This document shows, piece by piece, positions 1 through 64,000 of a stretch of DNA of 64,000 bases (the first letter of the stretch is position 1; each line of letters begins with the position of its first letter). The DNA lies in the NCBI GenBank assembly GCA_011109175.1, contig RDEW01000013.1, positions 1,034,181 to 1,098,180 on the forward strand, given 5' to 3'. Source of the stretch: Dicyema japonicum (Eukaryota; Animalia; Dicyemida). The notes under the pieces are model-generated. The model had not been told where the DNA came from. It saw only the letters and a program-made list of their open reading frames with translations, and did not search any database. Made by a program: the position numbers and the translations under genes.

Positions 1-10
1 ATTTTCATAG

Positions 11-705
11 GAGACTATCTACGCTCTGAACTACACCAGGTTATTTACGTACATAACAATAGTACACAGAACTATGCTACAATGTGACATTCTACATTAT
101 GAATAGTGACGAGTCATTATTTAATAAAATCGGGTCTATTTTCATGTTGTATTCTCTGTATCATCGACAACCATCTGAACCGCCAGTTAAGGTTGATTTT
201 TAAATTTATAAAAGATAAGAATAACCACATTAATGTCAAATAATATTATCAATATTATTCCGGAAGCATTAAATAGTGGAGAATGTGACGTCATATATAT
301 TATCAACAAGATGAGACATGAACAATGTTTTATGATGTGTCACACACTCTCTGAGGTTATAGTATTTATTATAAGAGAATTGCTTGGAATCGGCTGACGT
401 TCAAACATATCACAAGGTTGATCAATTATCACGTGCTTTTATTGGACTTGACTACTGTAGTGAGACTGCATTTCAAGTTTGCATAATATTTACCAAGGAA
501 ATTGATAATGTGAACGATAATTATCAACTTGTGAAGGCTAAATTACCAAAGAGCATTCAATTGAGGGATGTTATTGAATCCCCAGTAGAACAACTATCAC
601 AGTTATTTAGTGGCTATATTGTAGAATTAACAATGATTCCATTAAAAAGAGTAATTTGTCAAAGGATAAGGTTTTCTGGGGTTTACCTTTAGTTATTCAA
701 ATTGA
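11..705 (+). CDS. SNAPC1: snRNA-activating protein complex subunit 1 (SNAP43) homologue, spliced; 5' end lies outside the window
   Basis: Splicing GT-AG introns 40-62 (23 nt), 192-214 (23 nt), 356-377 (22 nt) and an in-frame 21-nt intron (gtttgc...accaag) gives GDYLRSELHQ-YTELCYNVTFYIMNSDESLFNKIGSIFMLYSLYHRQPSEPPVK-IRIT...DVIYIINKMRHEQCFMMC...QEIDNVNDNYQLVK. This matches SNAPC1 motifs as I recall them (RVGALYLLYGLY...KIRV...AAYIFRKL; EEMLNVHDHY). The exact 3' end (705-760) is uncertain. Confidence 0.8.
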
Positions 706-1052
706 TTCGTGATGATGGTGACCTTAATATTGGGTTTGTTAGTTCGGATGGTAACTGAGTGTCCTATTACAAGATTTTTAGATTTATAACTTTGTAAAAT
801 ATATTTAAAAAAACTAAAAAATATTTTAAAAAACTTTGTTCCCCGTAATTGTCGGAGTGTTATGTTAGAGAGGAAAATGTTGAGTGTTTTGAAAAAAATC
901 GATCATTGAATTTTCTGGGGAGATTTTGGTGCTTATACCGTGCCTTTCTGTAAGACTCCGTCCATCGTAGTATAGCAGCTTTTGCGCTACAATCTTGGAC
1001 GAAGAAGACGATTTTGAGTCTTTGTATGTTTTCGTTAGTTCTAAGGAGAGAT

Positions 1053-1381
1053 TAATAATAATAATAAAGCCTTTTCACGAGAGCCATAGTATTTTATAGC
1101 TCCGCATAGGCAGGACAAACACTTTATTTAAGTAAAGAACAGTTAATTTTAACTAATCGTAGAACCAAGGAATGATCTTCACTTCTTTTTTTTTCTTTTC
1201 TTGTGTGAGTGTCCTTTCTAGACAAATCCAGTTCCGCAGTGAGTATTCACTGATGACGGCGTCACTCGTCAAACCATTTCTGCATCGTAGATGCGTGGAA
1301 CCTTCCACCAGGTGAACAGCAGCGAGATTCGAACCCGTAGCCTAAGCCACTTAAGGCCGACACATAACCACTAAGCCACCC
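1053..1381 (-). mobile_element. tRNA-derived SINE, full length
   Basis: Minus strand begins GGTGGCTTAGTGG (A box) ... GGTTCGAATC (B box) and ends in a GAGC/GCTC hairpin plus (TTA)n. Homologous to 21098-21415. Confidence 0.85.
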
Positions 1382-1388
1382 AGCTTTC

Positions 1389-1557
1389 GTCAAGAGCATA
1401 CAATTTTGCGTCGAGAGCATACAATGAGGTCGTCAAGAGCATACAATTTTGCAATAGGATGAATTCAAAAAACCCAGAAAGTTGAGAACATATCAGTAGA
1501 TAATGATTGGTGTCCATAAAGGTCACTATTATTGTCGAGTACAATAAGCCGGACATT
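1389..1557 (+). mobile_element. Relic of the restriction-like endonuclease region of an R4/NeSL-like retrotransposon
   Basis: RKLRTY... and IIVEYNKPDI match RKLRTH...VKHNKPDI of the 9481-11541 ORF. Preceded by three ~20-bp imperfect repeats and followed by (TAA)n. Confidence 0.5.
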
Positions 1558-1599
1558 TAATAATAATAATAATAATAATAAGCCACCAAGGAGAGATTG

Positions 1600-1972
1600 T
1601 CTTTCGAAATTATGTCGACTTCGTTAGCATATATTGCTTTTTCCATCTTTCCTTAGCATAAAGTTCATATTTCACTCATAGCTGTTTACAAATATATTGC
1701 GAGCACTAGAGGGGAAAAAGTATCCTAGATTAGTGGAGAGAGTCTTCAGAATTTGTTCTGAATTTTCTTGAGTATGTTTTGTTGACTCTCACATCAAGCT
1801 CAGTATTGGATTGTAATTTCTAGTGATTCCTATGTTCAAGTACCCCGGTTAGTTAATGACTGTTAATTGTGTCAAAGGCGTTGGATAAGTTCATTAATGG
1901 GTTTATCTGTGGAATATGTTTATGATATTTTTTTAATCTTAACTTCAATGGCTCAGTGACCTTCACTTAGGT
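1600..1972 (-). mobile_element. Degenerate LINE reverse-transcriptase fragment (second copy at 43520-43820)
   Basis: Minus-strand NLSNAFDTINSH resembles RT motif DLSKAFD. Clear nucleotide similarity to 43520-43820. Confidence 0.55.
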
Positions 1973-2399
1973 TAGGGGTTGCACTCACCAGGTTACAGTT
2001 TCATATTTAGAGGCATTTCTCTTGATGATTGAATTAAGGTTCCCTTCTTTCAGTTCGGTTGGGAGTGATCCGAGGAAAAGAGGTGCAAAGCAGAGAAGAC
2101 GCATCCAGGAGTCGAGTATTATCATCGATTAACTTTGAAAGACAGGAGGCAGCTACTGTACGCGCCGAACAGGGAAGAGACTTGCGGGAAGTATAGTTTA
2201 TTAGGTCCAAATCAGTTCATTGTCGTTCGTCCTGGAGTGAGGTTTACCATTTTTAATCGAGGCTCAAAAAGCTGCTCACTACAACCATATTTTTTTAAAA
2301 CATCAAGCAATCTTCGCTTTTCTTATTAATAGTGACTTGACTTGTACATTTTGTACACAAAAACTCTATCTTTAAAATTTTTATATACATAAATGGGGA

Positions 2400-3400
2400 T
2401 TTACATATACTTCTGGATGGAATTACTTTATAATTCATGTATCATCCAAATTGTAGATATGATCAGGTGAGTATGCCTTAGAAACTTCTTCGAATTCTTA
2501 ATACCGTTTTTAGATTTCAACGAGGTGATTAGTTCTTGTGCACAGACCTCTCTCATAAACATTTGCCAGTCTCCAGGAAGCACAATTGGACTTTTTCATT
2601 AATGTCTTTGGACATTACCTTCTGCTCTCAAAACCATACACCGGACACATCTTGTACGGTACATTATGGATTACCTTCAGACAACAATCATTATTCGCAT
2701 CAAAACAGTTCTTCAACACAGTACCTTTATTTCTCGGACAGAAAAAGTCAAACAAAAACTCTCAATGACGAAATATCAAAAATAATTAAAGAGCTGAAGC
2801 CGACTAACATTGCAAACTAGTATCGTCCCTTCCATTTTAGAAATCCGCTCAGACAGTATGGAGAGTAATTAAACAATTCGGCCCAAAATGACATTTAAAC
2901 ACAAAACAGCAGAAGGATCAGCACAGTCTTAACATACTTATGAAATATTACGCCAGTATAAGCCACAAAACTTTCAGGAAAATAGATGGGCCTTCTTTGT
3001 CCTCAATAGACGGAAGAGAATCCAGCCGATCGACTTTATCTCACGCTCAGATGACAGTGAGGGTTTGAAGTGGATGAATTCTTCCCTCTCAAGTGGGCCT
3101 GATTCTATATCTGTTATCTTACTAAAACACCATAGACCCATTGCAATTGATGCAATCACAGTGATTTTCAACAATTCAATAAACATGAATACAATTCTAC
3201 CTATCTGGAAACTGTCCTATATAAGCCCTATCCTTAAGCCTGGGAAGCCTAAGAATAATCCTTCATCATTTCGACAAATCTCTTTACTATGCACTCAAAA
3301 TTATTGGAAAAACTGATTCTTAATTTTAAACCCCGTCTCTTCCATTTTTATCCTCGCTACATGGATTCAAAAGAGGTTATTCAACCTTACACACCTCAAT
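2400..3400 (+). mobile_element. Degenerate LINE ORF2 relic (linker and RT N-terminus) inside the cassette
   Basis: SSGPDSIS...IWKLSYISPILKPGKPKNNPSSFRQISLL...SKLLEKLI, with frameshifts. Also present at about 19380-20400 and 33120-34060 on the minus strand. Confidence 0.8.
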
Positions 3401-4615
3401 ACCCTTCCAACAATTGGCTAAGTCTTCATCAGCAAATATTAATGTTTTGCTCTGTTCAACACAAGCAGATGGATTTGGTCGTCGCAAAAAGACGTTCTCG
3501 TTGGATCAGTTATTCACGACTGTTTGTGTTGTGTTAACAAAGATTATAAGCTTGGGGTTAATAAATAAATAGATTGTATCCTGTTCCCACGATCTGAGTA
3601 AGTCGTGTCATTATCAAACAATCGATCGATATCTACAATTATAGAAACCATCACTAATGTAGGAAAGGAAAAAAACTTTTTCCTACGACGGAAGGCATAG
3701 GCTTTCCTGAGACAACTTAAAATCTACATAAAGTCAATTAGGTCAAAACTTGGATTTATGAGTCAAAAATCGTTATACATATAACTAACTGATAAGATGG
3801 TGTTCGAAAAGGAATTCACAGTATAACAAAAGAATCAGTTATACTGTTCAAGGAAACTTTTGTGTTCACAAAATTTTTAAAAACAGTAACGCCACATTTC
3901 TAAGAGCAAAATTCCATGAAATTGACATTATTATTGATATACTGATAAGAGAGTTACTGACAAATTTATTTTGTGATTATTTATGACGTTTTCCTATCAA
4001 ACTCGATATCATAACAAAATCAATTTTTCAGATTATCAGTAGTTTTTTTCGGTTTGTCCAGGAAAAGAAATAGGTTAGTTAGGGATTAGAAAGACTGTGT
4101 TGCTTTTCTATCGGTCTATTATACTTCGACAGGTGGAGAAAGTCAGACAGAATGCTTAGGTGATTTTGAACATTATCTGAGCTATTTGAGTGTTTCTAGC
4201 ATTTGACAGTGAGATCATCATCGTTAAAATAGAAAGAGTTTGTTAGTTATGGACAATACAGAATTAATTCAATAAAGGTTTTCTTTAGTCTTTAAATAAG
4301 TCACTTATTATAATAATTTTCAGGAAGATATTTCAGTGGCACATTTTTGAGATTTAAAAAAAAGGCGGAAATTTTTATCAAATATTTCTGAATTCACAGT
4401 CAAATTTACTTAATCATTAAAGCTTAGTTGAAGTTATCGCGGGGGATTCGTAGATTTTGTATGAGTTTTTCAAACAGGAGAAATAGGGAGTTCAAGCTTT
4501 ATGGAGACATATATAAAATACTCAAGTAAAAATCCTAATTTCCTTAATTTAAATTAAATTGACAGTTAGTCAACACAAAACCCAATTTAATCCCAAAGTG
4601 AATATCGAGAACTAA

Positions 4616-5115
4616 TCAACAGTCCGTATACCAAACCGGGAAAATAACACAAATGATGGAATTACCGTCAAGATCCTCAATTTGAATTCTAAGCCCACGC
4701 AGGGATTCTATAATTGTTCAAACAAACAAGCAGCTTTTTCCTCAAAATTTGTTTTTTTTAATTCAATCTCAGATTGGTTCCCATTGATCAAATCACAACT
4801 CCCACATTCATATTTAAATATATATCTCATTATTTAGGGCTTGATTGGAAGAACACCTGCTCCCACAAATAACAATCAAATTTCCTCTACAAGAAGTTGT
4901 AGTCAAATCTAATAAAACTCACAAATTACTTGGTATGAAATGTAATATAGTTTTTGTAAAAAACTACAAAATATCTGATAATAATTCTGGCTTCGCTAGT
5001 ACTTCCATCTAAGTTCATATTTTTAATATTTTAGTACCACAATTATTAATTGCTATTTCATATTATAATAAGAATTGACTTTTAGAAATTAAACGCAGAA
5101 AATCGCAGCGTACAT
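4616..5115 (-). pseudogene. ML-domain (NPC2-like) secreted protein, copy 1, pseudogene
   Basis: Same 4-exon structure as 6966-7504, but codon 9 TTA>TAA (nonsense substitution) and frameshifts in exons 2-4. Confidence 0.8.
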
Positions 5116-5337
5116 TGTTTTATATAATTTTATTATTTTTTGACAAATTTAGGTTCCCATTAAAAAGTTAAAAAATTATAAAAACTTTCCATTTATAGTT
5201 TAATTAAAGTCTATAGACATTATCCCACGTGAGTTCTATTCGAACTGTTATTTACTTCATCTAAGTATTTTTTGTCTTTACCTTCTTCAAATTTTGAATC
5301 TTTACCTTTTTCAATTTTGACCTTCTTCAATTTTGAA

Positions 5338-5532
5338 TTCGAATCTCGCTGCTGTCCACCTGCTATAAAGTTCCACGCATCTACTATGCAGAAAGTTTGA
5401 CGAGTGACGCCGTCATCAGTGGATACTCACTGGCGAGCTGGATTGTTTAGAAAGGACACTCACACAAGAAAAAGAAAAAAAGAAGTGAAGATCATTCCTT
5501 GGTTCTACAATTAGTTAAAATTAACTGTTCTT
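5338..5532 (+). mobile_element. SINE body (B box to near-tail) forming one end of the cassette
   Basis: TTCGAATCTCGCTGCTG...TTAACTGTTCTT matches the SINE at 21098-21415. Equivalent pieces at 17242-17437 and 30939-31135 on the minus strand. Confidence 0.85.
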
Positions 5533-5918
5533 CCAGTAATAATCTGGCAACTAAATAACCACAATTATTCCATTGTCAACATATTCAACGACCTCGGGAT
5601 GTCGGAATAGATAATGGCGGTATTTATCGATCGCATAGCTTACGCTCCCAAGATCGGGTTGTTACTCTAATCCTCGCTGAGGACATTGAACGGAACCTCG
5701 TGCCCCACAACTACGGGAAATACCTCCGATAAATTAAATGATGTTTGAAAATTGAATCAAAAATGTAAATTTCATAAATTTTTCATTGGATATTTAAATA
5801 TATCTATAAATTTTTATAATTCATAAATATATCTATAAATTTTTATAATTCATAAATATATATATAAATTTTAATAATTAAAGAAATTAATTTATTCAAC
5901 GTGAACAAATGTGTCTGT
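5531..5918 (+). repeat. Dispersed repeat B (copy on the opposite strand at 24708-25060), possibly a LINE 5' end
   Basis: Direct nucleotide match to the reverse complement of 24708-25060. Contains LILAEDIERNL(V/L)P, a degenerate 2A-like motif. Confidence 0.8.
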
Positions 5919-5946
5919 GAACAAACTCAAGAAAAATAAAGAAGGT

Positions 5947-7678
5947 CAACATAAAATCTACATAAAGTCAATTAGGTCAAAACTTGGATTTATGATTCAA
6001 AAATCGTTATACATATAACTAACTGATAAGATGGTGTTCGAAAAGGAATTCACAGTATAACAAAAGAATCAGTTATACTGTTTAAGGAAACTTTTGTGTT
6101 CACAAAATTTTTAAAAACAGTAACGCCACATATCTAAGAGCAAAATTCCATGAAATTGACATTATTATTGATATACTGATAAGAGAGTTACTGACAAATT
6201 TATTTTGTGATTATTTATGACGTTTTCCTATCAAACTCGATATCATAACAAAATCAATTTTTCAGATTATCAGTAGTTTTTTTCGGTTTGTCCAGGAAAA
6301 GAAATAGGTTAGTTAGGAATTAGAAAGACTGTGTTGCTTTTCTATCGGTCTATTATATTTCGACAAGTGGAGAAAGTCAGACAGAATGCTTAGGTGATTT
6401 TGAACATTATCTGAGCTATTTGAGTGTTTCTAGCATTTGACAGTGAGATCATCATCGTTAAAATAGATTTGAGTGTTTCTAGCATTTGACAGTGAGATCA
6501 TCATCGTTAAAATGGAAAGAGTTTGTTAGTTATGGACAATACAGAATTAATTCAATAAAGGTTTTCTTTAGTCACTTATTATAATGATTTTCAGGAAGAT
6601 ATTTTGTCGCGAGCGCTACTTCCAACTATGCGCTACCTTAGTCTTTAAATAAGTCACTTATTATAATGATTTTCAGGAAGATATTTCAGTGGCACATTTT
6701 TGAGATTTAAAAAAAGGCGGAAATTTTTATCAAATATTTCTGAATTCACAGTCAAATTTACTTAATCATTAATGCTTAGTTGAAGTTATCGTGGGGGATT
6801 CGCAAATTTTGTATGAGTCCTTCAAACAGGAGAATTGGAGGAGTTCAAGCTTTATGGAGACTTATATAAAATACTCAATTAAAAATCCTAATTTCCTTAA
6901 TTTAAATTAAATTGACAGTTAGTCAACACAAAACCCAATTTAACCCCAAAGTGAATATACGAGAACTAATACCTGGTAAAAAATACCCCAACCGGGAAAA
7001 GAACACAAATGATAGAATTCGCGTTAAAATCCTCCAATTTGAATTTTAAGTTCATGCAGCGATTCTATAATTATTCAAACAAACAACCAGAATTCTACCC
7101 TTTAAAATTCTTTTTGTTAATTCAATATCAATTGGGTTATCATTGATCAACTCAACACTCGTACATTGCATTCTAAATTTATATCTTCTATAATCTTGGG
7201 CTAAATCGGAAGGACACCAGCTCCTAGGAGTAGCAGTAAATTCTCCTCTCCAAGAAGTTGTATTAAAATCTAATAAAACTTACAAATTACTTGGTTTAAA
7301 CTGTAATGTGACAAGATATTTAGTCCTATACATGTCATGTGACATGAAAGGATTATGTCCTCTGAGAATAATTTTGGCATTGGTACTATTACTTCCATCT
7401 AAGTTTATATTTTTTAATATTTTAGTACCACAATTATTAATTTGCATTTCATAATGAAAAGAATTGACTTTTAGAAATAAAACACAGAAAATCGCAGCGT
7501 ACATTGTTTTATATAATTTTATTAGTTTTTGACAAATTTAGGTTAGCCATTAAAAAATTAAAAAAACTTTCCATTTATAGTTTAATTAAAGTCTATAGAC
7601 ATTATACCACGTGAGTTCTATCCGAACTGTTATTTACTTCATCTAAGTATTTTTTGTCTTTACCTTTTTCAAATTTTA
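5947..7678 (+). repeat. ML-gene cassette copy 2 (partial, tandem to copy 1)
   Basis: Matches about 3712-5300, with an internal tandem duplication near 6418-6510 and a duplication plus filler near 6571-6686. Confidence 0.9.
6966..7504 (-). CDS. Secreted ML-domain (MD-2/NPC2/Der p 2-like) protein, copy 2, intact, 154 aa
   Basis: Exons 7504-7429, 7398-7291, 7269-7088, 7064-6966; introns 30, 21 and 23 nt, all GT-AG. Product MYAAIFCVLFLKVNS-FHYEMQINNCDG...TLQFKP...RCMNLKFKLEDFNANSIICVLFPV. It has a signal peptide, an N-terminal Cys and the C-terminal 'kLxDxxgxsixCxxfPV' pattern typical of ML domains. Confidence 0.8.
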
Positions 7679-8079
7679 AAAACTTCAGTGAGATTTTCCA
7701 GAGTCAAGGAATTCCCAGTGCCTGGTCACTGAAGAAGAATCTTTTTCTTGTGTCTACACGAGTGAGAAAGTTTTTACGCTGGCAATTATGGGCGCGATAC
7801 TTGGAATTGATGCGTTCCACTCGGACTTTGGGAACTAAGTAGAACATCTTTCAGATATATTTGGGGTTATTAAAAATACTAAGGGATCCTCGACCGGTTC
7901 ATTTCCGTACAATTACTGTAGAGACAACTGAAGGGATAAGCAAAAAGTCTGTCTTTTCTCAAGAACCTGGATGTCTGGCTACACTCAGAAGCCATGATGA
8001 TTAGATAATATTTTAAATAAAAGAAACTGAGATTATTGATACTTTTCGTAAAAGTTGAACACAAAACAGAGGAAGGCCT

Positions 8080-8800
8080 CAGGGAGTTGATTCTAAGATT
8101 CAGTATAGAAGAGCGCCGTCTTTGGCTTATTGTTAAATATCAAGAAGACCAAAATTATGACTACTGCTAATAATGGAACTAAAAATTGGGAATGAGAAAA
8201 TAGAGAGTTGCGATAATGTTGTCTTTCTGGGATGTCTAATTAATCGGAATGGTGACGGAGGCCTGGAAATCAAGAGGCAAATTGCCATGGGACGAGACAC
8301 CTTCCAGGGAATGAATAGAATTTGGAAAAAAAAGATATTTCCTTAAGGACCAAATGCAGATTAGTTAATGCAATCGTGTTCCCGGTTTTTTTATACGGCG
8401 CAGAATCGTGGACATTGAAAAAGGCGAATAGGCAAAGAATTAATGCTTTTGAGCTGTGGTGCTGGAGGAGGTTATTAAGAATCCCTTGGACCTCCAAAGT
8501 AACAACCATCAATGTACTCAAACGGGTAGAGACTGACATTTCGCTAGAGGGAAGTAAAACACAGATTGGCGTTCTTTGGGCATGTTGTCCGCTCTGATTC
8601 ACTGGAAAGAACCATTATGATTAGCAATATTACTGGCAAGAGAAGACCTGGCCGACCGAGGACTCGGTGGCTATTCACGGTGGAAAACGTCACGGGAATG
8701 CCTATATCAAGGCTACTCCAAATTGCAACGGATCGGGGAGAGTGGAGGAAATTCGTTCATGAGATCTAAAGGGTCGGACACGACTAAATTGGACAACATA
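8080..8800 (+). mobile_element. RTE/BovB-like LINE, 3' part, frameshifted
   Basis: LNIKKTKIM...FLG...EIKRQIAMG...RTKCRLVNAIVFPVFLYGAESWTLKK...AFELWCWRRLLRIPW...GRPRTRW...DRGEWR; 3' end GGGTCGGACACGACT. Confidence 0.85.
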
Positions 8801-9194
8801 ACATGTGTGTAGATGTCCCTGCAACTAATGGAACAATACTTCAACAATGACCACCCTTAATGGAAGGCCGAGGGTCACTCTCCCTTGGTTCTCAACAAGG
8901 GTCTTAAGATGATTGGAAAGAATCTAAATGTACAGACGACATAGAAGACATACTGTCGCATCCAGTGGATAGAGAACGTGAAGACGTCTTGTGAAGAGGA
9001 AGCTAAATCGTGTGGCACAATCGCCATATAACATTCATTGGTTCTGATAATGTGCGTTTAATAATAATTAAATTTATAGTTAGGAATCAAAAATATTTTG
9101 GTTTTTTTTAAATAAAAGTTGATAGGAGATATGTGTGAATTATTCATTTTAATTATGTTTGAAATATCATTTTTGAAGCCATTTATTTATGTAT

Positions 9195-9357
9195 TCGTTG
9201 GTCCAATCACGGCTGAGTTCTTGCGAGAACTCGGAAAATTGCTTGCCAGAAAGAAAAGGGATCAACGAGAAGGGTTATGGCTAAGACAAAAGATTGGAAT
9301 GGCCATACTCCGAGGGAACTCGTTCGCAATCCATTATTATTATTAATCCACGCAGCA
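9195..9357 (+). mobile_element. CRE-clade retrotransposon 3' fragment
   Basis: VGPITAEFLRELGKLLARKKRDQREGLWLRQKIGMAILRGNSFAI, nearly identical to 58765-58900. Confidence 0.9.
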
Positions 9358-9417
9358 TTTAATAAATTAAATTAAAAATTAAAGGTTAAAATAATTTTAT
9401 AATTTTAATTTATTTAT

Positions 9418-11541
9418 AATACAACCCAGTCTGCTGCAGATTATCGACCGATAACCTGCATACCAACCCTGTATAAGCTGATGACCAAATTGGTGGCTAA
9501 TGAGGTCAGGAGCTTTGTAGACGCAAATGGGATTCTCTCCGAGAATCAGTTGGGAACTGTGAGCAATTGTCAGGGGGCAAAAGAGCAGGCATTGATCAAC
9601 AAATGCCTTTCTGTGTCTCACGGAAACTCACTTTTGTCTATGTGGGTGGATGTGAAGAAGGCTTACGATTCAGTTGATCATTCTTACCTTGTCGAGTGCC
9701 TACACAGTCTGTGTATGCCTGTGTGGTTCATCAGCTTTGTAGTGGCTGTGATGAATAGGTGGAGTATTCATCTGAACTATAATAGGCACCGGATAGGCGA
9801 GGTAAAACTCAAGAGGGGGATCCTTCAGGGGGATAGCATGTCTCCGCTACTCTTTGTTCTCTGTTTGGAGCCATTGAGTCGCCGCCTCAATGACCGGTTT
9901 GAGCAAATACCAGTTCATTGTGAAGGGGTCTGTTTCAGTACAAATCACCTTCTTTTTATCGATGACTTGAAGATGTATGCTCGAACAGCCGAGGAGCTCT
10001 ACTCCATGGGGGTCTGTGCCAGGGAATTCTTTGAGAGTATAGGGCTAGATTTGAATTATTCAAAGTCTGCGACTAACACGCAAGTATGTAGCGAGTTAGT
10101 AAGAGTCCTAGAGGAACACGAAGGATATAAGTATCTGGGTGTTACCGAATCTCCAAAGTCCCTTATAATGCCTGAGACAAAGCGACAAATTACTGAAGGC
10201 ATCCGTAAAAGAGCAGCGTTATTGTGTAAGACGTCTCTAAATGCAAGGAATTTGTTCCTAGCATTAAATGAGTATGCTGTCTCGCTGCTAAACTACTACA
10301 TAGGTGTTGTGGAGTTTGAGCCCAAAGAGTATGATGAGATGGATGTTATGATCCGTGGAGTACTCAGAGAGAACCATGTCCATGTGTTGGCAGCCAATAA
10401 GGAGAGACTATATTTACCCCGTGATAAATTCGGCCGTGGACTGTGTGGAGTAGTCCAACTAAGTGAGCGTATCCTAATGCGAATGCACGACACCCTGATA
10501 GCTGGGTCAAGTGTGTCTGCTAGGAAGCACGCCATAATAACGACCGAGAAAACACGGGCAACCCACCTAGGCACTATCAGACCTTTTTTGTCTGCTAAGT
10601 ATGGTGTTGATGATGGTGGGCTAGTAAATGTGAAGGCGTTGATCGAATTACAATATAATAATTTGATGGAAAAGATCAACTTAAAAAGCCTTCATAAGGT
10701 CCTCTTCAGAGCATTGGACAACCCACATGTCGACCTTAAGTCGTCGACAATATGGCTAAAATACGGTGACAACTCACCTCGATCGGAGGCGTTGTACACG
10801 TATATGCAAGACCGCAATATTTTTTGGGGTCGATCAACAAATACATGTCCCCACTGTAAGTCAAGGAGCATGTCGGTTGATCATTTAGCCACTCGATGTG
10901 GATCCATGCTCTGCCACGACTATGTGTGGAGGCACAACGAGGTAGTAAGGAGTCTTCATCTTCTACTATGCAATAAGTATGGTATTCGCCACACCAGAAA
11001 GTTGCGGACTCATAAGGTGCAATCTGTAGTAGAGAACACCAGGGTCCAAATTAAGGTAGACAGTGTTATCCGTACCTCGGTGCTAGTCAAGCACAATAAA
11101 CCGGACATTGTGGTACACGATAAGGAGTCTGGCCAAGTCCTTATCATAGAGGTTGGCATCACGTCTCAAGACCGTTTGCAGACTGTGGAGGTGGAGAAAA
11201 AAAGGAAGTATGACTTTCTTGCAAACGAGATGGGGCAGATGCTTGGTTGCAAGGTCCTCGTTATTCCAATAGTAATGACGTGGGAAGGAATTGCAACAAA
11301 GTACCACAAGGGTTATCTGAAGCAGTTGGGGGTAGATAGGAAGCTCCAGGCCTATCTACAGTCCACTGTGTTAAAGCGGACCCTAGAAAGCCTGACACTG
11401 GAGTATAGGAGGCAGAGCCCTGAGATGCCATATGGGCAGAGGGTTCAATTAGACAAGCGCTCTCGGAGTTGTTTCAGCAACCAGAATCGAACCTGCCTGA
11501 GGAGGCTGGCGAACAGGCAGGCGAGGAAGGTTGTTGATTAA
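9418..11541 (+). mobile_element. 5'-truncated R4/Dong/NeSL-like non-LTR retrotransposon with uninterrupted RT + zinc knuckle + restriction-like endonuclease frame
   Basis: Frame open from about 9418: DYRPITC, DVKKAYDSV, GILQGDSMSPLLF, FIDD, YKYLG, CPHC...H...C, RHNEVV, KPDIVV...IIEVG...K..KY. Confidence 0.92.
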
Positions 11542-11661
11542 ATATATTAACTTTTTTATTGTTTGTTAAATAAAGTGGGGATTATATTTTTATAATACAA
11601 TATATTTAAAAATCATTTTCGCCCTAATTATTATAAACAAAATATTACCAGGGAAACTAAT

Positions 11662-11949
11662 ATGATTTGTTTCAAAGACACACCATTAAACAAATTGGTG
11701 ACCAAAAACCCCCCATCTACGAATATGTCTATAGAATGTCGTGGAATAGCTCGGAATGCCCACATTGAACAGCCGCTGTCGTCTCAGGGGAATATTCCTT
11801 ACCTTCTCTGGGAACATGCGAGCACTCTGCCCTTCCCATCAGCTAGTCAAGTCCCTTCTTCATACGACAGCAATATTTGGAGAAATTTTGCTGCCAAACA
11901 CGAGGAAATTACCACTGAAGGACCTGTTGATGAGGTTTGTTTAAATTGA
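11662..11949 (+). CDS. Hypothetical 95-aa ORF
   Basis: ATG-initiated ORF after an AT-rich stretch; no recognisable motif. Confidence 0.2.
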   Translation: MICFKDTPLNKLVTKNPPSTNMSIECRGIARNAHIEQPLSSQGNIPYLLWEHASTLPFPSASQVPSSYDSNIWRNFAAKHEEITTEGPVDEVCLN

Positions 11950-12979
11950 TCCTTGATTAGTTCACAGCTATAAACTATCCGATTAAAATCCCCCCTCCTT
12001 CCTACATGGGGACAAACACGTATTTTAAATATCGTGAGTATTCAAAGAAAGGGAAAAAGCTTAACAGTAAATTTAAGAAATTTTATAAGGATTTATTCGA
12101 AGCAAAATCAAACTAATTTTGACATATTTATTTTAACATATTAAAAATATGTCTTTTATTTTTTTTTAAATTTTTCAGTTAAGAGAAAAGTCTTTTTTTC
12201 TTGTGGGCACTTTACGGAGAACACTGCTTTATTGTTGTAGTGGAATCATCGATTGTGGTAACTGAAGACACTAAATATTAGGTAATATTTATTTATTTCT
12301 TCTATTAACCCCAGATACATTGAGGCAGAGGGCAACGACTGAATAGATGCCTCCCCATGGTCCCAGAGATGATCCTTACTGACGTAGATGGAATAAAACG
12401 TCCTGTTTTGGAGTTTGCCAGTCTGTGATCGCTTATTTAACGGAGGACATTTCTTTCTCGTGAACCCAAAAGTATCTATGAGAAGAAACAATTTTTCCCA
12501 ATGGGTAGATTTATTAACGCACGTGGGTTGAGAAAACGAAAACTGATAGAACGAATAGTAAAAAACTCTCAATCTCAAATAATGACGTCACTACAATGTT
12601 ATCTCTAAACATGGAGATTGACAAACAACAAAGTCAAGTGCGAGGAACTTAACAGGGCCTTCCAAAGTTCTCTATGGAAGCCTCTCTATAGAACTGGTCT
12701 TGAGTACAATAAATTCTTTCAAGAGATCTGATAAGTTCAACCAAATTCTTTTAATTAAATATTTGCGCCTGTATCTCATAGGAATATCAAGTCTATCTTA
12801 GCGCAATAAGCCGAAAGATCCACAGTACCATGTTTAGCTTTCCTGAAGTCTCAATAACCCCACTACTCCAAAGTTTTCAGGAAGCTGGAGAGACTAATAA
12901 CTAGGGAAATTATTTCCTATAAAATTAATTTAATAAAATATTAAACCCGTGTAAAATTATTTTAATAAAATATCAACAT

Positions 12980-13150
12980 TTTCATCAAGTTCCCTCGGAG
13001 TATGGCCATTCCAATCTTTTGTCTTAGCCTCTTCTCGTTGATCCCTTTTCTTTTTGGCAAGCATTCCTCCGAGTTCTCGCAAGAAATCAGCCGTCATTGG
13101 ACCAACGGCAATGCAGATTTTACGATCCTCCTCATTGAATCTATGCAATT
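12980..13150 (-). mobile_element. CRE-clade 3' fragment
   Basis: AVGPMTADFLRELGGMLAKKKRDQRE. Confidence 0.85.
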
Positions 13151-13270
13151 GAGGAGACCGCAATAAGGATAATTGGACCAGAACACAAAATCCAGCCCAT
13201 TGAAAATCTCTGAATCGAATTACAGCGGAAACTCTTAAAGGAGGCTAGTTTACCGAGGTGCCCTCTATTC
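13150..13270 (+). mobile_element. Tc1/mariner transposase relic
   Basis: ..QPIENL*IELQRKL resembles the DLNPIENLW motif. Confidence 0.45.
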
Positions 13271-13729
13271 CATACACTATCGAATTATTTATAACCATAC
13301 AGAAATTTTGTCATGTCCAATGAGAAGAGCTGTTCAGGATTCTTGACCCCGCCGAACTCGTCCTCTCCTTTGTCGGTCTGGGATCACTTAGTTAGATGAG
13401 AACTTTATTATTTTCTCTTTGACCCAGTGATCCTAGGGGTAATAATGATATAAATCATTTATCCACGTGCTTTTTGTGATAAAAAATTAAACCGACGTAT
13501 AAAAAAGTTAAGGGACGAGATAAAAATTTGCTTTAATAATTTAGAAAATTTAAAAATTTTTGATAAGCGGAAATTTGAGACTAAGTTTGTCAATTACGGA
13601 AGCTGACATAAAAGGATTGACAAATTCTCAACACGCACAAGGCAGTCACTGAAATTGTTTTTATAGACAAAAAAGTTTTGTTTGTGAATAACTTTTTAAT
13701 TTTAAAAATAATCAGTAATATAGCGCTAT

Positions 13730-13870
13730 GCGACCGATTTGCGTTCTATCTCATTTTGGTCGAGACAACTGGAAGAATACGAGGGTTATCGATACGCTTC
13801 CTAAGGAAATTTGGACACCTAGTTACACTAAAAGGCCACGACGCACGTGAGACCCAGTGGCCTCTCCTAA
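13730..13870 (+). mobile_element. Diverged CRE-clade endonuclease C-terminal relic
   Basis: LCDRFAFYLILVETTGRIRGLSIRFLRKFG...RETQW aligns to LGDRYRFTPVATESSGAVGPMTAEFLQELG...REGLW. Confidence 0.55.
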
Positions 13871-14199
13871 AGTATAAATCGCTCGCCTACAATGTGGAAA
13901 TAGTCCATTTTGGTAAAAAGAAGTTAGAAGACCACCGGTACTCGACGTGAAAGCTGACATGTTAGAACTCTATTTATTGAGTAAATCAAAAAATCTCTAT
14001 CTTCGATTGTCGGATTTCCATCGATATTGGTTGTGAGTCACATACTTTGTATAACTTTCGTTATTGATCTTTATATATCGTAATTATTATTATTAATAAG
14101 CCGATTTTTGTCAATATAGTCAAAAATTGATATTTTTTAAAATTGTTTAATAATCACTAAAATGTAGTTTTCAATCAAATATCCAAGATAGTGCGGTTT

Positions 14200-14930
14200 A
14201 CATAAGCGACTACTTTGTCCATGGAAGTATTGCCATCCAGGTACTGCAGTAGGTTGTCAGTAAGTGTACGGTAAACTCTCCAGTCTGCGCGTCTGTAGTG
14301 AATTGTTCTGTCCTAGTAAACGTCACTCTCTTGATCTTCAAAAGGATGGCATTGTGGTCACTTCTTGAGTTGTAAGTGACTGACCAGGTCGATATTCTCG
14401 CCAGGCAGGGAGAACAAAGCGTGATGTCTGGAGAAGTTAGAGGGTGTTTAGCGTTGACACGTCATTCAAGATCACGTCCTCGTTCAAGACCACCAATGAT
14501 CACGTCGTTCAAGAAAGCCAAAGTGGATTAATTAGGAATATTGTAGAGCTTCGGGTAAGAACCAGGTGGGGGACATAGATGTTCACAAGGGTAATTTTTC
14601 CATTTGTTGTTTCTAGTGGGATTGCATTGACTTCAGTAACATCGTCGTCTCCCAAGATGTACTTCGCCAATGAAGTGATGTTTACACATTTAATGTCTTT
14701 CCGATATAAACGAGTAGGCCACCACCCTGCTTCCTCCGGTCAGTTCGCATTGACTTGTATCCAGGGAACATCGGGATTGGACTGTTTATAGGCAGTTTCG
14801 TGTCTTGAATCAAAGCCACGTCTATCTTCAGCTCCGCCAAGAGAGAGCGCAGTTCCAATATTTTGCCCCTCACTCCACTGACATTTAGTTGTAGAACCGT
14901 GGTCCGTTTCTTGCGGTGGACTAGCGGTTC
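14200..14930 (-). mobile_element. APE-endonuclease region of a degenerate LINE
   Basis: VLQLNV.GVRGK...DVALIQDT...GGGLLVYI...ITLVNIYVP...PDITL...SDHNAI. Confidence 0.8.
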
Positions 14931-15149
14931 CTTCCGGGTAGACGAGGTTGAAAGTGCGTGCCGCCGGGAGACATTGTCATAATGGTTATAACAAAAAAAT
15001 GTTATTAGTTATCCTCTTCCATTCTCCATGGTTACACGCAATCGATCTTAGCTCGTCCGATTAACGGGTACGAAATAAATCAGAAAAACGAAATTACTTA
15101 AAAAAAGGCTTTGGAAGATAAACTCTAAACACGGAAGATATTATAGTAT

Positions 15150-15690
15150 GGAAGGATGCGACTCAGTGGACATCTCGTGGAAAGATGGAGAGTGGCTGGG
15201 ACAAGGACTTCGATTTTTTTCCTTAAAGAATTGCTAACACGAAACGATTCTATTTTATTGGCCGCCGATTCGGAATTCGTGTCCGTTGATGTACAATGTG
15301 GAGGGATATGGATAAGCGTGGGAGGATTATACTTTAAGGACTTGGCCCGATCTTCTGCGAGAATTGTTGAGTTTTTCGAAAAAAAAACCCAATGTCGATC
15401 TTGGTAGGAGACCTGAATGCTAAGAATACGAGTTACGGATGCTGCAAAAAAGACGGGGATGGTCGACTCCAAGCAGATCTGGTTAGCGAGATTGGAGTTG
15501 AAGTCTTGACGTCTGAAGAACCTAACCATTTCTCACACTATGTCTGTGATATGCTGGGATTGGTTCTAGTGTCTACACAACTTCTAGACCATGTGGACAG
15601 ACCGAGAACACTAGGATATAGGGAGCGATCATATCCCACAGGAGGTGATTATAAATCTGGAACCGAATATTGTTGAAGATATTTTCATAA
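15150..15690 (+). mobile_element. APE-endonuclease fragment of the same LINE family as 59956-62249
   Basis: EFVSVDVQCGGIWI...SILVGDLNAKN...PNHFSHY...DMLG, homologous to 61760-62224. Confidence 0.8.
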
Positions 15691-15905
15691 ATTATGATAA
15701 CTCGTCGATAGACTGGGACAGGGCAATTTAAGTGCTAAAATGCGATTTTTATTTTTATACTTTTTTTAATATAAAATTGAATTTGGAATAATTATTTGTT
15801 AATTTTGTTAAAAAAACATACATTATAAATGCTATAAGTGCTATTTTTAATTTTAAATGCTAATTTTTTTTAAATGTTAATTTAAATTGCATTTAAAAAA
15901 TCATT

Positions 15906-16335
15906 TTAATGCCACCCATAAAATGATAAGTTGTTCAGATATTTTCCAAATTGGACCCACACCAATTGATCCCTACATTCGAATCGGGATCTACACGGGA
16001 CTTTGTTAACCACATCATATGTCCCTGCAGGACGGTTTGGGACCACCGTGGAATAACATACTGGGGAAAGGACCTACAAAGGGAGAACTATCTGGAGATG
16101 GGCGTACTGGATTTGTACCTACAACGTTCTGGAGATAAATTAGTAATTGGATAAATAGCAAGGATAAGGGGTACCTGAAGGAACAGTCCAGGCCAACCGG
16201 CGGAATGATAATAAAATAATTTAGCACGCTATGTAGTATTTTTAGTGATGCCAAACCCAAGTGTTCATTGTTTAAGAAAGCTAAGCGTATAGTCTCGGAA
16301 TTCAAAGATGAGTTCTGAATCGCTGACGATGGCAT
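15906..16335 (-). CDS. Candidate spliced host gene, unknown product
   Basis: ATG at 16335. Removing the GT-AG segment 16107-16074 (34 nt) joins the ORF to an open exon ending ...LNNLSFYGWH*. No family recognised. Confidence 0.25.
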
Positions 16336-16479
16336 TTTATTTTGTTATCTTTGTTTATCCAAAGTCAACTATTCACAAAATTTTCAGTTGATTTTTCCTT
16401 AAAACATCAGAACAATCTGCGTATAAATTTGTTAGTGCAATTGTGGGTCATTCATGTAATTCAGTTCAAACAAACATAA

Positions 16480-17160
16480 CTGAATCAATCAAAGTAGATT
16501 CGGTTAATGAAACCATCACGGAAGCTTTTTTACAAGCAAACATCCCGCTGTACAAAATAAATAATGATTTGATCAAAAAAAATGTTTAAAACATTTAAAA
16601 TTAACATTTCGCCTGAATTTTCATGCAGAACTACGGTTAAGTTTCTTTCAGAAAAAAGATAAATGAGTTGACAAAATTATCAACGTTTTATAATTTATTT
16701 TTAACTTTTAGAAAACGAAAAGATTTTTATAATAATTGACAAACAGATATCCGAAGGAAAAGTTTTTTAGTGATTCTAATTGGGAGCATTCGCTTTCCAA
16801 CAAAATCCTATTTGGTTGAATGCAAACCACTGGAAAATCATGCCACTGCTGCTATCATCTGCCAATTGATAGATGACGTCATTAGAGAAATGAAGATTAT
16901 TCGTGACAATTTTTATCTATTAATTTCAAATGCCGTTCCTTAAATGATTTCTGGTGACATAAATTTATCTAAATAAATAGGTGGTAAAACATTAATGGTC
17001 ATAACAACATGCATGATGTGACGTGTGTTCCTCATTTGTTACACAATACGATTTCGAGTATAAAGTGTGCATATCCAGAAATAAATGGCTTAATTGCAAG
17101 CATTAAAGCTGCCACAGTAATAAACCGAAAACGTCGTAATTTGTTCAAGGATGTTGGATA
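16480..17160 (+). mobile_element. hAT-related (CGGBP1/DUF659-like) transposase pseudogene, truncated by cassette copy 3
   Basis: EAFLQANIPLYKIN...KIFIIID...VILIG...KSYLVECK...IICQLIDDVIR...NFYLLIS. Confidence 0.7.
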
Positions 17161-17161
17161 C

Positions 17162-20100
17162 CATAGTCTTTCTTTTTCCTGATTACAGATGATCCAATGC
17201 ATTCTACGAACTTCCTTATTTAGTTGCCAGATTATTACTGGAAGAACAGTTAATTTTAACTAATTGTAGAACCAAGGAATGATCTTCACTTCTTTTTTTC
17301 TTTTTCTTGTGTGAGTGTCCTTTCTAAACAATCCAGCTCGGCAGTGAGTATCCACTGATGACGGCGTCACTCGTCAAACCCTTTCTGCATCGTAGATGCG
17401 TGGAACCTTCAGCAGGTAAACAGCAGCGAGATTCGAATTCAAAATTGAAGAAGGTCAAAATTGAAAAAGGTAAAGATTCAAAATTTGAAGAAGGTAAAGA
17501 CAAAAAATACTTAGATGAAGTAAATAACAGTTCGAATAGAACTTACGTGGTATAATGTCTATAGACTTTAATTAAACTATAAATGGAAAGTTTTTTTAAT
17601 TTTTTAACTTTTTAATGGCGAACCTAAATTTTTAAAAAACTAATAAAATTATATAAAACGATGTACGCTGCGATTTTCTGTGTTTTATTTCTAAAAGTCA
17701 ATTCTTCTCCTAGTAATGATGAAATAGAAATTAATAATTGTGGTACTAAAATATTAAAAATATAAACTTAGATGGAAGTACTAGCGAAGCCAAAATTATT
17801 AAAAGATTGAATATAAGATGCAATGGTTATATAACAATAACTACATTACATTTCACACCAAGTAATTTGTGAGTTTTATTAGATTTGACTACAACTTCTT
17901 TAAGAGGAGATTATACTGTTATTCGTGGGAGCAGGTGTTCTTCCGATCAAGCCCTAAATATGAGGGAAATATATTTAAATATGAATGTGGGAGTTGTTTT
18001 GATCAATGGGATCCCATCTGAGCTTCAATTAAATAATAAACAAATATCGAGGAAAGACTGGTTGTTTGTTTGAACAATTATAGAATCACTGCTTGGACTT
18101 AAAATTCAAATTCAAGGACCGTAATGGTAATTCCATCATTTGTGTTATTTTCCCGGTTTCGTTACTACGACCTGTTTGTTAGTTCTCGATATTCACTTTG
18201 GGGTTAAATTGAGTTTTGTGTTGACTAACTGTCAATTTAATTTAAATTAAGGAAATTAGGATTTTTAATTGAGTATCTTATATATGTCTCCATAAAGCTT
18301 GAACTCCCTATTTCTCCTGTTTGAAAAACTCATACAAAATCTACGAATCCCCCGCGATAACTTCAACTAAGCTTTAATGATTAAGTAAATTTGACTGTGA
18401 ATTCAGAAATATTTGATAAAAATTTCCGCCTTTTTTTTAAATCTCAAAAATGTGCCACTGAAATATCTTCCTGAAAATCATTATAAGTGACTTATTTAAA
18501 GACTAAAGAAAACCTTTATTGAATTAATTCTGTATTGTCTATAACTAACAAACTCTTTCTATTTTAACGATGATGATCTCCAAATGCTAGAAACACTCAA
18601 ATAGCTTAGATAATGTTCAAAATCACCTAAGCATTCTGTCTGACTTTCTCCACCTGTCGAAGTATAATAGACCGATAGAAAAGCAACACAGTCTTTCTAA
18701 TCCCAACTAACCTATTTCTATTCCTGGACAAACCGAAAAAAACTACTGATAATCTGAAAAATTGATTTTGTTATGATATCGAGTTTGATAGGAAAACGTC
18801 ATAAATAATCACAAAATAGATTTGTCAGTAACTCTCTTATCAGTATATAAATAATAATGTCAATTTCATGGAATTTTGCTCTTAGATATGTGGCGTTACT
18901 GTTTTTAAAAATTTTGTGAACACAAAAGTTTCCTTGAACAGTATAACTGATTCTTTTGTTATACTGTGAATTCCTTTTCGAACACCATCTTATCAGTTAG
19001 TTATATGTATAACGATTTTTGAATCATAAATCCAAATTTTGACCTAATTGACTTTATGTAGATTTTATGTTGTCTCAGGAAAGCCTATGCCTTCCGTCGT
19101 AGGTAAAGGTTTTTTTCCTTTCCTACATTAGTGATGGTTTCTATAATTGTAGATATCGATCGATTGTTTGATAATGACACATCTTACTCAGATCGTGGGA
19201 ACAGGATACAATCTATTTATTTATTAACCCCAAGCTTATAATCTTTGTTAACACAACACAAACAGTCGTGAATAACTGATCCAACGAGAACGTCTTTTTG
19301 CGACGACCAAATCCATCTGCTTGTGTTGAACAGAGCAAAACATTAATTTTTGCTGATGAAGACTTAGCCAATTGTTGGAAGGGTATTGAGGTGTGTAAGG
19401 TTGAATAACCTCTTTTGAATCCATGTAGCGAGGATAAAAATGGAAGAGACGGGGTTTAAAATTAAGAATCAGTTTTTCCAATAATTTTGAGTGCATAGTA
19501 AAGAGATTTGTCGAAATGATGCAGGATTATTCTTAGGCTTCCCAGGCTTAAGGATAGGGCGTATATAGGACAGTTTCCAGATAGGTGGAATTGTATTCAT
19601 GTTTATTGAATTGTAGAAAATCACTGTGATTGCATCAATTGCAATGGGTCTATGGTGTTTTAGTAAGATAACAGAGATAGAATCAGGCCCACGTGAGAGG
19701 GAAGAATTCATCCACTTCAAACCCTCACTGTCATCTGAGCGTGAGATAAAGTCGATCGGCTGGATTCTCTTCCGTCTATTGAGGACAAAGAAGGCCCATC
19801 TATTTTCCTGAAAGTTTTGTGGCTTATACTGGCGTAATATTTCATAAGTATGTTGAGACTGTGCTGATCCTTCTGCTGTTTTGTGTTGAAATGTCATTTT
19901 GGGCCGAATTGTTTAATTACTCTCCATACTGTCTGAGCGGATTTCTAAAATGGAAGGGACGATACTAGTTTGCAATGTTAGTCGGCTTCAGCTCTTTAAT
20001 TATTTTTGATATTTCGTCATTGAGAGTTTTTGTTTGACTTTTTCTGTCCGAGAAAGGAAGGTACTGTGTTGAAGAACTGTTTTGATGCGAATAATGATTG

Positions 20101-20772
20101 TGGTCTGAAGATAATCCATAATGTACCGTACAAGATTTGTCGGTGCATGATTTTGAGAGCAGAAGGTAATGTCCGAAGACATTGATGAAAAAGTCCAATT
20201 GTGCTTCCTGGAGACTGGCAAATGTTTATGAGAGAGGTCTGTGCACAACAATTAATCACCTCGTTGAAATCTAAAAACGGTATTAAGAATTCGAAGAAGT
20301 TTTTGAGGCATACTCACCTGATCATATTTACAATTTGGATGATACATGAATTCCATCCAGAAGTATATGTAATCCCCATTTATCCAGAAGTATATGTAAA
20401 TCCCCATTTATGTATATAAAAATTTAAAAAAAATAAAAATTTAAAAAAAATAAAAATTTTAAAGATAGAGTTTTTGTGTACAAAATGTACAAGTCAAGTC
20501 ACTATTAATAAGAAAAGCAAAGATTGATGTTTTAAAAAAATATGGTTGTAGTGAGCAGCTTTTTGAGTCTCTATTAAAAATGGTAAACCTCACTCCAGGA
20601 CGAACGACAATGAACTGATTTGGACCTAATAAACCATACTTCCCGCAAGTCTCTTCCCTTCCCTGTTCGATAACCCGTAACCTAGGTCACAGTAGCTCGA
20701 CACCTACCACTATGCCATCCGGAAAATAATTGTCTTGAATAAAAAAATCATATTCATTATATTTCGTTTAAT
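17162..20772 (-). repeat. ML-gene cassette copy 3 (inverted relative to copy 1)
   Basis: Near-identical to 30857-34424. SINE body at 17242-17437 and SINE head at 20672-20722 bracket the cargo 17438-20665. Confidence 0.92.
17661..18182 (+). pseudogene. ML-domain protein copy 3 (frameshifted as assembled)
   Basis: Same introns. Exon 3 has -1, -2 and -1 contractions of short runs relative to copy 4, which could be sequencing errors. Confidence 0.7.
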
Positions 20773-21097
20773 TTATGATAATGTTCATAATTATAATCGA
20801 ACAACTCATCCTTAATCTAAGGATTAACGCACATGTAATCAATACTGTTATTTTAAATATATAATATTTTGATTTTTCCACTTAGTACTCCTCGGATTAT
20901 ATCATTTTTAATTAAAATCCAAATTAGCATATTTGGGTCATTATTTGGGTTACAGTCATTTGCTAAGTAAATTTTAATTAAGGAGATATGAATCTAATAA
21001 AGGAATTTTTTCTCCGTCAAGCCGAACCTTATGTGTAGATGGCTTGACCGCTCAGCTGGAATCTCATACTCAGAATTTAGAGATGCATCATCGAAAA

Positions 21098-21415
21098 CCC
21101 GGGTGGCATAGTGGTTAGGTGTCGGGCTAGTGTGACTTAGGTTATGGGTTCGATTCTCGCTGCTGTTCACCTGGTGGAAGGTTCTACGCATACGATGCTA
21201 AAAAGCTTGACGAGTGACGCCGTCATCAGTGGATATTCACTGCAAAATTGGATAGCTTAAAAAAACCCACACACAAGAAAAAGAAAAAAACAAATGAAGA
21301 CCATTTCTTGGTTCTACGATTTGTTAAAATTAACTGTTCTACTGTAAATAAAGTGTGTGTCCTGCCTATGCGGAGCTAATACCACGGCTCCGTCAAAAAG
21401 GCTGTTATTATTATT
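21098..21415 (+). mobile_element. tRNA-derived SINE, full length, with 11-bp TSD
   Basis: A box TGGCATAGTGG, B box GGTTCGATTC, hairpin CGGAGC/GCTCCG (21371-21392), (TTA)n tail. ATCATCGAAAA duplicated at 21087-21097 and 21416-21426. Confidence 0.92.
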
Positions 21416-21539
21416 ATCATCGAAAAATTGACTCATCAAGTAAGTTAATATAAAGTATACAAACCTAATTAGAATATTGGGGAAAGTAATGCGAAACACT
21501 AGGGCTTGCCAACCAATTCTACCTTAAATTCTCGTAAGA

Positions 21540-22020
21540 AATCACAAAACACAGGGTTTTCGAGAAGACAAATCAAGAGACTTAGTGTATTGTAAAAAAC
21601 GACATTCTATGGTCTTTAGAGCATCAAAGTGGTTATGTTCGAGAACAGAACATGTAGGACAAATATTGGGATACAATCTGGTAATATACGTGGTTAAATA
21701 TATTGTAAATTGTTGGAGAAGTCTAGATTGAATATTGAAGATGCTATTTATGTGTTTTATGTGGAGTTCTAAAATTGTGAAGCAGAAAATCGCCAAAAAC
21801 AATCCTGGCTGATGTTCAACTATAACAGTACAGTGAAAATGTTTGAAATAGATGCCAACATACGATTCCCCAACCTGCACCCATCGGCCTTCAAACTGTT
21901 TCAATTCGCCCCGTCTTTCATACGCCTTTCAAACTTTTTCAACACCAACAGAGACGCTAACCATTGGCTATCCTCTGTCGCATTCAATTCACTAAATCGG
22001 TCTACTCTTCGCATGGTGGA
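21540..22020 (-). mobile_element. LINE ORF2 C-terminal relic
   Basis: ..IQSRLL...RLYPNICPTCSVLEH.. resembles the terminal Cys/His region of APE-type LINEs. Confidence 0.45.
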
Positions 22021-22959
22021 CAGTACAAGTTTATAAATCGATTTTCTATTCTTGGAAGTTACGACCTTTCCTCCGCTTTGTGAAAAGGCAGAAATCCACC
22101 TTTTCCTGGGAAAAGGAAAGTCGGTGGGTCAGAAGTTTTTTACTAAGTCAATTTCCTTGCAAGTAAGAGTGAATGCGCTTCTGGTTAGCGTTGTAGTTTT
22201 TCAGATGCACGTGTTTGGAATTTATTTATTGAAAACCCAAAAATAATCACTAAGTTATGGAAGAAACACGCCCACTATGTGACTCCAGTACTTTCTATAA
22301 ACTCGGAAAACACGACGGTGCTTCGGGGTATCATTTGAGCGCTCATTCTTTTCAGAAGAACCTAAAGAGCAATAATGATAATTGATTTTTATTGAGTAGA
22401 GATTTTGTAAGTTTTTCAAGTTACAAAATTAATTCTCAACTCATGATATGAAGCCGAGTATGAATGGTGGAGAATGGTGGAAAATGCATTTCCCCAAATT
22501 AAACCGTATACGACGTTTATTAGCATTATTATGATAATAGCCGATGAAATGATATAAACTGGTTTTACGTTGACGGATCATTTGGAATAACTGTTTAGGT
22601 CTGTGCTTGCAAACTGGACCACGTTAGCTCTTAAAGTTTCTGTTCCTACCTTGGATATGTAACGAACGTCGACATTGACAAAATCGACAGGTTGGGGGTT
22701 AACTAATATTCAGATTTTTCTACATTTGCTTTAAAAAGAAAATTATCTTCACTAAATCATTTTGTAAGGCAAATTCTTCCCGAAACTCGAATCTGCTGAA
22801 AAGTGACCCCAACTCGCTTGTGTACGTCCAAATCCTCAACATTAATTACACGCTGGTTTACTGTAGCTGTTGACATGCAGAAAAATCTTGTTCAAACCTT
22901 CCAGCCTTACATCCCCACAAAGATTTTACCCCACAAAATTCTCAAGTGGTAATTTATTC

Positions 22960-23150
22960 GTTGGATACTTGGATACTCGGCCATTCTTGAACCGGTCGGG
23001 TTATGCAGAAGTGATGGGAAACGACCGGAGGGGATGACCATATTTCCCTTTGAGGCCGGGAAACCAATTATTTGAGACGTGACATGTACAGACACGTTTG
23101 CCCCTAAAAATCTTCACGAGTGAGCTTCAAGGGCCAGCTATTCAATGAGG
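22960..23150 (+). mobile_element. CRE-clade endonuclease relic
   Basis: GYSAILEPVGLCRSDGKRPEGMTIFPFEAGKPII*DVTCTDTF. Confidence 0.85.
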
Positions 23151-24329
23151 GCGGCAACTAACTAACTTATGTTTTGACAAAAAAAATTATCTTCAAAAAA
23201 TTTATTCGTTGTTACGGGAATTTAGCGTTTATGTCATTTACTTGACTGACCGTTTATGTCATTACTTGATGTGGAGCAAAGATAAATGGAGTTATCAACC
23301 GGTTGGTCAAATTTGATATTTTTTTAAAAGTCATATTTGTTGGAAAGAAGGAGAAAATAGTATTTTTAGTGGACGAAGGAACTCTGGATATGACTGAGTC
23401 ACTGTGGTTTCTTCCTGATATATTCTGGAGTGATTTCCCTCCGTAAGGCCATTTGTTATCATAAATGCTGCCACGTGTACCAGATTCAAAAAGGATGAAA
23501 TAATGGAGGTCAAAGTAGACAGCCAATTACCACCTCCTGAAGTATTTGGGTATTTTAGTTCATAGAAACATATTTTTACGATATTATGATCAACTTTAAT
23601 AAAGTCACTTTTCTCTCTTTAAAATACAGTCTACGCTTTATAATTAAATTATTCCAAAGACCAAGGGTGAAACCAAACAAACCATTGATCCTTACGCGTT
23701 CCAGCAGAACCCTCACCCAAACACAGTGATCCAGAAGACGTTTTCAAGGGAGCTGAGGTCGGTTCCAGAACTTAGCGCCAGGGAAAGAAATTCTCTCCCG
23801 GTAGAATCAATATATGGATCTTTTTGAAGACATTGGGCGTCTCATGACTAAGTTGGATCAGAGAGGAGAGAAATCTTAAATCAATTTGCCACGTGGCACC
23901 ACATTACACGCTTTATGTTTTTACGTCTATTTTGTTAAATAATTATAGTTATTTTATTTTTTTTAAAATAATTGGCTTTACAGCCTAGTTGATACTCTTT
24001 GAAATTAAGCTTCGCCAGTTAGACTTACGTCATTAAAATAGAGTTGCTTTAGGTGTGAGAAAGACACATATCATGGATAGTGGTCACGTGTTGTAGTGCG
24101 TGGAATAAGACAGGAATGGAACTCAGATTTCCCAGTCGACTTAAAGTTGAAGTTTATTCATTGCAAATCACATGTGTTGGTCTCTTCATTCCTCTTCAAG
24201 CCATACAGTGACAGACATGAACTACTTTAGCTCAATGACGCATTCTTTGAATCCCATCTTCACTGATGATATGGTTGTTTCATAAAGTCTCCCAATTTTC
24301 TGTTCACAAACTTTGTAACCAATTCGGAA

Positions 24330-24500
24330 GCTGTTTAATCGGCCGGCAATCAACTTGGATGACAGGGGATGACAGCTATAGGGATCGATCCGACGTCCAC
24401 AGCGACATTTTCGTTCAGCACACATTTTAAGGCAAAGACGGAGCGAGGAATTCACTCACCATCCACCCAGTTGCCGATTTCAGCATTAATTATCGTTGTA
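24330..24500 (-). mobile_element. CRE-clade zinc-knuckle relic
   Basis: CAERKCRCGRRIDPYSCHPLS matches [21 protein letters not shown]. Confidence 0.75.
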
Positions 24501-24707
24501 GACTCCTCTTCCAAAGTATGTATGTACTCAACTAGAGTACTCTCAAGTGTCCTCTTCAACACATCAAATAAACATGTACCCTTATATCACATCAATTGAC
24601 ATAACTCCCATTTATGTTTTATAGGATCTGGAGACCACACCATCCTCAAAACAATACTGAAGTTTCGCACAATGTTTTATCTCCTTAATCAATAAGTCAA
24701 TTTCACT

Positions 24708-25060
24708 AGACACATTTGTTCATGTTGAATAAATTAATTTCTTTGATTATTAAAATTTATATATATTTATGAATTATAAAAATTTATAGATATATTTTAA
24801 TATCCAATGAAAAATTTATGAAATTTAAATTTTTGATTCAATTTTCAACATCAATTAATTTATCGGGGTATTTCCCGTAGTTGTGGGCAGGAGGTTCCGT
24901 TCAATGTCCTCAGCGAGGATTAGAGTAACCAATCCGATCTTTAGGAGCGAAAGCTATGCGACTGATAAATACCGCCATTATCTTTCCGACTTCCCGAGGT
25001 CGTTGAACAGGTTGACAATGGAATTATTGTGGTCATTTAGTTGCCAGATTAATACTGGAA
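24708..25060 (-). repeat. Dispersed repeat B, second copy
   Basis: Reverse complement of 5531-5918. Confidence 0.8.
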
Positions 25061-26281
25061 TGCAAATTTCTTAACGTGAAGGTGAACCACACCGAAAATT
25101 GGTAGCGACCTGCATCTGCAGCGTCTTATTTAATAGCTGGGGCCTCCTACTAGTTAGTGTGGCCGAGTTTACTTAAATAAGTAAATATCAGTTAGTGAGG
25201 CGAGTTTACTTAAATAAAAATTAATATGGCTGTGGCATATCATAATTAAAAAAATTCCAATTTCAAAAAATAGCTCCCAAAAGAACAAATTTTCCCCCTA
25301 TCTATAAATTTTGCCCTTGAGGTACGAATCGACCTTGTTGATAAAAAACTCAAACACATCAATATTCATCCATTTGGTCAAGCAAATTAGCTTCGTATCA
25401 AGGCCGAGCACATTAGTAGTATATTTTCGACATTTCATTCACGTCCAGCAGCTTCTAAGATGGAATTATCTATCATCACAATCGTTGTGTTTTCTTCTCG
25501 AAAGAATATTTTTAGGTTGTCCATAATCCGTAGGTGGTTGTTAAAGAATTACGAGATCCTAGATTGTGGTTGTCAATAATAATCGCTTAATTTTTAATTT
25601 CGTAAATTGGTTTTTCAAAAATTCTACATCCACTGGGGGAGTCAGAGTTATCGAGTACCCTATACAAGAAGTCTAAGCCGATCATGATCCGCTGAATCGA
25701 TGGCTCTATCAAACAGTCGCCAATTTATTTCCGTTAACTAATTGCTCAGCTGATTAAGTATTGCCTGGTCTTTAGTCCCTTGAGTCCTTCTTCGGGTTCT
25801 CAATTTATTGTGACTGTTCAGATGGGATCCCTAATATAGACAAAGTTTTCTGCTCTCAACATTTCGTAACCAACACTTATAAAGTGTGTAAATTAACACA
25901 TTCTGTCGTATAAAATACTTCGGTGACCATAGCGTGTATTGTAGACAATTTAATGCTCTCATATTCTCACCATTATGTCTTTCCACTAACAATACTCTGT
26001 TAGTTTGATTCACCCTTACTGAAAGACCAAATATTTCTCTTGCTTTTGTTTGTTCCATCTCTTTCGTCAATACTAGAAAACCGTCATGAGATCCGGTTGT
26101 AATAGATAGTGGCAACTGTCTGGGTTATTTTCTATCCCCCATCTATTTTTGAAATGGAAGGTCCTGATTTTGTAACAAATAGAAACTGATTTAAAAAATT
26201 ATCAATTTATTTAAATAAATTAAAATATTTTGAATTTTATGTTTTGAAGTAAGGGATCAACAAACACGAATGGATAATCAG

Positions 26282-26347
26282 AAAGTGTGTGTCCTGCCTA
26301 TGCGGAGCTAATACTACGGCTCCGTGAAAAAGGCTGTTATTATTATT
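26282..26347 (+). mobile_element. 5'-truncated SINE (hairpin + (TTA)n tail only)
   Basis: GTGTCCTGCCTATGCGGAGC...GCTCCGTGAAAAAGGCTGTTATTATTATT, nearly identical to the SINE 3' end. Confidence 0.85.
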
Positions 26348-27299
26348 CGGGTCTCAGACTATTACCACTATAACATACCAGATGACGTCATCCACACTGG
26401 TCAGCTCAGAAAACCGAAATACTACTATCAATGAGAATTTTGAAACTGGAACCAAAGTCATAGTGTTGAAGAGAAGGAAGTCAAGCCTGGATAATCCCTT
26501 TGCCTTTTTTAAATTCCAATATGTCTTGGAGCTTATTAAAAAATAACCCACTTTTAAAAAGCAGCAAGACCTTGTTCGTTTCGTGGACGTGTTCATGTGG
26601 ATCAGTTACCAAGCCATTATTCTCACATAGAAAACCGAGGTAGTAAAATTTTATCAAAGCTACGTATTGAAAAACGTTATAATCAAGTTAGAGAGACTAA
26701 CTCTTCAGGATGATGGAGGTATCGAAACATCCCGTATCTAATTCTTATGTCATTCTTCCTAAGAGTTTAGAGATGATCTCAGCCAAGTAGAAAAGGGCAT
26801 CAAAGTGACGGAAGAGTGAATTTCCCCTAATAAAATGCCCAGCATAGACGCCAGTACGTGTTCGTGTGGGTTCAAGAGAAGAACATCGTGCCAAGCTGAT
26901 GGCACGTTTGAACGTGTTGAGTTTGAATAATTATGGGTTTTACAGTGGTCATGGATTAGTAAAAATAGCTATTCATAATGATACAAGGCATCGTGGTACA
27001 CACTCTTAAGTTAACATATAGTTATCTGCTCTTGGCTTCCGTAAATTCCTACAGATATCATGGGATCCACTTAATACGGGAGATGCTTGGCCGACGCCCG
27101 AAAAAAATTCTTCCCTAATGAGTTAAGGGATTCCCACAATAGTGGATGGATGCTTAAAGAGAATTTGTTTCACGCTTAATGGTATATTTTACGTGATTAA
27201 AAAGAATGATAGCAATTTTTTTGATAATTTCTCAATTTCACCCCCTATGTCTTTATATGCTATCTGAATGTCGAGTAATTGTCTGGTCTTTGGAAGAAC

Positions 27300-27480
27300 C
27301 CCTTGATCCGTTCAACTACGACACTTTTTACTTAGTTGCTCAGCGTTTCCTCCTATTTCCTAGTGTTTCTTTACCTCTTAGGGCCAGCTTGATCGCCATT
27401 CTTCTCGTATTATCCAGAGGGTTTATTATTGTCTCTCTTTGGCGAAAATACCATCCTTCGCATCTTAGATGAGAGAGTCA
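27300..27480 (-). mobile_element. LINE C-terminal relic, same family as 59956-62249
   Basis: CEGWYF...TRRMAIKLAL vs CEAWFF...TRRSAIKLAL. Confidence 0.6.
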
Positions 27481-30400
27481 AAATAATTCTTTCAAAAAGT
27501 CAAATCAAGTTTACTTAGACGAAATTTTCGTCATAATCCCTTTTATCTCCAAAACGGACACCCAAATAAGGCAGATGATTAAAATTGCTGATACCACTCT
27601 GTGATAAATTGAGGTAAAAAGTATAGACCCCCAGGATAGTATGCTTTGAGCGAAGTGGACTGTAAAGGCAGCCTAAGTTATAAATTGGTAAATTATTGTT
27701 TGAACTACTGTTTCCGGAATATTGATTTTATAATCATAATGCTTGGTGACATTTTCATCATTTAGAAAATTTGAAGATTTAGTCGTCCTCTGTGAGCCAA
27801 TGATTACTTACGTTGAACACGGGGGGTTTCGATCCCAAATTTAGGCATAAATCATCTTTTTGATATTAAAGTTAAGACCAAAAAAGAAAGAGATCGAAAT
27901 CAAACACGTAAAATGAAATCTAAATGACATTTTGATATTTCCTTTATGTTCCAGACTTTGGCAACAATAATCGAGTACAAACTCTCAATAATATACTAAT
28001 ATTCGAACTCTCATTCTGACATGATTTATTGTGAATTACTAAGGCATTCTTCGTTTCAGTGATCCACTAAGCTGGAAACTTGAGAAATTGATCGGTTTGG
28101 TACTAAACTCGAGAGTATAAATTTTTGAGGACTACAAAAACCGGCAAGAACAATAATTGTATTAATAGAAATTCCAAAAACTGGCACAAACAATAAATTA
28201 TGTGTTTTTAAAGCTAAAACAAAATATTAAAGTTCGAGGATGACATTCAAACTGTGTGGCTATTTCCTCACATGACTGAGAGAGAAATGGCTGAGATTAG
28301 GTTTCTGAGTGTTGAAGTGTCAAAGAGTTTATTTTTGAAATTTCTATTGAGATTATAAGTCTTGTCTATACACATCACTATTTATATCTAATTTTTAGAG
28401 TTTCATTCAGTTTTTAAACAATTTAAATAATGGAAGATATCTATTTTTGTAAATTAAGCAGTCACAAGACTCCATTTAGAGACGCACAAATTAAATTAAT
28501 TCGTTTTAAAGAATTATTAGTATCAAATGCTAGACATCATGTTGACAATCAGGATATTAAGTTTAAATTAACGGAAATCATAATCAATTATTCGCAAATA
28601 GTAGATCTTATAGTTTCGAAGTGTTGCGATTGATAGGGCATTCAAGCATTATGTTTCGGATTGCAAGTCTTGGCAGCCTGATTTCTAGGTTCCCAGCAGG
28701 ACCTTTTTAACTCCTCCGTGTATTCATTATACACAATTGACTTTTTGTCAGTTGGATTGATAATGTCAGAGTTTAGAGGTCGATTTTTGATTATGATGTC
28801 CTGCTCGTTCTCATTTGACTTCGTATCATAATAACGTGGTGAAGGAGGATTTCCTCTTCTCTTCCACGTTCCCAACCCATGACCTTCAGTTCCTCTTCTT
28901 ATAGAAGACATGGCTTCCCTGACATAGGACTGCTACCATAATCTGTTAATGCAAGATCTACTGTGCACTCTGGGGAATTTTGCTGTAAGAACATCAATCT
29001 TTTGAATACAGATGACGGCGACCATGATCAGACAAGTACTATAAGAAAATAAAGTCCATATCCTATCTGGTATAAACAGAGCCTCTATTAATTACTTGCT
29101 GAATTCAGTAGAGCGTTGTGAGGAGTAACCCACCTTACGAACTCATCCTTTTTAAAATAGACGACACCTTGGTTGTTGGGTCTAGTTTATTTTTGCTACG
29201 AAATTAAGTGTCAATGACGATGAGCTTGGGAATTTAAATAGTTGATTAAGTTACTTAAGGAAACCTCGTTTAAATAACTGAATTATTTAGATACTTAAGG
29301 AAACCTCGCAAATTGGCCACATTTTCAAAAAAATTTAAAACAATATTTTTCTAATTTTATTAACATTATTTAGCTTATTAAACACCTCAGACTTATGGAT
29401 TTGTCAGATACCCACCTATTTTTAGCGCAAAACTTCCTCTAATAATAACCGATTGAAACCAGAATTTACTACTTAGAATTGTAATAAATTTCAGTTTATT
29501 ATTTTTTACTTTTAAAAGCTTTTTTATCAAGACTTTAAATTTTTTGTGGGACACTTATTTTTGTTTCAAAAAATTGTGAGTAATAAAATAAATAATTTAA
29601 TGGTGAATTTTTAGAAGAGTAATTAAATTTTAAGATTTAAAAATTAAATTTTGATTTTTTCACACGTGGTAAGTCCATCTTTGTTCTTTTGTCTGTCTGG
29701 GATCTTGTGTTAATGCTTAGAAATGGTTAAGTTGAACGTTCAGGAGAATTTAAGGTCACGTCACTTGTTGGGCATTATATTTATCATAAATTGCTAAGAT
29801 TCCTCGGGGACCTAAGGGACAGACGAGTATGTCAGTGTGAAGTGGTAACATGTAAAAGTTCCTTGTGTGAACAATGAGCTAGAGAAACCAAATGATTGAT
29901 TCAAAAGATTTTTAGTAGCTGTAAGTGGGAACTTCCCTTCCTTTCTTACGATTGGATATATCCGATTGTTTTGTTGTTTAATAATTTTTTGATTAAAATA
30001 ATGGTCAGAAAGTGATATCTTTTAAAAAACATGCTGCTGTGCAATTTTGTAGTGTCGAAAATTAAATGTGCCTTTCTATATACTCTGGTTCATCTGTTGA
30101 TACCCCACGTTCTACTCCTGACCATCCGCCTACTTATTCTTCATATACCCCATGATCTACTTCTGACCAACCTATTCCTTTTTCTTCTGATATCCTATGT
30201 TTTACTTCTTAATTTTACAAACATGAAATACTCATCTTTTTGTATGGTCAAAACTCTAACATGGAACATAATACTCTGTGGAAATTTCTTGTACTTCGGG
30301 TAGTCAAATTATCCTAAACCGCTAGGAGCGTGCTAGAAGTATGACACTATCCTTCATGCTTTGGCATATGAAGAGAGGTTCCCTGTACCCGCTCATGTGT

Positions 30401-30856
30401 TGACTCATCCTTCAGCTGTCTACTACTCAAGGACTCAAAATCGATCCTACTCTTCATTTCGGAGCGACGTTCTCCACAGAAGATCCTCAAGGTCGTGATC
30501 CCCATGCGTTGCTTAGTTTATCGCTTTCCGTAGTGGGACTTAATTGAGAGGGTCACGAAAAGGAGTCTCTGCTGTAACCATTCAGCCAGAAATACTCCAT
30601 ATGATTCTCTGACGTAAACTTTGATATAATCCAAATGGTAGAAAAGAGTTCCATGATATTACTGCCCAAGTTTTTGTTCTCATGAGCACTTTGAATATGT
30701 CCAGGCCCTTCATTCGATCAAGATAATCTACGATTGTGCCCATATGTTCTTTGATCCTTGAGAATCCCTTCTTTCTTCAAACAATACATCAACTTCTCCA
30801 CGATCCGTTCACTTTAGTGGGTAAAGTACACCAACTCTCTAAATTTATGTCTCAGC

Positions 30857-33800
30857 TCATAGTCTTTTTTTTTCCTGATTACAGATGATCCAATGCATTC
30901 TACGAACTTTCCTTATTTAGTTGCCAGATTATTACTGGAAGAACAGTTAATTTTAACTAATTGTAGAACCAAGGAATGATCTACACTTCTTTTTTTCTTT
31001 TTCTTGTTTGAGTGTCCTTTCTAAACAATCCAGCTCGGCAATGAGTATCCCCTGATGACGGCGTCACTCGTCAAACCCTTTCTGCATCGTAGATGCGTGG
31101 AACCTTTCAGCAGGTAAACAGCAGCGAGATTCGAATTCAAAATTGAAGAAGGTCAAAATTGAAAAAGGTAAAGATTCAAAATTTGAAGAAGGTAAAGACA
31201 AAAAATACTTAGATGAAGTAAATAACAGTTCGAATAGAACTTACGTGGTATAATGTCTATAGACTTTAATTAAACTATAAATGGAAAGTTTTTTTAATTT
31301 TTTAACTTTTTAATGGCGAACCTAAATTTTTAAAAAACTAATAAAATTATATAAAACGATGTACGCTGCGATTTTCTGTGTTTTATTTCTAAAAGTCAAT
31401 TCTTCTCCTAGTAATGATGAAATAGAAATTAATAATTGTGGTACTAAAATATTAAAAATATAAACTTAGATGGAAGTACTAGCGAAGCCAAAATTATTAA
31501 AAGATTGTATGGTCTTGGGACTGAATTTTATTAATAACTACATTACATTTCACACCAAGTAATTTGTGAGTTTTATTAGATTTGACTACAACTTCTTTAA
31601 AAGGAGATTTTACTGTTATTCGTGGGAGCAGGTGTTCTTCCGATCAAGCCCTAAATTATGAGGGAAATATAATTAAATATGAATGTGGGAGTTGTGTTTT
31701 GATCAATGGGAACCCATCTGTGCTTCAATTAAATAATAAACAAATATCGGGGAAAAGACTGGTTGTTTGTTTGAACAATTATAGAATCGCTGCTTGGACT
31801 TAAAATTCAAATTGAAGGACCGTAATGGTAATTCCATCATTTGTGTTATTTTCCCGGTTTCGTTACTAGTAATACCGTTTGATTAGTTCTCGATATTCAC
31901 TTTGGGGTTAAATTGGGTTTTGTGTTGACTAACTGTCAATTTAATTTAAATTAAGGAAATTAGGATTTTTAATTGAGTATTTTATATATGTCTCCATAAA
32001 GCTTGAACTCCCTATTTCTCCTGTTTGAAAAACTCATACAAAATCTACGAATCCCCATCGATAACTTCAACTAAGCTTTAATGATTAAGTAAATTTGACT
32101 GTGAATTCAGAAATATTTGATAAAAATTTCCGCCTTTTTTTTAAATCTCAAAAATGTGCCACTGAAATATCTTCCTGAAAATCATTATAAGTGACTTATT
32201 TAAAGACTAAAGAAAACCTTTATTGAATTAATTCTGTATTGTCTATAACTAACAAACTCTTTCTATTTTAACGATGATGATCTCACTGTCAAATGCTAGA
32301 AACACTCAAATAGCTAAGATAATGTTCAAAATCACCTAAGCATTCTGTCTAACTTTCTCCACCTGTCGAAGTATAATAGACCGATAGAAAAGCAACACAG
32401 TCTTTCTAATCCCTAACTAACCTATTTCTTTTCCTGGACAAACCGAAAAAAACTACTGATAATCTGAAAAATTGATTTTGTTATGATATCGAGTTTGATA
32501 GGAAAACGTCATAAATAATCACAAAATAGATTTGTCAGTAACTCTCTTATCAGTATCTCAATAATAATGTCAATTTCATGGAATTTTGCTCTTAGATATG
32601 TGGCGTTACTGTTTTTAAAAATTTTGTGAACACAAAAGTTTCCTTGAACAGTATAACTGATTCTTTTGTTATACTGTGAATTCCTTTTCGAACACCATCT
32701 TATCAGTTAGTTATATGTATAACGATTTTTGACTCATAAATCCAAGTTTTGACCTAATTGACTTTATGTAGATTTTATGTTGTCTCAGGAAAGCCTATGC
32801 CTTCCGTCGTAGGAAAAAGTTTTTTTCCTTTCCTACATTAGTGATGGTTTCTATAATTGTAGATATCGATCGATTGTTTGATAATGACACGTCTTACTCA
32901 GATCGTGGGAACAGGATACAATCTATTTATTTATTAACCCCAAGCTTATAATCTTTGTTAACACAACACAAACAGTCGTGAATAACTGATCCAACGAGAA
33001 CGTCTTTTTGCGACGACCAAATCCATCTGCTTGTGTTGAACAAAGCAAAACATTAATTTTTGATGATGAAGACTTAGCCAATTGTAGAAAGGGTATTGAG
33101 GTTTGTAAGGTTGAATAACCTCTTTTGAATCCATGTAGCGAGATAAAAATGGAAGAGACGGGGTTTAAAATTAAGAATCAGTTTTTCCAATAATTTTGAG
33201 TGCATAGTAAAGAGATTTGTCGAAATGATGCAGGATTATTCTTAGGCTTCCAGGCTTAAGGATAGGGCTTATATAGTACAGTTTCCAGATAGGTAGAATT
33301 GTATTCATGTTTATTGAATTGTAGAAAATCACTGTGATTGCATCAATTGCAATGGGTCTATAGTGTTTTAGTAAGATAACAGAGATAGAATCAGGCCCAC
33401 GTGAGAGGGAAGAATTCATCCACTTCAAACCCTCACTGTCATCTGAGCGTGAGATAAAGTCGATCGGCTGGATTCTCTTCCGTCTATTGAGGACAAAGAA
33501 GGCCCATCTATTTTCCTGAAAGTTTTGTGGCTTATACTGGCGTAATATATCATAAGTATGTTAAGACTGTGCTGATCCTTCTGCTGTTTTGTGTTGAAAT
33601 GTCATTTTGGGCCGAATTGTTTAATTACTCTCCATACTGTCTGAGCGGATTTCTAAAATGGAAGGGACGATACTAGTTTGCAATGTTAGTCGGCTTCAGC
33701 TCTTTAATTATTTTTGATATTTCGTCATTTAGAGTTTTTGTTTGACTTTTTCTGTCCGAGAAAGGAAGGTACTGTGTTGAAGGAACTGTTTTGATGCGAA

Positions 33801-34424
33801 TAATGATTGTGGTCTGAAGATAATCCATAATGTACCGTACAAGATGTGTCCGGTGCATAGTTTTGAGAACAGAAGGTAATGTCCGAAGACATTGATGAAA
33901 AAGTCCAATTGTGCTTCCTGGAGACTGGCAAATGTTTATGAGAGAGGTATGTGCACCTCGTTGAAATCTAAAAACGGTATTAAGAATTCGAAGAAGTTTT
34001 TGAGGCATACCCACCTGATCATATCTACAATTTGGATGATACATGAATTCCATCCAGAAGTATATGTAATCCCCATTTATGTATATTAAAAATTTAAAAT
34101 AAATAAAAATTTTAAAGATAGAGTTTTTGTGTACAAAATGTACAAGTCAAGTCACTATTAATAAGAAAAGCAAAGATTGATGTTTTAAAAAAATATGGTT
34201 GTAGTGAGCAGCTTTTTGAGTCTCTATTAAAAATGGTAAACCTCACTCCAGGACGAACGACAATGAACTGATTTGGACCTAATAAACCATACTTCCCGCA
34301 AGTCTCTTCCCTTCCCTGTTCGATAACCCGTAACCTAGGTCACAGTAGCTCGACACCTACCACTAAGCCATCCGGAAAATATTTGTCTTGAATAAAAACT
34401 CATATTCATTATATTTCGTTTAAT
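30857..34424 (-). repeat. ML-gene cassette copy 4 (direct repeat of copy 3)
   Basis: Shares both outer flanks with copy 3. Its right flank continues into sequence matching 21915-21957, indicating a ~1.1 kb deletion relative to copy 3's neighbourhood. Confidence 0.92.
31359..31886 (+). CDS. ML-domain protein copy 4; intact except one missing T in a T-run in exon 2
   Basis: Introns 31441-31469, 31559-31579 and 31762-31784. Adding one T at about 31527 restores ...GTEFLLITTLHFTP-N-LTTTS...YECGSC...NRCLDLKFKLKDRNGNSIICVIFPVSLLVIPFD*. Confidence 0.65.
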
Positions 34425-36416
34425 TCGCTTCCTCTTTCATACGCCTTTCAAACTTTTTCAACACCAACAGAGACGCCAAAGGCATCCTACCATTAAGATA
34501 CCAAATAGGATCCGTTCCATGTAAGAGCAGCCTCCATGACTCAACTGACCCTATATAGTGTGACAGCTAACGAGTATTGTTGTAAAAATTAATTTTTTCT
34601 GTCGTTATTGATTGCCCAAGTGTCGACGTGGCTGACTATTGTCGTTACTGATTGACGAAATGTCGTTATTGATAGGAAAATCCTATATTACAAATTTCCA
34701 CGTCAATAGATTCAAATTCCTTCAGTTTAGCATCATTCAAGGTAATTAAGGACATTTGTTATATAAATTCAATTGAGTTTTCCCAAAAATATAAATTGAA
34801 AGCATAATTTATTTTTCATAGGGTCGCGATCATGAGGTCTAACTCCCACGGCGTACTCAGTGCCTGTAGGCCATCATGGAGGCCATGTCATAATAACTGA
34901 CTTAATGATTCAATTTTTTTAATTTTTTATTATTTAAAAAAAATTAATTTGTGGTTTTTAAATATGTATTATTATTAAATTAATGTAATTTTTAATTTTA
35001 TTTCAATCCCGAAATCGAGTTTGTCTATCATTTTAGCGTGGAAGCTTCGAGAATTAAGTTATCCAAAAGTGAATGTTTGACGACAAATATTGAAGTTCAT
35101 GGAAAGTAAGTGACATCAATTTAGTGAAAGTACTCATTCTAAACTATCTTGTGTTCATGAGAATGGAGGAAACATTAGCTTGGAGGATTATATTTGAAAA
35201 TAAATATCTACGTTTTTTGGAAAAACCCTCCTTTTTTATATCCAAATTGATGGAAGGACTCCTAACATGACCACAAAGAAATACTTGAGAATTAACAGAA
35301 AATATTTAAATTATTAATTAATTAATTGTTTTATTTTTGTATATTTATTTAAATAATTTAAATCTTAATAATGAATAACGAGAAAGACAAGTAATAAATT
35401 ATTAAAATTAGACTTCCTGGTTATATTTACGAATATCTCTACCACGTTGGGCTGGATCAATAGCAAAAAATTTTATTACCGAGGTAAGATTATATTTATG
35501 TGGATCAACTACGACAAGCCTGTAAGTGTTGGAGAGTCTCCTGGCTTTATTTCTCGTCAGGTGGTGGGAGTAAGTTATAATTTTAATGAGTATATTCTAC
35601 TCTTTTTTCCGTGATTGTGACCATCCTCGTGTTGAATCTGACCTTTATCATCAGATTCCATATTATGACCAGTATTGCAATCTACCTAATTTTATTGTCC
35701 TCCAGGTGTTGTTGGTTGATTATATTCTATTCGTAAATTAATTTAGTAGAAAAGTCCATGCAAAGCAGCCATGATAACTCTGAAGGGAAGGATTTTACTT
35801 ATTCTTCTACATGACTGCATAATTTACTTTTAACCTTCAATATTTAATAATAATAATACTGCACTTTACAAAGAGTCATTTAAGCCATAGCTCCTCCCAG
35901 ACAGGAGGAGGGAAACCGAGGAATGCTCCTTACTTCTATTTTTGTTGGGAGTAAGTCCTTTTGTAGATGATACGGTTTCGCAGTGAGATGTTCACTGCTG
36001 ACAGCGTCACACTTCAATTATAACAAGATTACCTTAAAAATATAAATTATATTTCCCATTCCAACAGTATCTGTGGTTACATTTATCTTAAACAGATTGG
36101 AGGGTTTTATACAAGATTTTGCTGAATAAACTAAACAGAAGCTATTAAAATTAACAAGATCGTATTTTTTGAAAGAAAATCTATGCTGGACATGTTGTGT
36201 CTATAAGGCTAGCTAGCCATCATGGTATTGTCGCAAACGAAACGTCTGGCTTTCCATTGAGAGCCGGCATTCAAATCAATCTAAAGTTACAGGAACACGA
36301 TTAAAGGGACCAGAGTCAAATTCGAGAATTTTATTGTCTCGAGAAGGTACGGGACAACAAGTATCTGACACACTACGAGTATAGCCCTCAAGAATTCAAG
36401 AAGTAAGTTCATCATT

Positions 36417-37063
36417 ATTATTATATTATAAAGCACAACGTCTTGCCATTGGAAATGACAAAACCAGTGCAGTACCAAACATTAATCTTTTAGTTAATTT
36501 TCTCCACTTTCCACGATCATGAGCCAAATCCCTCAAGTAATCCATATCACCAGCTATAAATAAAAGTGCGGAGTCGGCCAATTCTAAATATAAATCTGAT
36601 AAATCTGAGAAGTCATCAAATAGAGCCGGATCTTTGTTAATCCAACCACTGTGAGGTGCGTATACATTGATAATGGAGACAATGTCAGTGCTTGCTTTGG
36701 GATTCATAAACTTCATTTGTAGAACTCTGATGCGGTCATTAACTGCCCATACTCTGTAGATATGGGGGAGAAATTCCATTTTGATGGCAAAACCCAGTCC
36801 ATAGTGCCTTTTGACAGTCGGAAGAAAGATCAATTTGAATTTACCACATGTTTCTTCGTGGTTATCTTGGATTTTGGTTTCCTGTAGGCAACCGATTGCG
36901 ACATCGTAATTATGTAGGTCTTGACAGAGGGAGGTCCTTTTCCAAAAAGAGGTTAGGCCTCGGACGTTGAATGAGAACAGCGAGAATTTCTCCAAAAGAT
37001 AAGGTTCGTACTTTTCAGACATGTTAATACTTTATTAGAGCCACGTCACCAGCTCAACCAAAA
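36417..37063 (-). mobile_element. 647-bp internally deleted RTE-like mini-LINE with intact 198-aa ORF and 16-bp TSD
   Basis: APE motifs (FNVRGL, CLQETK, INVYAP, AGD) fused to the RTE terminal motif DYLRDLAHDRGKWRKL, then a (TAA)n tail. AAGTAAGTTCATCATT at 36401-36416 and 37064-37079. Confidence 0.9.
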
Positions 37064-37399
37064 AAGTAAGTTCATCATTCCACTGAAAATACGAAACGAA
37101 TTTCGTTAGTGAGGAGGAATCCTTAATAGAAAAACTGGAAATAGATCATTACTAATATTGAAGACTAAAGAGGCTTCCATCAAAACAGAGACTGGCGGTG
37201 GTTTTGCAGAATTGATCAGAGATATTTGAAATGCTTATAATAACAGGGGGTAACTTAAGGTTGTTTGTCTGAATATTAGTGCTTGGCATGGTGGTCTTTC
37301 ACAAACTTAACCGAAGGGTAATATTGGAGAACGACTCTTTCATGGCTGAGTTTTTCAGAGTAAATCTTAAGCTTGAAAAAATATCTTAAAACTCATAAT

Positions 37400-37690
37400 G
37401 AGGTCGGATTTCAGTATCCTGAAGCCTAAGATATGGAAGACTGCTTCAGGATCTTCTGCCTATATTCTTGTGGGGGCCACTGGAACCAGAAATTGCATCA
37501 ATGATTAAATTTTTTGGAATCCTCAAAAATCTTTGTTATAAAGAGGGAATCATATACCCGATCTTCATTTTGATAATGCACGTCTTCATTATTCTACTGA
37601 TTGAAATAGCAAACCTCAATGTTCAATATTAACCCCATACTCACCATTTCTCAATCCAGTAGTGAATTTTAGCACGTGGAAATTATGTTT
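37400..37690 (+). mobile_element. Tc1/IS630-like transposase relic
   Basis: FDNARLH and LTPYSPFLNP motifs. Confidence 0.7.
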
Positions 37691-38027
37691 CCAGATAAGG
37701 GGATGAAAATGAGAAAATTTAAATAGGTTTTTTTTACCATTAAAAATTTAGTGGGGCTATTGGTCGGGAAACCCTATAAAATACCTTGGAGGTGGGTGGA
37801 TCTGAGGTGATCTTTCAAGGATCATATCAATAGTAGAGAGAGAGAGCTTAGGAGATGTCAAACTGTGGTTCTTAACGGGGGCGCTGATTTTTTATTCTTT
37901 TGATTATTATCAGTAGTAGGTTTTATAAATAATTTATCATTTGCTTTTCTAATTAATTCTACTTTTCTTTAGTGTACTTTTGTAAAAAAATATTTACTGA
38001 TATATTTTCTAATTGTATTTAAACATA

Positions 38028-38380
38028 GATGTGTGGTAAAAAAGTAAAACAACGTATATATTCGGATGAATACTTAAGATTTGGAGTAATGCCCTACGAG
38101 CATAACAAATAACTTTCTATGTGTCTTATGTTTAAGAAGGTCTTTGAAGGAATGACGCCCACAAGAATGTCAAATCATCTTAAGATTTTTCATCGAGAAA
38201 CTTGATTTTGTATGTTAATTAGTTCACAAACATACAAAATCAGAAAACCTCATACTATTGGAGAGTCCTTAATATAGCTGTCAAAGAAATATTTGATTTA
38301 ATGGTTGACTGTGATTCTGCTCAAATAAGTTAATCAATTCCTCTCAGCAATAGTTCTGTCTCCTCCGAATTGATGAAATG
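38028..38380 (+). mobile_element. hAT Buster/Charlie (ZBED5/8-like) transposase N-terminal relic
   Basis: RIYSDEYLRFG...MCLM..KVF..MTPTRMSNHL...RKPHTIGE...IPLSNSSV..RIDEM. Confidence 0.8.
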
Positions 38381-38469
38381 CAAAAAAATTAAATTTTATT
38401 AACTAAAATTAATGTGAGAATTAAAATTAATGTGATCTGCTTTTTTCTTTTATTCTTTCAAAATAGGAA

Positions 38470-38810
38470 CTCAGTTTGATGACGGCGTACGTGAGAGTTG
38501 TATAAGATGTTCATCAGTTAGTTGGTTGCGAAATTTGGTTTAGATTCCTGTGATTCTGTTGAACAGAGCTTCACAACGCATTCGTAACCAAATTGGGGGT
38601 TTTAAAATTGAAATTCTACTCCAAATTGTAATAGTTGATTTTTGTTAAATATTGTGGTGAGCTCTATATCCGACTGCAATTCAATGAGCTCCATTTGAAA
38701 TTCGTCTGGAGCGTTGCAGGATCTATTTCTATAGGAGTAGAAAATAATTTCATAATTGGAAAGGCATCCTTGAAATTATTAAAAATTCTATCAAATTCTT
38801 CATTTAATAA
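38470..38810 (-). mobile_element. hAT (SPIN/GTF2IRD2-like) transposase C-terminal relic
   Basis: EEFDRIF...LFSTP...APDEFQMELIELQSD...KFRNQLTDEHL. Confidence 0.8.
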
Positions 38811-38872
38811 CTTGAGTATATTTAACACGTTTTTTAAATAATATTAATTTATTTAAATTTAATGCAAAAAAT

Positions 38873-39006
38873 ATTCCTTTTTGGACGACGATTCTTTGAG
38901 GATTGGAATCGGACAAAGGCTGGGACTAGACGTTTGCCAGGAGCACCGATGCCGATGCGGGAAAACAGTCGATGCGAAGGGATTGCACCCGCTGTCCTGC
39001 AGAAGA
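38873..39006 (+). mobile_element. CRE-clade fragment nearly identical to 58305-58436
   Basis: [42 protein letters not shown]. Confidence 0.92.
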
Positions 39007-40036
39007 AAAAATTAATGTGATAAAATTGTGATGATTATTATTATGAAAACTCTTCCGAATAAGAATGATGTCCGCGATAGTAGGACGTGTGTTAAAATAG
39101 AGGGGGCCGACCTACCTCTCCATCTCTCTTCGAAAGTGGAAGCCTCTATTAGACTATTGGAGACTGATCGATTAACACAAGCTGATGTTCCCCCTTGGAT
39201 TCGTTCATTGGATTAATTGTGGACCATTTGTGGCGGGTTTACTTGGGGTTGATAAGTGGCAACCAGATGATCGGTTCTCCCAAAGTATTTCTGCTCTTAC
39301 GCCGAGAAGCTTGTCGATATCAAGGCTTATGAGGGCTTTAGTGGATATCCAGTCATGGATTATTTTCTGTCAGGACGGTGAGGCTCAGTTTCTGAAATGG
39401 TTCGTAGAATCCGAATTTCATCACCGAGATAGGAATAATTTTCCTTTTTGTGGATACCCAAAGGCAGTCAGCTGGATGTCTGAAAACCACTATTCGATAT
39501 GAAACCACGAAGAATATATTGTGTCAGCAGTAAGCAGGCATTCTATAAAAACATAACAGCAGCTTCGAAAGATGGGAAAGATGTAAAAAAAGTCATGGGG
39601 AACTTATTCCAATATGAATCCTACTTCCACTTTTATAGCTAGCACATGTCTTCTTACTCTTCAAAAATGGACTGTTGGTTTATGATTATTATGATCAGGA
39701 GAGATCATAGAAGACGTCTATCGAGTGTAAGAGCCAGACTCAGAGAACAAAAGGAGATATCAGGGGGTATTCGACTGTTCGAGAAATAAAACACGACGGG
39801 TGGGTAAACTTGGGTCGTTCAAGACAATTAGATCCACATAATGACTGTGCAAGATGTTAAGTAATCAGAAATTTGTGATACATGCTTCTTTCTTATCTAG
39901 ATGTTGTACATTTTTTTGAAGTATATGGTAGCCAGTATTTTCTTTCGATTATATTTATTTTATTAATAATTATAATAATTTTAATTTATAAATTTGTTAA
40001 ATAATCAATTTTGTAATATCTCTGTTTCTTTTTGTT

Positions 40037-40370
40037 ATGTCAGGTTGAATACAATTAAAAATGCTTAGAATCTGAAGAATCAGTGAGGACATCAGAGCAA
40101 TGTCTTGAATATTTTTCGAATTTGGGGTATTATTCAAACGAGGGATTGAAATTTGGAGGAGACTATATAATATACCCTTATTCCCCTGATCAATGTCATT
40201 CAAGTCATGTGGTTTGGTGTGTTCACAAAGCTTTGGTTGATATCCTGGATCTTGTCACTAGGACTCGACTTGCCAACGACGTAGCAAAATCACTAGTGAT
40301 TGTCTCAAAATCAGATTCTGATATAAAGACTCTTACTTTTACGAGATTTTCGTTTCATAAAGATAAGTAA
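40037..40370 (+). CDS. TSEN34: tRNA-splicing endonuclease catalytic subunit (Sen34-like), reduced to about 105 aa
   Basis: GLKFGGDYIIYPYSPDQCHSSHVV...ILDLVTRTRLANDVAKSLVI carries the Tyr/His/Lys triad in a Sen34-like context. Putative first exon ATG TCA G (40037-40043) plus a 25-nt intron (40044-40068). The start is uncertain. Confidence 0.75.
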
Positions 40371-40439
40371 ATGTTTGATATGGTTGTTTTTATTGAGTTT
40401 TTTGTCTACATGACGAATGTGGCCAAGGAAACTGAACCT

Positions 40440-41330
40440 TGAGGTATCCTTCAATAGGTGTTGACAACAAGAGTATGTTGATATTTTGGGAGAAGGAGTG
40501 GTCAGATACCCAATATTATCTATGAGCTTGTCGATCATGAGATGTGTTAATGTGGATTAAAGGAACGAGAGTTCACTATGGAGGTTTGTTGAATGTAAAC
40601 ATCGCCATTTGCTAAGCGAGTTGTTGAGGAGGGAAGAAGACAAAACACGTGTTTTGATTCAGAAAATGGTAGGTAAGGTTTGGTGGCCTTCACAGTCTTA
40701 TAGGCATTGATTCTCTGTGTTTCATTTTGCATGCTCCCACTGTCTAAATGTACGCTTTCACTTTTTCCCCAGTTTTGAGGACGTCCAGAGAACCTCAACA
40801 ATCTTGAGACAATTCTCCCCTCCCAAAAAAGCGTGATTTTTATTTTTGTCATGACAAAAATGTATGGTTTTTTTTGCTCTTTCTCCGTACGTACACTTAC
40901 TGATTGTAGTGTCTACTCGCTGAAATTTCGTTTGCCACACAGATTCTTGGTTTTTCTTATCTCACGGCATAAGTGAACTATTCAGCATTCTTCTACACAT
41001 AATTGCCAGGTGTTAGGTCAACAACCGTTTTCTGATATCGACATTTAACCTGTCCATAGCTTTCCTCTACAAAGACTTCGAATTAGTCACAGACTCGTTT
41101 AGAGTTTCTCTCAATCCTAGCCCCATCAAAAAACTATTCAACTTCCTCCAGAATCCATTGTATTTCTTTAATGAGACAACAGATTTATCCATAACGAGGT
41201 AATTAGTCGAATGTAAGTCGTATGTGACCCGGATTTCCCATCGTAACTCTCGGGAATTTCCATTTAGTATTTGACTCAGAGGGTCCATACTCGGAGTTTG
41301 CATCCTCGGTGGCAGTGAATCGGCCATTCA
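40440..41330 (-). mobile_element. Possible Ty3/gypsy gag-protease relic
   Basis: Fragments FPESYDGKSG (gag-like), VHLDSGS (protease active site) and TRLANG (flap); many stops. Confidence 0.4.
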
Positions 41331-41479
41331 TGTTGTATGCTCCTTTTATCTTATTGTTACTGTGAAAAGCCGAGAATTATTGCTAAATTAGACGTTTCCA
41401 TGTCTTCAATCCGATGAGAACGGACTATGTGCATGAAACAATATTGCTGAACCCCACATTATCCACATTGCGAACCTAG

Positions 41480-42220
41480 TGTCCTCAGCTGATCTCGTTG
41501 TTGGTAATGAGTCTCTTAAATCATCGAAAGGGATCCAACAAAGTGATCCTTTTAGATATGGCCTCGTCTATGTGATTCGGGTTACAATTTTTAGTATTTG
41601 GCCGTTTTTCGATTTAGGCTCAACGCTTATGTACAGTCTAGAATTACTTCTTCTTATTCTTAGCAGATGTTCCCCCGAGATTTGTAATCTTTGACTCTCG
41701 CAGGATGAATTCTCTGAATGAATTCAAGATCATGACTTTTCTTACAATGCTGATATTACGGCCAAGGAAGACCTTTTGATATTGGGCTTATCTATTTCCC
41801 CCATATTCTCAATAAGATACCATCAGAGATCGGTAGAGCATATTCGAAAACTGGACCTGGACCAATCAGCCTCTTCCACCTACAGCGGTCTGCCTCCTTT
41901 TTGGATCAGGTCGTGAAGCGCACTCTTAAGGCGATTTTCGTCGCCTCTGAAAGCGGCAGGCCTGAACTGTGTAATGGAAAGCACCCTGAAGGCATCAGGG
42001 TCTTCCTTTTCTCTCACGGGAAATGCATGATCTGGGAAAGAGGTCCACACATACCTTTAAAGTTAGAAATCTGGGAGAACGCATGAGAATTCGAAAACTT
42101 AAAAAAAGAAAATATGCCCCTCTTGTGGATGCAACATGCATCGTCAAAACGACTGGAGTCTTTGGGCCTGAGAAGGTTCCATTCTTGAATCGCTCGGTTC
42201 GAGGATTTCCAAAGTAACCG
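41480..42220 (+). mobile_element. Highly degenerate CRE-clade element
   Basis: SSKGIQQSDP; VVKRTLK...CNGKHPEG..LFSHGKCMIW; KKRKY...KTTGVFGP. Confidence 0.6.
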
Positions 42221-43519
42221 AGGATCTTTTGAAAATGCAATGACTGTTCCAAAGGATTTCTCTGTCAAGAGGACTATCACCCAATTCTTTCTTTTGAGAA
42301 AATCTCGTCTTCGTTTCCTCTTTTACTTATCTTCCCTCGTTTTAGTATAGTGGCGTCCTATCGTCTCAGGTGACGACCAGAATTATTATTTAGAACCCAG
42401 GATCACCTAAAAATAAGATAGAAATAAACTTCAGACAGTTAGGTAATCCAAGTTCTTGCCATCAAACGACTGTGGCCTCCCATTGTTCCCACTACACACG
42501 AAAGAGGCATCTCTCATCCCTGCAGAAAAATCCGACTGGGGAAAGGAACTTCTTTTCTAATCGAGTTTCTTTTGCGCTTGAAAAAGACAAGCCAAGCGGG
42601 ATTTCATCCTCATCACAAAACCGAAAGGATCTGGATCCGCCATTAAGGGTCGTTTCTTCTGTTAATAGGGGGAAAGTTAATCCAACATGAGGGACCATCA
42701 TATGTATGGTTTCTGGTACATCGAGTTGAGTCTGTTGAATGAATGTCGGTCATTTGATTTCACCATTAAAGAAGTAAGTATAATGAAATTATTTAAAATA
42801 ATTTTTTTAATTATATTTTTGTTTAATTTATTTTCCCAATAAAATAACATTATGTTAATGTAATCTGAGGAAAGAAATTAGTATTAGTAAATTGTCAGAT
42901 TAGTCTTCATAACCAATTCCAGGGATAGGGTTAACCTTAGGGTTATGAAACAGGGATCGTTTACCATCACCCCATGGATATCTCTACGATTACATTGAAA
43001 AGTACTCGTTTTCTTGTGTACAAATGGTCATATGGGATATATTCTGGACGGACAAAGTGTTTCTGATGCTCTAATTCTCGTTGGCTGGTAAAATAAAACA
43101 CTAAGCCAAGCACGGGAAGTGTTACGTAAAGGGATAGAAATCTCCATTTTCTGTCATGTTCTATAAAATGTTATCATTTTTGTTGTTACCGTCTGTTGGA
43201 CGGGCAAATCTTTCGTTAACGTTGAAGAAACGACGAGTAAATTGGGTTGGCCTGCACAACCTCAGCATTGAATTTATTAATTATTAAATATTTATTATTT
43301 ATCATATTATTATTTTATTTAATAAATATATTAATTTCATAATATTGCCTAATTCATTAGTCAAGCGGTCACTTCAAGGATTCTTGGAAGTCTCTGTATG
43401 GTTATAAGTTTTCTATAAAGTTGATGTCGCGGGGGTAAATGAGGAATATCTAATAGATGGTCTAAGAACGTTTTGTCTTAGGAAAGTAGGTCGACGTCGT
43501 CAGCATATATCACTTTTTT

Positions 43520-43820
43520 ATCTTCTCTTAGTATGAGGTTCATAGTTTTCTCATAGTTGCTACAAATATTTTGCGAGCAGTAGAGGGGAGAGAGTCTCCT
43601 TGATTAGTGTCAGAATTTGTTCCGAATTTTTATTAGTAGGTCTTTTTGACTCTCACAGCAAGCTAAGTATTGGAAAGTAAAATTCTGATAATTTCTATGT
43701 TCAAGTATCCGGTTAGTTAATGACTGTTAATTGTGTCAAAGTTCATTAATGAGGTTATCTGTGGCATATTTTTGTGATATTTCATGAATCTTAGCATCAA
43801 GTGACCTTCACTTAGGTTAT
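43520..43820 (-). mobile_element. Degenerate LINE RT fragment, copy of 1600-1972
   Basis: Nucleotide similarity to 1640-1972. Confidence 0.6.
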
Positions 43821-45543
43821 CTCAGTTTATGTGATATGTCTTGCATACCCCACTCGCATTTTCCTTCAAGTTTCTCATGGTTGTGCTTCCTTCGGTTGAA
43901 GCATCATCTGGCACATCTCATTCTTTTCTCTTATACCAAGATGCTTCGAAACTGCCTCATCGATTGTTTTCTTTGTATGATCCCTTTAATTTCCTAGTAA
44001 ACAATCGTTGATATATCAATAGGTGAGTGAGTTTCACTGTATTTTGGTTACTTTTTTAGTCTCTGGTTGATAAATGTCGCAATCACCTGACAGTTGTCGA
44101 ATCTTCCCATGAATGTGCATTTAAGAGTGAGTTCTTGTCTTTTATCCGATACATAGTCATCTGCTTATATATGGAAACCAACTACGATTTTTTCCGCTCT
44201 TTTTTGCAGCTATTTTATGTCGGGCAGTGTGCATGAACGCAGTATTAAACAGAAGATGGAAATGTTTAATGTTTCAGAAAAGTTAATTTTTTCATGAATA
44301 AGCAAGTAAATAATTTCAAAAGTTAGTTAGGTGGCATTAGTTCTGCCACGTGGCTTGGATCCTATCGATCATCTTCACTGGGAATCAAATGGAGAACATT
44401 TGGAAATGAGAGCTCTGCAGTTCCTACCTGGGACTCTATGGAAATCCCTAAACAAAAGAATTATGTCTCGAATGCTATCATCCATCCTTTCCAACCCCAA
44501 TGACGGGGGTCGTCTGAAACAGATACACGATTTTGTTTCTACGAGTACCATCCAAAGACTCGATGATAATAAATAATCAGAATCCTCCTTTCCTAGGGAG
44601 TGGTACTACCCCCTCTTTATTGACGTACGCAAGTAAACTGGTTGATGTAAAAGATGTCCTCTGTTTTTTTACAACCTCTTCGAGTTGACACAAATCATTT
44701 TTCGCCTACAATGCCAATACTGACCGATCTATGGGAGTGATCGGTATTTGCTGCGTACACTCAATATCCGCTGGTCTCCTACTAGTTAGTGAGGCCGAGT
44801 TTACCTAACTAACTTACGTGACTTTGACATTTATCTGTTCCTTCTTCTCATTAGTTGGGCCTCACTGATAAGGAAACCACTTATCCTCTCCTAGTCAGGC
44901 ATTGGTTGCTTATACGTATTTGGGTGACACCAATGCTGACACTCGTTCGCTAAATGCGGAATAATTCATGAACCGATCAAGCAAATCGACGAATCAATGA
45001 GTAGACGTACTAATCGATATTTTCCCGGTTCTCGTCGAGACTGCATAAAATCTTCATCTCCGGAAGACAACCAATGTATTTTTTGCTTTCTAGACATTTT
45101 CCTCAACTTTTGGATGATCAATAAACAAGGCAGGTCATGTGGCGACTCACTTTCTTTGATTAAGTTTTCTCGAGGAGCTAAAGGCTAACCTCCAAGTAGA
45201 ATAAGCGTACTCTATAACCAGCAATAATTTTGTGGAGCAACTACAGATTCATGAGGGGAAAGTTTTTCTTTAGAAAACCCTTAGAACGTGTCATAGTAAA
45301 GAACTTTGTCGGATAACGTGATTTTGACTTTGTGTTGTAATTTCAACCTTCACTTCATTACAACCAAAGACTATACAATGAAGAAGAATTATCTTTTTTA
45401 AAATACTCGTAAATTAGTTCTGTGTGTCTCAAAATATTAATAATAAATATTTTAATAATAATAATAAATATTAATTATTATAATTAAATTATTACCATAA
45501 ACAATAAGTTGTTTTTTGTTTGCACGTTTATTAACTTTAATGG

Positions 45544-45849
45544 ATGAAAATTTCGAATCAGAATTACATTTCCTCAGAGAAGTCACTAAAAAACAAAACG
45601 ACTACAAGTACTAACACCACGTGTCAAAGTTTTAGATTAAAAAGAGCTAAAAATAACAATTCTGTCAAGTTGTGTCGCTTAAAGGCTAAACAAGAAGAAA
45701 ATGAATTAAGCAACGAACTCAAAAACTTAGAAGTAAGACATTATTGTCAATTTGAGGTTGTTCGAAATGAGACACGTGTCAAACTAGCCAGAGCAATTGA
45801 GAAACGAGATAAATTGTGGACAATATATATTAAATTGAGGGAGAAATAA
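45544..45849 (+). CDS. C/EBP-type bZIP transcription factor (about 93 aa after removing a 24-nt in-frame intron)
   Basis: FRLKRAKNNNSVKLCRLKAKQ has N-x7-R and the C/EBP/PAR-type Val. Removing GT-AG 45733-45756 restores the heptad register of the zipper. Confidence 0.7.
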   Translation: MKISNQNYISSEKSLKNKTTTSTNTTCQSFRLKRAKNNNSVKLCRLKAKQEENELSNELKNLEVRHYCQFEVVRNETRVKLARAIEKRDKLWTIYIKLREK

Positions 45850-46023
45850 AATTGTAAAAAAATAAATAATAATTTTGTTAATAATTTTTATATTTTAAAT
45901 TTAATCACATGTGTTTTGTATTTCACTTCAGAAACTATTTTGTTTTTTGGTTTGGCTGGTGACTGGCTCTTAAACATTATCCCCGGAAAATACGGAATTT
46001 ATCGGTCAGATTTCCCTCTCTAG

Positions 46024-46299
46024 GGTCTAGACATTCAATCAGAAGGACCTCCAGTACATGAAAAATACTTTGTCTGGAACTGGGACACCCGCAAACGCGA
46101 ACACGAGGATTATTTGTTTCGGGCACTCAGCGTTTCCGTGATCTATCAAAGGCAGACCTTCCTTGATGAAGACCTTAAGCAAATCGGAAGAGTCTGTTGG
46201 ACATGGCAGGAGTGGTCAGATATCAAAGAAGTCGACCCTCGCAAATTGGCCATTGTCGGTTCACTAGAATTTTTTATTCAATTTGAAAAAATAACATGA
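46024..46299 (+). CDS. Candidate terminal coding exon, unknown product
   Basis: 91 open codons after a pyrimidine-rich TAG acceptor at 46023, with normal amino-acid complexity. Upstream exon not resolved. Confidence 0.25.
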   Translation, partial: GLDIQSEGPPVHEKYFVWNWDTRKREHEDYLFRALSVSVIYQRQTFLDEDLKQIGRVCWTWQEWSDIKEVDPRKLAIVGSLEFFIQFEKIT

Positions 46300-46559
46300 A
46301 AAAAATTAAATCAAAATTTTATAACAAAAATTTCTAAAAACAGTTAAAAAAAATTATTTTATTCGAACAAATAAAAAAACAGCGAACAAAGAATTTTATG
46401 GAAAGATGCCTCAAATGATCAAAAAATTTATTCAAGTTCATTAAATGTTTTGTTAAAAAACCCTAAACTTGATAGGATCGAAAATGTCTGTTTTTCTGAT
46501 TGCTGTATCTTTAAAATATATTTCAAGATTTTCGTTATTGGAGTAATTTAAAACTCTGA

Positions 46560-47100
46560 AACGATTTCTGATCATAAGAGACACGTCTTTAAAATTTTAG
46601 TAACTTTGCAGAAACCCTTCTGTGGAATGAGCTATAATGTAATCCAGTTTCATCCGGATTACAGATTTGGTCGGGTTCATGTGCTATTAAAATTTATGTC
46701 TTCAAAAAAGGAGTCAATGTTTATGGATGTTCCGCATTTTTCCATGTAACTTGAGTATTGTAAATCCCTGTCTTTTAATTTAACCAAAAATCAATTAGAA
46801 TTTTTGAAATTACGAGTGTAACTCATTCCGAAAAATGTGGCCTTAGTTAACCACCTAAAAATTGATTTTTTCGAAAAATACCTTTAGACCCTACTACTTC
46901 CATCCATTCTACCAACTTCTCTTCAAGCGTTGAAAACTTTGGTTTATGTGCAGCTTTAATTACAGTTGATATTTTTTGAATCTTCAAAATAATGTCTTTT
47001 TTAGTAAAAGATTATTTATTGTTTTTCTCGATATCGTCTTTCGATACAATGCAAGAATCCATCAGCTAACTACTGGCACGAAATAGCAACATTTTTTTAC
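46560..47100 (-). mobile_element. Tigger/pogo transposase relic
   Basis: KPKFSTLEEKLVEWM...FKNSN.FLVKLKDR...LHG...DQICNPDETGL. Confidence 0.75.
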
Positions 47101-47234
47101 TTTATAATTTGAGTTTTTTGAATAATGCGAGTATAGCGTCCACAAAAAGCATTCGAAGACATGTGTTATAAAATTTTTATTTTTCCAATTTTTATTAAAA
47201 TTTGCCAATTGATGTCGCGGCCCTAATGTCTGCT

Positions 47235-47425
47235 AATTCACGGAGTAAGCGTTTCCGCGAACAACTGCGATACCAATTCTTTGCCTCAGCCAGACCGCTT
47301 CCCGCACGTCTTTCTTGCAGTGGCATTTTCCCCCGATTTCCTTTAGGAAAGAGGCTGTAATACTTCCGGCCGCACCAGACGTCTCGATTGCTACTGGTAC
47401 AAAACGGTAGCGGTCTCCAATTTTT
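47235..47425 (-). mobile_element. CRE-clade 3' fragment
   Basis: GDRYRFVPVAIETSGAAG...WLRQRIGIAVVRGNAYSV; the terminal part recurs at 58963-59005 on the plus strand. Confidence 0.85.
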
Positions 47426-49156
47426 TAACTAATTTACAAGAACTTCGGTCGCACACAATTTGGTTAGGGATTAGTTGATTTCTCTTGTTACGTGCTTTAT
47501 CACGCATTGCGTATAATAATAAACTGCTATCAACGTCATCTAATTTAAAGTGCATGCTTTTTGCAGTGCTTCTGCTACTTCATAAAAGTATACCCCTTCA
47601 ATTCAACATTAACGAATCAAAAATAGATTTTTTACAACCCAAAGTTCAAAAACTATTCAAGATTATCTCTGAACTGAGAAATAACTCTCATTGAGGTTGT
47701 CCGAGTGATAACTCGTGTAAATATCTGACAAATACGCCACAACCCGATCAACATTGCCATTAATAAGCTTAAAAAATAATTAGAAAACACGAACTGATCT
47801 ACTTTAAACGTTAGGAGTCGAAACAAGGTTGTATAAATGTAAACAAATAATCAGATTCCTAGTCGACCCAGAAATTCCAACGTTGAGGATCCAATGGCAC
47901 TGGAATTCTCCACAGCTAAAGAAGTAAAGAGGCTTTCTCAACGACCAAACAGTCTGGTAGATTTTGTCTATGGCGAAGGTACCCATACAAGTGACCAGAA
48001 GCTTTCCTGCTTTAAATGAGTATCCTATCTGGCCGTTTTCCATTATTCCTACACGAGGTGACAAATAAAAAAATTTGAGTTGATCAACTGTCTGTCAAGT
48101 GGATATTTTAGCTTCTTGGAAGTGTGCTCTATCGACCATATGGTAACATGCTTCAACAGTATCATCTGCGAGGCAGAAAACTACTCATCCAAAAAAATTT
48201 CCCCTTCTCGACACTTTAACACAAAAATTTATCAAAGGACGAAATAGTTGGAAGAGAAAGCCATGGACTAAGACAAGAAAATCAGATGACTGGATTGTGT
48301 TTACCTGAGATGACTTTCATCGATATATCTCGATGGACCGCAACTCAAAAGCCGGATTCCATCGTCATGTAACTAAAGCACATCGGTCCCAAGAAATAGA
48401 ACTAATAGGTTTCCAATGAAATCTTTCCTGATATCAGACAATATAAACGAGCCTATAGACTCGGTTTTGAGGATAATTCTCTCAAAGCACATTTTGGACA
48501 CTGATTCATCCGAATATTGAATTTTTGTTGGTAAACTTTGTGACTGGAAGATGATGTCAAGTGAAATGTGACCAAATAATATCGAAACTCGTTCCCTTCC
48601 ATTGAGTGTCTTTAGGTTATTTCATTTCACTAGCATTGTTCGACCTATACACGATATGCGATAACGGTTCACGGATAATTCGTCTAAAGAAATTCGTCTA
48701 ATTTGCACGTTCGATCTATTTAAATCCAAAGTTTATCTCATTGTTTTACCAAAATTACTAATTAAAACCGAAAAAAACAAAATTTGAATGAATCATTATT
48801 CGAACAATTTGTAGCTGGAAAACAGGTACAATCCCAAAAAAGTGTTTTCGCGAAAGTGCTTCACGCATAAAAAGAATTGTTGAAAATTTTAGATTTGACA
48901 ATATAAACGATATCTTAGAGGAATAGCTCACAATATTTTTTTCAAATATCTTAAATAAAATGATTTAATTGTTATTAGACAAACATGACGATTTAGACAA
49001 ATTGTTAATTAGACGAATTGTTTTAGATGAATTTTCTGGTTACCATGCAATAACATGAAAATTGTATCATATTTTCCTATGCAGATGATATTGTCAGGGA
49101 AACATCTGGGTCATGCAAGAAATGCTTGACTCCATAGTTTTCCCAGCTATTATAGG

Positions 49157-49308
49157 GTTTCCCGACTAATAGCGTCACTTTCCAACCATTAACGTCACTT
49201 TCCGATCATTAACGTAAATTTTTCGGTCAATAGCGTCACTTTCCCGACCATTAAAGTCACTTTTCCGTTCAATAGCGTAACTTTCCAGACTAATAGCGTA
49301 ATTTTCTA
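49157..49308. repeat. Imperfect 20-21-bp minisatellite, about 7 units (TTTCCGACCATTAACGTCAC-like)
   Basis: Directly visible tandem units. The flanking unit also occurs inverted near 37763-37776. Confidence 0.8.
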
Positions 49309-49369
49309 GTCATAATTATTAAAGCAACATACATAAAACCATAATAGTATCACCCATGTGCCGCTAGAA

Positions 49370-49470
49370 ACTATCAAACTAACTAAGCGATTCCACCTTC
49401 CGTGGTTATGCGCAAGTTCTCTCGAGTAATCCAGATGTTCTCCGCAGTTCAATTTACTGTTGGGATACTT
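49370..49470 (-). mobile_element. RTE 3'-end relic related to the mini-LINE
   Basis: HLDYSRELAHNHGRWNRL vs MDYLRDLAHDRGKWRKL. Confidence 0.5.
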
Positions 49471-50429
49471 GAGATAAGTATCGAATATTTCAAGTAGTAT
49501 GATTCGTCAGAACTGATCAAGTTCTTCTGTATTCCTCATCCGAGACATTATTCTAATCTTTAATTTAATTTAATTAATCCCGGATACACCGAGAAAGAAG
49601 TTAAAGTAAACAACTAATTCAGTGTATCCAGTTTCCACTTCTACAGAAACAGAGTCCATCCGGAATCAACATAAAGGTAAAAGACGTCCATTACTTGTAG
49701 TTGTGGAAACCCTCCAGTGGAGTGGGGAAAAGCAAATGATCCTTTTTCGTGCCGGCCTGGCACTGGCGTCAACTTCACCAATTAACCACGCAACACCACA
49801 TGGCGCCACTCGGCTGATCATTAATTTTGGATATAATATTTTTTGGTTAAAAGAACATCGTGAAACTCATGAAATTAAAATAAAATTTTATAAAATTCAT
49901 TTTTTATTTAAAAAAATTCAATATGCAAAGTGATCCTAGTGCAAAAAGTAGACTTGTGAAAACTAATAGTAGAACACACCAATACAACCATTTCACATAT
50001 GCTGAATATTCCCAAGAACAACTTTTTTGGGAATTGTTTCAAAATTGTATTCACAACAACTTCTGTGGTGGTGACAGTAGGACGAAACAAACCGCGGAGC
50101 AGAAGCATATCAAATCTTGTAAAGAATTGACCGAAACAGCAAACTTACCTGTTTATATTTACTCCCTTACTCATCATTATTATCCAAAATGATTGTTCTG
50201 GGTTTTTCGGAAATATGCTTCGGTATTTACCAACTATTTTTTACTTTGTTGTTTGTCACATATTTTGTTTTTTACGCTTAAAAATTTAGTGACGCTATTT
50301 TATTTATTTGCAACAACCCAAGACCACGGTAAAACCAAACTAATTAGCACGTGATCCCGATGCGTTCTAACAGTGACCCCGGTATCTTACCTCGTTCCTG
50401 CGTATAATGTTACATGACGGCTGACTGAT

Positions 50430-51550
50430 TTACGGGGTCGAATTCTGAAATCTAGTCTCACAAGGACCTTTAAAGGCGTCGATCAGGTTCAGTGATCTCA
50501 TAAAAATCTTACGCTCCGTTACTCTGAAAGCCTTCTCTTGGATTACCTCGATCTTCTCATATTTGTCTATATATGCATGTGAGAAACATGACTCGATGTA
50601 CTGTCTGTACAAGTTCATCATGACCGGGTGAGTACTAATCTTTCATATTCTCGTTAAATTTTTTAATACATTCAGTTTTTTTCATGTTTCACAGAAATAT
50701 TTTCTACGTGTGGACAAGATGCTTATCAAATGTCACGATCCCTTGACTCGGTCAGAAAAAGGTTAAAAAAAGCAGGGAATAAAGTAACACTCTTGTGGGA
50801 CTACGCTGAGAAGGAGACGTACCTTGGTGATCCACAGCTTGAGCTTTCCTGGGATCCCCAATTGAAATTTTTTTCCCGATAGTATCTTCCTCGAGACTCC
50901 GTGAACGCTTGTGTTTTAAATGTCTCGGATTGTTTTCAAATCCGACTCGAATCAAGTCAACCACGGCAAACATCCTGAGAGTCATGTTTGACTAAAGACT
51001 TTCACTTAACATGTGGATAGAATGACGATCCTAAAGAACGTCTCAAAGGGTTTTGGAAGCAATGCTAGATCCCTCACCGCCAATATCGGCCTAAGCGAAT
51101 GCATAGAGGTAAGTGAACATCAATACAAAGTCTTGCCCTCTTAGGAACTCAAGCCAACCCCCTTTGACTCATATCCCTCATTTCATTCAAAATGAGATAA
51201 AAACACATTCACAATATCATACACATTATTAGGATGCGCCTAAGCCAGTGAGTACCATCAGTATAAGCAAACGTCCATTGGCTGAGCTAAATTCTCAGAT
51301 TCAACATTTTCGAGTATCATTTCCAATTTAGAATGGAACACGCGGAGAATCAACGGTTTACAACGGGAAGATGTGGGCATCCTCTTATCATTTTTTCGCC
51401 TTTCCCAGAGATTAGCATTATTCCAGGAAAGGCCATTAAAACTGTCTTGGCTAATATTACTTCAAATCTAGAAATGGAGGAGCCACTGGGATTCACAGAC
51501 ACTATGGCTTCTGAGGGTAAGCCCAGTCACTTGACTTCCTGTTAATATAC
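50430..51550 (-). mobile_element. Highly degenerate LINE RT relic
   Basis: PSWKNAN...K.DKR.P; LYRQYI...KIEVIQEKAFR. Confidence 0.4.
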
Positions 51551-52309
51551 CACACTCTCGACGATGTTTTTAGGAAAAAAGAAATCTATATACGTGGCGT
51601 CCTTGACCATCAAATTTACGTGTAGAGGTGACATAGAAGATGGAGTCGATTGTTTTGAGTTGTATCTTCGAGAAGCAAGGTGTCCCCCTAAATAGCGTAG
51701 TCCAAGTGTTCCATGAGAATCCAAATTAGGAGACCATATATGTGTTCACAATCAGACCGAGGCTGAAAGTTTCCATTTGTTTTGTGTGAATTTAAAGTCA
51801 ACTATTAAGGTCCCAAAAAAATGTGTGAATATTTTCTTTCACAGTAGATGTGAGTGATTTATTTTTTTCCTCTCCCATGGCTGTGAATGACATAGTATTC
51901 ATGGGCGAAGCAAAATAATCGGCCTGTCGTCTTAATACATAAAGACTTATGAGTCCTCGCATGGATGTTTGAAATCACATGATCATTTTCAAATTCCTAG
52001 TCATCTCATGTGGCTAGCCCACATTCGGAAGTAAATCAAGGTTAAATCAAAACACAGCAGAGTAAATAAATTGGTCCCCATTTTTTTCGCTCGATCGATA
52101 ATGTTGTGCAAGATATTTTTACTCCCATCGATTTATGGTATCTAGAGGACATGGCCCACTAACAGAAGACCTAGTCCGTCGGATCCGCTGAATAATCTAA
52201 GAGGTAACGAATAATAGATGGGAGACTATGTGGATTCCAGAGCTTCTCTCGATAATTATCGTCAGAGGAAAGAGCCTTGCTATTCCAGAGACATAAATTT
52301 TTTTTACTA

Positions 52310-52505
52310 AAAACAATTATTGAACAAAGAAACAAATGTTAGTTGAGGAAGCCGGCTGCGTGGATCGCGAACGAGTTTTCTCGGAGCATGGCCATTCCAA
52401 TCTTTTGTCCTTCTCGTTGATTCCTTTTCTTTCTGGCAAGCATTCCTCCGAGTTGGCGCAAGAACTTACCCGTCATTGGACCAACGACTCCCGATGACTC
52501 GCGAG
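52310..52505 (-). mobile_element. CRE-clade 3' end with poly(A)
   Basis: ESSGVVGPMTGKFLRQLGGMLARKKRNQRE...IHAAGFLN* followed by a short UTR and an A-run. Confidence 0.88.
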
Positions 52506-52774
52506 ACATAAATTAAATTATTTTTTTATTTCCATAAGTTTTTTTTTATATTAAATAAATAGATATTTAACGCAAAAACTAACAATTAACAACTATTGGC
52601 TGCTCTCATAATTGAGAACGCATTTCCCCTGACGATTTGCGTTCTCAATGACCTGGGTCCTTTCTCTCCTATCATTTTTCTTCTTCACGATGAGCGATCC
52701 GATTCTGTCTAACAAGACCTGATTCCTGACGTTTCCACAACGACTGGTTCAAGAATGAACTGTTCACCAAGACA

Positions 52775-53070
52775 TACGTATTTCTTCATCTTTAGGGTCT
52801 CAGCCTTTTCTGAAGTAAAGCCTGGGTTAGTGCTGTCACAACAAGGTTGGGAGAGAGGCTATCCACACAGGTGGCGTCCCAGGCAAGGTATCTACCCGTT
52901 TCCCATGCGAATATAGTAGTTCCCTCCGGTCTTTGGTTGGCCGGGGCGAGTCCGTGCGGTTCCAATTGGACAGGAAATCTGGCACGCTCAAGTCCCTATG
53001 CAATAACTCCGTTGATTGCGACGTGTCTTGGACTCCTTCAGCACTGCTTGGCAGGAAAGAGCGTTTCCTT
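52775..53070 (-). mobile_element. CRE-clade endonuclease relic
   Basis: RFPVQLEPHGL...RPEGTTIFAWETGRYLAWDATCVDSL. Confidence 0.8.
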
Positions 53071-53130
53071 AATTATATCTTTAATAATTAAAAAATAAAA
53101 AATAGATTAATTTATTTAAAATTTAAACCA

Positions 53131-56100
53131 ATGCAATTAAGTGATTACATTCAGCACATACACAGACCAATAATCGGTATTAAATGTTCAGAAGAAATCT
53201 ACACATTATTTCCAGATTATCCTAGTATCTCCCAACTATTCGACCTTTATATAAATAAAAATCTAACACGTACTCCATATTTACCATTTAGTCCAATTTC
53301 AAGATCACAACGGACACCTAGTTAAAATTCCAGAATTTAACTTTCAATTTAAAGACATTAACTCTCTTCCTACTATCCCTGTTCAATTCATGGATTTCCT
53401 CCCTTCTACCGACCTATCCGAAGACTCAGTGACTAATGACTTGCATAATCTTTCAATTAGAGACCAACTGCTTACCAAATGCGGTCTTAACTACATCACT
53501 ACTTTCGAGAAATTAGAATACGAGTTTTATGACAAATATATTGGGGGTGAGAGTTATATCTAATATAGTTATTTTTATTATTTCCTCCCAAGATACTAAT
53601 GCCGATACTGTCAAAAAACTCAAATCAATGACCAGTCAAGTTTTTGGCGCCAATAAAGATTCATATTTATTAGTCATGATATCCCAACTGCAATTCTTAT
53701 TATGAATACGGAATCTCCCACAGACACAAAATGATTGAATCTGTATCGTATGCATTTGGGCGGGCATTTACGGCTGTTTTAGACATTGATAAGGTTGATT
53801 TATATATTTAAATAGTTGGGGGACTTTTTCTCTAATTATTTTCGTTCTTGTGTTGCCCCGTGGATAGAAAAACAGTTGAATGGTCTCCATAACATTCTCT
53901 CAAACCGACGGGGACTACAAAAGTCATTTCTATTTGCGGCAAAGCGGATATTTTCAACCTCCAAGTCGAATTATACTACAGTAACGACTCAGTCTGGTGT
54001 AGCAAGATCAATGTAGCGTATAATTTAAATGCAAAGTTATTCTACAGACTCTGAAGAAATGCAACTCAAGAAATGGGCGGATTTTGCTTTCATGTTTCGG
54101 TTTTACTCGCTCTCTGCCGAAGCCTACACATTTCTGAGAAAAGATTTCAAGGACCATCGCTGCTTGTTCCAATATGCCAATGCTCAAGAGATGTTGGCCA
54201 TATCTACTCTCCTTGCCCCTGAACTGAACTACAACAGTGAAGCCGCGTCCCTCGCTTTTTCGTGCTATGTGAACTCATGCAAGTAAGTCTAACTCAAACC
54301 AATAGGTTCTTTCCTGCCGGCTTTCGCGCTTTTATATATAGGTTGTTACCATGGCAACCAAATCTGGGTGATTTTCTGAGTTTTACTAAAGAAATGCAAT
54401 CACTGATGGAAATTGTATATGCATTTATTATGATAGAGTGACAATTTCTTTATAACTGCTCTGATTTCGAGGGAGATTGCCCTCATGTGGAAGTATCTGT
54501 TTCCTAATAGGAATGCAAAATATGTCTTCTTTATGATGAAGGCTGCCTTAGGTTTCAATCAGATTAAATTTTCTGTTTTTTCTCTATTTATTTTTAGAAG
54601 AAATTGGCTGAACAAATTTTGTCACGTGTAAATGAACTTTGTCCTTCAAATTGGAATTTGATTAATGTTTTGGAATTTATAACTGTGTAGTCCTCAGTGA
54701 CGATGAATTATGTGAGAATACTACCACCAACAGGCAACGTTGACACACTAGTTCAGTTATACTCTAATTTGGTACATTACTGCAAGGATGATGGGGACAG
54801 ACAGTTTGAATGTTTTAGAATGTTGATTAAGACAATGGTTTTTATATTTTTAAACCCAGAATCTAAAATCCGATGAGTTTGCCGACCCTTCTTACCTCTC
54901 GCTAGAATGTGAGACACGTGCGTATCTGAATTCATACGACAGTTTTATTTTCAATTAACTAGGCACTAAATCATCCTATGTGAGTGGGACCTCTTTTATG
55001 TTAGAGTCAATTGAAGAGTCTGCCTTCCTTTACTATTCGGCTATTCGTGGTAGTACGTTGTGCCGTTCAGGAGTGGGGTTAGAATGCACTCAGGATGAGA
55101 GCATTGGAATTGGGGGTATTTACTGTCGATTTATTTAGAAAATATACGAATATTTGCTAAATTGTCAAATTATTTGGATATTTCATATGATTATTGTAAT
55201 ATTTTCATGAATTGGTCATACATTGGGGAGACCACCTGTGATTTTGTCTTGGAGGAGCAGAATACTTGTGAATTTATGGAATTATCTGATCCTATCAAAC
55301 TTAGAAATATCACTAACAGTTCTGTAGAACTGAAAATGAGTGTTTGTCCCCTCAAAGAAGGTCGATTTACCCTCAAATCAATCTGTTTTAATGTCAGGGG
55401 GACTACTTTCGACGGTCAAACAACCGATTGGTTACCCCTAAGACTCCCTCTGAATTCAATAAATTTGAGTGTGGTGGAGTCTATGCCCTTATTAAAGGTA
55501 TCGACAATACAAATTTAGATTGTACCAGCCTCAACCCGTCTATTGATCCGCAACGGAGAAATTGGACGATTAAGCTGTAATATTGAAAATATTGGATTAG
55601 TCAGCCTGACTAGTCCCCTTAGGATATTCACCCTACACTCCAATATTACACAAAACTCCATTCCATCCAACAACCTAGAACTGCAAAATATTCCAATTCT
55701 TGGGTTCAAGGAGAGTTGTAATGTGGAGTTGTTTGTCAGCAATGTCCACAATGACAAATTTTGTATGCTTTTTGCTCACTGTGCCGGTTCCAAACTGTAT
55801 TCTTTATTTACAGCTTAGAATTCGTATTTCACACGTAATCATTGATGTTGTCTGTAAATCGAGTGTTCGCTGTCATCTGAATACAATTCCCCCACAACTT
55901 GGAGAATTCTATTATCACCGTAAAGCATTTACACTGTCCACTAATTTCTCATCACTTTCCGTGGTAAACAGGGAAGTTTATCGTCCTATTTCAATCACGT
56001 GTTATTCAAACCAAGCTCTTATCATAAAGTTGAATGTGCAGACATACACGTGTCAAATGGAAAGTCACTGACCTTTGTGGCGTATTTCAAAATGGAATAT

Positions 56101-56810
56101 GAGTCACGTGCTGTAATAAGACAGTCGAAACTCATTTTGGACGCCTCTAGTTCACTCTCTTCGGACCTGCTTGAGCAGTACTCGAGGAAGGAGCTGGAAC
56201 GATTCTATGTAAAGCACCGAGAGTCTGAGAACAAATCGATGAGCACGTGGTTTGAGGAGAATAAACAAGGCCTAGTATCTGTTCAGTGGATTGTAATTTT
56301 GTGAGTAATGTTAGATGGAAGGAGAAAATGAGCACGTGGTAGGGCAGACCCACTCATTTGTCTCATTCGGTCAAAGTAATCTTGCCATTTGTGACTCTGT
56401 TGATCAGAGTATTTCTCCAATTAGCATGGAATTGAGATTTCCGTCTGTTGTCGTGCATAATTTTTCCAAGTTTGTATTATTGGTGAGGTAGACCTTGTTT
56501 TGTGGAGGTTGAATGTATGTTGACCAACAATATGGAGAAGAATGTAACTGTGAGGCTATTCATTGATGTGGATTATATGAGGTTTGAGGGATCACAAAGT
56601 CTTAGATTGAAAGGATTTTTTTCTGTCGGAAATAACCGTAAGAGAGTAGAGATTGGGGCATTTTGTGTTAAAAGGAGTGTATTTAGGATAGTGTTTTTTA
56701 TGTCAGGGTCATTCACATTGGATTGTTTCCGTGTTTGTACTGAGGATGGTAATTGGGATCTGCCCTTATCCCTTCATAGTAATCATATTTCCATAATTTC
56801 GTCTAATTGA
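53131..56810 (+). CDS. TRAPPC8: Trafficking protein particle complex III subunit 8 (Trs85), multi-exon with 22-24 nt introns
   Basis: Introns include 53270-53291, 53547-53568, 53794-53815 (22 nt), 54013-54036 (24 nt) and 54283-54305 (23 nt). Spliced motifs QFQDHNGHLVKI, LEYEFYDKYIGVIFIISS and YSTDSEEMQLKKWADFAFMFRFYSLSAEAYTFLRKDF match TRAPPC8. The frame near 53640-53730 needs an indel, and not all internal exons were traced. Confidence 0.88.
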
Positions 56811-56850
56811 TTTATTTCAATAAATTTATTTATAATTAATTTTTATTTAT

Positions 56851-58948
56851 AAGGACCTTACGTCCACTTACACCTCGGAAGCTGGACGGTGTCTTGTCAA
56901 ATCAATTACGGACCTAATCAGAAAAATGGTTAACGGCGACATCCCAAAATATGCCAGAGAATTGCTCTTCTCTGCAAGGCTACTTGCTTTCAATAAACCC
57001 AACGGAGGAATCGCCCCATTGCGGTCGGGAACTATTTTAGAAGACTTGCAGCAAAAGTAGCATCGACCATGGTGAGCAGACAACTCGGAGAGGAGTTCTT
57101 TCCTAAACAAATGGGTGTTAGTATCCAGAACGGATGTGAGGTTGCGGTTCATGCAGCAAGGCGTTTCTTCACACAGAAAAATATTTCAAATGAATGCATT
57201 GGAATCAAGTTGGACATAACGAATGCCTTTAATTCTCTCAGAAGAGACGAAATTATGAAAACGTGTTGGAAGAGGGCTCCAAAGCTTTTCCCTCTTGTCA
57301 ATCTATCCTATGGGGAAGATACGTCTTTGGTTTTTGAAAATGAAATTATTAAATCAAAAACGGGTGTACAACAAGGAGATCCGCTCGGACCTCTATTATT
57401 TGCCTTGACCATTGATGAGGTTGTGAGTCAATTGATGCTCAGCTAAATCTCTGGTACCTCGATGATGCCACAATTGGAGGATCGTTCAAAGAAACATACA
57501 ATTCATTACGTAAAGCGTTACCCGCTTTAAAACATTTGGGCTTGGACATCAATGTTAACAAATCAGAGCTAATAAATGTCTCATATCCATACACCGACTT
57601 CCTCTCTATCAAGGAGTCTTTTGAAGAACTGCTTCCTGGGATCCCGACTGTGCCAGTTGATAAATTATATTTCCTCGGATGCCCACTCAGCGAAGAAGAA
57701 CTCAAGAACCATCTACTTTCCAAAAATGAAGAATTAACACGCCTTGCGAAAAGATTGTCATGTCTCGACTCTCACACATCTTTCTTCTAATGAGAAACAA
57801 CATCGGACTACCCAAGCTTTTATATCTACTCCGATGTTCACCCTGCTACGAACAATATGACATTCTACTTTCAATGGACAAGTCTCTCAAGCAAACAGTC
57901 GAGTCAATAATTAACGTCCGCTTCGACGAACTTGGTTGGAAACAATGCAAGCTTCCCTCTGGATTTGGGGGTGTCGGAATGAGATCGGCGCTGGAGGTTG
58001 CGTACCCGGCATACCTATCATCTCTCTCAAGCTGCAGTCATTTGACACGGCAAGTCCTTCATAACACAATTGGACTTTGCTGGAATGAGTCATTTGACGA
58101 AGCTTGTCGGAAATGGAACGGGTCCGGACTCAAAATCCCAGAAGACACAACGAAGCAAAGAAATTGGGATGACATTGTCTGCTCCAAAATTTTGAAGACC
58201 TTAAGAAAGAAGCAAATCAACATCGTCTGGCTTGTTTGGTGTCAGCTTCAAGTCGAGGGAGTGGAGCATGGCTTGGTGCAATACCTTGCCCAAACCTCGG
58301 GACCTTTTTGGACGACGATTCTTTGAGGATTGGAATCGGACAAAGGCTGGGACTAGACGTTTGCCAGGAGCACCGATGCCGATGCGGGAAAACAGTCGAT
58401 GCGAAAGGATTGCACCGCTGTCCTGCAGAAGAAGCGCCGGAAGGGGACCACGTCATGCTGCTCTGAATGATGTGATCGTCAGAGCTCTGAAGGCTTCAGG
58501 CTTCCCAGCACAGCTTGAACCAGTGGGTCTTGATCGAGGAGATGGGAAGAGACCTGACGGGATGACCCTTTTCCCCTTCACGTCTGGAAGATCTTTGGTC
58601 TGGGACGCAACTTGCATAGACACGTTCTCAAGCACGAACATTTTTAAATCTGTTCAGACACCTGGAGCAGCTGCTTCGACCGCGGAAAACCTAAAAATCA
58701 AGAAATATTCTTGCCTCGGGGATCGCTACCGATTTACTCCTGTTGCGACCGAATCATCGGGAGCCGTTGGTCCAATGACGGCTGAATTCTTGCAAGAACT
58801 CGGAGGATTGCTTGCCAGAAAGAAAAGGGATCAACGAGAAGGGCTATGGCTAAGACAAAAGATTGGAATAGCCATACTCGAGGGAACTCGTTCGAATCCA
58901 CGCAGCAGGCTTCCTTAACTGATATTTGTTTAATTGTTAAAAAAAAAT
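56851..58948 (+). mobile_element. 5'-truncated CRE-clade non-LTR retrotransposon (RT + zinc knuckle + RLE), seven single-base deletions as assembled
   Basis: RPIAVG, QMGV, LDITNAFNS, GVQQGDPLGPLLF, WYLDD, GGVGMRSA, CRCG...H...C, RH..LND, RPDG, WDATC, KY; poly(A) at about 58940-58948. Confidence 0.93.
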
Positions 58949-59454
58949 TTTAATTTAAAAAATCGCTGTTATTCGCGGAAACGCTTACTCCGTGATGTCA
59001 GCAGCCGCTCTCCCCATAGTTAATAAATAATATTTTATTGTTAATAAATTTTTGTTTTAAAAAAAATTTAAAAAAAAAAAATTAAACTAAATTAATTTTA
59101 CTTTGAGGAATTTGAGTAGTTTCCTCTGACGCTCTCGATGCCATCCAGTCTTATGCGGATCTTTGGTGACCTTTGGATCATTGAGTCGATCTGACGGACC
59201 AGGTCGTCCGCCTGTGGGTCAAGGATTCCTGACTTCTCAACAGAAAAGGGACAAACAAATGATCTCTGAAATGTTTATGTACTTCCTTTTATTCTGATCC
59301 CAACTTGCGTAGTTTTAGTCCGAGCTGTTGTAGCCAAATTTTTCGGAGTGTACGTGTGAGCATACGTAGCAACCCAAACCAGGTTTCGACTATTAGCGAA
59401 TAGGAAAGTCATCATCTAGTTGGTGCATTTGGCATCCTTCTGGGAGAGACAAGT

Positions 59455-59560
59455 GTGAAACTAAATATCAACAGAATCTACCGTAAACGAGACAAGCTGA
59501 CGGGTTTTTTTCCTTTAAAATTTGGACATTGCTCTAATACAGGAAACACAAGTGTACACT
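59455..59560 (+). mobile_element. APE N-terminal relic
   Basis: KLNINRI...LDIALIQET. Confidence 0.5.
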
Positions 59561-59917
59561 TAACACCATACTAGTCGGTTCAAAAGATTCTCATTTATTC
59601 CCATGAATGGCATTATTCGAACAAACAGAGAATTCTCGATCGACACTGCTACCCAGGGAAGCTGGGACCCAATTGCGAGTAAAAAACGCTGGAAAGTGCG
59701 AAGACAGGAGATAACCAACACAGGCTTGCATGCATCATGTGGCCTGGCTTGAATGCCCATCATGTTCGTCTCTCGGAACACTCTCTGACGAAAAATTGCC
59801 CGAGGATCGGAGTGGCACTACAACTCGGATTGGATGCATGCCTGCGACAGATTCCGTTCTGGAGAGAACGTTAACAAAGAATGTCTACATACTCTTTCTT
59901 GCCGACGGAGCGCGGGA

Positions 59918-62310
59918 CCGAAATCCGAAACCAATTTATTCAACAGTAAGTAAGGAGTTAGTTTAAGTGGTATTTAAACGTGTCCGCCTATGCGGCCTGG
60001 ACACTTCCAATGCACCACGTCTCCATTTAGTCTCCTTCTATCGTCGGATCCCATCGATCCTTTTCTCTACAATATTTTTGACCAATGTTAGAATCTTGTC
60101 TTCTTCAGTACTGAGAACATCAGAAAGCCTTTTCCCCAAAGCCAACTTTATTGCTGACCTTCTGGTTTTTTCCATAAGTAACAATTCTTTCTTTTGGCAA
60201 AAGAAAAACCATGCTTCGCATCCATGTAGCAGCTCCGGAAGAATGACTCTCATGAAGATGAACAAGAAGGTCTCCAAGCTTACAAACAACTTTTTCGTAC
60301 ATAAAAGTGCTTGAAGCGCCTTCTTCCTTCTTCGTCTGATGTCCTCCGTGAAGGAACCTCTCCCGTCGATTACTACCCCTAGGTAGCGCAGTGAATTTAC
60401 TTTAGGAATCTCTAGTGAGTAAGGCTGGGTCTGATGCCTCCTTAGGCGACTGACTCTTAAATGGCTGGACTTCTCAGTGGACAGTCGCATCCCTCTCTTG
60501 GTGCACATCCGGTGGAGTTGGAAAGTCTGACAAGAATATGTTGAACAGAAGTGGGGTCAAGACAGAACCTTGTGGAACTCCCCTCTTCAGTATGATGTCT
60601 TTTGACATATTTGCTCCAACACGTACTTGGGAAGTCCGTCTGTTAGGAAGTCCTTTATCCACATGAAAAGTTTCTTTTGAATATCAGCTGCTGCTAGCCT
60701 TGATAGGAGGGCTTCGTGCCACACGCTATCAAAAGCCTTGGACAGATCTAAACATACCAGACTGATTCCTGACCTCTCAATACCATTGAATCTAACTGGT
60801 AGATGCAGTCCGTGCATGATTTTCCAGGTCTGAAGCCACGGAAACCACTTTCTTCTAAGTGGTCGTTAAGCCTTCTAAAGATAATTCAATCGATAATCTT
60901 GGAGATCGAACAGATGAGGCTATAGCTGAGTGGGTCCCTCCTCGATTTTCCCGGTTTCATTATCATTCTGACTATAGAAGATTTCCAGCGTTTTGGGACA
61001 TGGCCATGATGAATGCTTGCATTGAATATATTCTTCAGAATGGGAAATAGAGCCTCTAGGGCATTCGCGAACAATCTCATGCTTAGATGGTCAAGTCCTG
61101 GAGCGTTAGCCTTGCTTGTCATGATTGAAGTCATGACTTCTTCCGTAGTTATTTTCATTTCAGTATCTTTGAGATCGTCCAAACAGTAGGTTAAAATTTC
61201 ACGTGAAGAATCTAACATCTCCCTCGGAATAAGCTCCATCGGGTTGACCCCTGAATGCGGTCCAGTTGCTTCTTAAAGATATCTGGGGATTCTTCCATAG
61301 AACATAGTCTACCTTCTGGCTTGGTCAAGGATATTTTTGTGTCATTCCTTTTCTGGCCAATTATTATTTTATAGAACTTCCAGAACGAGGGGTCTTTGGT
61401 GTTTAGTTTACTTTCCTCTACCCTCAAACATTGTTCTTGAGATAGTCTTGTTCCTTCTTCAATGGCTTTCTTGATTATCTTCAATTGTCCGGTCAATGCA
61501 ATCCGGTCTATCCAGTCCACACATCTTCTGAGTTTGGTCCTCAGGCGATTCCTTTGATCGATCAAGGATTGAGAGCGAAAGACTGATGCTCTTTCCATGA
61601 TTGGTACTTGAGGATCTCCTCCTTGCGTAAAGCATTAAGTATGTCTCCATCATGATGGAGAGTTCATTGTCTATGATGTCGATTTCACTTCGGGAATAAT
61701 CTTTATCCTTCCAGTCTTTGAGGTTTCTTGATAAGTACCTTCTGTAGTGTTCTCAGTTTACTCTTGTTAGGTCGTAAACACAGAGTCCATGGGGTCTGGA
61801 GCTAGGTTCAATAACATCTCTTGGGGTATATGGTCACTCCCGATGTCCCACATGATCATCGGCTTCTCTAAATTAGTGTAGAGCACTGGTGACACCAGGA
61901 ACACCCCAAGCATGTCTCCCCCGTAGTGCGAGTAATGATTCGGTTTTTCCGATGTCAAAATCTCAAAGCCAGTCTGATTCCATCATCGTTAGTTCCGAGG
62001 CACCCATATTTAATGTTCTTGGCATTTAGATCACCCACTAGGATAGACATATCGTTTCTTGTGAAGAATTCTTCAATTTCTGTGGAGCCCTTTCTGAGGT
62101 CTTTTGAATACATTCTACCGGCGTGTATCCAACAGCCACAGCATATCACCTCGACGGAAACAAATTCACAGTGTGTATTCGCGGTATGGGGGAAGCAAGC
62201 TTCGCAACACACACCAAGATACAAAAATAAGCATTATATCTTGCCCCTTGTAAGGGCGTCCCAGATATAAAGCTGGAAAGAACTGTTGAATAAATTGGTT
62301 TCGGTTTCGG
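59918..62310. mobile_element. Insertion bounded by 30/29-bp terminal inverted repeats and a 9-bp TSD (MITE-like ends enclosing a LINE)
   Basis: TIRs 59918-59947 (CCGAAATCCGAAACCAATTTATTCAACAGT) and 62282-62310 (inverse). AGCGCGGGA 59909-59917 / AGCACGGGA 62311-62319. Confidence 0.85.
59956..62249 (-). mobile_element. 5'-truncated degenerate APE+RT LINE lacking the YADD segment
   Basis: APE (VGDLNAKN, IGSDH), RT (APGLD, DLSKAFDSV, GVPQGSVLTPLLFNIF, YLGV). PPDV is joined directly to CTKRGMRLS. 3' hairpin at 59980-60004. Confidence 0.88.
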
Positions 62311-62579
62311 AGCACGGGACGTTCCCCGAGCCATGACGTTTTCTACGGGCCTTCAGAGCCGGAGGGTTTTTTGTTCAACTGAAACCCTTCAGCTTGGACA
62401 GAGGCGATGGGAAGAAGCAAGATTAGTGTCATAATTCCAGCCTTCGCAATCCTGACTTCTTAACTAAAAAGTTTTACTAGTTTTCATTAAAAAAATTATA
62501 GCGAAAAAATTAAATATTAGAATTTTAACTAGCAAAGTTAAATTAAAAAAATTAAAACATGAAGATGTTTTCCCCAACT

Positions 62580-63030
62580 AATTATGTGACCCTGGTATTC
62601 CATATTACAGATACAAGGAATGTCCAGTGTTCCTTAGACGTTTCCACCGTTTTCCTGTATCTACTGAGTTTTTTTATAATGAAGAAATCGACCGATGGAA
62701 TTGATTTTGTCGTTTGATCCAACATCGAAACGATAGGTTCCGTTTATTGATTACAAGGCATTGAGGTGAGAAGAGTAGAGTTTTTTTGGCGATCGGCATG
62801 GGGTGTTTAAGCTTTTTGCTGCATGGGTGAGTGAAGATATGCCTCTTATAACAGGGATCTGACACGCCAGATCCTACGCTACAGTCCAGATTTAGTTGCA
62901 ATCTTGAAGTGGCGATCTGGATGTCCTGATCACATGACGCAATTACAATGTCGTCGGCATAAGTCAGAATAATATCATTGTCGGCGTCAGGATTGATCTT
63001 TTTTAGATTAAGAAAGGCAATTAACAATAA
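62580..63030 (-). mobile_element. LINE RT relic with YADD
   Basis: IILTYADDIVIAS...RLQLNL. Confidence 0.7.
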
Positions 63031-63086
63031 TCGATGCTGCTCACAAAAAACGAAGCAAAACTGAGTGTCCTTTACTGTTCTCTCTT

Positions 63087-64000
63087 CAATTAAACAATAA
63101 ATCGAAAGTTAATTTTTTCCATTTTTAATTTTTTGATGGCTAACCTAAATTTGCCAAAAAATTAATAAAATTATATAAAACAATGTTCACTGCGATTTTC
63201 TGTGTCTTATTTCTAAAAGTCAATTCCTATGAACTCCCTTATGAGAATTGTGGTATTAACTATTAAAAACATAAACTTAGAGGGAATGAGCAACACAGTC
63301 AGTGTTAGCGTCCACATCTATGATTCATTGATAGCCAGTGATGAAACAACTATCAGATATACTTTCGTGGCAGGTGGTTTGTGAGTTTGATTAGACTTTA
63401 ATTCGACTTCTTTTAGTGGAGTAATAAGTGTTGTTCCTGGGAGAACATGTCTTCGTGGCTACACATTCATAGGTTATCATCAAATCGAAAGAACTTTTAA
63501 TTGTCCGGTATGTCATTTGAGAAGTGGAAGACAAAATAAGTTCGATTTCATTAGAAAATTTTTAGCAGATTTACTGCTGGTTCTTTGTTTAAAAAATTAT
63601 AGCATCCCTGCATGGACATTAAACTCAAAATCGTGGATCAAATGGGTAATACCGTCGTTTGTGCTATTTTCCCGGTTCAGCTGAGACTGGAATAATTAGA
63701 TTAGTTCACTTTTGGGGTTAAAATCGGGTTTTTTGTTGATTAACTGACAATTTAATTTAAATTCAGGAAATAAGGACTGTTAATGGAGTACTTTATATAG
63801 GTCCCCCATAAAGCTTTAGCTCCTCCATTTATCTATTTGAGAGACTTATTCCAAATCTGGCAATCCCCTCTGTGATAACTTCAACTAAGCTTTTGTTAAT
63901 TAAATTCGAATGTGAACTCAAAAATACTTGATAAAAATATCCGCCCTTTTTTTAAATCTCATAAATGTCCGAATGTAAGTTTTTCCTGAAGGTCATTATT
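63087..64000 (-). repeat. ML-gene cassette copy 5, most diverged, runs off the window end
   Basis: Promoter-side and 3' flanks are homologous to 17570-18490. Confidence 0.8.
63183..63695 (+). CDS. Secreted ML-domain protein copy 5, intact, 146 aa
   Basis: Introns 63253-63280 (28 nt), 63374-63394 (21 nt) and 63580-63602 (23 nt). Product MFTAIFCVLFLKVNS-YELPYENCEG...FNCPVCHLRSG...HPCMDIKLKIVDQMGNTVVCAIFPVQLRLE*, with six mature Cys. Confidence 0.82.

What the first reader, a model, noticed from the sequence alone, without database searches (positions are those of the whole stretch)
6966..7504. Hypervariable secreted ML-domain (NPC2/Der p 2-like) gene family under apparent strong diversifying selection
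Seen: five paralogues (4616-5115, 6966-7504, 17661-18182, 31359-31886, 63183-63695) share three tiny introns. Between copies 2 and 4, the first 15 codons (signal peptide) are identical at nucleotide level and each intron differs by one base. In the gap-free 60 codons of exon 3, however, my hand count is 38 amino-acid-changing, 1 synonymous-only and 21 identical codons. Established: ML domains bind lipids (sterol by NPC2, lipid A by MD-2). Conserved leaders and introns with hypervariable mature regions are typical of effector, toxin and immune families. Inference: this is a parasite or symbiont lipid-binding effector or receptor repertoire diversifying against a host. It is invisible to ORF finders because of the 21-30 nt introns.
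Basis: partly seen in the sequence, partly recalled or inferred. Interest (0 to 1): 0.88.

Follow-up and report, generated by a model that had tools for sequence, protein, structure and literature searches.

The report
Fast-diversifying secreted ML-like gene family
The octopus-kidney parasite Dicyema japonicum carries about 15 tiny-intron genes for small, probably secreted NPC2/ML-like proteins whose coding parts change far faster than their introns and flanks, which marks selection for variety; but about half the copies are broken and no expression data could be obtained.

Summary
The window (Dicyema japonicum, contig C35) has five copies of a 4-exon gene with three introns of 21-30 nt. The genome has at least 15 loci in three subfamilies.

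Between copies 2 and 4:
- The 15 signal-peptide codons are identical, and each intron differs by one base.
- The 3' flank differs by 2.7%.
- Exons 2 and 3 differ by 31-36%.
- My exon-3 count is 37 amino-acid-changing, 1 synonymous-only and 20 identical codons.

Only copies 2 and 5 are cleanly intact. Copies 1 and 4 are broken, and copy 3 stays open only with a 16-nt intron.

Selection for amino-acid change is supported:
- One-ratio omega is 3.2 for exon 3.
- It is 2.1-2.2 for the whole mature region of the five intact genes (likelihood-ratio statistic 15-23).
- pN/pS is 2.7 in the true frame and 0.7 in both wrong frames.

ML/NPC2 ancestry is supported only indirectly. A family HMM hits the genome's one canonical PF02221 gene, colinearly and with matching intron phases. 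Pfam finds nothing on single exons, and no fold could be predicted.

Expression, splicing, lipid binding and the host-interaction role remain untested. Other notes of this scan report the same pattern in unrelated families of this genome.

The parts
6966..7504 (-). Copy 2, an intact gene of 154 aa. Exons 7504-7429, 7398-7291, 7269-7088, 7064-6966. Introns 7428-7399 (30 nt), 7290-7270 (21 nt), 7087-7065 (23 nt).
   Evidence: Splicing gives one open frame that ends at TAG. DNA contigs of 4 runs match 7061-7413.
63183..63695 (+). Copy 5, an intact subfamily B gene of 146 aa. Exons 63183-63252, 63281-63373, 63395-63579, 63603-63695.
   Evidence: Two further copies encode the identical protein, at C35:1107796 and on C334. 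There are no DNA differences over about 1.8 kb around the gene.
4616..5115 (-). Copy 1, a pseudogene as assembled.
   Evidence: In-frame TAA at codon 9, frameshifts in exons 1-3, and intron-3 donor CT instead of GT. No open model was found.
17661..18182 (+). Copy 3, of doubtful status. Indels of -1 and -2 nt, 13 codons apart in exon 3, restore the frame but remove both central Cys. A further -1 indel is compensated only by a 16-nt intron 3.
31359..31886 (+). Copy 4, broken by a 1-nt frameshift in exon 2 (31470-31558). Exons 3 and 4 are open.
31497..31540 (+). Hypervariable patch in exon 2. It has 15-16 mismatches and 1 indel against copy 3, while the surrounding 3.5-kb cassettes are 98-100% identical.
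   Evidence: Neither version of the patch occurs elsewhere in the assembly.
7505..7700 (-). Conserved 5' flank of copy 2. It includes an ATTGGC/AATGGC..AACC.AAATTT motif about 45-60 nt before the ATG that is shared by subfamilies A, B and C.
6700..6965 (-). Conserved 3' flank of copy 2. It is 95-99% identical within subfamily A and about 84% identical to subfamily B, which is more conserved than the exons.
   Evidence: Its contig depth is about 7-9 times that of copy 2's unique exons.
17163..20721 (+). The 3.5-kb repeated cassette that carries copy 3. The same unit lies at 30858-34374 (copy 4) and inverted at 2171-5560 (copy 1). A truncated unit at 5947-7700 carries copy 2. The cassette contains a decayed LINE reverse-transcriptase ORF on the opposite strand (19469-19897).

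Best explanation
This is a real, lineage-specific multigene family of Dicyema japonicum. It encodes small secreted proteins of 145-154 aa descended from an ML/NPC2-type lipid-binding protein.

The genes multiply as part of a roughly 3.5-kb cassette and in local tandem arrays. This recent copying, together with gene conversion, keeps flanks and introns nearly identical. After copying, the mature protein changes rapidly under positive selection for amino-acid replacement, mainly in exons 2 and 3. The signal peptide, the Cys framework, the C-terminal FPV strand, the introns and the proximal flanks are kept. Many copies then decay, giving birth-and-death evolution.

Shown here:
- the gene structure;
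- the excess of frame-specific, amino-acid-changing substitutions;
- the conservation of leader, introns and flanks;
- the broken copies.

Inferred:
- secretion;
- an ML beta-sandwich fold with a lipid or sterol cavity;
- a role at the parasite-host interface in the octopus renal sac, either in binding varied host lipids or other ligands, or in evading host recognition.
For: Gene model:
- Five different sequences (copy 2, L002, L008, copy 5, L012) each become one open frame when the same three GT..AG introns are removed.
- Intron lengths fit published Dicyema introns (PMC6736024; PMC13644364).

Selection:
- NG86 pN/pS in exon 3 is above 1 in all 36 pairs and reaches 7.3-9.1 (Fisher p of 2e-4 to 1e-3).
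- GY94 one-ratio omega is 3.24 for exon 3 (2dlnL 22.5) and 2.74 for exons 3+4 (2dlnL 25.5).
- Omega is 2.05-2.18 over 127 mature codons of the intact genes only (2dlnL 15.2-17.7).
- Pooled pN/pS is 2.73 in the true frame and 0.67 and 0.70 in the wrong frames. Codon positions 1 and 2 change about twice as often as position 3.
- Differences per codon fit a Poisson distribution, so there is no multi-nucleotide clustering in exon 3.
- There is no transition-type mutational signature.

Conserved parts:
- 12 of 15 signal residues are invariant, against 17 of 127 mature residues. The invariant mature residues include five Cys and FPV.

Contrast with noncoding DNA:
- Copy 2 versus copy 4: exons differ by 22-36%, introns by 2 substitutions in 73 nt, and the 3' flank by 2.7%.

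ML ancestry:
- The family HMM scores 21.1 bits on the genome's only PF02221-positive gene, against a maximum of 6.3 for shuffles.
- The mature-only HMM scores 18.4 bits against 6.0 for shuffles.
- hhalign aligns 105 colinear columns at E 2.7e-4.
- The shared motifs are (E/N)NC-x-G at the start and C-x-x-FPV at the end. Intron phases 1, 1, 0 fall at the same or nearly the same positions.

No intrinsic exon mutator:
- The three copy-5-type genes have no differences across the gene, while their outer flanks differ by about 1%.
Against: - No RNA evidence for transcription or splicing could be obtained. Only DNA runs were served.
- Pfam does not recognise single exons, and the PF02221 genome scan does not pick up these loci. 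No fold was predicted.
- The nonsynonymous divergence of copy 2 (about 0.31) is about 10 times the flank divergence. That would be an unusually high adaptive rate if the flanks date the duplication.
- Synonymous divergence over the whole mature region of copy 2 versus L002 (0.13) exceeds flank divergence (about 0.04). This suggests the exons are partly older than the homogenised flanks.
- The PHI test shows some mosaicism (p = 0.014), and recombination can inflate omega tests.
- The exon-2 patch between copies 3 and 4 looks like a block event, and it coincides with copy 4's frameshift.
Confidence: 0.6

Rival explanations
1. The exons are old and the flanks are young. The paralogues are ancient, and their hypervariable exon cores have been kept different for a long time. 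Repeated gene conversion or cassette replacement homogenises flanks, introns and conserved exon ends, and stops at the mismatch-dense cores. On this view the sharp contrast reflects concerted evolution more than a burst of adaptive change. Positive selection would still act, but more slowly.
For: - The copy-5 trio has no differences over about 1.8 kb around the gene, although the outer flanks differ by about 1%. This shows that homogenisation occurs in this family.
- PHI p = 0.014, and site partitions conflict along the exons.
- Synonymous divergence of the mature region is above flank divergence.
- Conserved islands of 60-90 nt surround every intron.
Against: - In exon 3, pS (0.03-0.12) is close to noncoding divergence for several pairs.
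- Most of copy 2's 24 private exon-3 changes are derived relative to subfamily B.
- Converting 21-30-nt introns separately from their adjoining exons would need very short tracts.
- No donor exists for the exon-2 patch.
Confidence: 0.25
2. An exon-confined mutational process operates, such as patch-wise, non-templated replacement or error-prone repair targeted to the coding parts. It generates the diversity, and selection only filters it.
For: - A patch of about 36 nt has 15-16 mismatches and an indel inside otherwise 98-100% identical cassettes. No template for it exists in the assembly.
- Indels are enriched in the exons of copies 3 and 4.
- Other notes of this scan report the same pattern in unrelated families of this genome (unchecked).
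Against: - A frame-blind process cannot give pN/pS of 2.7 in the true frame against 0.7 in the wrong frames, nor the position 1,2 > 3 bias.
- There is no mutational spectrum bias.
- Differences per codon in exon 3 fit a Poisson distribution.
- The copy-5 trio shows no exon change despite about 1% flank divergence.
Confidence: 0.08
3. The family is decaying. Relaxed constraint after duplication, with no positive selection, accounts for the amino-acid changes, and the intact copies are intact by chance.
For: About half of the loci are broken. Omega for exon 4 alone does not differ from 1.
Against: - Omega is significantly above 1, not equal to 1, and this also holds for intact genes only.
- The signal peptide, Cys residues and the FPV motif stay conserved.
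- Neutral decay would hit introns and flanks equally, and it does not.
Confidence: 0.05
4. The pattern is an assembly artefact. Repeat flanks were collapsed or polished to a consensus, and the exons are chimeric mixtures of reads from a pooled, heterozygous sample.
For: - The published assembly used gap closing and haplotype merging on a sample with 1.24% heterozygosity.
- One family member is interrupted by an N gap.
- Copy 1's exons had little contig support at 97% identity or above.
Against: - Independent Logan contigs from 4 runs span copy 2's exons 2-3 and both inner introns with 0-1 differences.
- The frame-specific substitution pattern cannot come from misassembly.
- Five distinct open reading frames are recovered.
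Confidence: 0.02

Closest known systems
ML / NPC2 / Der p 2 family (Pfam PF02221, MD-2-related lipid-recognition domain)
   Same: - A short signal peptide is followed by a single domain of about 130 aa.
- The first Cys sits in an (E/N)NC-x-G motif just after the leader, and the last Cys sits just before a hydrophobic C-terminal strand (C-x-x-FPV).
- The alignment to the genome's own PF02221-positive gene is colinear, with three introns in the same phases at the same or nearly the same positions.
   Different: - Pfam does not detect the single exons.
- The Cys framework is altered. The paired Cys of the canonical second exon are absent, and two other invariant Cys (C80 and C125 in copy-2 numbering) are present. 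Copy 2 has an odd number of Cys.
- The fold and lipid binding are untested.
Lineage-specific NPC2 expansions under positive selection in arthropods (for example arachnid NPC2 genes, PMC13151251, abstract seen)
   Same: Tandem or lineage-specific multiplication of small secreted ML proteins, with evidence of positive selection.
   Different: - Here the host lineage is a dicyemid parasite.
- Whole-gene omega is about 2-3, rather than a few selected sites.
- About half of the copies are broken.
- The copies travel in a 3.5-kb cassette that also holds a LINE remnant.
- A chemosensory role is unlikely in an animal of about 30 cells without sense organs (my own inference).
Conotoxin-type gene architecture: conserved signal, introns and UTRs around a hypervariable mature peptide (from my own knowledge, not tested here)
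   Same: The leader, introns and flanks are nearly invariant, and the mature coding part diverges many times faster with dN above dS.
   Different: The product is not a short disulfide-rich peptide or a venom component. It is a 130-aa beta-sandwich-type domain. The introns are 21-30 nt rather than kilobases.
NPC2-like secreted effectors of rust fungi (bioRxiv 10.1101/2021.08.18.456830, abstract seen)
   Same: A parasite uses an expanded ML/NPC2-like secreted family in host interaction.
   Different: That case is in fungi and has functional data on suppression of host cell death. No functional data exist here.

Membership tests
ML / NPC2 domain family (PF02221) | Significant match to the family profile HMM | tested here: inconclusive
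   Only single exons could be given by reference. Eight exon translations gave no PF02221 hit at E up to 10. The six-frame PF02221 scan of the genome found only the canonical gene L017 (25.3 bits against a cut-off of 22.7), not these loci. The full-length spliced protein could not be submitted.
ML / NPC2 domain family (PF02221) | Demonstrable homology to a bona fide family member | tested here: met
   The family HMM scores 21.1 bits on spliced L017 (maximum 6.3 in 2,000 shuffles). The mature-only HMM scores 18.4 bits (maximum 6.0 in 5,000 shuffles). hhalign gives E 2.7e-4 over 105 colinear columns, with only 42% probability.
ML / NPC2 domain family (PF02221) | Architecture: N-terminal signal peptide plus one domain of about 130 aa, with nothing else | tested here: met
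   The proteins are 145-154 aa. A 15-residue hydrophobic leader aligns with the leader of L017. No signal-peptide predictor was available.
ML / NPC2 domain family (PF02221) | Conserved cysteine framework (first-to-last disulfide plus two local pairs) | tested here: inconclusive
   The first and last Cys are at the expected places, and a central C-x-x-C is present in most copies. The canonical early Cys pair is absent, and two other invariant Cys are present. Disulfide connectivity cannot be tested.
ML / NPC2 domain family (PF02221) | Immunoglobulin-like beta sandwich with a lipid-binding cavity | not testable with these tools
   The spliced protein has no reference, so no structure was predicted. 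The Atlas and PDB profile searches with exon 3 alone gave nothing usable.
ML / NPC2 domain family (PF02221) | Shared gene structure with the canonical ML gene of the same genome | tested here: met
   Intron 1 is in phase 1 in the codon right after the first Cys in both genes. Intron 2 is in phase 1 within 2 codons. Intron 3 is in phase 0 within 1 codon.
Diversifying secreted multigene family (effector, toxin or immune type) | dN/dS above 1 in the mature region, with a conserved leader | tested here: met
   Omega is 2.05-3.24 with 2dlnL of 15-25. The wrong-frame control gives 0.67 and 0.70. Signal-peptide pN is 0-0.085.
Diversifying secreted multigene family (effector, toxin or immune type) | Expression and secretion at the host interface | not testable with these tools
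   No RNA run was served. The four runs found are DNA, because their contigs run unspliced through the introns.

The most novel reading that the evidence does not exclude
Dicyema japonicum may have a genome-wide way of making variety in secreted and surface proteins. Short exon patches would be replaced or rewritten without an assembled template, while the tiny introns and flanks stay untouched. The ML-like family would be one target among several; other notes of this scan describe the same pattern in LRR-like, LAMP-like and lectin-like families.
Probability: 0.1. Interest if true: 0.85.

Novelty: new member of a known kind. Interest (0 to 1): 0.55.

Why it matters
Dicyemids are among the simplest animals, and almost nothing is known about how they deal molecularly with their cephalopod host. 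The genome paper lists only ten multicopy gene clusters, mostly linked to endocytosis. I found no mention of an ML/NPC2 family in its main text or held supplementary files.

A secreted, lipid-binding-type family with whole-gene omega of 2-3 would be the first concrete candidate for a host-interaction or ligand-scavenging repertoire in this phylum. It can be tested directly by transcript mapping, localisation and lipid-binding assays.

The case also shows that 21-30-nt introns hide whole gene families from ORF-based annotation. It gives an unusually clean natural example of exon-confined diversification, because near-identical introns and flanks serve as an internal neutral yardstick.

Tried and rejected
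- **Pfam on eight single-exon translations:** no ML hit. The only match was a chance zf-MIZ hit at E 0.05.
- **PF02221 six-frame scan of the genome:** it found only the canonical gene L017, not this family.
- **Exon-3 profile against 1.84 billion representative proteins:** four hits, three of them carrying doubled CXXCH / cytochrome c (multihaem-type) Pfam matches and the fourth with no Pfam match. They match the C-x-x-C motif, so they are spurious and no outside relatives were found.
- **Exon-3 profile against PDB sequences:** only chance hits at E above 0.5.
- **ESM Atlas with exon 3:** no usable hit.
- **RNA evidence:** no RNA run was served. The single read-laying run, on 3,501 bases, showed only unspliced DNA contigs.
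- **Templated origin of the exon-2 patch:** neither version occurs elsewhere in the assembly at up to 3 mismatches in 30.
- **C334 cluster as a haplotig of the C35 cluster:** rejected. A 14-kb intergenic stretch has no long match on C334.
- **Deaminase-type hypermutation:** rejected. Transitions to transversions run at about 0.6, with no dominant class.
- **Ciliate genetic code:** rejected. The genes end at TAG, TAA or TGA, and the frame is lost after the stop.
- **Supplementary files of the genome paper:** no mention of PF02221, NPC2 or ML.
Full report
**What the window is**

The window is G000:C35:1034181-1098180, in a genome of 67,542,437 bases and 377 contigs. These figures match the published Dicyema japonicum assembly: 67.5 Mb, 377 scaffolds, mean intron 38 bp, heterozygosity 1.24%, 49% repeats (PMC6736024). 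A 2026 survey names D. japonicum as the only animal outside the myxozoans with introns under 30 bp (PMC13644364). The genetic code is standard: the genes end at TAG, TAA or TGA, and the copies lose a common frame right after the stop.

**The observation**

Each has four exons and three GT..AG introns of 28-30, 21 and 23 nt.

Copy 2 versus copy 4:
- The first 45 coding bases are identical.
- Intron 1 differs by one extra A. Introns 2 and 3 differ by one substitution each.
- Exon 2 differs at 32/89 aligned bases, exon 3 at 56/182 and exon 4 at 22/99.
- The 3' flank differs at only 17/637.

My exon-3 codon count is 37 amino-acid-changing, 1 synonymous-only and 20 identical out of 58 scored codons.

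**State of the copies**

Only copy 2 (154 aa) and copy 5 (146 aa) are cleanly open.
- Copy 1 has an in-frame TAA at codon 9, several frameshifts and CT in place of the GT donor of intron 3.
- Copy 4 has a 1-nt frameshift in exon 2.
- Copy 3 has -1 and -2 indels 13 codons apart. They restore the frame but replace both central Cys. A further -1 indel is rescued only by a 16-nt intron.

**Size and layout of the family**

- A DNA search of the genome finds 16 places. An exon-3 protein profile finds 17. Apart from two short DNA matches of the 5' end, on C290 and C345 (subfamily C below), and one chance-level profile hit on C20, they lie on C35 (993-1,116 kb) and C334 (219-338 kb).
- Further intact genes are L002 (145 aa), L008 (145 aa) and L012 (148 aa). 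L003 and L004 are broken. L013 is cut by an N gap.
- Two more divergent loci, on C290 and C345, share the promoter-proximal motif, the leader, intron 1 and the C-terminal strand. Each carries a stop or a frameshift.
- There are thus at least 15 loci in three subfamilies: A (copies 1-4 and L002-L004), B (copy 5, L008-L010, L012, L013) and C.
- C334 is not a haplotig of C35. A 14-kb intergenic stretch has no long match there.

Subfamily A copies sit in a repeated cassette of about 3.5 kb that is 98% identical between copies. It lies at 17163-20721 and 30858-34374, inverted at 2171-5560, and truncated at 5947-7700. The cassette also holds a decayed LINE reverse-transcriptase ORF on the other strand.

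**Read support**

Only DNA runs were served: four runs from one sample. Their contigs pass unspliced through the introns.
- A 353-nt contig in two of the runs (shorter, overlapping contigs in the other two) matches copy 2 at 7061-7413 with 0-1 differences, so copy 2's divergent exons are not an assembly chimera.
- The flanks have about 7-9 times the depth of copy 2's unique exons. This fits seven or more near-identical flank copies.
- Copy 1's exons had little support at 97% identity or above. That proves nothing either way.
- No RNA evidence could be obtained.

**Is it an ML domain?**

Direct tests failed or could not be run:
- Pfam finds nothing on single exons.
- The PF02221 genome scan finds only one canonical gene, L017 on C312, at 25.3 bits against a cut-off of 22.7.
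- Exon-3 profile searches of 1.84 billion proteins, of PDB sequences and of the ESM Atlas gave only spurious hits or none.
- The spliced protein has no reference, so I could not fold it.

Indirect evidence is good:
- An HMM of the spliced family, built locally from the stored loci, hits spliced L017 at 21.1 bits, against at most 6.3 in 2,000 shuffles.
- Without the leaders it scores 18.4 bits, against at most 6.0 in 5,000 shuffles.
- hhalign aligns 105 colinear columns at E 2.7e-4, though the probability is only 42% against a single-sequence template.
- Both proteins start with (E/I)P(F/Y)ENC-x-G after the leader and end with C-x-x-FPV.
- The three introns have the same phases (1, 1, 0), at the same codon, within 2 codons and within 1 codon.

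The Cys framework is modified. Five Cys are invariant in the mature part. The canonical early pair is missing, and copy 2 has an odd number of Cys. I therefore read the family as derived from an ML/NPC2 gene, at about 85%. The fold is untested.

**Selection**

- NG86 pN/pS in exon 3 is above 1 in all 36 pairs. It is 7.3 for copy 2 versus L002 (p = 2e-4) and 9.1 for L002 versus copy 1.
- Over the whole mature region it is 1.0-2.6, and it falls toward 1 as divergence saturates.
- Maximum-likelihood one-ratio omega (GY94, iqtree2) is 3.24 for exon 3 (2dlnL 22.5 against omega = 1), 1.39 for exon 4 (not significant) and 2.74 for both together (2dlnL 25.5).
- With the five intact genes only and 127 gap-free mature codons, omega is 2.05-2.18 (2dlnL 15.2-17.7).

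Two controls matter most:
- In the two wrong reading frames the pooled pN/pS is 0.67 and 0.70, against 2.73 in the true frame. Codon positions 1 and 2 differ about twice as often as position 3 in every pair. A frame-blind mutational process or a misassembly cannot produce this.
- The three copy-5-type genes show no differences over about 1.8 kb around the gene, while their outer flanks differ by about 1%. Duplication as such therefore does not scramble exons.

Other checks agree. The substitution spectrum has no bias, and differences per codon follow a Poisson distribution. The leader is conserved (12/15 invariant residues), as are only 17/127 mature residues.

**What remains unsettled**

The size of the contrast is not fully explained.
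- Copy 2's nonsynonymous divergence (about 0.31 against the subfamily consensus) is about ten times the flank divergence.
- Either nearly every surface replacement was favoured after a recent cassette duplication, or the exon cores are older than the flanks, which were homogenised.

Evidence for homogenisation:
- the copy-5 trio;
- a modest PHI signal (p = 0.014);
- synonymous divergence of the whole mature region above flank divergence.

Evidence against a purely old origin:
- exon-3 pS is near noncoding divergence in several pairs;
- most of copy 2's private changes are derived.

The patch of about 36 nt in exon 2 that separates copies 3 and 4 has 15-16 mismatches plus the indel that breaks copy 4. 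It sits inside cassettes that are 98-100% identical, and it has no template anywhere in the assembly. I cannot explain it. The region is hypervariable in length and sequence in every copy.

**Function (inference)**

Dicyemids live in the octopus renal sac and take up nutrients from urine by endocytosis (PMC6736024). A secreted ML-type protein could scavenge sterols or lipids, or it could face host recognition. Whole-gene omega above 1 together with birth-and-death turnover fits an interface with a changing partner better than a housekeeping carrier. The single conserved canonical gene, L017, is the likely housekeeping NPC2.

**Comparison and novelty**

- Expansions of NPC2/ML genes under positive selection are known in arthropods. 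NPC2-like effectors are reported in rust fungi (abstracts).
- The conserved-leader, conserved-intron, variable-mature-part architecture recalls conotoxin genes (from my own knowledge).
- I found no paper linking dicyemids to this family.
- I class it as a new member of a known kind. The unusual traits are the strength of the contrast with noncoding DNA, the cassette context and the many broken copies.
- Other unchecked notes of this scan describe the same pattern in unrelated secreted and surface families of this genome. If that holds, the phenomenon is genome-wide and more interesting than this family alone.

Noticed in passing
window 62151-62301 (-): A U2 spliceosomal snRNA gene (Rfam RF00004, 46.9 bits against a gathering score of 46) lies about 0.9 kb upstream of copy 5.
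   Followed up: no
window 19469-19897 (-), also in the cassette copies at about 33200-33600 and 2900-3300: A decayed LINE-type reverse-transcriptase ORF of 142 aa lies inside the 3.5-kb cassette that carries the ML-like gene, on the opposite strand. The cassette may have spread as LINE-associated DNA.
   Followed up: partly
window 5353-5469: A very high-copy repeat lies between copies 1 and 2. Summed contig depth is about 1,000 times that of unique sequence in all four DNA runs.
   Followed up: no
L017 (G000:C312:562646-565873), gene at about 1231-1785: This is the genome's only canonical PF02221 (NPC2-like) gene. As assembled it reads through only with an extra 46-nt intron. Without that intron it needs two frameshifts in the stretch before the D-A-C-Q-Y-F motif. 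That points to either an unusual fourth intron or small indel errors in the assembly.
   Followed up: partly
L011 (copy 5), L010 (C35:1107796) and L009 (C334:336869): Three copies encode the same protein. They have no DNA differences over about 1.8 kb centred on the gene, while the outer flanks differ by about 1%. This is a sign of recent gene conversion. A fourth copy, L013, is cut by an N gap, so the tandem array is not fully assembled.
   Followed up: yes
L015 (C290:94668-94812) and L016 (C345:344192-344327): A third, more divergent subfamily shares the upstream ATTGGC..AACC.AAATTT motif, the leader, a 25-nt intron 1 at the same place and the C-terminal strand. Both loci carry a stop or a frameshift in exon 3.
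   Followed up: partly
window 17883-18060 (copy 3, exon 3): Two indels of -1 and -2 nt, 13 codons apart, restore the reading frame and replace the segment that holds both central cysteines. This could be chance decay, or a frameshift-based way of changing a protein segment.
   Followed up: partly
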